From: Hypanus sabinus
Lineage: Eukaryota
Length of the DNA stretch: 64,000 nt
Direction: 5' to 3'
NCBI RefSeq assembly: GCF_030144855.1
Contig: NC_082724.1
Location: forward strand, 47,182,001 to 47,246,000
Part shown: piece after piece, positions 1 through 64,000 of the stretch
Numbering within the stretch: the first letter of the stretch is position 1
How the letters are laid out: each line of letters starts with the position of its first letter
Notes under the pieces: model-generated
What the model was told of the DNA's origin: nothing
The model's input: only the letters and a program-made list of their open reading frames with translations
Databases searched by the model: none
Position numbers and translations under genes: made by a program

Positions 1-150
1 TATCTCTCCTTTCAGTTAGTCCTGATGAAGGGTCTCGGCCTGAAACGTCGACAGTGCTTCTCCTTATAGATGCTGCCTGGCCTGTTGTGTTCCACCACCA
101 TTTTGTGTGTGTTGTTTGAATTTCCAGCATCTGCAGATTTCCTGGTGTTA
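1..150 (+). mobile_element. Penelope-like element 3' terminus (pLTR), young copy, cut by window edge
   Basis: ctgatgaagggtctcggcctgaaacgtcgac...gatgctgcctggcctg...cattttgtgtgtgttg is the same terminus that follows the GIY-YIG remnant at 1047-2155. Confidence 0.8.
19..52 (+). ncRNA. Minimal type I hammerhead ribozyme motif (PLE-associated)
   Basis: GTC(19-21) CTGATGA(22-28) AGG-gtctcgg-CCT(29-41) GAAA(42-45) C-GTC(46-49) GAC(50-52). Both core boxes are present, with stem II, stem I GTC/GAC, a palindromic ACGT in place of stem III, and a GUC cleavage triplet. Confidence 0.7.
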
Positions 151-199
151 GAACTCAGGAATTCTTTTGGAAAAGCAAAAGGATTTCAGAGTCTAGTGA

Positions 200-533
200 A
201 AGCCAGAGCATAGTTACAGAACATAATAAAGCTCTTTATCTCAAGGGGTTTAAAATACAAAAAGAGTAGAAAGAATGCTTCATTTATGAGAAACTTTAAT
301 TAGAGTACCCCTGGCTTTCTGTAATGCAGGAAAGAAACCTCTGTTAAGCATTTCACGGATCCACTGTCATAATCACATTCTAACCACATTAGATGATGAG
401 AACAGTTTGGATAACCTTGTCCTTTACTTATATGAGTTTAGATAATGGACAATGGATGTAACATATAACATTTTAAAAAGGATTTGTTAGGCTAGGTCCA
501 AAAACACTATAGTGGATTATGGAAAAACTAGTG
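200..533 (+). mobile_element. Highly decayed CR1 LINE 3' ORF2 remnant
   Basis: Residual similarity to the FI.RG.EYK...Y.ILKG.DR region of the younger CR1 copies in this window. Confidence 0.4.
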
Positions 534-543
534 GAGATAATCT

Positions 544-1046
544 GAAACAGCACACACAAAATTCTGGAGGAACTCAGCCGGCCAGGCAGCATTATGGAAA
601 ACAGTGTAGTCGATGTTTTGGCCCAAGACTCTTCATCAGGACTGGAGAAAAAGATGAGGAGTCAGACTAAGAAAGTGGGAGGAGGGGAGGAAGAACCACA
701 AGGTGATAGGTGAAATAGAGGAGGCGTGAAGTATTGGTGAAAGTGGTACAGGGCTGAAAAAGGAGGAATCCAATAGGAAAAGACAAAAAGCCATGGACGA
801 AAGAAATGGGATGAGCACCAGAGGGAGAAAGGTGATAGGCTAGAAAGGAGATAAGGTAAGAGTGAAATGGGAATGGGTAATGGTGTATAGGGTGGCATTA
901 CCAGAAGTTCGAGAAATTAATGTTCATGCCATCAGTTTGGAGGCTACCCAGACATCCAAACTGAATATGGCCTCATCATGACAATAGAGGAGGCCATGGA
1001 CTGAAATGTTGGAATGTGAATGGGAAGAGGAATTAAAGTGGATCTC
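544..1046 (-). mobile_element. Inverted 3' part of a Penelope-like element (left arm of foldback insertion)
   Basis: Reverse complement matches 1560-2120 (tccagtcctgatgaag; ggcatgaacat..atttct.gaacttc). Confidence 0.8.
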
Positions 1047-2155
1047 AAAGAACGGGTCTTCGCTTCCTCCACCATCAACACTGTCCTCAGCAGCATCTCT
1101 TCTATTTATTGCATGTCTGCCCTCGCCCTCCACTGCAACAGGGACAGGGTTCCTCTTATCCCCACCTATCACCCCATCAGCCTCCACACCCAGCACATAA
1201 TTTTCCATAACTTCCACCATCTCCAGTGGAATCCCACTACCATACTCATCTTTCCCTCCCCCCCCCCCCCGCACTTTCTGCTTTTCATAGGGATCACTCC
1301 CTACGTAACTCCATTGTCCATTTGTCCCTCCCCACTGATCACCCTCCTGGCACTTAACTTTGCAAGCAGAACAAGTGCTACACCTGCCCCTATGCCTCCT
1401 GCCTCTCTACCGTTCAGGGCCCCAAAAAGTCCTTCCAGGTGAGGTTGGGGTCTTCTACTGTATCTGGTGCTCTGGGTGTGGCCTCCTGTATATTGGTGAG
1501 ATTGGCGTAGATTGGGAGACCGCTTCACTGAGCACCTATGCTCAGTCTGCCAGAAAAGGTGAGATCTCCCAGTAGCCACTTGTTTTAATTCCATTTCCCA
1601 TTCCCATTCCAACATGTCAGTCCATAGCCTACTCTACTGTTGCAATGAGGTCACACTCAGGTTAGAAGAACAACGCCTTATATTCAGTCTGGGTAGCTTC
1701 CAACCCGATGGCATGAACATCAATTTCTTGAACTTCCATCAAAGGACCCCTTTGCCATTGCCCATTCCCATTTCCTTTCTCAGCTTACCTCCTTACCAGC
1801 CTATCACCTCCCTCTGGTACTCCTGCCCATTTTCTTTCTTCAATGGTATTCTGTCTTCTCCTGTTAGATTCCCCCTTCTCCAGCCCTGTATCTCTTTCAT
1901 CAATCAACTTCCCAGCTCCTTTCTTCACCCCTCCCCTCCCTCCTGGTTTCACCTATCACCCTGTGGTTCTTCCTCCTCCACCCCTCCCCCAATTTCTTAC
2001 TCTGATTTCTTATCTTTTTTTTCCAGTCCTGATGAAGGGTCTCGGTCTGGAACATTGACTGTTTATTCTTTTCTCTCAACGCAGCCTGGTCTGCTGAGTT
2101 TGTCCAGCATTTTGTGTGTGTTGGCTTTGATTTGTCTGCAGATTTTATCTCATCT
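1047..2155 (+). mobile_element. 5'-truncated Penelope-like retroelement (Neptune-like) with RT C-terminus, GIY-YIG relic and pLTR
   Basis: NRDRVPLIPTYHPISLHTQHIIFHNFHHLQWNPTTILIFPSPP, then a Cys-rich linker and GVFYCIWCSGCGLLYIGE (GIY-YIG), RLEEQRLIFSLGSFQPDGMNINF, a pyrimidine-rich UTR and the hammerhead-type tail. Frameshifted. Confidence 0.88.
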
Positions 2156-2444
2156 GAGGTAATCTTAAGATCAGGATTACAACATATTTTCTTGTCTATA
2201 GCTTAGGGCAAATATGGATGGCACCATCTGATGCTATCAATGAAATATTTCAGAGCTGATATTAATAGAGGTTTCTCAGGGAACTCCAGTTAGACAGACT
2301 ACAGTGATCATGCCAGCTCCCAGAAGATTAATTCAATTTCTCTTCTTATTCACACGATGAAGATACTTATCTTTTCATTAACCACTCTTAATTATTTCAA
2401 AATAGTCTGAAATCAAGAGACAATTTAATAAGTAAGCAAGCAAT

Positions 2445-2538
2445 AAATCAGCATACCTTTTGGGATGTGGGAGGAAACCAGAGCTCCTGAGAAAATCCAT
2501 GCTAGAACATGCACAACCTGAACAGGCAGCAGTGGATC
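2445..2538 (-). mobile_element. HE1-type V-SINE fragment (probably continues at 3543-3610, split by the PLE)
   Basis: tttgggatgtgggaggaaaccagagc is the reverse complement of the V-SINE central domain (GCTCCGGTTTCCTCCCACATCCCAAA). Confidence 0.65.
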
Positions 2539-3542
2539 GACACACACAAAATGCTGGAAGAATTCAGCAAGCCAGGCAGCATCTATGGAATGGAATAAAC
2601 TGTTGACGTTTCTGGCCATTACCCTTCATCAGGACTGGAAAGGAAGGGGGAAGAAGCTGGGGGAAGAGAAAGTGTACAGGCTGGTAGGTGATATGTGAAA
2701 CCAGATGAGGAAGAAGGTGGGTGGGTTGGGGAGGTGGGGGGTGGGGAATGAACTAGGAAGCTTAGAGGTGATGGGTGGAAAAGGTAGAGGACTGGATAAG
2801 AAGGAATCTGGTAGGAGAGGAGTGTAGACCATGGGAGAAAGGGAAGGAAGAGATGCCCCAGGGAGAGGTGATGAGCAGATGAGAAGAGAGGGAGTAAGAA
2901 GGGAGCAGAATGTGGAATGGAAAAGGAGAGAAGAGGAGGGGGAAAATGTCCAAAAGTTAGAGAAATTGATGTTCATGCTATCAGACTGGATGGAATATGA
3001 AGTGTTGCTCCTCCAACTGGAGAGTGGCCTCTTCGTGGCAGTAGAGGAGACCATGGACTGGCATGTCCAAATGGGACATAAAATTAAAATAGGTCGTTAC
3101 TGGGAAAACCTGTCCTTTGTGGTGGACAGAGTGAAGGTGCTTGATGGAGCAGTTGACAAACTATGTCAGGTCTCACTGATGTGGAGGATGCTGTACTGGG
3201 AGCACCACAACTATGGATGAGCCCCAACAGACTTGCAGGTGAAGTGTCATCTTAACTGGAAGGACAGTGTGGGGCTCTGAGTGGTGATACGGGTGGAGGT
3301 ATAGAGGCAGGTGTAGCATTTGTCCTGCTTACAGGAGTAAGAGCCCAGAGGGAGATCAGTGGGAAGGTATGAGTGACCGGTGAGTCATGTTGAGAGCAAT
3401 CCTTGTGGAAAACAGAAAGCGGGAGTAGAGAAAGAAATTTTTAGTGGTATGATCACGTGAAGATGGTGGGAGTTGTGGAGAATAATGTGCTGGATGTAGA
3501 GGCTCATGGGGTTATAGATAAGGTCAAGGGGAACTCTATTCA
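2539..3542 (-). mobile_element. Penelope-like retroelement 3' fragment, same family as 1047-2155
   Basis: Minus-strand NRVPLDLIYNPMSLYIQHIILHNSHHLH and QSDSMNINFSNF; the tail reads ccagtcCTGATGAagggtaatggccaGAAAcGTC on the minus strand (about 2605-2638). Confidence 0.85.
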
Positions 3543-3681
3543 GGCAATGCCAGATTTCAGGACTGAACCTGGCTCCCAGGAGCTGTGGGACAACAGAATT
3601 ATCCATTGTGATGGACCCTCATTCTGCTATTTGCTGTATAATACATGCAAATAATCCTTTAACGTAATCGTAGAATCACTG

Positions 3682-3847
3682 GAGCAACACACAAAATGCT
3701 GGAGGAACTCGGCAGGTCAGGTGGAATTTCAGGTTGAGCCTCATCAATTGACCACATCCACTTCCCTCAGCATAAGCTGCCTAAATTCCTTCAGTACGTC
3801 GAGTGCTGTTCCAGATTCCACCATCTGCAGTCCCTTGTGTCAACAAG
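3682..3847. mobile_element. Short decayed foldback of two PLE termini
   Basis: Minus tail caacacacaaaatgctggaggaactc followed by plus tail ccagattccaccatctgcagtc; flanks ATCACTG (3675-3681) and ATCGCTG (3848-3854). Confidence 0.55.
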
Positions 3848-4099
3848 ATCGCTGATTTGTTTTAGAAGGTTCACCATCCGCTTAGAGATTTATTATCATT
3901 CCTGAGGAACATGAGATGGCAGTGCTGCTTCATTCAGTGCAAACCAGCATACTGGCAATTCATCATCTAAGTTTATAATCTTAACAATACATTTCTAAGT
4001 TTCAAAAAGCTAATCTAATATTTCATCGTTTCCCAAATTTCATATTTGCAACAATACCCCTCCCCACCAAGATCGACAACTATCAAACTTTGTATTTTG

Positions 4100-4230
4100 G
4101 TCTGGATGAACGGTTTTGGCCCAAATGTCAACTGTTTATTCCCTTTCATAGATACTGCCTGATCTGCTGAGTTCCTTCAGCATTTTGTGGTTGTTGCTCT
4201 GGATTTCCAGCATGTGCTGAATCTCTTGCA
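4100..4230 (+). mobile_element. PLE 3' terminus, decayed
   Basis: tcaactgtttattccc...gatactgcctgatctgctgagttccttcagcattttgtg. Confidence 0.7.
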
Positions 4231-5528
4231 CTTACTAAATTTGGATAATTCTGCTTTGTTAGTTTTGAATAATTCATTAAAGATGTTCTCCTCTCTGAGA
4301 CCTGTGCAATTAAGTGGAAGTGGTATCATGATGCAGCAGTGAATACACAAATGCAGGGACTCAAGTTTAAACTTAACCCTGGATTGTATCTGTGCAATAT
4401 GCACATTCTCCATTTGACAAGCAGGTTTCTATCAGCCTCTCTGATTTCCTCCCACAATCTATAGATGAATTGGCTTCTCTATATGAGCTCCTTATTTAAG
4501 TGAAGTGGGATAGAATTAGTTGCAGTTTAGAAGAGATAAGGAGAAGGGGAATATGACTGATGGCTCAATCGACCAAATCATTGCACTCTGTGTTATTAAG
4601 AAGTGACTATAACAATTTGTATTTATATAACTGTATTAACTTGGCAAAATATTCATTAGCGACAGTGAACCACAGATAGATATTAGCACAAGTAAAAGGA
4701 AGGGTTTAGGGAGTATCTTTGAGGGAGGTAGAGATTTTCAGGAAAGTTTGATCTTTAAGTGATATCCAGGTCTTAACTCGTGTACCTGCATATTCTCATG
4801 GGGTCCTATAACATCACTCCCTCGACAAGAAAAGCCTTAAATAATGGTCATTATTCAGTGTTCTTTTTGGCTGTCATATTTACTACTACTCAACAAAAAA
4901 TAATTTGCTATCACTTCTTGAGAACAATAATGGAGTTGTAGAAGTGCACACACTGATTTATTTCATTGTAACTGTTTTTGATATAATTTTGATATAATTT
5001 GTACAAACAATTTTGGCCACAATAGGAGTTACTTCTGAACAAAAATGCAATATATTTCAGGGCATGTTTAGATGAAAGAAATTGCAAACTGAATCAAAGG
5101 CAAACAGTTCTTATCATTTTCTCATACAACATTCCCTTTTGCTGAAAGAGAAGAAAGTGAAGGGAAGCTGTTTTTGGGTGCAAGTTAAGATTTTCCAGTT
5201 GAGTCTGGCCTCTAGTGAAACTATCTCTCACAGGAAGATGGAGCACAATTGCAATAAGAAGAAGAATATTTACTGCCTTCATTCTCTGTCCTGATTCCCC
5301 CTAAAGAACTCTCCTGGGGCTTAATTCTACTAATCTATGCCATGCAACATTTTTTCTCCTTTCGTTTGGCTCAATCACTCCCTTAAAGCCGTTCATTTTA
5401 AATTTTGTTAATGAATCTGATTCAATTATTGTAATTAATTTGTGACCCTTCCAGAATTTCTCTCTCTGAGAGCCTGTGATGTCAAATCTCCACTCAGTTT
5501 AATTGGTTCTTTTCCCTTCTCTCTTCAG

Positions 5529-5668
5529 GTAGTGCTGGAAATCCCGTGATGTTCAATGATAAAGGTGATGCTCCAGGCCGTTATGATATCTTCCAATACC
5601 AACTCATTGCCAACAATACCTGGGACTACCGCATCATTGGGCAGTGGACAGACCAACTATATCTTAAT
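5529..5668 (+). CDS. GRM7: Internal coding exon of a group III metabotropic glutamate receptor (end of Venus flytrap domain), GRM7-like
   Basis: Polypyrimidine tract and acceptor (ttttcccttctctcttcag|GT), donor AAT|gtaagt; 140 bp, phase 1 to phase 0. Translates (G)[46 protein letters not shown]; [13 protein letters not shown] is the group III mGluR signature. PVMFN and IGQWTD fit GRM7 best, but GRM6/GRM8/GRM4 are not excluded (paralog call about 0.6). Confidence 0.9.
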
Positions 5669-7709
5669 GTAAGTCACAACCTGCTAGACTGTTAGTACCA
5701 CGTATGTCAAGTCAGCAACTAGTAAAACCAAGAGGCCACCTTATTTGACATGGGGCTGGAGAACCGTTCCTTTAATTTTCTGGCCAATGTTTCATCCCTC
5801 TATAAATCACTAACTACACTAGACTTACCTTATTGCTGGTTGCCTAAGTGTTTCATTGCAGCCTTCAGGCAGTTGTAGATATCAAATAAACTATTGGAAT
5901 AGTTGAGGCTGTTTCTAATAGCAACACATCATTTGAGACAGCGCATATACTGCTTCTTGGTTGATTAATTTACTGCTGTGAATTGCTCTTGTGCGCGGCT
6001 GATTGCTAGAATCAGCAGGAAATCAATGGGATTGTGGGGAAAAATTAAATGAATTAATGTAAAGGTTAGTTGGCACAGGCTTGGTGGGCCAAAGGGCCTG
6101 TTTCCACCTTGTATGACTCTAGGAGGGAAACTTGGGACTTCTTCATGTTTATGCATATGCTTATACAGATTTATCACATGGACATTGAAACATACAGTGA
6201 AATGAGTTGGCCACGCCCGTGTTACCCGCGCCTACATAGCATGCTGCAAATGTTCAACTAAACAACACAAGCAGCAATATCAACAGCAGAACAATAGCTA
6301 AACAAGGCCACCCACTCACATACATAGACAGTCCTTCAACCCCAGCATCGTTCGCCTCTGAGCCTCCAGGCTCCCATGGAATGGCAGACTTGCAACATCA
6401 GACCTCCAATTTCCAAAGTGGGCTCACAGATTGAGGGCTTCTGGCTTCTGGATTCGCCTTTGGCCTTCAGTATGAACCCCAGTACATGCCTATGTCAGGA
6501 CCCTGAAGTCCAGGTCTCCAATTCCAGAACAGCCAACTTGTTGACTGTGGAGTGGGGGGTGGTCACCATAGTGCTTCGCATTATTTATATTTACATATTA
6601 TTTGAGCATATTTTCCCCAATACAAATAGGAATTGATATAACTGCAAAATGATATCCCTTTGAAGTACCTATCTGATCTAAATAGCAGAGGAAATAACAG
6701 AATACAGAATAGAGAGGCAGCAGGTGAAGAGACTGACACTGACATATGTACTTCGCTCCACTTTAAGGCACCTAATCCAAGGGAGGATTGCAGAGACATT
6801 GTGCTTTGATCACATCCACAATACTTGTTTCCTGCTAGCAATCATTAATATGTTGCAAGTGAAGTAAAACAGTAAATCTCTGCTGTGTTTATGGTTTCCT
6901 TAGTGAGTATCAACACTTATTGGGCAAATGATGTTGGTAACTTTGTTTTTGTGATTTTGAATTGGAACTTAAAATCTGTGTGATGTTACAAAGTCTTGCT
7001 GCTGACTGTGTTTCATAAGCACATACAGCTGCTGACAGGATCCTCCTGGATTAAAAGTCTTTAGAATAAAGATCACATAGAAAATTAAAGTAACATCCTC
7101 AAAAAGAAAGTATAGGAACATTTGACAGTCAACTAAGCTGAGCCAGGTGACAAATATGGAAAGCAGGCAGTGCTTTTCAGATCACCCAAAATGCTCAAAA
7201 ACCGAAGAAAGTGATGAAAGTTTTCCTTTATAAAATAAATCAAGTAATATCAAGAAACTTAAATGGTGACATATTCTAAAGCACACAAAACATAGTACAG
7301 AAAGCTAAAATAATAAACACTCAATATCATTCCCTTGGAAATATTCCCTTCTTTCAAGTCCATGCAAGTCCCATCTGCTTCCTGTCTCCGACTTGAGAAG
7401 GACCTTTGGTCTTAATTTCCTCCATTAAAAATGGCCATAACCTTCTATATGCACATTGAGTTTCCTCCATGGGACTGCAGTCAATAATTCACTGACCAAC
7501 GCTTCTGGATTCATGAATGGGAAAGCAGAAGTTTCTGTCAGTTATGGACACTGATAGATGATTCTGACTCATTTTCCAACACAATTCAAACAAGGCTAAC
7601 AGATTTCTACTAAGTGCCAAAAAAGAACTTGAAAAAGTAAAGCAAATTAAAGCCTAAATAAACACCCTCGAGTTACATTGTCTGCAGCTTTCGCTAAAGT
7701 TCTTGTGCA

Positions 7710-9010
7710 AAGGTGTGTGCTGTGGGAGGGTGGAGGGTGGTTCTTTATATACTTTGATTATTGGAATTTCTTCTAAGGTAGCAGAGATTCCATGAATGAA
7801 GAATTCAACCTGAACTGGAGGGGGACTACAGAATTACAGGGATATTTGCTGAGTCTATTTGGGGTGGGGTCTTAAACTAATTTGGCATGGGAAAAGAAAC
7901 ACAAAGTACCAATGCAGCAGGTGGTGATGATAACTCAATCATAGGGGATAAATCAAACAAGCCTTGTGGGAAGAAAACAGCAGCAGTTAGGAAGCGTAGA
8001 CATATTGACAGACTTAACTGTCTTCACTTTAATGCAAGGGGCTTCACAGTAATACTACAGAGCTTAGTGTGTGGAGTAGTACATAGCTTTATGATATTTG
8101 TGGAAGCACAGAAACATGGTCACAGAAGGGCAGGACTGGTAACTCAGTGTTCCAGATTATAGAACAGAGGTTCTAAACCTGGGGTCCACAGATCACTTGG
8201 GGTCAATTAACTGGATGGGGAAAAAAATTACATCTTTATTTTCACTAACCTTTAACTGTAATTTAGCATTTTCTTCAACTATGAATGTTGGCAATAACCC
8301 ACAGTAGTATTAGCAGTATCTGTGACTTTGCCACCAATAGAAATCACAGATGTTTTCATATCATATTACAGTTGTTAGAAATATCTCAAAATACTGTATA
8401 CTGCACACTCATCACTACTTTGAAATTATGTTAGTTATTGGACGCACTGCTAGATCAACCGTGATCACAGTCTTCCTGACTGCAGACGCTCATGCAACAT
8501 AACTGGCCAACTCTTGGTCAGCCCTGCGATTGGATGGCCAATGTGACATGGATGTTGCTTTGTCAAAGACCACCCCACAGTTTAATGTTCTTATTCAAGC
8601 TGAGCAACAATAGCCTTCTCACTGATATGTATTTAAAAAATAAAATTTAATTTTAACTTATCTAGATTTTAAATATATAGTCTTGTTATTAAATGCATTA
8701 ATAAAGAAGTACATATATTACTAAACCACATTTGAAAAACTGTTTGATAAGTGTATTTCAATATAACTGGTTTCTTTTGCAATCCTATATATTTTTATAC
8801 AGTATTTAAATACATGATTCTGAGAAGGGGTCCATAGGCTTCACTGGACTGATGAAGGAGTCTAGGGGATAAAAAGAGGTATAGAAAGTTCAGAGGTGAT
8901 AGAGATTGATTTAAAGGAGAAGAGAAAATTGCCTTATTAATCAAAGAGAATGTAATGACAGTATTAAAGGGAGGGATCCTTCAATGAGTCCATAATGGTA
9001 GAACTTAGGA
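7710..9010 (+). mobile_element. Old CR1 LINE fragment (ORF1 end and ORF2 endonuclease start), interrupted by a hAT at 8165-8880
   Basis: aacctgaactggagggggact...cttaaactaatttggca (ORF1 esterase end), LNCLHFNARG (APE start), resuming after 8886 with ALLIKENV. Confidence 0.65.
8165..8880 (+). mobile_element. hAT-Charlie DNA transposon deletion derivative, Charlie4/MER80-like
   Basis: Left TIR CAGAGGTTCTAAACCTGGGGTCC preceded by TTATAGAA. Transposase C-terminus RLDGQCDMDVALSKTTPQFNVLIQAEQQ*PSH* at 8527-8625. Right subterminal ttctgagaaggggtccataggcttcac; right TIR mostly deleted and followed by TATAGAA. Confidence 0.8.
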
Positions 9011-10454
9011 TAAAATTGGGTCTTTTGAATGCATTACAACATTTTTAACTACATCCCAAAAAAATTAGTTATTTTCTTTTATAGCTATAGAAATAACATA
9101 AAATGAAACAGAATGAAAATCATTCTTTTTAGGTAGAGACAAGTCTTTATCTTTTTTACAACGTTGAATTTCAGAATTTTTCATTAAGTTCTATTACAAG
9201 CGAAATAATTGGCTTCACAACATTCAACAATTTCAATACTCCAATTTTCCTTATTGTGGTGGTAATTGGATTCTATTTTAATCTGCAAGCTGCCTTTGTG
9301 CCAATGATAGGATATATCAATGCAACAGTTATTATAGGTCTCACTTGTAAAGACCACAAAACTGTTTTCCAAAAGGAAAGCATATGTTTTGCCAAGCAAT
9401 CAACTAAGCCATCACTAGTGGTTTGAGAAGGAGGCAGTGGAGGCAGGAGTCGAAATAACACCAATAATAAAGCAGGCAATGTATCAAGTGCCTGGATTTA
9501 AAACAATAATTTATTTTGAAATATTTGGGAGAAATTCCAAGCTCTTCTGGCTTTAATAAAACAATGAAGCAGAAGTAACTGAATTTGATAGTAACATCGA
9601 AAAGTACCAACCAGGCTTATAGAAAGTGCAGTTGCCTGTGTGGGAGACTGCTCATGACAGCTGATGTGATTTATGACTTGTATTTGAATTTCTGGCCAGC
9701 ACAAGCAAAAGGAAGATTGCACTTAATGTCAGTATATAATTGCTAGTGTAGTTTCAGAAAATAAAAGAGGTTGTCAGGGAAAACGATAAACTTTTGCCAT
9801 CAGGATATACTTGGAAATTTATGGCAGTACTATTTCTGATATTTATTAAGCTAGTTTTTTTTCACAGTTTTGATCCTTGCAATTAAACAGAGAAATCCAT
9901 GAAGATGTCTATTGATTTGGGTGCAATTTTCATTCTAATGTGATGGAATTGAAGGGTTTTTTCGTAGGAAAAATTGAATCATAGCAAAAGAGCAAAGTGT
10001 GTGGCTGTTTCTTCCTATAAATTAGCTCAAATATTTCAGGGAGCAAAATATAAAACATTTTTCAGTGCCGTCCATGCAAGAAAAATAGTTTAATAATGTT
10101 CTTCAGCTAAATACTCATCTAAAAATGGTCATCATTAAAATATATAAATTATCACATTAGTTAACTACAGGTGTCATTTAATTACAACAAGAAACAAATT
10201 GCTGGAGGAGCTCAGTGGGTGTGTCCACCTGACTATATAGAACTCGATCTGTATTAATGACGTACTTCTGAACACTGCAATTGTAGCTAGAGTTTATTTT
10301 TTATCAGCCTTTATTAACTCTAGCCAATAATATAGTAAAATAGTAACAACAGAGAATTAAAAAAAAAACTGCAAGATCGATAGCATGCTGTATTTTACTT
10401 AAGCATTTGCAGCAGTCAAGTTGAAATTTAATTGTCACTCAACTATACATGAAT

Positions 10455-11150
10455 ACTCATAGAAACAGCCAAACCAAGCATGATTATTCCAGGGCCAATG
10501 TGCAAAACACAGTAGCAATAGTCACACACAGTATAAGGCACATGTAAGATAGCAGACACATATTCAGTTCCCTGACTTTGAGTAGAGTTACAGTATGGGG
10601 TCATTGCCTCTTGCACTCCTGATAATCATCTCTATGATTCTCTGCTCTGGCTGCCTGTTCAGTGTGTTTCCAGAGAGTCCACTGACAGCCCCTTCTGAAG
10701 GGAGGAGATTTCTCCCACTCACCATTTCACAGGCTAAAATTATATTCATAAAAAGATACATGCAGAAGGTAAAATACAATCAGTACATGCCGATCTTTAT
10801 GTTCATTACCAACAATGCACCAATGTTACTCATATTGCTTCTTTAGTGCACCAACAGGAAGAGTTACTAAACCAAGCCATGATGCATGCAGTTAAGATGT
10901 TTCAATGGCACAAAAAAAATTGGTGGTGGTCAATGGGGACATATGGATTTCTACAGCCTCTCAAGGAAGCAGAAGCACTGGTGCACTTTCTTGATGATGC
11001 CATCTGTCTGTATGGACCAGGAGAGGTTTTTGGTGATGTTCACACCTAAGAACTTGAAACTCTCAGCCCTCTTAACCTCAGTACATTGATGAAAAAGAGA
11101 TTGTGTGCAACACCCCACTTCCTGAAATCAATGAACAACTCTTTTATCAC
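10455..11150 (-). mobile_element. Rex1/Babar-like LINE 3' fragments
   Basis: cacacctaagaacttgaaactctc encodes minus-strand ESFKFLGV; cttcctgaaatcaatga encodes IDFRK; family 3' UTR at 10455-10560. Confidence 0.6.
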
Positions 11151-11344
11151 AATGGAAAAACAAGGTATAGGCATGTATCAACTGGCTCAAGATAGCTTCT
11201 GTACCTCGGTTATCAGACTCTTGAACGGATCTCTCATCCACTAAAGATGGTCTCTTGATCTCCCAGTCTACCTTATTTTGGCCTGTGCACTTTATATTGT
11301 CTACCAGCTCTGCAATTTCTCTGTAGCTTCAACACTATATTCAG

Positions 11345-11455
11345 TGACACAAGAGATCGTGGAGATGATGGAAACCTTGAGCAACACACAACAGCTGGAG
11401 GAACTCAGCAGGTTAGGCAGCATCTACAGAAGGATATAAACAGCTAATATTTCAG
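11345..11455 (-). mobile_element. PLE 3' terminus
   Basis: caacacacaacagctggaggaactcagcaggttaggcagcatctac. Confidence 0.7.
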
Positions 11456-12617
11456 CTATTGATTATGTTTTGTATTCTGTTTCTTTTTTATTATTTCCTG
11501 GTAATTACTGTATGTATGGCATGATCTTCCTGGCTGTATCTCAGTACAGATCAGTAGCAATACAACGTACAAAGAGGTAGGCAGTCATTTCCTCTGCATT
11601 CTCACAAGCCAAAATCATTAATCTCTCTTATGTTTTGCCATTTCATGTCACAGGTTACAATCAGCTTGTCAATGAATGCCATCAGGGTGACACTTCCTTT
11701 TAAAAGGTGAATGTTTGCTGCTCACCAATCATAAAACTGGATTAAGTAATCTTGATAGACAGCCATATAGCTATTACTCGTTAAATGTTAAAATCAGCAC
11801 GCTGGATGAATTTCATGCATAGACTACATTGGATGAAAGAGAGTGGCTTTTTCACTGTGAGCCTAGCTTCAGTTTCTGACTATTCCCAAGGACTGTAAAG
11901 GCAAGGACCTTATGCTAATCATTTTGTAAAATAACATTTGAATCTCAGCTGGAAAATTGTATACGTTTGGAGACAACCACAACTTATGAGGTAAGACTTC
12001 ATGGTGCAGAGGAGATTTGTTATAACAGCACTCAAATTCCTTGTAGATACCAAAGAAACTAGGATTGTTCTTATCACTCTTTGATCAAGGTTATGGAATG
12101 ATTTTGACAGACATATTTCAAAAATGTAAAGAATTTGATATATTAATTAGCGGCTATTTTCGCTGACAAGAAGGTCAGTGCCAAGGTCACAGATCTGAAG
12201 TTAGCCAGAAAAGCAGAATGAAGAAAGGGAAGATTGCAATTCCTTTCCTAGCAAGTTATTATAATTTGGAATGTGGTATCTGAAAGGCTAGTGAAAGTAG
12301 ACCAAAAAATGATTTTGAAGAAAAAAATAGATAAATAGTTGAAGGGTAAAATAATTCGAAGCCTATAGAGAAAGAGCAAAGAAGTGGAACTAAGTTGATT
12401 GTCTTTTCAAAATTGGCATAACACAATGGGCTGTATGCCCACCACCTGTGGTACAGGATCTTATGAGTTCCATGTTCAATTTCCAATCTTAGGCATGAAC
12501 TAATCTCAGCTGAAATGATAGCAAGTATACTACAACTGACTTGGAATCTCCAGGACAGAAAAGAGATATTTGATATTTTACCTACTCTCTACTCTCAACG
12601 TTTCTCTCTATGCATGG

Positions 12618-13965
12618 CAGTTCAAAGTATATTCATTATCAAAGTTCATATATGTGTTACCATATTTAACCTGAGATTAATTTTCTTGAAGGCATACACA
12701 GGAGATCAAAGAAATATAATAGAATTAATGAAAAACTATGCACAAAGACTGATCAACAATGTGCATACAAAGACAAATTGTTCAAATACAAAAAAAATAA
12801 GTAAATAAATAATGTTCTGAACATGAATTGTAGAGTCCTTGAAAGTGAATCCATAGATTGTGGAATCATTTCAGTGTTGAGATGAGTAAAGTTATTCACA
12901 TTCAGGAGACTGTTACTGAACCTGGTAGTCTGAGATCTAAGGCTCCTGTACCTCTTTCCTGATGGCAGTAGTGAGATAAGAGCATGGTCTGGATGGAGAG
13001 GGTCCTTGACGATGGATGGGGCTTTCTTGTGGATGAGTTCCTTGTCAATGTTCTCAATGTGAGGAGGGCTTTTCATTTGATGGACCTGGGTATACCCATA
13101 CCAGGCCAAGATGCAACCAGTCAAGATATTCCACACTGTACATCCACAGAAGTTCGTCAAAGTTTTAAATGACATGCTGAATCTGCATAAACTTATAAGA
13201 AAATAAAGGTGATGCCATGCCTTATTTGTAATGACACTTAATAGCTGGTCCCAGGACAGATCTTCTGAAATGATAACACCAAGTTATTTAAAGCTACTGA
13301 CCCTCATTACTTCTGCTCCTCTGACAAGGTCTGGCTCATAGATAGCCTGTTTCCTCCTCCTGTAGACAATAATCAGCACTTTGGTTTTGCTGACACAGAG
13401 AGGTTGTTGTAGCACCATTTGAACAGATTTTCAGTCTCCCTCCTACATCCTTATTCATCACCACCTTTGATTCGTCCATCAACAGTGGTGTCATCAGCAA
13501 ACCTAAGTATTCCGTTGGAGCATAATAGCAGTCATAAATATAATGTGAGTAGAGGAGGGAGCTGAGCACACAGACTTGTGATGCACTTGTGCTGATGGTG
13601 AATATGGCAGAAATGTTGTTGCCAATCCAAACTGATTGGAGTATGCATGTGAAGAAATCTTGTATCCTGGTGCACAAGGAGGTATTACGGTCTAGGTCTT
13701 GAAGTTTATTGACTTATTTCCAAGGTCATGAGAACATTCAATGCTCAGTGATAATCAACAAGGGTATCCCGAATTGTCTTCACTGTCAAGATGTTTCAGA
13801 GGACGATTGTCATTGAGACAGGTTGCCATGTTCTACCTGGGCACTGGTATGACTGAAGCTTGCTGAAAGCAGCTCAATACCTCAGACTGCTAAAGCAATT
13901 ACTCCAGCCAGTTGATTAGCACAGGTGTTCAGTGTTTGGCCAAATCCATCGTCTGGGCCAGATGC
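12618..13965 (-). mobile_element. Rex1/Babar-like LINE 3' half, decayed RT
   Basis: LTNFCGCTVWNILTGCILAWYG; SIVKDPLHPDHALISLLPSGKRYRSL; STSASQVCVLSSLLYS; gtgtcatcagcaaa encodes FADDT. Confidence 0.8.
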
Positions 13966-14049
13966 AGATGGGCAGTTGAAGATGGATTAGTTATAAGACC
14001 TTCTGTAGTTGTTAAGTCTGCTATCACTTGCTGCTAACGTTTATCAAAG

Positions 14050-14704
14050 GACAAATGACTCCTCTTGGGCTTCCAGCCTGGTACAAGTTTTGATTATAAC
14101 CAATGTTCCAATGACAAACTCTGCCATCTTCATCAGGGATGATGCCCGGGCATGTCTAATTCGATAATATTTATATCCCTGTAGTTGGTCCTTCCTGACG
14201 GTTAGTCCTCATCCAATCAGATTTTTGTTCTCACACCTTCTTTACAATCAGATTTAAGTTCTTATTTAGAGTGAGACCATTGAATTTGTTAAAATTCTTT
14301 TTTTCTAGTTTTATTTCAATGGCTTACTTTACCAGGTGATCCCAAAAGCCATTTGCACAGCACAGTAGTTTTGTGCCATCAAAGTCAATCCTATGACCAT
14401 TGTGAATGCAGTGTTCTGCTATCACCAATTTCCCCAGGTAACCCAAATGAATACACCTCTTGTGCTCCTTGATTGGAGTTTCCACCATGCATCCCGTCTG
14501 GCCGACACGCTGCTCCTCATTCACAGGGAGTCCTGAGAATTTGACTGTTGATTAAATACCACTGGATTAGATATGCTGAAGCTTCATCCCTGCTGAACAC
14601 AGCAAAGTTTGTCTTTGAAACATCGGTTGTAATCAATACCTGTATCCGGCTGGAAGCCTGAGAACAGGTTATTTTTCATACATGCTGGGAAGGCATTAAA
14701 TCCA
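14050..14704 (-). mobile_element. Second PLE lineage (Poseidon-like): GIY-YIG C-terminus and pLTR on minus (14050-14540) plus inverted pLTR on plus (about 14550-14704)
   Basis: VGQTGCMVETPIKEHKRCIHLGYLGKLVIAEHCIHNGHRIDFDGTKLL; perfect 10-bp direct repeat TTTATCAAAG at 14040-14049 and 14705-14714. Confidence 0.85.
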
Positions 14705-15294
14705 TTTATCAAAGTAATTATTGAACATTGCATCCTGGGCACCCTTCAATTCCTATCCTTTGGAAGAAAATAAACTTAATTAAAATGCAATATTAATTAA
14801 CTTCAGGCTTTGAACAGGCTATGCTTAATCTCCTAACCATCTGTTTACCATTTGACATTGAACTTATGAGAAATTAGTCTAAAGAATATAAATTTAACAT
14901 GAACAAAAAAGTATAGATATTTGTAGGTATAATTTCAGACTGCAATTGTTGGAAATGACAAAAGTAATCAGGATAGACAAATGGAATCATGGAGTAATAC
15001 AATACAGAAAGTTTCCCTCAAACCATTGACCCATACTCAACTAAGTTTCAATCTGGCCTAGACCTGTTTGGTCTATATCCTTCTAAATATTTCCAATCCA
15101 TATCTATATCAGGGTGCTGTTTATTGATTACAACTCAGAATTCAATAACATCATCCCCTCATTGTGCGTCACCAAGCTTCTAAATATGGGCCTCAGTAGC
15201 TTCCTCTGTAAGTGAATCCTTAACTTGCTCAACAGGAGACCACAGACAGTTTGAATTAGTGATGACAGCTGCGGCTCAGGGATGTATTCTAGCC

Positions 15295-15510
15295 CATTGC
15301 TCTACTATCTTTATAGTCAATGGCATCTTTTTTATAGTAGGGTGATCAAAACTAAACGCAATATTCAAAATGAGGCCACACCAAAATTTTGTACAGTTGC
15401 ATCCAAACACCTCAATGTCCCTTGCTGATGAAGACCAGTATGCCAGAAGTCGCCTTTGCCATCTTGTCAACCTGTGGTATCACTTTCAGTGAACTATATG
15501 CATGATCTTC
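15295..15510 (-). mobile_element. CR1 LINE fragment
   Basis: Decayed minus-strand equivalent of LYK.LVRP.LEYCVQFWSP.YKKD. Confidence 0.55.
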
Positions 15511-18324
15511 TAGGTTTGTCCCTAATTCAAAATAAACTAAAACTCAGGTGCGGTTCTTTTGTAAAAACTGAAGTCTATTTTGAATTAATTGATTTAAAGA
15601 ATAGGCTCAGCAAACATTAAAAAATCCATGCAACCATGCAGGAATATAGATGCCCTGACTAGTTGTGGCTTTAATGGTAGAGATATTGACTCTCTTGGTA
15701 GCTGTTTCAAGGTGTTGAACTTTACAGCAGAGAGCAGGACAGTGATAGAGAGCGTTCTTAAGTAATCAGTCTTAAGTGTCATCACTTTGCAACAGATTTG
15801 AACCAGGTAGAGAAAAATAGTAATGATTTGAAAGTACTGATGAGACTAAGGCTATATAATTTTAAAAAAAGGATAATGAAATTACTTTTTTGAGGGTATA
15901 AATCCCTGGCTTAAATTTGCTTTTTCATTGCTATTGCCTTGTTCAGTAGTTTTCATGTATCAATCTATTAAAATTTCCCGTCCACTATTGTGAGTTTCTG
16001 CTTCTGACTTCCATGCAAATATACCCATTTTCTGAAATTCACCACTCTCTCACTATCGAGGGCTGTCAGCAGAGCTCTCTGGACTAGGATAGCTCAGATA
16101 GCAACATCGGCATTCCCAAGTCAATTGCATGTTTGGATGTCAGATATTGCTGTTGTTTTTAACTCTATTACCCAGCAGTAATGACGGGCATTGACAACTT
16201 TCACTGTTACTATTGCAATAAAATCCTGTTGTCTGACTCTCATCCGGACCCATTCACCAGGGATATTTGTTTCTTTTTCATTTTGGGTGCATTCTGAGCA
16301 GACAGACCGCAACAATTCAAAAAATTGGCTAACTTCCACTTTCTTGTGGAGAAGAAAGTGTTTAGAGAAAGGTAATGTATGATAAACTTTGAGCAATGAA
16401 GGATGGAGGGGAATTCTGCCCTAAATTGAATGAAAACATCTACTCTCTTGATATATTTTTAACACATTAAGTATTTTGTTCAGACCATTCATCCTTAGGT
16501 ATTCATGGGAACATAAAGTGAATACATAAACTCATAATTCTTAACACGCTAAACCATTTACTATTAATCAGGCTATTTGATAATATAGATTATCACATGA
16601 CAGCAAATTCTAAAAATTATATACAGACTTATTCCTAAACAAGAATGGACCATGCATATGGTTGAAAAGGTGCTTTGGGAGGTAATTATGAAATGTTTAT
16701 AATCACAAGATGAGGCAGTATTTAAAGGTGGAATTTTCAACACAAAACAATAAATCACTAGGACCTAGTAGAAAACAAGACCTTTGCTTAAAAGCAACAT
16801 AGTGTGAATCAAAGGGTTAATTTGTTTGTACCTATAAAGATCATCCAAGATCTTTAAATGGTTCATTGAATTTACTAAAAAATAGATTTTTTTATGTTAA
16901 TGCATCTTAAGAATCAGATATGATTTTAGAAAACATTATTATGCATGAGATTGCTTCAGTTGTAATGAAACATTCATCATTTCTTTCTGATGACATTGTG
17001 TGATTATTCGAACAGTTCTCCTGACATCCATCAGGACACAGCTTCGGTGCTCTTCTCTTTAAGCAGTATTGTTTTGATGAAGGGCACCATTATACCTTTA
17101 GCAATTGGTTTACCAGAATGTAAGGTGTAGTGCAAATGTTTGTTCTCCGCTGTGTTGGCTCTCTGCTGTAGGCAGTGGACCAAAACTAGTTAACCCTTTG
17201 TATATCTGAAAATCAGAAGGAGCTATGGCTATAGATTGGTAAGACAAGGAGGGAATACACAAGAACAAGAGATTCTGCATGTGCTGGAACACCGCCAAGT
17301 GGTGGAGGAACTCTACAAGTCAGGCAGCATCTGAGCCCAGGGTGCTCTTCCCTGGAGTTGTGATTACTTCCATTAATTTCAAGTTCAAGTTTAATTGTCA
17401 TTCAATCTTACAGATGTATAGAGTTTAAATAAAATGGCTTTCCTCCAGGGCCAAGGTGCAAAATACAGTACTTTCACTCAAGCAATGCATACAACACATA
17501 GTTACGATATAATCTTAAATCACAGTTTCAAAAGGATTACAAATTCATTAACCAAACTTGTTGCCCTGTTAACTTCTTCACAGGGTAAATGAAAATTAAT
17601 ACTTCATTTCCGTGTGGAATTATGTGTGGCAAACTGCAGATATTGTCAACTTTATAGTACTGATAAACTCTACCCTTTCTCAACACTAGATTGTTAATGC
17701 AGTTCAAAAACTCATGAATTTTCTTCTGAGTCAGGAAGGTGTGAATCCCTAGCAACACCTCTTCTAGATGGATGACATTATTTGACCTGACTGTCCAACA
17801 ATTAATGTTTCCACACAATACATAATTCAGTCCTTGTGAGAAACTTTACAACATATGATTAAATATTGGCCTCATGTCTCCTGTGCATTAAAAAATAGAA
17901 TTCTACCAAAACACAGATACAAATTCATTGTGAGTGTGTACATGTGATAACAATAGGCACAAGGGTTGCTCAGCATTTGCCGTAACATTATATGAGAACA
18001 TACACGATGTATTGATATGCAGACAAGGCCAGAATATATGCTGAGGAAGGACTTAATTGGAAAGTTTTTTTTCTTTGTTTAGAAATCTGGCCATACCTGA
18101 GCTGCTGATACAGGATTCACCTACAGGATTCTTTATTCTTTATTTTTATCTGCTACTCGTCCAAGGGTTACCATCCCCCCCCCGAGTTTTTTTTTTGGTT
18201 ATCTACTCTAGTCTCTGAATTTGCCCCCACCACATCTTCATCTTATTAATCATCTCTCTAACACCCTTATCATCTCACTCACAGTTTTCTGTTTTAGCCA
18301 TTTCATTCGCCTCTCACTGACACA

Positions 18325-18815
18325 TAAGATGATAAGACATAGGAAGCAGAACTAGGCTATTTGACCCTTTGAATCTGTTTAGCCAATCCATGATTGCTGA
18401 TCCATCATCCCTCTCAACCCCATTCACGAGCTTTCTTGCAAAACCGTTCATGCCTTGATTAATCAAGAGCCTATCAACTTCCCCCTAAAATACACCCAAT
18501 GACTACGACTGCACAGCTCTCAGTGGCAAAGGATTCCATCTATTCACCACTCTCTGCCTAAAGAAATCAAGCTCTCCCCCTGAGAGGGGAGGGGGACATT
18601 TAATGAAGATTTATGAGGTAGGTTTTTTACCTAGGATTGGGAGCTGCCAAGATCGGTAGCAAATGCAATATTAACTTACAAGTGGCTTTTGAACAAGGAC
18701 ATGAACTGGCAGGGAATAGAGGGATACAGGATTTTTGCAGTCAGATGGGATTAGTGAGATTGGTATGATCAGCACAGATATTGTGGCTAAAGTGCTGTTC
18801 CTATGCTGCACAGAA
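18325..18815. mobile_element. Two opposed CR1 3' end fragments
   Basis: Minus tail (cataagatgataagacatagg...attcaccactctctg) followed by plus tail (gtggctaaagtgctgttcctatgctg). Confidence 0.55.
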
Positions 18816-19989
18816 GCATTATGTCACATTCATTGGATTAAAGTCCATCTATCTTTTCTTTGCACTTTTGAATGCAAGGTCTGTTCTAATGTACACAATG
18901 CCTTAGTGCTCACATTTGATAGTATCGCTACTAGGATCCTCCCACAAAATTGCCTCTTGTTGGGACTATGCCGACCAATTTATTCCATCTTTTCAGGTGT
19001 ATTACAATTTCTTCTTTCAGTACTTTAATAGTACATTGCAACCTTTGCTAACAGAACTATTCTTTATACAAAGAAGGTTCTTCTACTTCCTCTACTGAAT
19101 CCACAGTGCCAGGAGTAAACCCTTTTCAAAAAGGTTACATACCCCATTGATAATAATTGCAAAAATTTTATTAACTGATTATTGGAGTAATTTGAATGTT
19201 TCTCTAGTTCCTCAATAAAGCAGGACAGATTCTCAGTGTAATTCCCAACCATACATGACCAAGTCTATACTCTAGCGTTGTAGATCTCAGCTCTTCAGAA
19301 AGCTTTCCAGGTTCTTTTTAAGTGTGAACTAGGTTTTTGCATCCATCACAACTTCAGTTATGGAGATCCATTCTTCTTTCACTTAATACATGAACAAATC
19401 TTTCATCATTCCTCCTGTGACTTTCTTACATTATCTTTATTAATGGCAGGTGAGAGCAGCTGAATGGTCTACAATAGCTATCATTTCCTGGAGGATTACA
19501 TCAGAATTAGAATGTCATGTAAATATGTTCTTGAGAATGAAGGTGATGCAATCGTGGCTAAGTTGCTTGTCCATGCCTAGTTGTTTTGAAGATATTAGGA
19601 GCCAGCTACAAAATGCAAACTAGAACCAACATAGCATAAATGAACCTGTTGTATTTTTATGGTAAGAAGTTTGCAGTGATCAGGAATATTTTCCTATAGA
19701 GTTCCATTTTCCAAATTATTAAGCTGATACTTGAAATCATTACCCAAGAATTCTCACTAACAAGCAAAAAAAAAGTATTGAAACATACAAGGCTTTCTAG
19801 TTTATATTGTGCAGATTTTTTTGCATGACATCCCTGTCCACAAATCATTCAAAAGAAATCGACATCAATCTATCTACATTGTCTGTTGGAAAAATATCTG
19901 AGCTCCTCCAGTCAGTCCTTGCTCTCCTGCGTGCTTCTTAGAAAATGTTCAAGGTGTTTTTAAAGCCTCCCTGAAATAATACAAACACA

Positions 19990-20445
19990 CCATTAGATAT
20001 AGGAGCAGAATTAGGACATTGCCCTATCAAGTTTGTTCATGACTGATTTATTTTCCCTCTCAACCACATTTTCTTGCTTTCTCCCCATAACCTTTGGTGC
20101 TATCCAAGAAGCTATCAACCTCTGCTTTAAGTATACTCAATGACATGGCTTCCACGGCTATCTGTGGTAATGGCTTCACAGATTCACCACCCTCTGGCTA
20201 AAGAAATTCCTCCTCTTCATCCCTATTCTAAAGGGACATCCTTGTATTCTGAAGCTGTGTTCTCTGGTTCTAGTCTTACCCACTGTAGGAAAGATCCTCT
20301 CCAGGATCACTCTATTTTGGCCTTTCAGTATTCAATAGGTTTCAATGAGATCTGCCCTCACTCTTTCAAACTCCAGCAAGTACTGGTACAGATCCATCAA
20401 GTGCCCCTTTTATGTTAACACTTTCATTCCATGATCATTCTCGTA
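19990..20445 (-). mobile_element. CR1 LINE 3' end
   Basis: gatataggagcagaattagg tail; cacagattcaccaccctctggctaaagaaattcctcc is the reverse of RRNFFSQRVVNLW. Confidence 0.8.
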
Positions 20446-22289
20446 ATCAAAATCATCACTGACTTTTAGGATACCATGGTCAGTGACTATTCAAGATCGA
20501 GAATTAGAATCAGAATATGAACCACAAGACCATATATTGGATAAGCCTCAGAAGTAGTTCACCACCTCCCAAACTGCCCTCTTGCCAAGCAACACCATTG
20601 TGATGTATCTGTGGTTGCAATGATCACCTTGTTATCCAGTTTAGTGAAAGCAAGCATTCTCAACCCTGTGGGACAGCCCAAAGTGAACAGGATCCAAGAT
20701 ATGAAAGTGATTGGTGGATTAGTATGATTAATGTATTAACAAGAAAGAACTCATGTCATCACAAAACTAATTCTTCACTGCTTGTCAGCTCATTATTACT
20801 TTGAATAACAGTGTGATTCATGCAAAGAACAGTTGTTAGATAACCACAAAAGCTATGGAGAAAGTGACATTTGTCTTCCATCAGTGGGACAGTTTTCAAC
20901 TTCAGGTCATCTATTCAAAAGTGGTTATTGATCATTCTGTGCACAATCTGACTGCTCACAGAGTCTGCGTCGAATTCAAATGCTGAAGTTACCCCTAATG
21001 TTATCTATTTAATTAGCCCTTTGTGATGCTGTCATGCAATTGTCTTGTTTTTTTTAAAGAAATTCTTATCCAGCTTGCTCACAATAGATTGTGTGATTCA
21101 TGAGGATAGTTTGGCCATTTCTTTGTGAATTCCAAATCAAATAAAACAATTGAGACAACAGTCATCACTAGATTAGCATGGGTTAACATGTATTTTAAGC
21201 TTCTTCAGAAGAAATGGTCGAACTGCAAAAGTTTATCTATTATTTCAGGCGGGGAGAAATTAGGTAACCACAGAAATGTCAGTTTAACCTCAGTTGTTAA
21301 GACTGTTCTGTAATCTGTGCTTGATAATAGTTACTTATTTAGATAATATTGTATCAATATATTATGGAGAATCAATTTGATTTTGTGAAGAGAAGGTCAT
21401 GTTCAACTAATCCAGCTTGTTGTCTTTGGAAAAGTTATTGGTGTAATGGAAAATGTAACTTCTTCTGGCATTGTTCACATTAAGTTATGAGGAATTTGCA
21501 CAAAAATGAGTTGGAGAAAGACTTTTGAATTTGTTTGGAATTTAGTTTAGAGAAAAAGTGAGGAATATAGGAATAAAAAAAATTGTTCTGATTTACTAGA
21601 TGTGATTATATTTCTCGTAGCTCTGGACAGCACTGTAATATCCACGGTGTGATTGTAACTGGAAAAAAACTGTGGCAGATGTGATGAATATGCAATCATT
21701 CCTTCAAAGTTCAACAGTCAAAATAAATTCATCATTTTAGTTTGTTATGTTTCCATTTATTAGCATGAAATTCATTTTCTTGCAGGCATTTACGGGTACA
21801 AAGAAATGCAAATGGAATTTATGAAAAGGCAAAGGCTGACAAAAAAACAATGTGCAAAAGACAGGATGTAAAAATAAAAATAATGCTGAGAACAGGTGTT
21901 GTAAAGAATCCTTGAAATGAGCCTGCATGTAGTAGAATCAGTTGAAAATAGTGGTGATCGAAGTTATCCAGGACCTTGATGTCTGTAGGATAATAACATA
22001 TTAAATCTATATATTCAAGCAGGGACAATATTGAATGTGCTCCTAATGCTGAGGAATCAGGAATAGTAGAGGAGGAAAGAATTTTATTAGTTTATAAGAA
22101 TCAGATAACTACAAACAAGTATGAGATGACTGATCCATGTTAATAGAAGTTATAATAATACATAACAATCTTAAATACTTAAAGGAAAGACAGCTCTAAT
22201 CTACTGGGTTCCACTTTGGGCTTTTTGAAAGTATGCATAGCCCTTGCGGAAGCATCAGTGTAAAGTTACAGAAATAATTATAGCAGTTA

Positions 22290-22610
22290 GTGATGCTGTC
22301 TCAGCTTCAGTTTCAATCCAAGGCTCAGTGCCACTTGTACAGAGTTTACTCATTCTCCCCACCCTTGTGTGCTGCCTCCTGGAGCTGTTGGTTTTCTTCC
22401 ATATCCCAAAGATGAGCTGGCATGTTAAGTGGCCACTTTAAATTACTACGTTGTGTAGGTTAATGACAAGAAGAATCAAAAGAATTAGTGTTAGCAAAAG
22501 AAAATATGTTGATGGAATACAAGGGCATATGGCATATAGTCCTAATAGAATTTATCCCTGGAAGCTGGCATAGATCTGTTCGGTTGAATAATCTCCTGTG
22601 CTGTTATAAA
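22290..22610 (+). mobile_element. HE1-type V-SINE, decayed
   Basis: agagtttactcattctcccc...ggttttcttccatatcccaaagatg. Confidence 0.6.
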
Positions 22611-23229
22611 TGCAACATAAAATTCCATGGAGTTCATTGATTTAATTAAATCAGTTCAAATCGCAAACAAATTTGATGGGTTGATTTAAGTAAAAGATTC
22701 TTATTGGTGTAGGAAATTTCAATTGAAGAGATGAAATCTTACAGTAACAGCAGAGCCATAAAAAACTGAAATTGAGAATCACTTTTTCACAAAAAGATGC
22801 TGCAAATCTCAAGCAACCCCCTCGTCCAACAATCCAAAATCGGTTTGGGGCAATAGAAGTTTTCAATACTGAGAGTGGGACATTTAAAACATCAGGTGAT
22901 ACAGATGAAGGTACATTAAACTGTAATCCAACTGAATAGTACTACAGCTTCAAGGGATTATATGGCTTCCTCTCCTTCTATAAGGTGAAGGCAGATTGGA
23001 GAGGATATATCCAGTTCTGCAGCACGATTGATTGGTAAATCATCTGCAATGCTCATTATCAACCATGCAATCATATTTCTGTTCAAGAAGAATCAGATTA
23101 GCTTACAGATCACATTTGTTGGATACATAGAAAAATATTGATCAATTTAAATTTGAGTCCTTTTCAGTTCCCGTGAAAAGTCATTGATCTGAAATATTAA
23201 ACTCTGTGTCTTTTCCTCACATTTGCCAG

Positions 23230-23805
23230 AATCAGATTTTTTCATTATATGATGTGTAATTTGTTGTTTTGTGGCAGCAGAACAATACAAAATCATAAAA
23301 TTGCTATAAATGACAAACTAAACACATTGTGCAAAAAATGGATTTTGAGATACTGATTATGGACCATGCAGAAATCTGATAGATGAGGACAAGAAGCTAT
23401 TTCTGAATCATTGAGCATGTAGATTCAAGCTCCTGTGCTGATGGTAGTAACAAGAAGAGGGCACGTCCCGGATGGTAGATGCTGTCCTGATGGTGCAATG
23501 CCTCTTGAAGACATCCTCAATGATGGAGAGGCTTGTGTCCATGATAAATATAAGAGCATTGAAAAAGAATTACAAAGATGTTGAGACTTCAGGGCTTGAA
23601 TTATAGGGAAAGGTTGAACAGGTTAGCATTTTATTCCCTGAAGATAGGAGAATTAGGGGAGATTTGTAGAGACATTTAGACCAGTCCATGGACGGGAGGG
23701 GTACAGAGGGTTGTGGTCTAGCTGTGGGTCGATGGGACTAGGCAGAATAACAGTTCAGTTCAAAAGGCCTATTTCTGTACTGTAGTGCTCTGTGGCTCTA
23801 TGACT
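23230..23805. mobile_element. Rex1-like 3' end (minus, 23230-23545) abutting a CR1 3' end (plus, 23555-23805)
   Basis: agaatcaga...ttgttgttttgtggcagcag tail; CR1 tail tgtagtgctctgtggctctatgactc. Confidence 0.55.
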
Positions 23806-25534
23806 CCATTAAAGAGTTACACATCTTTCTATTGAAATGTATCCAGTAGAATGTATCAAGTGTCATATTTAAAATTGTGCTACCAGATATTTTCTTCAGC
23901 AAAATTCAGCTGCTGAATTTTCCCACAGGTTCATTGAGCTTACAATATCCAACTCTCCATGTTACAGATGGCGGGCTGGCATCTCAGAGAAACAGGCTGG
24001 CTGAGGAGATAATGTAATGTAAAGTTTACTGTAACCTAGGGTCAAAGAAATGGTTATCATCCATGATAATTGCACCAATACAAAATAACCCTGGAGGTTT
24101 TCTTTTAATCAGATTTGTCAGTACACACTTACGAAATACTCAAGGCATGGACTACCATAACTAATTAATTGAATGTCCATCTTTTCACAGCAGTGAGTGT
24201 TATTACATTGGTGTTTCATACTGGCAGTTTTAAATTTGTTTTAGTCAAGTTTTTCTCCAACTTTTCTGAATGCTCTCTTCGTCTTTGTAACATCTATTCA
24301 TGGAATGAGGATCTCCATGTTTCCTCAATCACATAGTAATTCTTTGACCTTATGCAGAGGTCATAAATAACCCAGGACAGGTAACAAGAGAGGGCAACCA
24401 CTTCCACAAGCAGAACAAATGAAGGAGATATTTAAGGTCTGAGTAAAGCCACAGAAGGATGTAACCAAGGAGAAGTTTACCCAGAGCATTTTCACTCAAA
24501 AAAAAGTTGTATTTTGTCCTACAGATGTCCGCAGGACAGATGATTTTACGCTTCTCAAAACAATTTTAGCCCTTCCTCAAAAGTACTTTCCTTGTGAACT
24601 TTGGGATGTTCATGGAGATTATTGTGAAGAGAAGCAGGTAAACCAGAAATAAACCAACTGCAATATATATGGATTGAAAGCTACAAAGAAGTTTAAATAC
24701 AAGCTCTTAAAGTTGAGGTTAGCATGCTGATTTAAGTTCCTTCAATTACTTCATGATTAACCATTTCACCCCTATTGACATAAAACAAAACACAATTAGC
24801 AAGCATAGGGACTGCACCAGTGATTAGTGTTGGTCCTATTTTCTGTTGGTGTGAGTCCACATTGACTGATGATTCATTCATCTTGTGAAGCAAATAATTG
24901 TCTCAGTGACCATGCCTCCTGTGGAAAAGGATCTCAACAGCTGTGCTTCTGGAGTGGGTCTCAGCATGAAACCTTCTAAAGTGATTACATCTTGGAGGAA
25001 GGGAATTAAATTGATGAGCGTGATTATAAAATAGAGAGCATCAAGATCATGTGCATATTTGAAACAGCATGAGGGTTATAAGAATCTGGTATAATTGTTT
25101 AATTCATCTTTGCCGGGTTTGGAATCATTCCAGCTGACACTTTGCTCATCATAATCTTCACATAGGTGATTCAAATATTATTCAAAGAAAGTTAGCAGAA
25201 AGATGTACACAGATATTAATGTCAGTGAATGGGTTTTAATATTGACCAATGATCATCTCATTCCTCTCAAATATCAATAAGTATAAATTACCAGAATTGA
25301 ACTGTGCTAGTTTGAACAGATGATGTTACAATATGCAGCTTCAGGGAGCTGATGAATCAATAGCAGTACACGTAATACCCATTTACAATGGCAAAGAGGC
25401 CATAGGCTGAGCTAGAAGCATTAAATAGAGTTGAAATATTCCTCAATTATTCACTGATGCAGAATATTTCAGCTTTAGTGAATTTTTAAAGAACCTCATC
25501 AGTTTAGAAATAAAACCAGTATTTCCTATTTATA

Positions 25535-26353
25535 TGTAATGCCTTTCTACTGCGGGTCTCTAGGGAGGTGGCCCGTTGGCCCCTCACTAACAGCCATTGG
25601 GCTCAGCGGTGAGAAAACCACCTTTTTCAAACTTCATATGTCTAGGGTTGACAGGACTTGGGTCCCACCAAAACCGAGATGTCTCAACAATCCGAACCCT
25701 GGTCTGTGCGAATACTGTGTAAATACTACCCCCGTGCAATTAGCCATTGTTAAGAAATAACAGCTCGTACACTGCATACAATTATAAAGAAAGTATATTT
25801 ACAAATTTCAGCTTTACTGAACAGATAGTAGGAAAAAAGAAAGGAAGCAAATAACAAATAACAAAAAAATCACAGTTAACCCAGTCCAAATGTGCACTTC
25901 AGTTGGAGCTCATCTTGAAGTCTTTAACTCACACGTTGGACCCACGAACTGCGTGAAAGCCCCTACCACCTTCTGAATGCTGCACGAAATCCATCTCAAA
26001 CAAACAGGTTCCCCCACGGCAATATTGGTCCATCCCCCTTGAAGCTATTCATCTACACAAAGCACCATAGCACCCTCACCCATCATCTCTCCTACCTTCT
26101 CCCATCTCCTGCCAAAAAGACCTCGAGCCACACCAGCATGCATCACAAAATCCGTTCCATCCTGCGTTCTGTAGAACCTTCTCCCAATCCCACCATCCTG
26201 ATAGGCTGACACAACATTCCTAATTTGAACAAAGTAGCCCCTTATCTTTTGCTCAAACCTGAACATGCTAAAAGCAGAACAGACTGCTCTTACAGAACTG
26301 CTAAAATTAAATACTTATAGCATAGTTGTAAAAATCTTAACCAGGGTATTAAA
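25535..26353 (-). mobile_element. Probable solo LTR (Gypsy or ERV type)
   Basis: Starts TGTAATGCC and ends GGTATTAAA (7/9 inverted match, terminal CA mutated). TATA flanks both sides (25531-25534, 26354-26357). 819 bp, more CpG than the flanks, minus-strand AGTAAA near 25815. Confidence 0.6.
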
Positions 26354-26869
26354 TATATTTCACACCCATTGGGAAACTTTTGGGAGACACAGGCAATCAT
26401 CTCTGTATTTCTTAGACAGCAGTGGGTGGGTGGGGTTCAATTATTGTGTACCTATATTGCACGGTATTGTATAGTAAACATCCTTTTTAAATTGGAAAAG
26501 CAAGTGGTTGAAGCAGAATCATGACTACAATTTAATTGCAATCTGCGTTAATCGCAATATTTGCCAACTCTATCTGTGTTATCTAAGTGTCTTTATGAAG
26601 CGGGAAATGCATTATCTGCCCTGACTCCTTACACTAACTGTAGAAAAACATGGCCTTCAGTGACTTGCTGCATTAACAATGGGATTCTGTGGATAGACTA
26701 AGTCTCTGATAGATTAGGGAAGAGAGATTTGTTCAGTTAACATAAATGAACCTAAAGACTTGAGAAAACAGCCAGAAACTGATCCGTTGTTATACCTAGT
26801 GTATTATGTTGTTACACTATTTTATGCACTCTTCTATGAACTCTGATTACAGTTCTCACTGTTTTGGTA

Positions 26870-27175
26870 AAGCAGACAATAATATCAAAACCCCCCCACT
26901 CAACCCAGAAATTCTCTCTTCTTCCTCCCTCCCATTGGGCAGAAGATACAAAAGCCTGAAAGCATGTACCACCAAGCTAAAGGACCACTTATATCTTCTG
27001 CTATAAGAATATAACATCCTAGGACAATAAGATGGACTCTCAATCTCAATCTATCTACATCATTATGCCCTTGACCTTGCACTTTCTCGGCAACTCTAAC
27101 ACTTTATTCTGCATTCATTTGTTGTTTTACCTTGCACTAAATGAATGCACTGTTGTGCATGTGACAATTATAAAA
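26870..27175 (+). mobile_element. Rex1-like LINE 3' end
   Basis: NNIKTPP...LPLGRRYKSLKACTTKLKD. Confidence 0.65.
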
Positions 27176-27571
27176 CTCAGTTAGTGATTGCAGATATTGA
27201 ATACTTTGCTAGTGGGTTCATTCTTTGATAGGTGCAGGGTTATATTAAAGAACTGACTTTCATAAGGACCATTTATTTCTCCCTAGCAATTGGAATTTTG
27301 GAAAATACAGTTCTGCCTTCCTATGTACCCAAGAAAAGGGAAAAAGTTTGTAAAAAGATTTTATGGAGCAGGAAAGAGGGAGACTGGGGAGAAAAGCTTT
27401 GATAGTGCCCTGTTATTTGTGTATATTAACATTGTATAAAAATTTCAGATTGTCTCAGAAAGTGAGGACAAATCAAGACCTTCACCTTAGCAATAGTAAT
27501 TTAAAGAATCTCAGTTTTGTAATAGAGTCTATTAACCATCTACTGTTAATTTCCTTCTAGGGGATTGCTCA

Positions 27572-27798
27572 CCAGCAACACACGAAATACTGGAGAAGCT
27601 CAGCAGGTCAGGCAGGATCTATGGATAGGAATAAATAGTTGATAATTTGGGCCAAGACATTGTCCTGATGAAGGGGTCAGCCCAAAGCGTTGCCTGTTTT
27701 ATTTTCCCTTCCACGGATTCTGTCTAACCTGCTGAGATCCTCCAGTATTTTATGTGTTGGTCTGAATTTCTATCTGCTGCAGAATCTCTTGTGTTTAT
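27572..27798. mobile_element. Foldback PLE-terminus element with 9-bp TSD
   Basis: caacacacgaaatactggagaagctcagcaggtcaggcag is inverted to ctgtctaacctgctgagatcctccagtattttatgtgttg; central gtcCTGATGA; GATTGCTCA at 27563-27571 and 27799-27807. Confidence 0.85.
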
Positions 27799-28064
27799 GA
27801 TTGCTCATGATTTTAACTTATCTGTTAACATGCAATGTTAAATTAAGGGCAATCTATTGCAATTATTCCTTGACATTCTGTACTCTTTCCAGTTAGGAAG
27901 GCAAGCAAGATGTTACTTTTATTGTAAATATTTTAGTATGTTTTGCTCCAGTTATTAAGACCTTTGGTAGGTTCGTACCTGGAATACTGTGGGCATATTT
28001 GATATTCCTACCAAAAAAGTGATACATTTCTGGTTAATAGAGTCCAGCGATGGCTGAGTTTGGT

Positions 28065-28145
28065 TTTGACCTGAAGTATTGACTGTACTGTTTTTCATAG
28101 ATGCTGCCTGTCCTGCTGATTTCCACCAACATTGTGGGTGTGTAG
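28065..28145 (+). mobile_element. PLE 3' terminus fragment
   Basis: ttgactgtactgtttttcatagatgctgcctgtcctgctgatttccacc. Confidence 0.65.
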
Positions 28146-28391
28146 TTATGAAAACACTGCTTGCTAGTTTGTGATGGTGGTAGAGCAAGAATGTTCACAA
28201 ACTTTATGAAATATTTCAATTAGCATTAGATGCATGATATAGACAGGGATATGCCAAGCACTGGGTTCTTGGTATGGCCTGTACTTTGCCTAGTTCAGGT
28301 AGAAATCTTGGTTTTCCTTGAACTTATTACCCTTACCCACACTAACATAGGCCGTCTTTTGGATACAGTTCTGTAAGCTCTAATTCTTCAC

Positions 28392-28810
28392 AGATTAAAG
28401 ATTCAAGATTGTATAATGTTATTTCCAATACACGTTAAAAGGAGAACAAAACAATTGTTACTCCAGATATGACGCAGCACAAAAAAACAAATAAGACAAA
28501 GAACACATTAATAAAAAATATATAAAAACTTAGTAGATTTTATGCATAGAAAACGTCACAAGGTACCGGAGTGTTTGTGTGTAAGGTGACTTTGACAAGA
28601 AATGATAAAGTGGTTGGGGGGGGGGGGGAATGTGGAGGGTATCGATTAGTGGGTAGAGGTGTTGATCAGTCTTACTTGGGGAAAGTAACTGTTTTTGAGG
28701 CTGGTAGTTCTGGTGTGACTGCTACCACTGACTGGTGCCATTGATGCATTGGGCAATTTTGACTAACCCTTGTACAGCCTTCCTGTCTATCCCAGTGCAA
28801 TTTCCAAATA
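28392..28810 (-). mobile_element. Rex1-like LINE 3' end, same subfamily as 41512-44570
   Basis: Shares aagattcaag tail, gagaacaaaa.aattgttact.cagat and ggaaagtaactgtttttga. Confidence 0.7.
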
Positions 28811-29319
28811 CATTCAGCAGTATGTTCCCAAATGACCATGAGTCATGTGTGAGTCTCAGTAATGAGTACCACTAAGCTGTTTGTGCACAGAAGGAAGACC
28901 ATTATGTTTACCCTTGTCCTTGCCTCATGTGTACTATTCATATTGGACAAAGGTGGTTGATAAGGAATTGGAAACCAAGCAAAATCTTTAGCTGTATTTG
29001 ACAGCATTAATACTAGGGAGGGAAGTGTAATTGTGAAGGAACATGAGGCATTGAAACTGTCAATGTGGTGGCAGAGAAAGATGAGGAGAACTTAAATATG
29101 TTTCTCAAGGCAATGGATTCTCATTAAAGGAATATGGACATATAGTTTGATTGTTGAAAGAATTGATGATGAGGAAAGAGCAAATTAAAGTCTCTGAGAG
29201 AATTTTGAGAGAAAAATGAAATTTGTTAAAGTAGTCATTTATAGCATGGAAATCTTCAGTACAGAATGGTTTAAGGTCAAGAGATTTTCCATTTTAGAAC
29301 AAAGTGTCACAATTACTAA

Positions 29320-29615
29320 GGCTCCTGCTTCACAGTTCTAGAGACTGCATACATTTCTGACCTCCAATACTGTCTACATGAATTTAGACATTTTCCTTGT
29401 GATTGGGTGAATTTCTGCTAGGTGATCTGGTTTTCTCCCACATCTCAAAAAAGTGCAATTTGGTAGGTTAATTAGTACTGCAATTTTTTCTCTGCTGTGA
29501 AGGTGAACAATAATCTGAGGGAGTTGATGGCAGGGAATAGTGTTACTGTCACATTATGTTTGAAGTGAACTCTTGTTGGCTAATGGGCTTGTTTCCATGC
29601 TGTTTGGATCTGTGA
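29320..29615 (+). mobile_element. HE1-type V-SINE
   Basis: ctggttttctcccacatctcaaaa...ggtaggttaattag, ending in a CR1-like tail gggcttgtttccatgctg. Confidence 0.6.
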
Positions 29616-29914
29616 TTATAAAACTGAATAAAGGCAAGTCATGGAACTATGAGGAGGAGGTGAAGCAGATAAAAACTCAAAGCTGAAAGCCATTTCCCTG
29701 AATGTATAATTATCATTGTGACAATAAAGATGAAATTGAAAAAATGGGTATGAGTGAATACATTTTACAGAGGTATGCTTACAAAGTGACTAAGGCAGGG
29801 ATTTAAATAGTCCAAGAATGTTCCAAGAATAGAAATGGGCAAAGTAGCCGCATTGCTAATGAATGGAATGAAGTTAATAGAGAGGAAAGACCATAGCTCA
29901 GAATATAAAAACAA

Positions 29915-30280
29915 TCCTTCTCTTTCACATACCCCATTCCCATTTTCTTTATCTACTTATCTGCCCATCACCTCTCTCTGGTGCTCCTCCCCCTTCCCTT
30001 TCTTCCATGGAGTTCTCCCTCCCCTATCAGATTCCCCCTTCCCCAGCACTCTATCACTTTCATCACTTGACTTCCCAGCTCTTTTCTTCACCCCCTCTCT
30101 CCCATTTTCACCTATCACCTACTACCTTGTACTTGCTTCTCTCCTCCCCCATTTCTTACTCTGACTTCTCATCCCTTTTTCCAGTCGTGATGAAGGGTCT
30201 CAGCCAAAATGTTGACTGTTTACTCTCCCTCATAGATGCTGCCTTGCCTGCTGAGTTTCTCCAGTATTTCATGTGTAATA
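29915..30280 (+). mobile_element. PLE 3' UTR and terminus
   Basis: Colinear with 1760-2120, including ccagtcgtgatgaagggtctcagccaaaatgttgactg. Confidence 0.8.
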
Positions 30281-31973
30281 CGTAAAGCAGAATTAGTTTG
30301 GGTGGAGCAAAGAAACAGCAATGAACGTAAAACATTAATGGAGCTGTCAGAAGATTCCCCCAATCAGATATGCTAATTAGTAAAACAAAATGAGTAAATT
30401 AGATGGAAAAGTAACATGGTTAACACAGTAATTATGGTGGAGTTACATGCAGACAAACAAGATTAGCTGTGCAGAGAATCTCCTATAATTTTACACACTA
30501 GGGATTTTTATCATTGGGTTACAGCTAAACCCAAAGGGGACCAATATGCTTGTAGGTAGGTTTGCTAGGACTTTTGGGAAGGCTTTAAGCTAATTTGACA
30601 GGGGAATAGGAACCAGAATGATAGAGCTGAGGATGGGGCAGTTGGTGTACAACTAGGTACAATGTGTAGTAAGACTGTGAGGAAGGACAGGAAGATGATA
30701 GGGTGAAATTTCAGTCAGTGGAATGAATTACAGAGTACCATGGGAACAAAATTATAAAAGGTGATGAATACAGGACCAAAGGTGTTATATTTGAATGTAT
30801 GTAGTATATGGAATAAAACAGATGATCTTGTAGCATAGTTAGAAATTGGCAGGAATGATGTTGTGGACATTACTGAGTCATGGCTGAAACAAGATCATAA
30901 TTGGGAGCTTAACATCCAAGGATACACATTATATCAAAAGGACAAGTAGGTGGCAAGAAGGGGTGCAGTGGCTCTGTTGGTAAAAACATTGAAATCAAAT
31001 CCTTAGAAAGAGGTGACATAGGATCAGAAGATGTTGAATCCTTGTGCATAGAGTTAAGAAATTGCAAGGAAAGAACATCCTGATGTGGCATTATATACAG
31101 ACTTCCGAACAGTAGCCAGAATGCCGACTACAACTTAAACAAGAAATAGAAATGGCATGTATAAAGGACAATGTTGCGATGATCATAGGGGATTTCAATA
31201 TGCAGACTGGGAAAGTCTGGTTTGTGCTGAATCACAAAAGATGGAACTTGTAGAATGTCTATGAGATGGCTTTTAGAGCAGCTTGTAGTTGAGTCCACTA
31301 GTGGGAAGGCAAGTATGAATAGGATGTTGTGTAACAAACCAGTCTTGATTCTTGAGCTAAGTCTTGAGCTAAGGCTGAAGACACCCTTCAGCGGTAGTGA
31401 TCATAGAATGATAGAATTCACATTACAGTTTGACAGGGAAAAGCTAAAGTCAGATATATCAGTATGATAGTGGAGTAAAATGGATTACAGATGCATGATA
31501 GAGGAGCTGGCTGAAGTTGATTGGAAGGGGAAACGAGAAGGGATGATGGCAGAACAGCAAAGTCCAGACTTTCTGAGAGCAATTTGGAATTTGCAGGATA
31601 GATACATCACAAATATGAACAAGTATTCTAAAGGGAGGATGACACAAATGTTACTGACAAGGAAAGTCAAAGGCAACATAAAAGCAAAACAGAGAGCATA
31701 TAATATTGCAAAAAATAGTAGGAAATTTGAGGATTGGGAAGCTTTTAAAAATCAACAGAAAGCAACTAAAACACCTCAAGAAGAGAAAAGATGAAATGTT
31801 AAGTTAGTCAATAATATAAAAGAGGAACCAAAAGTAAAAAAAAATGAAGTGACAGAATATTGGGCCACTGGAAAATGATGAATAATGAAGAATAAATAAA
31901 TTGTGGATGAACTTAATAATTATGTTGTATCAATATTCATGATGGAAGATGCTAGCAGTATGCAGAAATTTGA

Positions 31974-32057
31974 AGGGTCTCGGCCAAAAACATCGACAAT
32001 GCTTCTCCCTATAGATGCTGCCTGGCCTGCTGTGTTCCACCAGCATTTTGTGTGTGT
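31974..32057 (+). mobile_element. Tiny PLE-terminus insertion inside CR1, with 13-bp direct repeat
   Basis: TGCAGAAATTTGA at 31961-31973 and 32058-32070; insert nearly identical to 29-114. Confidence 0.85.
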
Positions 32058-33162
32058 TGCAGAAATTTGAGAGTGTTGGGGGCAGAAGTGAATGTAGTTG
32101 CTATTACAAAGGAGAAGTTGGTTGGAAAGCTAAAAGATATGAAGTTAGATAAGTCACCTGGACCAGATGAGCTATGCACCAGGTACCCATAAGGGAAAAT
32201 CTTTCCTGACAGATCTGTTGGAATTATTTTGAGGAACTATCAGGTAAGATAGACAATCAGTGGATGTTGGATTATTGGATTTTCAGAGGACCTTTAACAA
32301 TATTCTGCACATGAGGCCGTGTAGCAAGAAAAGAGCCCATGATATTAGAGGGATGTTGCTAAATGGACAGAAGATTGGCTGACTGGCTGGAGGCAAAAAG
32401 TGGGAATTAAGGGAACCCTTTCTGGTTGGTTGCCAGTGACTAGTAGAGTTCTGCAGGGGTTGTTGTTGGAATCACTTATTTTCATGCTATATGTCAATGA
32501 TCTGGATGGTGGAATTTATTGCTTTGTGGAAAGTTTGTGGCAGGTAGTGTCGAAGATACAAGAAGTCTTTAAGAAAGAATTAGACAGATTGGGAGAATTA
32601 GCAAAGAAGTGGTAGATGGAATATAGTGTAGGGAATTGCATGACTATGTACATTGGTAGAAGGAATAAATGCATAGACTATTTTCTAAGTGGGGAGAAAA
32701 TTCTAAAATCAGTGGTTCTGAGTAATTGGGAGTCCTTGTGCAGGATTCCCTCAAGGTTAACTTGCAGGTTGAACCAGCAGTAAGGAAGGCCAATGCAATA
32801 TTAGCATTCATTTGAAGAGAACTAGTACATAAAACAAGATGTTATGCTGAGGTTGTATAAAGCATTGGTCAGACTGCATTTGAAGTATTGTGACCTGTTC
32901 TGGGCTCCTTATTAAATATGTGCTTCTGTTGTAGAGGGTTTAGAGGAGGTTCATGATAATGATTCCAGGAATAAAGGGGTTAACTGTTGAGGAGCATTTG
33001 ATGGCTCTGGGCCTGTACGTACTGGAACTTAGAAGAATGGCGGGGGGCGGGTGGTGGATCTCATTACAAATATTGAATATTGAAAAGCTGAGATAAACTG
33101 GACATGGAGAGGATGTTTTCTATAGTGGGGAGTCTAGGACCAGAGGGCATGGCCTTAGAATA

Positions 33163-34948
33163 AACCATAGAACCATAGAACACTACAACATAGTACAGGC
33201 CGTTCAGCCCTCCATGTTGTGCGGACCCATATAATCCTTTAAAAAAGTACTAAACACACGCTACCCCATAACCCTCCTTTTTTCTTTCATCCATGTGCCT
33301 GTCCAAGAGGTTCTTAAGTATCCCAAATGTTTTAGCTTCCACCACCATCCCTGGCAAGACATTCCAGGCACTCACAACCCTTTGTGTAAAAAACTTACCC
33401 CTGATGTCTCCCCTAAACTTCCTTCCCTTAATTTTGTACATATGCCCTCTGGTGTTTGCTATTGATGCCCTGGGAAACAGGTACTGACTATCCACCCTAT
33501 CTATGCCTCTCATAATCTTGTAGACCTCTATCAAGTCCCCTGTCATTCTTCTACACTCCAAAGAGAAAAGTCCCAGCTCTGCTAACCTTGCTTCATATGA
33601 CTTGTTCTCTAAACCAGGCAACATCCTGGTAAATCTCCTCTCCACCCTCTCCATAGCTTCCACATCCTTCTTATAATGAGGTGACCAGAATTGAACACAA
33701 TACTCTAAGTGTGTTCTCACCAGAGATTTGTAGAGTTGCAACATAACCTCTCTACTCTTGAACTCAATCCCCCTGTTAATGAAGCCTAGCATCCCATAGG
33801 CCTTCCTATCCACCCGTGCAGCGACCTTGAGGGATGTGAACACCAAGGTCGCTTTGTTCATCCACACTCTTAAGTAACTGACCATTAATCCTGTACTCAG
33901 TCTTCTGGTTTGTCCTTCCAAAATGCATCACTTCACACCTGTCCGGATTGAACTCCATCTGCCATTTTTCTGCCCAACTCTGCAGCCTGTCTATATCCTC
34001 TTGTAACCTTTGACAACCTACAGCTCCATCCACAACTCCTCCAATCTTTATGTCATCCACAAACTTACCCACCCATCCTTCCGCCTCTACATCCAGGTCA
34101 TTTATAAGAATCACATATAGCAGGGGTCCCAGGACAGATCCCTGCAGCACTCCACTAGTCAACAACCTCCAGGCAGAATACTTTCCTTTCAAAACTACCC
34201 TCTGCTTTCTTCCTTTAAGCCATTTTTTTTTATCCAAACAGCCAAGGTTTCATGTATCCCATGCCCCATGACTTTCTGGATGAGTCTCTAATGAGGGACC
34301 TTGTCAAATGCTTTGCTAAAGTCCATGTAGACCACATCCACTGCCCTACCCTCATCAATTTCTTTTGTTACCTCTTCAAAAAACTCAATCAGGCTCATGA
34401 GGCACGAACTTCCCTTCACAAAGCCATGTTGACTATCCATGAGAAGAATGTACTTCTCCAAGTGCTTGTAGATCCTATCCTTAAGAATCCTTTCCAGTAG
34501 TTTGCATACAACCAATGTAAGACTCACCGGTCTACAGTTCCCAGGTTTCTCCCTATTACCTTTTTTAAACAAGGGAACTATTTTTGCCATTCTCCAGTCC
34601 TCCGGCACTTCCCCTGCAGCCAAAGAGGATTCAAAGATCATAGCTAATGCTCCTGCGATCTCCTCTCTCAATTCCCAATACAACCTGGGTATCATATCCG
34701 GCCCTGGGGATTTATCAATCTTAATATTTTTAAGAAGATCCAGCACTTCCTCTTCCTTAATCTCCACATTGTCCAGCATACAGGCCCGCTCTGCTTTGAC
34801 CTCATCCTGATCAAGATCCTTTTCACTTGTGAATACTGAAGCAAAGTATTCATTTAGGACCTCCCCAATCTCCTCCGTTTCCAGGCACATGTTGCCCTCT
34901 TTATCCTTTAGTGGTCCCACCTTCGTTCTCATCATCTTCATCATTGTC
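33163..34948 (-). mobile_element. Young 5'-truncated CR1 LINE with frameshifted RT (ORFs 34288-34950, 33806-34237, 33250-33921)
   Basis: KSPGPD, PLFKKG, QHGFVKG, YMDFSKAFDKVPH, SGVLQGSVLGPLL, KFVDD, HLEYCVQFWSP; 3' tail (TTCTATGG)n at 33163-33180. Confidence 0.93.
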
Positions 34949-34989
34949 AAAAAGGGACATCCATTTAGAAAAACAAAAGTTTCATTGGA

Positions 34990-36985
34990 AAAGGAGAGAG
35001 AGGATTGACTTGATTGTAGAACACTTTAGATTTCATAAGCGGAATCAAAAGGAAGGGGAGTTCATTTCATAGCACATGGCAGAATTGATGGAATTGTCTG
35101 ACCATTGTCAGTTCTTTAATGGGCTTAATTATGTACTGAGAAGTACTTTTGTTTCCGGAACCTTAGAAGAAAGCATTCAAATACAACTCCTAACTGAATC
35201 ACAACTGGCATTTAAAAGAATAATTGAAATTTTTGTATCGGGGAAGCAGCAGATAAAGACACAATTGAGTTGCACTCAGGAATGAAATTGAGTGTGGATA
35301 AAATTCAGTCTAAATAGAAACCTGCCGAGATGAATAAATAGCGTTACTGTTGTGGGAGTGGCTCACATACACCAAACTATTGCAGGTTTAAAGGTGAAAC
35401 TTGCAGAAAATGCGACTAAGTAGGGTACATACAAAAAGCATGTCAAGCAGACAGAAATAAATAGACTACAGAGGAAAAAGATAAAGATATTAAGTCAATT
35501 TGCAGTTTCAAAAATAGCTCTAAACTGCATACAGTGACAGAAAAATCTAATACTGATGAGAGTGACACAGGACTAAGTGGCCTTGGGATTTAAAATATGA
35601 AACTAACGGACTGGTGCAGAGCCAACAACATGTCTCTGAATGTGAACATAGCAAAAGAGATGGTTGTTGACTTCGGGAGGGCACGGAGCGACTACTCCCC
35701 GCAGAACATTGACGGCTCCTCGGTAGAGATTGTTAAGAGCACCAAATTTCTTGGTGTTCACCTGGCAGAGAATCTCATCTGGTCCCTCAACACCAGCTCC
35801 ATAACAAAGAAAGCCCAGTAGCGTCTCTACCTTCTGCGAAGGCTGAGGGAAGTCCATCTCCTACCCCACCCCCCCCCCCCCATCCTCATCACATTCTACA
35901 GGGGTTGTATTGAGAGCATCCTGAGCAGCAGCATCACTGCCTGGTTTGGAAATTGCACCATCTCAGATTGCAAAACCCTGCAGCAGATAGTGAGGTCAGC
36001 TGAGAAGATCATCGGGGTCTCTCTTCCCACCATTACGGACATTTATACTACATGCTGTATCCGCAAAGCAAACAGCATTATGAAGGATTCCATACACCTC
36101 TCATACAAACTCTTCTGCCATTTGGGAAAAGGCACCGAAGCATTTGGGCTGTCACGACCAGACTATGTAACAGATTCTTCCCCCAAGTTGTAAGAGTCCT
36201 CAATACCCAGAGCCTGGACTGACACCAACCTACTGCCCTGTGCCTATTGTCTTGTTTATTATTTATTGTAATGCCTTCACTGTTTTGTGCACTTTATGCA
36301 GTCCTGGGTAGGTCTGTAGTCTAGTGTAGTTTTTTCTGTGCTGTTTTCACATAGTTCAGTGTGGTTTTTGTACTGTTTCATGTAGCACCATGGTCCTGAG
36401 AAATGTTGTCTCGTTTTTTACTGTGTACTATACCAGCAGTTATGATTGAAGTGACAATAGAAAGTGACTTGACTTGACTTGAGACAAGAGATATGGCTTA
36501 CACCAGAAGTGAATAGCAAATTAATTAAAGTGGAATTGGACACTGACTTGGCTGTTTCAGTCATTACACAAAATGAGTTTGAATGGCATTTCAAAGATGT
36601 TGAACTGAAGTCTGCAGATATCCAACTTATACTAGAGAAGAGATTACTCATGTGGGAATGACATTCATAACAGCGAAATACAACAACCAACAAGCCACAT
36701 TGGACCAGAATTGTGGGGCTGTGTTTGGCAGAGACAACTACAACTTGACTAAAGATCCATCCACCATTTACATGCCACATCCCCTGCAATAGTTAACTGA
36801 AAGTGAATTAAGACAGGTACTAGACGTCGCCATGGCAGTGCTCAAGGATGGCATTGGGAAACTCAACGGTATCTAGGGTAAAATAGCACTAAATGAAAAC
36901 GACACACTGAAGTTTTACAAAGCCCATCCTGTTCTTTTTACCATCCTTGATAAAGTAGGCAATGAGCTGTATCATGTGGAGGAGC
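34990..36985 (+). mobile_element. Gypsy LTR-retrotransposon internal relic (gag, zinc knuckles, protease), split by a LINE at 35608-36481
   Basis: RFHKRNQKEGE, AELMELSDHCQF, IQIQLLTESQL; YCCGSGSHTPNYCRFKGETCRKC..VGYIQKAC; protease IKVELDTDLAVSVI (DTG mutated); FYKAHPVLF. Confidence 0.8.
35608..36481 (+). mobile_element. Young Rex1/Babar-like LINE 3' fragment
   Basis: DWCRANNMSLNVNIAKEMVVDF, STKFLGVHL, KKAQ*RLYLLRRL, FYRGCIESILSS; (GACTT)n tail at 36466-36481. Confidence 0.85.
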
Positions 36986-38141
36986 AGACTGTATAGCAGT
37001 GGGCTCTGCACCTACCCTGGGGCATTTGTGTTGAGGATAATGAGGAGATGTTAGAATCCTTTGTCCATAGCAACTTAATTGTGTTCTTCAAATATTTGTC
37101 AGTTTCTTTTGGATAATCAGAGCTGGATTTCCTTCCATGTAACTTTAAGGGAGCATAGTGCAGGTCTACAGCAGCTTGTTTTTTAAACACGTTGTTCATA
37201 TTCCTGATTATTTTGTTGGTTGTCTAAAATTCATGCTTCTCATTTACTGACTCCTCCAGTACTGGAAACTGTTTGTATGTTCTTGTTGTAAATCCCTCTT
37301 AAATTCAGGCTTCCTTTATCCCATTGCCACTCCTAAGTTATAAATTTTATTTGACTTGACAAGTATTAATCAAGAATAGTATAGGAAGCCTTTTCTGTAT
37401 TGAACCAAAAACTGCCTGCAGCATCAACAGAATGTGCTTTAATTTCCTTCTGGTACATCGTGGACTATTATCAAATAACAGCAAGATGTATTCTGAACCT
37501 TATCTCAATATATAAATCACCTTTGTTTTCCTGCACGGAGTACTGGATGCTCAGTGAATAACAATAAAATGTTCAAAGATGAAGCCTGCAATATATTATC
37601 AAAGCCTTTACATACAGATGAAAATTGGCATGGCAATGGATATTGTTATACCAAGGAGTGTGTTGATGTGACCAGTTAGACTGAATTCAGAACAATGAAT
37701 CACCAATTTTGGCACTAAAGTAAGGCTAGGGAGAGGTGCATTATGAAGCCCAATTGTCTTTGTGAGCAAGCCTTGGCTATGGTTTATAGAAGAAAACTGG
37801 CTGAACAAGCATGGTTATTCATACAGTACATTTTCCATATATTGCTATGAACATAGGAGGCCATTTCACTCATCAAGTCTCTGCTAGATAAGAAGACAAT
37901 CCCATTCCCTGACTAACTTTCCCTGAACCCCATTCTTCCCACATTTCCAATAATTCTACTGTTCACCTTCAGATTAGAGACAATTTACAGTGACCAACTG
38001 CAAATGGACGGAATTCACATAGATTCCAAAGTTTACCTTAAGAACAAATGCTCTTTACTTGAAACTAATATCAACAGGAGAGCCACTTATCTTGGAATGA
38101 ATGCTGCCAATCCAAAATTATATAAAGATAAATATTAGCTT

Positions 38142-38332
38142 GGAAAAAGTACAGTCAACGTTTTGGGCCAAAACTCTTCAGCAGAATTCAATCCTGCGTC
38201 TTGCGTAAGGGCTTCAGCCTGAAACGTCCACTGCACATTTTTCCATAGATGCTGCCTGACCCACTGAGTTCCTGTAGCATTTTGTGTGTGTTGCTTGGAT
38301 TTACAGCATCTGCAGATTTTCTCTTTTTTGTG
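38142..38332. mobile_element. Foldback PLE-terminus element
   Basis: Minus arm cagtcaacgttttgggccaaaactcttcagcag, plus arm aagggcttcagcctgaaacgtccactg...; flanks ATTAGCTT (38134-38141) and ATTAACTT (38333-38340). Confidence 0.75.
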
Positions 38333-38341
38333 ATTAACTTT

Positions 38342-38592
38342 ACTTGTCACTTATTCATTGAGACATGCAGTAAAATCCATTGTCCTACATCAAATGGAGT
38401 CAAGTTGTGAAGTTACACCACACTTCCAGTGCCACCATAATCTGTCCACAACTTACTAGCCATAACCGTACAACTTTGGAAAGTGCAAGGAAACCCACCT
38501 GGTCATGGAGAAAATGTACAAACAATTTACAGGCAGCAGAATGAATTGAACCTTGATCTGACAGCTGTCAGTGGGAAGCGATGTGCTAACTA
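38342..38592 (-). mobile_element. V-domain SINE with non-CR1 3' tail
   Basis: tttggaaagtgcaaggaaacc...ggagaaaatgtacaaac (V domain, reverse strand); tail cattgagacatgcagtaaaat resembles 6170-6205. Confidence 0.45.
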
Positions 38593-38999
38593 TTTTCAAT
38601 TATTCTCTTCAATATTCTTTCCATTATTCTTTCTTATCCATCTTTATCTCTACTCCTCATGCCTTGCATATGCACAGTGGGGTTAGCCATTTGTTGTGTC
38701 AAGCTTCAGTACCTATCTGCTATGTGAGTCATTAACCTTCAGTGCCCACTGTGCTACATGAGATGTATGCAGATCTCCCTTCCTCTTCAATACACAATTG
38801 CAAGCTTCCATTCTGGAGTTTTATAGGACATTTTCTCAGCTGTCAACCTGGCATTGGTTTGCTATAGTTCATATCAGCTTGTAACTTGTGGTTTAGGTCG
38901 CTTTGAAGTGGTTCCAGCTATCCTTGACTGACACCAACCTTGTAGAGTGCTCCGTAATCTCTCTGTAACAAGACCCTGTTCACTGCAGAGCTCCAGAGC

Positions 39000-39180
39000 C
39001 ATTTCACTATTCTCCACTGCACCAATTAACCTACCAGCCATTATGTTTTGGGCTGTCTGAGGAAATCAGTGTACTCAGAGAAAATTGTAATCATAAGGGG
39101 AGCGTGCAAACTGTGGACAGACAGCTCCAAAACCTGGATCATCGAAGGTGTGAGGCAGAACTTTGCTAATTGTGCGATCT
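39000..39180 (-). mobile_element. V-SINE fragment
   Basis: accaattaacctacc...gaggaaatcagtgtactc...gggagcgtgcaaactg. Confidence 0.55.
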
Positions 39181-40389
39181 AATTCCAGGGATGCATTAAT
39201 TAATTAAAAAAATCACTGAAGTGTGCTTAGATTGGAAGTGTCCTCAAAAGGCCTGTGGTGAAAGAGTACAATTAAAGTTCCATGGGTGAACTTTCAAATC
39301 AAAGGTAAATCTTGGATCTCACCCAGAAGTTCACAGATGGAGATCCATTATTAAAATAACAAAGATCAAAATAACAAAGTACAAATAGAAGAGACCTGCA
39401 AGCCGCTCCTGACCATGAAGTTGTGCTGTCTTCATCTGGTACTAAGGATAAATTGTAGGAAGTATCACAGCTATAGATACAGTGTCTATGACTTTGTTAT
39501 TTAAATGCAACCCAAAATATTGTACCGAAACTGTACAGATACTGTAACTTTGGGGAAACTTTCTGTAATGTGGTAGCTTTTGAGGAACATTAAAATTAAA
39601 TGAATTAATCGACAGGGCAAATTATATTGTTGGGGGCAACTATTTCCTACAATGCCTGAGAGTGAGGGAGGTGTTATGTGTAGAGGAAGGTAAGGGTTGC
39701 CAATTTCCAAAAAATATAATGTTCTTTTAGTGAATTAGCAGCACATCATCTTCAGGGCACAATGTAGACTCTGACCTGAAGGATTAATTTATGAAAGTCA
39801 ATCCTGGACCCCAAAAATTTATCCCAGGTCGATACAGGGCATGCTCCATATAGTGGTAGTAGTACATTATACTTTATTGACAAGAGCTGGTTCTATTGAC
39901 TTTAATATAGAGTTTTCTGGACTGTTTGAAAGGATCAAATCCTATGGTAGATTTATGGTAATCATTATTGGAAAAGATGTGCTAACTTTCATTTTGTATA
40001 ATTTTTTTCACCTTGATCACAGGAGAAATAATAAAGGAACTGCAGGTTAATGTATGAACAATCAGGCTTATAAACATTCAATTGACTAATTTTCACTTAA
40101 AAAACATTGATGCTTTGAGGATATATGCATCCAATTTACAAATCAATTTCTTGTTATAACAAATAGTATGCCACCCACTGCTCTTAAAAATACGCTGTAT
40201 GAAAATATTCACAACACGTTTCAATCAGACTCAAGTTACAAAATTTAACTTACCACTCACTATATAGGAATACATCAGTTTTGTGAGCTCAGGATAGTGA
40301 TTCATTCTTTTCCTTTAATTCCAGTTATGACTTTGTTAAAATATGCAATGCAGACAAATTCAGGCTCACTCCTGGAGATGATTTGTGTT

Positions 40390-40920
40390 ACTAAGAGAGG
40401 CTAGAGAATTTGGACCTATATTCCTTGGGCTTTAGAAGAATGAGGAGTGACTTTATTGAAACATAAGAACATAAGGAGGCTTGACGAGATAGAAGTTGAG
40501 ATATTTTCACCAGTAAAGGAGCCACAAATAGGGGGATATAGCAATAAAATAAATACTTCATTTAATACTGAAGTACATAAAAATTTAATCTTTCACAGAA
40601 TGGAAAATCCTTGGAATTCTCTGTCCCCAAGAGTGGTGAAGGCCAGACCATCCGAACTATTTAAAGTCTTGAAGGAGTTCTTGGTCAGAAATGTCGACTG
40701 TTTATTCATGTCCATAGGTGCTGCCTGACGTTGAGTTCCTTCAGGACTTTGTGTACATTGCTTTGGATTTTCAGCATCTGCAAAATTCCTCATGTTTATA
40801 CTTAAAGCAGTGATTGATAAATATATGGAAGATTGAGGAATTGTATGATGGGAAACTGGTACAGAAGAAGTGTTGAGGCCAGCATAGTGGGGCAGGCCTG
40901 AGTGATTTGCATCCTTTTGT
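40390..40920 (+). mobile_element. Old CR1 3' end with a PLE terminus inserted at about 40668-40800
   Basis: tttagaagaatgaggagtgactttattgaaacata; insert aatgtcgactgtttattc...gcatctgcaaaattcc. Confidence 0.65.
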
Positions 40921-41511
40921 CATTTTGAGGATGAAGTGTGGAGTCTCACAAGTCTCGTTGTGATCCAACAAGTTAATGGCAGTTACATCTGGGATAAGGG
41001 AATTCATAAGTTATAATCTCAAATTGTTCTTTCAAAGTAGTAGCTAGTCCTTACAAGCACTGAATAACTAGGCATTTTAACACATAACGGATGACAGTTC
41101 TCATGCCACATACAGATGAGTCATTTAATGATTTTTAGCAACACCACCACTGAGGTACTAATGACAATTCATTATTAACAAACCCAATTATTATCCTTTA
41201 GTAAATGCTGAGTTCAATGCTGTTGTTGGCTGATGGTTAAAAAGCTCAGGCAGGCTGCAAAAATTAGGTCAACCTGCTCTTAACATTTCTGTGCAATCTC
41301 CCAGGATTAGTTAGTGTGCTTATATGTAAAAAGAAATTCAAACCAGTTACGCTCAATTCTGAAAAGTACAAAATGATTGCAGTGTTGTAATATTGGGTGG
41401 TGATTTAACTAGATAGCTTCAGAATCACTGTTTTCACAAAATAAATTATCCTAAAGTCAATTAAAAAATAATTCTACTGGTCTTTAATTTCTCTGTTTTG
41501 GAGTCAGTTTT

Positions 41512-44500
41512 ATTTCAAGATGCAAGATTCAAGCTTGTTGAATATCATTTCCAGCACACGAGTGCAAAAGAGAACAAAATAATTGTTACTGCAGATCTGG
41601 TGCAGCACAAAAAACATGATAAGATAAAGAACACAATAATAAATAAAACACAATAAATAGAAATACAGATAGCTTATATACATTGATTAATTGTATTGGA
41701 AGACAGTGGAACAACAATGGCAGGTATTTCTGGGAATAATACAGAAGGTGCAGGATCGGTTCATTCCAAAGAGGAAGAAAGATCCTAAGGGGGGTAAGAG
41801 GGAGCCATGGCTGACGAGGGAAGTAAAGGGTAGTATAAAAATAAAAGAGAAGAAGTATAAAATAGCAAAGATGAGTGGGAAACCGGAGGACTGGGAAACT
41901 TTTAAAGAGCAAAAGAAGATAACAAAAAGGGCAATACATCAAAAAAATGGGGTACGAAGATAAACTAGCCAAGAATATAAAGGAGGATAGTAAAAGCTTC
42001 TTTAGGTATGTGAATAGCAAAAATATAGTTAAGACCAAAATTGGGCCATTGAAGACAGAAACGGGTGAATTTATTAAGGGGAACAAGAAAATGGCAGATG
42101 AGTTGAACAGGTACTTTGGATCTGTCTTCACTAGGAAAGACACAAACAATCTCCCAGATGTAATAGGGGCCAAAGGAACTAGGGTAAAGGATGAACTGAA
42201 GGAAATTTATATTAGGCAAGAAACGGTGTTGGATAGACTGTTGAGTCTGAAGGCTGATAAGTCCCTGGGACCTGATAGTCTGCATCCCAGGGTACTTAAA
42301 GAGGTGGCTTTAGAAATCGTGGACACATTGGTAATCATTTTCCAATGTTCTATAGATTCAGGAACAGTTCCTGCTGATTGGAGGGTGGCTAATGTTGTCC
42401 CACTTTTCAAAAAAGGAGGAAGAGAGAAAACACGGAATTATAGACTGGTTAGCCTGATGTCAGTGGTGGGAAAGATGCTGGAAACAATTATAAAGAGGAA
42501 ATTATGACACATTTGGATAGCAGTAGAAGGAACAGTCTGAGTCAGCATGGATTTATGAAGGGAAAATTATGCTTGACAAATCTGGAGTTTTTTGAGGATG
42601 TAACTATGAAAATGGACAAGGGAGAGCCAGTGGATGTAGTGTACCTGGACTTACAGAAAGCTTTTGAAAAAGTCCCACATAGGAGATTAGTGGGCAAAAT
42701 TAGGGCACATGGTATTGGGGGCAGAGTACTGACATGGATTGAAAATTGTCTGGCTGACAGGAAGCAAAGAGTAGTGATTAACGGGTCCCTTTCGGAATAG
42801 TGGGCTGTGACCAGTGGGGTACTGCAAGGGTTGGTGCTGGGACCGCAGCTGTTTACAATATACATTAGTGATTTAGATGAAGGGATTAAAAGTAACATTA
42901 CCAAATTTGCCGATGACACAAAGCTGGGTGGCAGTGTGAAATGTCAGGAGGATGTTATGAGAATGCAGGGTGACTTGGACAGGTTGGGTGAGTGGGCAAA
43001 TGTATGGCAGATGCAGTTTAATGTGGATAAATGTGAGATTATCCACTTTGGTGGCAAGAACAGGAAGGCAGATTACGATCTAAATGGAGTCAAATTAGAA
43101 AAAGGGGAAGTACAACGAGAACTAAGTGTTCTTGTACATCAGTCAATGAAAGCAAGCATGCAGGTACAGCAGGCAGTGAAGAAGGCTAATGGCATGCTGG
43201 CCTTTATAACAAGAGGAATTGAGTATAGGAGTAAAGAGGTCCTTCTGCAGCTGTACAGGACCCTGGTGAGACCCCACCTGGAGTATTGTGTGCAACTTTG
43301 GTCTCCAAATTTGAAGAAGGGCATTCTTGCTATTCAGGGAGTGCAGCGTAGGTTCACAAGGTTAATTCCCGGAATGGCAGGACAGTCATAAATTGAAAGA
43401 TTGGAGCGACTGGGCTTGTGTACACTGGAATTTAGAAGGATGAGAGGGGATCTGATTGAAACATATAAGATTATTAAGGGATTGGACACGCTGGAGGCAG
43501 GAGGCATGTTCCCTCTGATGGGTGAGTCCACAACTAGAGGCCACAGTTTAGGAATAAGGGGTAGGCCATTTAGAACAGAGATGCGGAAAAACTTTTTCAC
43601 CCAGAGAGAGGTGGATATGTGGAATGCTCTGCCCCAGAAGGCAGTGGAAGCCAAGTCTCTGGATGCATTCAAGAGAGAGTTAGATAGAGCTCTTACAGAT
43701 AACAGGGTCAAGGGATATGGGGAGAGGGCAGGAACGGGGTACTGATTGTGTATGATCAGCCATGATCACAGTGAATGGCAGTGCTGGCTAGAAGGGCCAA
43801 ATGGCCTACTCCTGCACCTACTGTCTATTGTCTATTGTATGCCCATAAAGTGATGTTAGGCACAGGATTGGCTGTACATGAGGTGACTCAAATAGGAAAT
43901 GATAAGGTAGTGGTGGTGAGGGGTGTGGAGGGGTGGGTTAGTCGGAGAAGGTATTCATCAACCTTACTACCTGGGGAAAGTAACTGTTTTTGATTTTGGT
44001 AATCCTTGTTTGCATGCCCTAGACACTCCACCCTGATGAGAGTAGGTCAGACAGTCTATAAGGAGGGTGGGTGGGATCCTTCATGATCTTATTTGCCCTT
44101 TTGTTTGGCACCTTTCTGTGTATATGTCCTTGGTGGCAGATAGACTGATGCCAGAGATGCATTGGGCAGTTTTGACTTACTGTTGTAGAACCTCCTATCC
44201 TCCACAGTTTCCATACCATGCGGAGATGCAACATGTTAGGATGCTCTCTACTATCCATCTACAAAAGGACATGAGTATAGACGTGCATAGATGAGCTCTC
44301 TTCAGCCTCCTTGGAAAACAGAGGTGTTATTGAGCTTTCAGAATTGTGTAGGATGTGTTCTAGGACCATGAGATGTTGTACGAGGTATGGTACACTCCCA
44401 GGTATGGTTGAGTGAGGTGTACTCGAAGTTTTCTCTGCTATGCCACCAAAGCAAAGAGGGGTGTGAGTTCTCTTGAAGTTGAGATCCATCTCCTTTGTCG

Positions 44501-44570
44501 TGTTGGCATTGAAGAAGAGCCTGCCATAGACCTCGAGCTCTTCCACCTCCTCTCTCTAGCCCATCTCATT
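41512..44570 (-). mobile_element. Rex1-like LINE 3' part (41512-41696 and 43834-44570), split by a nested CR1
   Basis: ANKIMKDPTHPPYRLSDLLSSG, FFNANTTKEMDLNFKR; its 3' UTR is continuous across the CR1 when compared with the 28392 copy. Confidence 0.75.
41697..43833 (+). mobile_element. Young 5'-truncated CR1 LINE with disrupted RT
   Basis: KSLGPDSLHPRVLKE, PLFKKG, QHGFMKGK, YLDLQKAFEKVPH, KFADDTKLGG, HLEYCVQLWSP; (TCTATTG)n tail; ATTGTAT at 41690-41696 and 43834-43840 as probable TSD. Confidence 0.93.
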
Positions 44571-46284
44571 ATTTCATAAATTAGAAATAGAATAATAAAT
44601 GTATTAAATTTTATTTTATCATTGCACAATGTTTAATACATGTCATCAGGCCTTTTTATTGATTACATATACAAGAGATAGTACAGTGAAGATACTCTGC
44701 CCTGTCTTATTGTTGTTGTTTCTTGGTGAAAATATAATGCTTCTGGTCTCTGTTTGGAATGGATTTAGGCTGCATTTAGACAGTTTCATGGGTTCTCTCA
44801 GAATAATTAAATCACTGGGCTACAGTGTGACAAGCTTATCATGACTGCTTGATATAAAATCCAGTTTTCTCATTATATTTATTCAGGTACTTTTGTTTCT
44901 TTTTAAAAGAACACATTTCAATCTACCTTGATATTTCATGTGATCAGTAAAACAGAATTGCTTCATGCTTTTCAAGTGTTGCTTTAAATCCCTGTAGGAG
45001 AGATAGCAATAATTCTTGTTTCAGGGCACATACATTTATAACAGCAGTCTCTTAATAATTTTCATCTAATTTGCTTATAGAACTGGACCGATTTGATTAC
45101 TGTGGACTTTTCCAGTAATCTGAAAATCAGTAATCAGTAATGATAGAATGCAGGTTACAAAAGAAGCACCATTTACTTTGGAACCATTGCAAATGAATAG
45201 ATCTGACAGATCTGTGTTTTATTTTTATTTCTTGTATAACCATAATTACATCAAATAGATCATCTGGGAACTTTCAGTTTTGAGCATTTTATAATGAAGA
45301 GTTTGCTCTTGGTCAAACATAGTCATTAAAAAAATCACAACCTTTTACTCAATGTGCGATTATTGTGCAAGACAACTTCTTTATATTTTGACCTTCTTTC
45401 TCACGGTCAATACATAAATGTGTTTTTCTGATGGGTAGCCATTTTCACTAGCCATTTAATTCCACTTCCTTGCTTCATAACTGTCTCTCATATTATCATT
45501 CAGTTACATTGCACATCTCAATCTGTCCCTTACGAGTTTTCAGTCCAGTGATAGTGCATGAACGTAATACAGGCAAACTGCTGTCAGTCTTGTAACTGAG
45601 ATTGGGTAAAATATGATGTCACATAAATTTGGTTTATATTTGATCACTGGGACATTAAAATTCATTGTCTTTTTAGAGGTAATTAGAATTTTAAATTAGC
45701 AGTGTCTATGAATCATTTAATAACTCAAAGCAAGTTCTATTTTTACTTAGATTGAGCTGTCGTTTGTGATGGCATATATTGATGGTTGACATCAGGGAAG
45801 TAAGAGGCTGTAGGGACTAGCAAAGAAGAGGAAATGAGGCCAACACAGGTCAGCCATGATCATACTGATGGGTCTGGCTGGAGAGTGCAGCTGGACTATA
45901 TCTGCTCCAAATAACAGATTGGCGATGCATATTGAGCATATTGAAACTAAAAAGAAGACCGATACAAAATAGAGACTCATTGCAAGCTGCTCCCTGCAGA
46001 TCGATTCACTGCTATTATAATCATTCTTTGCCATGCCCTATGTAATGATTTGATCTGTGTGACCTGTATGTAAGACAAATATTTCACTCCATCTGGGTAC
46101 ACGTGACAATAATAAACCAATTCCAATTCCGATTTCCTTTTAAACCACTGTATTTTTGTGTCTTTCAAAACTATGAGGGCAAGTACTACAAGACAGGCAG
46201 ACTGAAGGGTTACTAACTTAAAACATTAACATCTGTTAACCACTGGGGTTGAAAAAATGCAAGAGAGGCAAAGTGAAGCATCTC

Positions 46285-46650
46285 TGACTTCAAACGTTAA
46301 CTATGTTCCTCTTTCTATAGATGTTATCTGACTGTTGACTGCTTCTGGTATTTTCTGATTTTAACTCCAGTTTATGATATTAATTTCAACATAAATTTAG
46401 GTCATTGGGTGAATTCCTCCATTGCCCAAGTGCCCTGAAATTCTTAACAACCACCTCTGAGAGATGTGGAAAATTCCAGAGATTCACCGACATCTCTGAA
46501 AAGAAGTTTCTGCGTACGATTGGCTTTCAACGGCCCTTTCATTCAAAATGTTAACCTTGTTTCTCATTCCACAGATGCTACCTGACATGTTCATTGTTTC
46601 CAAGATTTTGGTTTGTACTTCAGTTTTCCAGCCTCTACAGTCTCTTCTAG
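46285..46650 (+). mobile_element. Two old PLE terminus fragments (46285-46365 and 46540-46650)
   Basis: aaacgttaactatg...tatagatgttatctgact; aaatgttaacc...cacagatgctacctgac. Confidence 0.45.
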
Positions 46651-47234
46651 ATGTTCACACATTGGATTATGTGGTTATTTACACTTCGCTGATTGTAGGC
46701 ACCTGCTTTACAGACTATTTTCCATGATTCCCCATGAGTATATTTTACTGGCTGTTAAGGAATTTAATTCTGAGGTGCATTGCATGTCTGGTAGTTAAAA
46801 TCAAGTATAAATTTCTTACCACTGTTCCTACCCTCCCTTTGTTTTGCATCATTAGGGTTCATATAGAAAATACTAACCACTTCAGGGTAAGTATCTTTAC
46901 TCAGCTAGCTTTAATGTTCCCAATGCACTACTGATAGTGGGCAAAATCAGCAGAGTGGAATTTAAATATTTGCACCTCCACAAAACCTTAGAAAAGTTCT
47001 TCATTTATAGTGTTTAGCCAAGATCAAAGAATCCAAAATAAAGTGTAACACTGCATGGATAATCAGTTTAAAAACAGCAAATGGAGCTGCTATGACTTTT
47101 CTGCCCAGTCAGTGCTTTTAGGCTGGCTGTGATGCCATTGAAATTTTTAATCTAGTCCATTGTTGGACATGGACAATTACACTAAAATATCTATGAACAA
47201 GGGCAATATTTTAATAAGAACAAAGATGATTTAT

Positions 47235-49810
47235 GCAGCTGTGGCATTTACATTGACTGGTGCCAATGCAGGACAAGATGCTTGATGTTCTAGGGTCTGG
47301 ATGTTTCAAAAGGGATAGGGAGGAAGGTAAAAGGCAAGAGTGGAGTGGTATTGTCACTGAGGGATAGTATTCTGCTGCAGAAAAAAATCACCTGCTGAGT
47401 CAATGTAGGTTGAATTCAGAAAAAGGAAGGGAGCAATTACTCTCTTAGACCACCCAAATGCCATCAGGAGACTGAGGAACAGATCAGGAGGTAGATTTTG
47501 GAAAGATGCAAAAAGTAGCAGTGTTGTTATCATGGCTGATTTTGACTTCCTACTATTCCTACTACCTTCTTATTGCAAAAAAGGGTAGATGGGTCAGAAT
47601 TTGTTAGGTATCTCCAGGAAGGATACTTGACAAAACATATGGACTAGAAGAGAAGATGTTCTGGGTCTAGTACTGGACAATGAACTGGTCAAGTAATATA
47701 CCTCTTGATGTGATATATTTCACAGATAGGGACTATAACTCCCTGATCTTTGGCATAGCTGTAGAAAATGAATGTAGCCGATGTTATGGGAAAGTATTTA
47801 ATTGAGGGAGGGCTAACTGTGATGGCATGAGGCAGGAACCAGTGAGTGTAAATTGGAAACATGTTCCCAGGGAAATGCAGAGCAGAAATGCAAAGATTGT
47901 TTCAGGAGAACTTACATGGGGTTCTGGATAGGTTGTCTCACTGAGACAGGAAAAGGATTCTAGGGTAAAGGTCCCATGATTGACAGAAGATGGAACATGT
48001 TGTTGAGAGGACAAAAGAGGAAGAAGGAAGCATGGAAGCTTGGGAATGAAAAATCAGACTGGGCTCTTGAGAATTATAGGTACCAAGGAAAGAGCATAAT
48101 AAAAGACTTAGGAAATCTAGAAGGCAACATGAGAAGGCATTGACAAGTAGGAGAGTAAGGAAAACCCCCAAGGTGTTCTGCACAGTCCTTTATGAATACT
48201 TTAGTGTTCACCAGGGAGAGGGACTTTGATGAATGTGAGATCAATGCAGAACAAGGTAACTGCAGGAGCATGTTGAGGTTAAGAAAGCATGTTGAAGCTT
48301 CTGAAAAATATTAAGATATATAAATCCCAGAGCCAGACAGAATAAGCTCAGTGTTAATACAGAAATTGAGGGAAGAAGTTGTTGGGGGTTTAAATTTGGA
48401 CTTTGCAATCACTAGAGTGGTACCAGAAGACAAGAGGATGGCAAAAGTTGTTTTGTTGTTCAAGAAAAGTAACAGGATTTTACCAGGAATTATAAACCAG
48501 TGAGTCTTACATTAGAGGTGGGAAAACTATTGGAGAGAATTCTTTGGAACAGGATTTATGAACATTTGGCAAAGCATAGTCAGGAATAGCCAGCATGCCT
48601 TTGTGAGAGACAGGTCAATCCTCATGAGCCTAATAGAGTTTTGTTGAGGAGCTGGCAAAACAAATCGATGATGGTAGAGTGGCATATGTGGTGGATTTTA
48701 GTAAGCCACTTGGTAAGGTTCTTTCAAAATGCCATAAGGCTTGGGATCCATGGAAACCTGGCAGCATTGATTTGGAATTGGCTTGCCCACAGAAAGCAGA
48801 GGATGGAAGTAGATAGACCGTATTCTGCCTAACAGTCACTAATGGTGTTCAGCAATTATCTGTCTGGGACCCCCTGCTGTCTATGATTTTCATAAATGGC
48901 CAGGATGAAAGAGTGGAGGAATGGATTAGAAAGTTTGCAGATGATACATAGGCATTGTAAAAAGTTGTCATAGGTTACAACAGAATAGAGAAAAGATGCC
49001 AGTTGGGCAGAAAAGTGGTAGGTGGAATTCAACCCAAAAAAAGTGTGGTGACACACTTTAGAAGATTGAATATGAAGGCAGAGTAGAGAGTTAGTGACAT
49101 GTTTCTTAGCAGTGCGGAGGAAGAGAGGGATCCTGGGCTCTAAGTCCATTGATACTTCTAAGTTGTCTTGCAAGTTGATAGCATTGTTAAGAAGTCATGT
49201 GGGATGCTGGCCGTCATAAGTCAGCGAATTCAGTTCATGAGCTGCGGGTAATGCTGCTGCTCTATAAAACTATTGTCAGACTCCATTTATTGAGTTCATT
49301 TCTGGTTGCCTCATTATAGCAAGGATGTAAATGTTTTGGAGATTGTGCAGAGGAGATTTACCAGGTTGCTGCCTGGATTAGCCAAGATGTTTGTTGAGGA
49401 AACATTGGGTGAGTAAGGACTTCTCTCTTTGGAGTAACAGAGAATGAGAGGTGACTTGATAGAAGTACAGTATATAACACTATAAAGGACATAGAGTGGA
49501 CAGCACCTTTTTCCCAGGATGGCAATGGCCAATAGACATCCAATTATGGTAAGCAGTAAAAAGTTTAAGGGAAATGTCCAAGGCAGTTTTTCTTAGAGAA
49601 TGGGTGACTGGAAAACGCTGCTACATTGGTATTTGAGGGTGATACATTAGGGACATTTAAAAGACTCTTAGGTAGGCACATCAATGCAAGAAAAATGGAA
49701 GGTTATGGACTGTGTAGGAGAGAAATGTTAGATTGGTCATGAAACAAGTTTATATTGGTCGGCACAATATTTCGAGCCAAAGTGTCCAAATTGTACTAAA
49801 CATTCTACGA
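47235..49810 (+). mobile_element. Decayed 2.6-kb CR1 LINE ORF2 (APE to 3' end)
   Basis: IMADFDFL, LFKKSN, NYKPVSLT, KFADDT, fragmentary RMRGDLIEV; many stops. Confidence 0.8.
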
Positions 49811-51154
49811 CTCTTTTACTGAAACATTTCACAGAGTTTCATCATCCCTGAGTCTTACCCAATTCAGATCTGGAGTTAGGTGTAAGCCTGCCCCCCTAAG
49901 GGTAGCAGGATTTCATCTTGGAAAGATATGTTGGTGATAGTCAGCATCATTGCTGTAGTAAATCTGGTTGGCGAAATATTGAGCAATGAAATAGCTTGGG
50001 TATTGCTACTGAAGGAAGACAAGGACTTACAAATTGCATTGTTATTGTAATATTATAAAATAACAGAGAAAAACTTTGTTTTGCATGCCATTCATACAAT
50101 TCATCTAGTCACACTAGTACATTGAGAATAAAGTGTTACAGATACAGAAAAAAATGCAGTACAGGCAGACAAGATGCAATGCCATAACAAGATAGATCGC
50201 AAGGGCAAGAGTCCATCTTATTCTACCAGAGGGCCCTTCAATGTTCTTATAACCATAGGATAGAATCTGTTCTTGAACTTGATTTTATGTCCTTTCAGGC
50301 TTTTGTATCTTCTGCCAGATTGGAAAAAGGAGGAGAGAGTGTATCTGGGGTAGGTGAGGTCTTTGATAATGTTGTCTATTTTACCAAGACAATAAGAAGC
50401 ATATAAAAATGGTTAAAGAGAAGGCAAACTATTCAACAATGAGACGGACAGGTTATTGCTACTGATAGAAGACAAAACTTGAGATGAATGATGAAGAATT
50501 TTTTTATTGTTCTCTTTCAGAGAATGTTGTTTGAAAGAGAGCCAATGTCTTTGAAAGAGTCGAGGCTAACTGATCCAGAATAATTGCACACAATATAAAA
50601 CAGAAAATATTTGAAATGATTGGCAGGTTTGAGAGCATCATAGGAAAGAAGAACAATTTCAAGCTGTAGAACCTTCATTAGAACTGGGAACAGAAACTTA
50701 AAAAAACATTTTAACAAATACAGGGGAAGAGGGAAAAAAGGAAGGTTTTAATAGAGTGGAAGATGAGAGAGATGATATGATGAAAAAAGGATGGTGGTGT
50801 GGGAAATCGGACAGTGAGGTTTGAGGCATACTGACAGAAACACTTGATTGAGGAAGTAAAAATTTGAGCAACAATTAGAAGCAGGGAATAGTTCTAACCA
50901 TCTTTTGTGGGCTAGAAGAAGGTGTATAGTTGTGTTTTCCAGAAGGTCAGTCCATCTTAGGTTCACTGATTTTCTCTTTGATCTTTGCTTTACAAGGCAT
51001 AATGGCCAGGTAATGTGACTAAAAAGCTTGGAAATGTAGTTAATGAACTTCAGGAGGAAGAAGCCAATGGATGGAATTGTAGATGTAATGGACATTTAAC
51101 AGAAGAATGTGAATATTATGGAGAAGGAGGCTGAATTCTAAAAACAATGTACTT

Positions 51155-51288
51155 AGAAAGTCTGAGCCCAAAACGTTGACTATTTTTCCCCCTCTGTAGA
51201 TGCATCCCAACCTGCTCATTCCCTCCAGAACCTCCAAAATTTTGTGTGTGTTGAAGATTTCTTTCATCCGCAGAATCTCTTGTGTCTA
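51155..51288 (+). mobile_element. PLE 3' terminus
   Basis: gcccaaaacgttgactattttt...tgtagatgc...aattttgtgtgtgttg. Confidence 0.65.
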
Positions 51289-53169
51289 TATTTGGGATTA
51301 TATTTTCATATATACAAGTTGGTAAAGTAAATGAAAAAGTATGCAAGGTTCTGTCTTTTACAGAAGAGGCATAGGTCTAGAAGTTGGATCCCTATGTACC
51401 TGGTTTAATGCACTAAAATAATTAAACCTGTACTATAGGACATTTCTGATGAAAACTCTGTCTGTTCATTTCCAGATGTGGTTCACCTAACTGCTTTTGT
51501 AATTGTTTCAGGTTCAGTCTTGCATGAAATGATGTCCTGGTTGCACAAACCATATTTTCTTCTTCAACATAAGTAGGAGTTCTTGGGTCTAATTTGTAAT
51601 GTTTGTTAAATAATCAAAGAAATTCAAGGTACATTGCAGTAAAATTGAAACGTGAATATAAAAAAATCCACTTTGACTTTGCTGTCTGCCTCAGATTTCA
51701 AACCTCAGGGGACTGGAAGTCAGATCACAGATTGATCTGTTGTTGATTTCTGCCTTCTGAAATTATGTGCATCAGTGCTACATGGTGTGGTCTCTGCTTC
51801 CCTATTCACTTTGTTTCTGTCAGTGGCGTGGAACCGCTCAGTATAGAGTTTTATCAAGCTGTCAATCACTAGGGTGTTATTCACACAGAGTTCATCTCTA
51901 TCACCTCTAATTTGCCTCACCTCTATGCAGCTTTGTACTCATTTGCTTTGTGGCTGCCTTATGTGGAACATTAAACAGTACAGCCTAGGAACAGACATTT
52001 GGTCTATAATGTCCATGGTGAACATGATGTCAAATTAAATTAAATCTCAGCTGCCTACACATGATTCACATCCGTCTATCTGGACCTCTCATGATTTTAT
52101 AAACTGCCATCAGGTCTTCCATTAGCATCTAATGCTGCAGACAAGTCTATAAAAATGTCTTTGTGGTCATTCAGAAACAGTGTCACAGGCTGTTCAGAAA
52201 GGAACTAACCTTATTTTCTGAGCAGCTCATGAATACTACTTTGTTATTCCTTTGTTTATGCTCTATTTATCTTTGTAAGTTGTAGACTTTCATGTCTTTG
52301 CATTGTACTGCTGCTGCAGAGCAACAGCTTTCTCATCCTTACTCTGTTACAACAGTGGTCTTGTGACTGTAACAACTGCTAGCATGCCACAACAGGGAGC
52401 ATTCAGTACCTTCTACAGTATCACTGCCCTGCAGTAAAACAATTGTGGTTGAAAGACGAACAGGAAGCTGAGTAAGATTATTTATTATGGAGATAGCTGA
52501 AGGGATTAGGCTCACTATGGGTACTACTGTCTCCAAGAATGGAGGCATCCTTAGGGAAGGATCTGCATTGAAATGTAAGGTTAGCTATCTAACATAATAC
52601 TGCATGTTAGCCATTTCAGGAACAGCTTCTTCCCCTCCACCATCAGATTTCTGCATGGGCAATGAACCCATGAACACTTCTTCAATATTTCCCCCTCTTT
52701 TTGCACGACTTAGTTAATTATTTTTAATACCTAATTTTAATTGTTATTTATAGTTTTTATTATTATGTATTGCACTGTATTGTTGCTGCAAAACAACACA
52801 TTTCATGACATACCATATGCCAGCGGTATTAAACCTGATTCTGATTCTCGGGTGAATTACAAAGGTATGCTAGGGCTCTTACGTTACTCTGGAGATCTCT
52901 GTTTCTGTATGCCACAGATTTCAGATTGGATTATCGACAAAACGTGGAAATAAATTTAAATGTGGCATTTAACCAATTGGCTAAGTATGGTAAAGAGAGC
53001 TTTATTTCATTATACAGTATATCAATTCCATGACACCGCAAACACTATTGTTTAATGGCCATAGTTCAATAAATATAATATAAGACCATAGCTTGCTGGG
53101 CTCCAAGTGGCTATCAGAAATTCCAGTAGAGTCAGAGTCATAGAGAAATCCAGCACAGAAACAGACCCT

Positions 53170-54026
53170 TCTGCCTACTGATATACTGGCATCATAGGAA
53201 GAGGCCTCCCCACCATAGAGTTCATCTCCAATGAGCACTGTTACAAGAACACAACATCCATCATCAAGGACATTGATCGTGTGGATAGTCAGAGGCTTTT
53301 TCCCAGGGCTGAAATGGTTGCCACAAGAGGACTCGGGTTTAAGGTGCTGGGGAGTAGGTACAGAGGAGATGTCAGGGGTAAGTTTTTTAATCAGAGGGTG
53401 TGTGGAATGGGCTACCAGCAATGGTGGTGGAGGTGGATATGATAGGGTCTTTTAAGAGACTTTTAGAAAGGTACATGGAGCTTAGAAAAATAGAGGGCTA
53501 TGGGGAAGTCTGGTAATTTCTAAGGCAGGGACATGTTCGGCACAACTTTGTGGGCCAAAGGGCCTGTATTGTGCTGTAGGTGTTCTATGTTTCTATGACC
53601 CCACCACCTAGGTCATACTGTCTCCTTGCTGCTACCATCAGGAAGGAGATATAGGATCCTTAGTTCCCACAGCAACAAGTTCAGGGATTGTTATTACCCC
53701 TTCAACCATCAGGCTCCTGAACCAGCATGAATAATGTTACTCACCCCAACACTGAACTGATTCCACAACCTTTCACGGACTCTGCAACTCAAGGTTTCAG
53801 TATTATTTATTTACTTATATTATTATTATTATTATTATTATATTTTGTATTTCCACAGTCTGTCTTCTTTTGCACATTGGTTGTTTGTCAGTCTTTGTGT
53901 GTAGTTTTTCATTGGCTCTATTATATTTCTTTCCTCTACTGTGAATGCATGCAAGAAAATGAATCTTTGGATAGTATATAGAGACATATACCTACTTTGA
54001 TAATGAATTTACTTTGAACTTTGACT
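53170..54026 (+). mobile_element. Rex1-like 3' end (53170-53270 and 53597-54026) interrupted by a CR1 3' fragment (53271-53596)
   Basis: Host reads atcatcaaggac|cccaccacctaggtc (IIKDP.H.GH) across the insert; the insert ends tgttctatgtttctatg; host tail actttgaactttga; (TAT)n at 53818-53842. Confidence 0.8.
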
Positions 54027-54049
54027 CTGTATGAGCCATAAACAACTCA

Positions 54050-54320
54050 CTGATGCTAATCCTACATAAATCCTATACTCTGTTCTGTCTACCTGGTTAT
54101 CAACTCTTCCCAGGTTCAACCACTCACCTGCAAACACCCTGTGTAGTTCACAGTGATCAAGTAACCTCCCAATTGATGTGCCTTTGGGGCGTGGGATAAA
54201 ACCAGAGCACCTAGAGGAAATACACTCACTCAGGCAGAATGTACCAACTCCTCATACAGAGCACCAGAGGTCAGGATTGAAGATGGATCCCCGGCATTAT
54301 GAATAGTACTAGACCTATTG
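54050..54320 (-). mobile_element. HE1-type V-SINE
   Basis: ctttggggcgtgggataaaaccagagcacctagaggaaa...gaggtcaggattgaa. Confidence 0.65.
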
Positions 54321-55129
54321 CATTGCGTGTTAAAGTATGAATTAAAACAAGGATCATATATGTGATACTCCTAGCAGGCAACTGGATACTATTTAAACTG
54401 ACATTTGGCAGTGACTCTAAAAGTGAGGCTTTTAATAATATATCATTTGCTTTTAAGTTAACAACTGCAGTAGCAGTTCAGCATCATTTATGCAATGAAA
54501 AATATATTGCTGGCTCTACATTCTGAGTTTATCCTCCAAGACAAACATTACTGCGTCAAGGAAATGAAATTAGTTGTGAAATTAATGTCAAAAAGGAGAT
54601 AGCATGAGGCTATGCAGTTTTATCAGAAAATTGGGAGATGTGGCAATAATTTATATTTAATACTGAACACATATTTTTGAATACTGAATACACACCGAGT
54701 CATTACTATATTAATTCTGAATTGAGATGCTACTGGTTGTCTTTCAAGAACTAAATATTGTCAAAGATTGATTTTGAAATTTAGAAAGGTAGAAATTTCC
54801 ACACTGGTATATTTTAATGGACAAAGGACGTGCATGATAGACTTGCCACTGAATTGATACAAAATGTTCCATTTTCATAAAATTGTCCCAGGTTCTGGCA
54901 TCAGTTTGAGTTCACTTGATGTTCTGATTAAAGAGGAAGGATATCAGAATTAACTTGTGTTTTTTTAGTAATCATTTAAAGCAGTCAAATTAAAGCTTTT
55001 TACAAATTAAAGCTTTCAAAGCTATATCTGATACTGAAGGAACTTTGCGAAGATGACTCATGCTGTGACGTGGAAAGTTGTTAAAGAGTTGTACTGCACA
55101 GAAGTGAGCTATGCAAACTATCATGGTCA

Positions 55130-55492
55130 TGTTCAAAGTTCAAAGTAAATATATTATCAAATTTGTATGTATCACCATACATGATCTTGAGATTCATTTT
55201 GTTGTGGACATATCCAGCAGAGCTAAAAAAAACACAACGGAATCAACAAAAAACTACACACAGACAGGCAAACAGCTAATGTGTAAAAGAAGGCAAACTG
55301 TGCAAATGCTAATAATAAATAAATATTACTGAGGACATGAGTTGTAGAGCCATTGAAAATTAGTCCAGAAGTTGTGGAATCAGTTCAGTGTTGAGATGAG
55401 TGAATGTTAGTCATGGTGGTTCAGAAACCTGATGGTTGCACTGTTCCTGAACCTGCTGGTGTGGGATGTAGGGCTCCTGCATCTCCTTCCCT
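55130..55492 (-). mobile_element. Rex1-like LINE 3' UTR, same subfamily as 12618-12960
   Basis: gttcaaagttcaaagt tail; colinear with 12620-12960. Confidence 0.7.
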
Positions 55493-55851
55493 AAATATCG
55501 CTTAAACGTAGTAATTTTATCTAACTCCCCTACCACCTCTGGTAGCAATTCCAGATATTGACCACTCTGTATGGGGAATAGAACTTAATACCTGGGTTCC
55601 CTTTAAAACTCATCTTGCTCATTTTCAATCTCTGTCTTCTTATTTCTGCTACCTTCACCCTGGGGTGTATAGAGACTTGGTCTCTAAACTCTAGCTGTTA
55701 CAAATTCATATTCACCTGGATTGCATCTCCAGTGATTTTCCGAAGCGATAAAAAGCCAGAGGAGCATAACATGTCAAAGAGCATCTATGGAGGAAAGTAG
55801 ACAGTTGAGACCTTTTGTCAGGACTGAAAAGAAAGAAGGGTGGTAGTGAGT

Positions 55852-55869
55852 GAGAGAGAGAGAGAGAGA
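55852..55869. repeat. (GA)n microsatellite
   Basis: gagagagagagagagaga. Confidence 0.85.
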
Positions 55870-57130
55870 ATGGATGCCGGTGCTTATACTGGCAAAAAGA
55901 CATACAGACATTCATGTTCTCTGAATCATCAGTTTTGGACTGTCTGAATCAAAGCAATTGTAGAAATTGTCGTGCATCACAGGTGGCTTAGGTCCAGCTG
56001 AAGGGCAATGACACTGCTTTGCGGATGACTGGAAATGGGTCTGTAAGCAATCTTAGTGTTTCTGTGAAAATTTAAGAATCTCTTGCCAAATGAAACTGAA
56101 TTTTCCTCCCAACTTCAGAATAGGAGCACAAGTGGCAGAAAAGAGTTGTTGAAAGAAAAGAGATAGATATCACTTCATTGTAATTGTGTATAAAATTGAT
56201 TTATGTATCATTAGTTTCTTTGATTTATTCAATTGGATACTGAAGTCAATAGAGAGAGTAGGATCATGAGTCACAATTTAATTGTTGAGGTCAGGTATGA
56301 GTTGCCTCTTTTCTAGGAAGCAAACTTTGAAGTTGTTGCAATGAAATAAGAACTATAAAGAAAGCCAGATCATGAAGCCAGTTAACATCTTCTGGGTGGA
56401 TCAGAAACATAATATCCACAGTGAAAAGTGTGATGGCAACAGATTCATCACTCTTTTAAATAGATTGATGCGCCATATCAGCGCATCAGCAAAAAATCCT
56501 TCAAGTTGAAGGTGGTTAAGTCCTTAAGATATTATGAAATTGACATATGTTGAAAGAACATATCCATTCTCTTTTTTATTAGCCAGATATTGCTGGAGAT
56601 GTGCATTCATTGCACTGGGCTTTACTCAGTTATGGTTCATTAACACTTGAAATGCCAACCCACTTTTATGATTCAAAACCTAATGATCCAGTTTTATCCC
56701 AGCCGTTGATAAATGTCTATGAAGCTGTTCACCTATGAAGTGATGCTAGTTCCACTGGGCCTATGTGAACTTCAAAGACTTATTCATCACAAGTCATGTC
56801 TGAGAACTCAACATGAGTTTTTTTTTCCCTTATACCTCAGCTGGTATAAAATGCCATTTCTCAAATCTCACTCATGGCATAGAATGATACAAAATTGATT
56901 CTTGCAAATATCAGAACTTCAATATGACACAAGCTTTCTTGTGCTATTTAAATGCAGCGTTTCACAAGTGTCTATCTGCAAAAGCTTGAATTATCTCAGG
57001 AAATAAAGATGCAGTTTAGAAGCTCCCTACCATGAGCATTCTTTAATCTGTCATTACCTTAAGGGTTATGTTGATGAATCAAGCATGAAGCAATTTGACT
57101 AGTAATCCAGAACAATACAAGATGCTAGAG

Positions 57131-58698
57131 CAGGGGTCAGCAACCTTTACCACTGAAAGAGCCACTTGGACCCGTTTCCCACAGAAAAGAAAACACTGGG
57201 AGCCGCAAAACCCGTTTGACATTTAAAATGAAATAACACTGCATACAACGTTTTTTTTTGCCTTTATGCTATGTATAAACAAACTATAATGTGTTGCATT
57301 TATGAAATTGATGAACTCCTGCAGAGAAAATGAAATTACATTTCTGCATGCAACAAAAACATTTTGAACTCCGAAAAAAAGACGTTGGGTTGAAAGTTAC
57401 TTTTAAGTAAAATATTCAATGTCTATTTGAGTCCTTCTTGTATTTATGAAAAACGCCGAACTTAAATTTTCCGCCAGCAGCAAACCAAAAATAACGTCAG
57501 CCGGCTGTCATCCTGAAAAATGAAAGGACTATTTCACTGAACTATGAAAAAATATGAATATAAGTAAAATAATAGGCAATTAAAATATTTATCATACTTG
57601 GTTAATGGGATTTCTGCTCCTGGACCTCAGCACACAGCGTCTGCACATCAGGGCTGTATGATGTCACCTTCATCTTTACACAGGATCGCAAGCTGTCATC
57701 TGTGAGGTTTTCAATATCACTCCATTTGTGTTTCTGAGCAAGAACGGCCTTCTGACGGGCAACATCTTCAAGGTCTGCTGTCAAGCGTCTAAACTTGGAC
57801 ACCCATATGTCTTTGTCGGCTATGTCGGCCAGTTCCATCTCAAGACCAGGTTGACTCACACCTGCCAATGCAGTCGTATTCAGTAGGGAAGGATCGATGC
57901 TTAAGGGAGTGACCGGGAAGGATAATGTGTTTTTTTCCTCTCTGAACTCACAGAAGCGTTTCCCAAACGATGTTTGCATTGCGATGATTGCAGAATGTAA
58001 ATACTCCGAAATTATCATGTCGTGACCTTGTTTGAACTCTCTCAAATTGGGGAAGTGAGACAAAGTGCCTTTCTGTAAATCTCTGGCAAGCACTGTCAAC
58101 TTGCGCTCGAATGCCAAAACATCCTCCAACATGTGCAGGGCTGTACGTCCTTTCCCCTGAAGAGCTGTGTTCAGCGTGTTCAGGTGCGCTGTCATGTCTA
58201 CCATGAAGTGTAGCTTTTCCAGCCACTCTGGCTGTTCCAGCTCAGGAAAGGTGAGCCCTTTGCTGCCCAGGAAAATTTTCACTTCTTCCAGACACGCGAC
58301 AAAGCGTTTCAGCACCTTCCGTCTGGACAGCCAGCGATAAAAACACGTTGTAGCGGTGTCAGTAAACTGCAGTCAAAGATAGCTTTATTCGAACTAAACA
58401 GCCTTGCTTTTAAGCCTCCCTCAACCCAGCCCCCATGGACGCAGATGCTGCAAAAGACGCGTACTCACAAACCCCCGTAGGCTATCTCCCTTAGCCGGAA
58501 TGCCGGCTAATTGTGAGCCGTTTCGGATTTGGCAGGAAATGTACAAGATCACCATAATTACATTTCAAAAGCTAACAAACTAACATAAAATACATTTTAA
58601 TTAAATACTGACCAATTATTTCCCAAAGCCACAGGGAGCCGCAGCACAGAGGTGAAAGAGCCACAAATGGCTCGGGAGCCGCAGGTTGCCGACCCCCG
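57131..58698 (-). mobile_element. Young non-autonomous hAT transposon (Charlie/SPIN-type), 1568 bp
   Basis: Perfect 8-bp TSD TGCTAGAG (57123-57130, 58699-58706). TIRs CAGGGGTCAGCAACCT and reverse-complement CGGGGGTCGGCAACCT (14/16). Multiple GAGCC(G/A)C subterminal motifs. Confidence 0.95.
57602..58339 (-). pseudogene. hAT transposase C-terminal portion (GTF2IRD2/EPM2AIP1-like), N-truncated, open frame
   Basis: YRWLSRRKVLKRFVACLEEVKIFL...WLEKLHFMVDMTAHLNTLNTALQG...EQKSH*. RWLS is the conserved hAT motif. No BED finger and no first catalytic Asp block. Confidence 0.9.
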
Positions 58699-58836
58699 TG
58701 CTAGAGGGATTCATTGGGTTAGGCAGCATTTATGAGGGAAATGGACATTTCTCACCATAGACGCTGTCTGACCTGACTTCCTCTAGCATCTTGAGTGTTG
58801 CTCCAGATTCCAGCACCTGTAGTCTCTTGTATCTCC
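58699..58836. mobile_element. Foldback PLE-terminus element (begins 57112-57130) that was the hAT target
   Basis: Removing the hAT restores caagatgctagaggga...ttaggcagcat, inverted to gacgctgtctgacc...cctctagcatcttg; flanks AGTAATCCAGA (57101-57111) and AGCAATCCAGA (58837-58847). Confidence 0.75.
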
Positions 58837-59793
58837 AGCAATCCAGAGCTCTAGGCTGACAATCCAGAAGTTGAATTTAAATTGTACTATTACAATTTTC
58901 AATCATGTTAATAACCTGCTATTTGACCGGTGCAATTGATAGTCAGCAGATGTGATGTTGGATCTCAGAGATCCATTGAGAAAACATATCATAAGATAGA
59001 AGTGGTGTACTAATGACCCTTTAACCAATGTAAATGATATGCTCACCTCTGGATAGACATGTCTCATTCTTACTAGACCCATTCATATTGGACTAACATA
59101 CCTGAGAACAGAATGTTGCATGTTAACTATTGTGATGTGTAACAAACTGATAACTCAAATTATTGTTGCTACTGTTTGAAACATTTGGAAGCAAAGTTCA
59201 ATTATATGAAGGCAGATAGACTTATGACTAGAGAGTGAGATCAATATGTTTTCTGTTTCATATAAAACTGCTACAGTTTTTTTTAAGGTTGCACTGTATA
59301 CTCTGAATCAAATTTCAAAAGATACGTAACAGAACGTCTAACAATAACCATTGATCAAACTGTTCCTCAAGTAATCAACCTTGCCATACTTTGCATCCCA
59401 TTTGCAGCTCTGCTCAATGTGAAAGCAGTTTCTACAACTGCTGCCCCTCAAAGAAGATTTTCTTTTTCTCAAGAAAGTTAGAATACACAGTATTGCAGAG
59501 GTTTTCCTAAATCAAATCTCTGGATATCCCTGAAAAATAAGAGGAACTGTTACAAACACTTCAACAGTTTTGACAGATGGCAAAACATATGGTGGTTTAG
59601 GGTATATCAGAGCCTTGGGAAAACATAAAATTGAAGTCTCCTTGAATTTTTTTAGTGAGGAAGGTGCTAGCATTGGCACATGTTAAGGGGGCAAACTGTC
59701 CTCTGTTCCTATGGATGTGTGGTAAAACCAATATTGAGAGAAAAGAAGTGGAAATTATAATACAGAATTTGCTAATTGCCCATTCCTGAAGTA

Positions 59794-61308
59794 CAGTCCC
59801 TATAAAAAGTATTCCTCCCCTTTGGAAGTTTTCATGTTTTTATTGTTTTACAACATTGAATCACAGTGGAGTTAATTTGGCTTTTTTGACACTGATCAAC
59901 AGAAAAGTTTCTTTCATGTCAAAGTGAAAACAAATTTCTACAAATTAGTTTAACCTTATTACAATTATTAAATACAAATTAATTGATTGCATAATTATTC
60001 ACCCCCTTCAAGTCAGTATTTAGTAACTACATTTTTGGCAGTAATTACAGCCTTGAGCCTGTGTGGATAGGTCTCTATGAGCTTTGTACAGTTGGACACT
60101 TCAATTGTTCCTCATTCTTCTTTACAAAACTCCTCAAGCTCTGTCAGATTGCATGGGGATTGTGAGTGAACAGTCCTTTCAAGTGCAGCCACAAATATTC
60201 AATTGGGTTGAGGTATTCACTCTGTCTTGGCCATTCTCATGTTGCAATTCTCTTTCAGACTGCATCAGGTTTCTTCCAGGAGTTCTCTGTATTTCACTGC
60301 ATTCATTTTACCCTCTACCTTCACAAGCCTTCCAGGACCAGCTGCATTGAAGTATCCTCACGGCATGATGCAGCCACCACCAAGCTTCACGATAGGGATA
60401 GTGTGTTTTTGTTGATGTGCAGTGTTTGGCTTACACCAATCATAGCATTTAATCTAATGGATAAAAAAGCTCAATTTTGGTTTCATCGGACCACAGAACC
60501 TTCTTCCAGTTGACTTCAGAGTCTCCCACATACCTTCTGGCAAACTCTAGCTGGGATTTCATCTGTGTTTTTTTCAACAGTGGCTTTCTCTTTGCCACTC
60601 TCCCATAAAATTGCAACAGGTGATGACCCAAGACAACAGTTGTTTTATGTGCAGTCTCTCCCATCTCAGCCACTGAAGCTTGTAACTCCTCCTGAATTGT
60701 CTTTGTTCTCTTGGTGGCCTCCCTCACCCTTCTTGCATGGTTACTATGTTTTGAGGATGGCCTGCTGTAAGTGGACTTACAGCTGTTACATATTCTTTCC
60801 ATTTCTTGATGATTGACTTAACAGTACTCCATGGAATTTTCAGTGACTTGGAAATTTTCTTGTATCCATCTCCTGACTTGTGCTTTTCAATCACTTTTTC
60901 ACGGAGTTGCTAAGAGTGTTCTTTTATCTTCATAGTGTAGTTTTTGCCAGGATACTGACTCACCAGCAATTGGACCTTCCTGACAAGTGTATTTTTACTA
61001 CAATCAATTGAAAAGCCTTGACTGCACACAGTTTTGTATATAGCTAGTCCACCTTAACTAAAACACATTGGGTGCTGCAGTGCTAATTTGGTGTGCCATA
61101 TTAAAGGGGTGAATACTTATGCAATCAATAATTTAGTTTTTTAAAATTTGTAATTAACTTAGATCACATTGTTTTCACTTTGACATGAAAGAGTCTTTTC
61201 TGCTGATCAGTGTAAAAAAAGCCAAATTAAATCCTTGTGATTCAGTGTTGTAAAACAATAAAACATGAAAACTTCCAAGGGGGGGGTGAATATATTTTAT
61301 GGGCACTT
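59794..61308 (-). mobile_element. Tc1/mariner IR/DR element, Passport-like
   Basis: TA on both sides (59792-59793, 61309-61310). About 210-bp inverted repeats (ttggaagttttcatgttt and aaacatgaaaacttccaa), each with two tattc(a/c)ccccc-type direct repeats. Confidence 0.92.
60013..60933 (-). pseudogene. Disrupted Tc1 transposase
   Basis: [68 protein letters not shown], ending TKY*. The QQDNDPKH block is missing near 60240. Confidence 0.9.
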
Positions 61309-62054
61309 TATTACCTATTGTTAGCAGCTCCGCTGTTCTCTTAGTATGGGTCTTAATTCAATTTTAATTTAGTGAACAATAAGGACAATATTATTCAGAA
61401 AGAAGTACAAAAAACTTCAATGTTTTAGAAAGTTGTTCATGCCTGCCTCTTAGAAAACAAACATTTCTCACACCCCCAAGCCCTCACTGTCCAAGTCAGA
61501 TTATATCCTCCCTGCCCAATTCCAATGACCACAGGAAATCAAATAAAACCAAGTTGCTAGATTATGAAACAAGAACAGAAATGTTGGTAAAATTAAGCCA
61601 ATCCAGCAGTATCTGTGGAAAAAAGAGATCTGTTGACATTTCAAGTAAAAAAACTCTTCATCAGAACCAATCACCACTGCATTTCACATCAAATTCAAAT
61701 TTGCATGCCAGCCTCTGACAAGTGGAAACTCTGAGGTGAAGGCTAAGGGCAGAGTTGGTAATTCTAAGAAACTTATAGCACTCTGTGCTTGAACCAGCTC
61801 CTTGAAATAGCTCTTAAAAATTGTAGTTAATGACGCTGATAGATCTGTGCCCACTAACACTGTGATCCGTGCCAAGCAAAACTGTGATGCAGTGTTAAGC
61901 ACTGACAGACCCATGCCAACCCACACTGTGACCGAGCCCTAAAAATTGGCAGACCTATGCCCATTTGTACTACACCCAGCATATCATGATGGCAGAGTTT
62001 TATACACCAATTTCGAATCATCACTAATTTTTGCAGCATTACTCAACCAAGTGT

Positions 62055-62610
62055 CCTATCTTACTTGAGTAGACTGACTCATCACCACCTCTGATTTGTC
62101 CAGCAATTGTAGTGTCATCAGCGAAATTGAAGGCCATATCAGAGCTGTGCTTAGCCACACAGTCATGTGAGTGTAGAGAGTAGAGCATGGGGCTAAACAC
62201 ATGGGCTTGAAGTGCATCTGTGTTGGTACTAAATCTATGTGTTTAAGGTCTGCGAATGAGGAAATCAAATACCAGTAGTAGAGGAAGGTACAGTAGCTCC
62301 AGTTCTAGAAGTTTGATACTAAATTTGGACCTGAAAATAGTATTGAATGGCAAGGTCCAATCAATGAATGATAGCCTAACCTATAAGTTGCTGTTGTCCG
62401 GATCATGCAGAGCACAATGCAGACCAAGAAAAATAGCACCTGCTGTTGGCTTGTTCTAGCAGTAGGCAAATTAGAACATAAGCAGGTCATCTCTGAGGAA
62501 GGAGTTGATTTGTGCCATAACCAACTTCTCATAGCACTTCATTATGGTTGATGTAGGTGTCACCACACACTCTTCAAAGCGACAGATCACTACTATGCTC
62601 TTGGGCATCA
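62055..62610 (-). mobile_element. Rex1-like RT core fragment
   Basis: gtgtcatcagcgaaatt encodes NFADDT; LYSLYTHDCVAKH-like motif; FIDWTLPFNTI. Confidence 0.7.
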
Positions 62611-63393
62611 GAATCAAAATCAAGTTCAATATCACCAATATATGTCATGAAATTTGTTGATGTACGGCAGCACAACAGTGCATGATACATTAAAGAAATT
62701 ACCATAAATTACAGCAAAAAATAAATAGAGTGAAACAGGAAAGTGAGGTAGTGTTCATGTGTTTATGGATATTTCAGAAATCTGATGGTGGAGGAGAAAA
62801 AGTTATTCCTAAAATGTTGGACAGTTCCTAAAACCTTCAGGCTCTTGTAGCTCCTCACTAATTATAGTAATGAGAAGAGGGCTTAACTACCTTTTGATGA
62901 TATTGTTGATGGCCAGGAGGCTTGTGCCTGTGATGGAGCTCGCTAAGTCTACAACTCTCTGCAGCCTCTTTTAATCTTGTGCTTTGAAGTCTCCACACCA
63001 TGTTGTGATGCAGCCAGTCAGAATGCTCTCCATGGTACATCTATAGACATTTAGGAGAGTCTTCAATTTTGTACCAAATCTCCTCAGACTCCTAATGAAA
63101 TATAGCCACTGACATGCCTTCTTAGTAATTGCATCAATATGTTGGGCCCAGGATATGCGCTCTGAGGTGTTGACACCCAGGAACTTGAAGCTGCTTTCCC
63201 TTTCTACCTCTGACCCCTTGATGAGGACTGGTCTGTGCTCTCTCGACTTCCCCTTCCTGAAGTCCATGATCAAATCCTTGGCCTTGATGATGTTGAGTGC
63301 AACATTGTTATTGGGACTACACTCAACCAGCCAATCTATTTCTCTGCTGCACAGCTCCTCATTGCCATCTAATATTCTATCAACAACAGAGGT
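62611..63393 (-). mobile_element. Rex1/Babar-like LINE 3' end
   Basis: IMDFRKGK...ESSFKFLGVNTSERISWAQHIDAITKKACQWLYFIRSLRRFG...YRCTMESILTGCITTW. Confidence 0.85.
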
Positions 63394-64000
63394 TTAATTG
63401 ATTACAGCAGTGTACAATAGGCAGTTAGTCCAATAGATGCCTTTTTAATGAAGGTGGGATCTTTACACCACAGAAGCAAGAATTTCAATATGACCTGAAA
63501 TTCTCCAGCCTATTGATCCACACAGACCTTTAACACTTGGCCATCTACAATGTCTATTATAGAGGCTTTGCATTGGTTCATCCTCTTGAAGAATGCTTGG
63601 ATATCAGTCTCAGTAGAAGCCTTTGGATAAGCATGTGAAGATGCAGCCTTTAGAGAGTTATTGTCCAGCAGCAAGAAACTGGGACTAACTGGGTGGACAC
63701 TGTGGTTGACATGGACTGAATGCACTAAGGAATCTGTGTCCATGCTGTGTTGCTCTAAGACTTAGTATCATTTTGGATACACAAGACATCATAAATTCAT
63801 AATCTGGGTTGGATTAGCTGTAGCTGGAATATTACTCATGAATTCAAAGGAATAATGTTCAACACTTTTGATAGCTAGGTATTATCAATCTTGCTTCTTC
63901 AAGGTGCAGTTGCTAGTACTCTAAAAGTAATTGTATAATAAATAATTATCATCTATGTATAATAATTGCAGGATAGAAAGGAGGAATGCTGTATTTCTCT

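Follow-up and report, generated by a model that had tools for sequence, protein, structure and literature searches.

A dead, internally deleted Buster/Charlie-type hAT transposon in a stingray intron and its probable horizontal transfer between animal phyla

The stingray element and its insertion site

The window analysed here, a 64-kb stretch of stingray DNA, has a G+C content of 39% and a CpG observed/expected ratio of 0.19, which is vertebrate-like. An intron in this window contains a hAT element of 714 bp (8165-8878), dead and internally deleted, which is inserted in the remnant of a LINE ORF2 endonuclease. The features of the locus are listed below in window positions; L009 and L012 are metagenomic contigs carrying relatives of the element and are described in the following section.

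7887-8164, + strand: left part of the LINE ORF2 endonuclease remnant, the insertion target (three-frame translation: LNCLHFNARG, STETW, EGQDW, LSVPDYR)
8157-8164, + strand: left target site duplication of 8 bp, TTATAGAA, fitting nnnTAnnn
8165-8180, + strand: left terminal inverted repeat, CAGAGGTTCTAAACCT, aligning to the repeats of L009 (from 7990) and L012 (from 396)
8165-8526, + strand: non-coding 5' region of the parent, subterminal and untranslated, matching L009 and L012
8527-8528, + strand: internal deletion junction, with about 2.6 kb missing, which is nearly the whole transposase gene
8527-8625, + strand: last 32 codons of the hAT transposase and the stop (translation, phmmer and alignment to relatives)
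8626-8878, + strand: 3' non-coding region, its right terminal repeat truncated, with 79% identity to a consensus built from seven invertebrate-host copies
8879-8886, + strand: right target site duplication, GTATAGAA; inner right terminal repeat in an alternative parse
8887-9010, + strand: right part of the same LINE ORF2 remnant, where the frame goes on as KFRGDRD*FKGEEKIALLIKENV..., then ESIMVELR

The two flanking octamers, TTATAGAA and GTATAGAA, are identical at 7 of 8 positions, as for a hAT-type duplication of 8 bp. In silico excision of the element together with one duplicate renders the LINE endonuclease frame continuous (...EGQDW*LSVPDYRKFRGDRD*FKGEEKIALLIKENV), and this restoration of the frame across the join confirms the target duplication well beyond a chance match of 7/8. 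The duplication reads TTA-TA-GAA, with TA at positions 4-5, and thus conforms to nnnTAnnn, the target duplication consensus of the Buster family (PMC3517528). An element end at 8896 was considered and dropped, since the sequence from 8887 onward belongs to the LINE frame. The LINE remnant itself is decayed, with several frameshifts and stops, and breaks off abruptly near 9010, where it is followed by unrelated AT-rich sequence; a Pfam search with its left part (7887-8164) gave no match. No second copy of the element is present in the 64-kb window, and a word search of sequencing runs with window positions 7000-10000 gave no run containing more than 44% of the words. From the point of view of annotation, the locus is ordinary, a dead, fossil hAT lodged in an intronic LINE that is equally dead.

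The first bases of the element, from 8165, are CAGAGGTTCTAAACC, and its left terminal repeat is intact and homologous to that of the relatives, which starts with CAGGGGTTCTTAACC. Alignment to the relatives shows that the right terminal repeat is incomplete, its outer 6-14 nt, including the outer CCCCTG, being absent. The right end of the relatives reads ...GGTTAAGAACCCCTG and that of the ray copy ...GAGGTATAGAA, with 14 nt missing in the ray; in the wider context the relatives have ...AAAAAAGGTTAAGAACCCCTG and the ray has ...AAAAAGAGGTATAGAA, followed by LINE sequence. This end can be parsed in two ways. The last 14 nt of the terminal repeat may be gone with the duplication kept, or a deletion between the near-repeats TTTAGAA and TATAGAA may have removed the duplication of 8 nt along with the final 6 nt of the repeat. 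Under the second parse, 8879-8886 represents the inner right terminal repeat, joined to the flank through a microhomology deletion of 14 nt. The restored empty site is identical in either case, and under either parse excision of the ray copy is no longer possible. Immediately internal to the left terminal repeat, a short local duplication is present at 8177-8204 (ACCTGGGGTC and ACTTGGGGTC, 18 nt apart), which is absent from L009 and L012. A literature search with the terminal repeat strings gave no match.

The frame at 8527-8625 reads RLDGQCDMDVALSKTTPQFNVLIQAEQQ*PSH*; a TAG interrupts it in frame at 8611-8613, and its natural stop, TGA, lies at 8623-8625. A longer frame (8443-8625) ends ...ALSKTTPQFNVLIQAEQQ*PSH*. 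The DNA of this coding tail is 91% identical to the consensus of the relatives. A Pfam search with the 36-residue tail piece of the ray alone gave no match; the homologous C-terminal ORF of L012 matches the hAT C-terminal dimerisation domain PF05699 (E = 1.5e-5, 25.1 bits against a cutoff of 21.4). Coding status for 8490-8526 (AT*LANSWSAL, equated with ATTYLCESGFS) was ruled out by the alignment to L012, where this segment is 5' non-coding. By blastn, window positions 8405-8528 correspond to L012 1300-1423 and window positions 8527-8841 to L012 3997-4317. The junction 8527|8528 in the ray is therefore equivalent to L012 1423|3997, a loss of about 2.6 kb with which a separate alignment agrees. 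The ray copy retains non-coding sequence on both sides, about 360 bp at the 5' end and about 250 bp at the 3' end, together with the 32 C-terminal codons of the transposase.

A sequence-only reading of this DNA had described the terminal inverted repeat, the probable target site duplication and the transposase tail of a hAT. The duplication (8157-8164/8879-8886) and the tail (8527-8625) stand, the former through the LINE frame restored on its removal and the latter through the 91% DNA identity to relatives whose C-terminal ORF matches PF05699; so does the left terminal repeat, while the right one has to be described as incomplete. That reading had also taken the element for a deletion product of a related autonomous hAT, which the deletion of about 2.6 kb mapped on L012 at 8527|8528 supports. 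The extra stretch of about 225 bp that it had assigned to a region including the transposase C-terminus is to be revised: the C-terminus is there but amounts to 32 codons only, and 8457-8526 is 5' non-coding sequence of the parent.

Relatives of the element and their host

With the 36-residue piece as query, a phmmer search covering 1.84 billion proteins led to P0003, a 55-residue ORF of 79% identity (E = 6e-4). A word search with P0003 gave 15 further tail ORFs, of which one is from ENA and the others are from JGI metagenomes. The contigs of the relatives (L001 and L006-L013) come from the JGI metagenomes 3300042615, 3300042652 and 3300042655 and from the ENA assembly ERZ27277078, and close relatives were seen only in host-derived contigs of these three metagenomes and this one assembly. 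Prokaryote-genome and viral collections scanned for relatives gave nothing, and in the metagenomes a scan with P0003 as query retrieved nothing beyond one distant locus of 46% identity, in four copies. This locus (L002-L005) is a single eukaryotic one found in four JGI metagenomes, with a 163-residue ORF and a distant hAT tail, 46% identical to P0003; its CpG ratio, about 0.8, points to a further invertebrate as the host.

The L012 element is decayed and almost full-length: a terminal repeat lies at 396, ORF pieces at 2365-4080 and the right end near 4364. Upstream of the C-terminal ORF, precomputed annotation places PF27073, PF27046 and PF14291 on L009, L012 and L013. These are FAM200/ZBED5 RNase-like and FAM200-GTF2IRD2-like domains, and such a core is found in the relatives only. 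The nearest named proteins to the transposase of the relatives are ZBED8-like and FAM200C-like. Taken together, the PF05699 C-terminus and the upstream FAM200/ZBED5 and FAM200-GTF2IRD2-like domains identify the family as a Buster/Charlie-type hAT. Among the flanks of the relatives, four of six have TA at positions 4-5 of the target duplication. L009 contains a separate deletion derivative, with a different junction and a target duplication of its own (CTCTAAGC/CTCTAGGC).

Several further features of these contigs were observed. A nested insertion of about 685 bp lies within the 5' non-coding region of the L012 element (615-1299) and is absent from L009 and from the ray. In L001 (591-863), the 3' untranslated region of the hAT copy contains a tandem array with units of about 35-45 bp around CCGATCCCACGGGAACC, which is absent from all other hAT copies. 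The invertebrate host has a palindromic hairpin repeat in very high abundance (L001 1452-1678; L009 688-822, 7309-7478 and 12246-12472); its ORF has 339 protein matches, and the 120 listed among them are all unnamed JGI proteins with no taxonomy. Rfam and tRNA scans of the contigs of the relatives gave nothing.

The CpG observed/expected ratio of these contigs is 0.82 over 73 kb (range 0.66-0.96), compared with 0.19 in the window. A ratio of 0.82 indicates that the host of the relatives is not a vertebrate, and hence not human. The contigs have many repeats in common with one another, and the hAT described here is the only repeat that they have in common with the 64-kb window. Two carboxylesterase exons on L006 find their best match among solved structures in insect carboxylesterases, and the nearest Atlas clusters are described as 'commonest Arthropoda'. 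The nearest named transposase fragments are from moth (56-61% protein identity to the relatives), lobster (58-65%) and Hydra (52%). We therefore take the relatives to live in an invertebrate, probably an arthropod, a label that is drawn from the two esterase exons and the nearest-neighbour taxa.

Divergence of the ray copy and horizontal transfer

Over 8527-8886, blastn of the ray copy against the nine contigs gives 78-88% identity. At the 5' side, the identity is 81% to L009 over 8195-8478, and to L012 it is 76% over 8161-8396 and 74% over 8405-8528; E-values across these comparisons range from 1e-17 to 1e-89 and identities from 73 to 88%. The 5' non-coding region matches L009 7990-8290 at 81-88% identity as well as L012 392-614 and 1300-1423. 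Identity over 8259-8404 is 88% with L009 and 84% with L012; over 8405-8527 it is 77-78.5%. The 3' 360 bp were compared in a MAFFT alignment, in which the majority sequence was taken from the invertebrate copies.

Ray copy against the invertebrate majority sequence, 3' 360 bp: 82% (K2P 0.20)
Same comparison, coding tail only: 91%
Same comparison, 3' non-coding only: 79%
Each invertebrate copy against the majority sequence: 89-97%
Ray copy against each invertebrate copy: 78-80%
Invertebrate copies against one another: 84-95%

The ray copy is thus an outgroup to all of the invertebrate copies. Its CpG observed/expected ratio is 0.19; 5 of the 8 CpG positions of the consensus are changed in it, four of them via C>T or G>A, and its non-CpG divergence is 16.8%. 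Loss of CpG together with this divergence is indicative of a long residence of the copy in a methylated vertebrate genome. At an assumed rate of about 1e-9 substitutions per site per year, its age would come to roughly 100 million years or more, less the divergence between the two source lineages.

The ray non-coding DNA is closer to the family of the relatives than are the coding cores of other arthropods (52-65% protein identity), and the 79-88% non-coding identity links the ray to a host whose CpG ratio is 0.82. Non-coding sequences that are about 80-88% alike cannot persist by descent over the vertebrate-invertebrate split, and the presence of the same family at this level of non-coding identity in an invertebrate genome makes horizontal transfer the best reading. 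We therefore interpret 8165-8878 as an old, immobile, non-autonomous Buster/Charlie hAT whose family was horizontally transferred between animal phyla, with a probability of roughly 0.8; the ray side of this comparison consists of one copy in a single 64-kb window. The sequence-only reading had already named the element a candidate for horizontal transfer, a proposal which is now supported by other evidence, namely the 78-88% identity between ray and invertebrate copies, non-coding sequence included.

The history of the element may be pictured as follows. A deletion took about 2.6 kb out of the interior of an autonomous element of about 3.3 kb, leaving both non-coding ends and the last 32 transposase codons. 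Transposase acting in trans would then have moved the short element into the LINE ORF2 remnant, where insertion at a TA-centred site produced the 8-bp target duplication. Decay in place then removed CpGs, introduced a premature stop and deleted 14 nt including the outer right repeat, leaving the copy immobile. The family would have reached the ray lineage, or left it, via horizontal transfer between animal phyla.

Other readings and known systems

It is possible, at somewhat short of even odds, that the element belongs to the mammalian Charlie4/Charlie4a (MER80) family and that an ancient transfer links early mammals and rays. According to the sequence-only reading, non-coding blocks of the ray copy would match the MER80 consensus very closely, a resemblance that we too presume; MER80 would have a different deletion junction, joining 8456 to 8681, where the ray has its junction at 8527|8528. 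Against this, all of the relatives actually found belong to the invertebrate host. MER80 is listed as Charlie4a, a non-autonomous hAT (Kojima 2018, PMC5753468), a source used here for the equivalence of the names only. The wider proposal that the ray element, the invertebrate family and the mammalian Charlie4/MER80 are one family, whose spread among early mammals, batoids and arthropods would date back more than about 100 million years, is held more tentatively still. If it is true, an old human DNA transposon family gains a reservoir outside mammals and a semi-intact autonomous relative (L012), and a confirmed link to mammals would supply an ancient human repeat family with a date and a source.

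Buster subterminal non-coding sequence is needed in transposition (PMC12637253), and part of the non-coding conservation could therefore reflect function. Vertical inheritance from the common ancestor of vertebrates and arthropods, with the ends held near constant by transposase binding, is nevertheless very improbable. Such constraint agrees with the approximately 126-240 bp of each end that are required for Buster transposition (PMC12637253), and conservation is higher in the coding tail (91%) than in the 3' non-coding sequence (79%). However, some 600 bp of non-coding sequence, the untranslated 8405-8526 among them, show 77-88% identity throughout, and constraint on the ends does not explain the whole stretch. 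Moreover, the named arthropod relatives are just 52-65% identical even in the protein core, and no other source gave a match at such similarity in the word searches or in the metagenome, prokaryote and viral scans.

An artefact, whether invertebrate contamination of the ray assembly or ray contamination of the metagenomes, has a negligible probability: only the unexpected similarity speaks for it, and contamination is excluded by the target duplications on both sides, by the CpG contrast between a ray copy at 0.19 within a CpG-depleted LINE and metagenome copies in contigs at 0.82 with host-specific repeats, and by the outgroup position of the ray copy (78-80% to each metagenome copy, these being 84-95% identical among themselves).

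Horizontal transfer of a Buster/Charlie family thus remains the preferred reading. The Buster/Charlie clade includes TcBuster and AeBuster as well as the domesticated ZBED5, ZBED8, FAM200 and GTF2IRD2, and has in common with the ray element an 8-bp target duplication with a central TA. Further likenesses are the terminal repeat of about 16 bp beginning with CAG and a C-terminal tail ending ...KQQQPSH, and in the relatives the FAM200/ZBED5 RNase-like, FAM200-GTF2IRD2-like and hAT C-terminal dimerisation domains. Unlike the active members of this clade or the domesticated genes, the ray copy is a dead deletion derivative with 32 codons and without the outer right repeat. With Charlie4/Charlie4a (MER80), the element would have in common the order of the non-coding blocks and the type of terminal repeat.

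Horizontal transfer of hATs among animals is established. To our knowledge, almost all of the documented transfers are young and concern tetrapods, teleosts or insects. SPIN and OposCharlie1 (OC1) are hATs which were horizontally transferred between tetrapods and the bug Rhodnius prolixus (PMC3621081, PMC11614815). As in these cases, the hAT described here occurs in a vertebrate and an invertebrate (probably an arthropod), its non-coding identity is far above that expected from descent, and deletion derivatives predominate. The likeness is one of event type: the published SPIN and OC1 cases are young, with more than 95% identity, whereas about 18-20% divergence separates the ray copy from the invertebrate consensus, which suggests a much older event, and unlike in SPIN and OC1 the vertebrate host is a stingray. 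An old transfer between a cartilaginous fish and an invertebrate would extend such events both further back in time and to a wider range of hosts.
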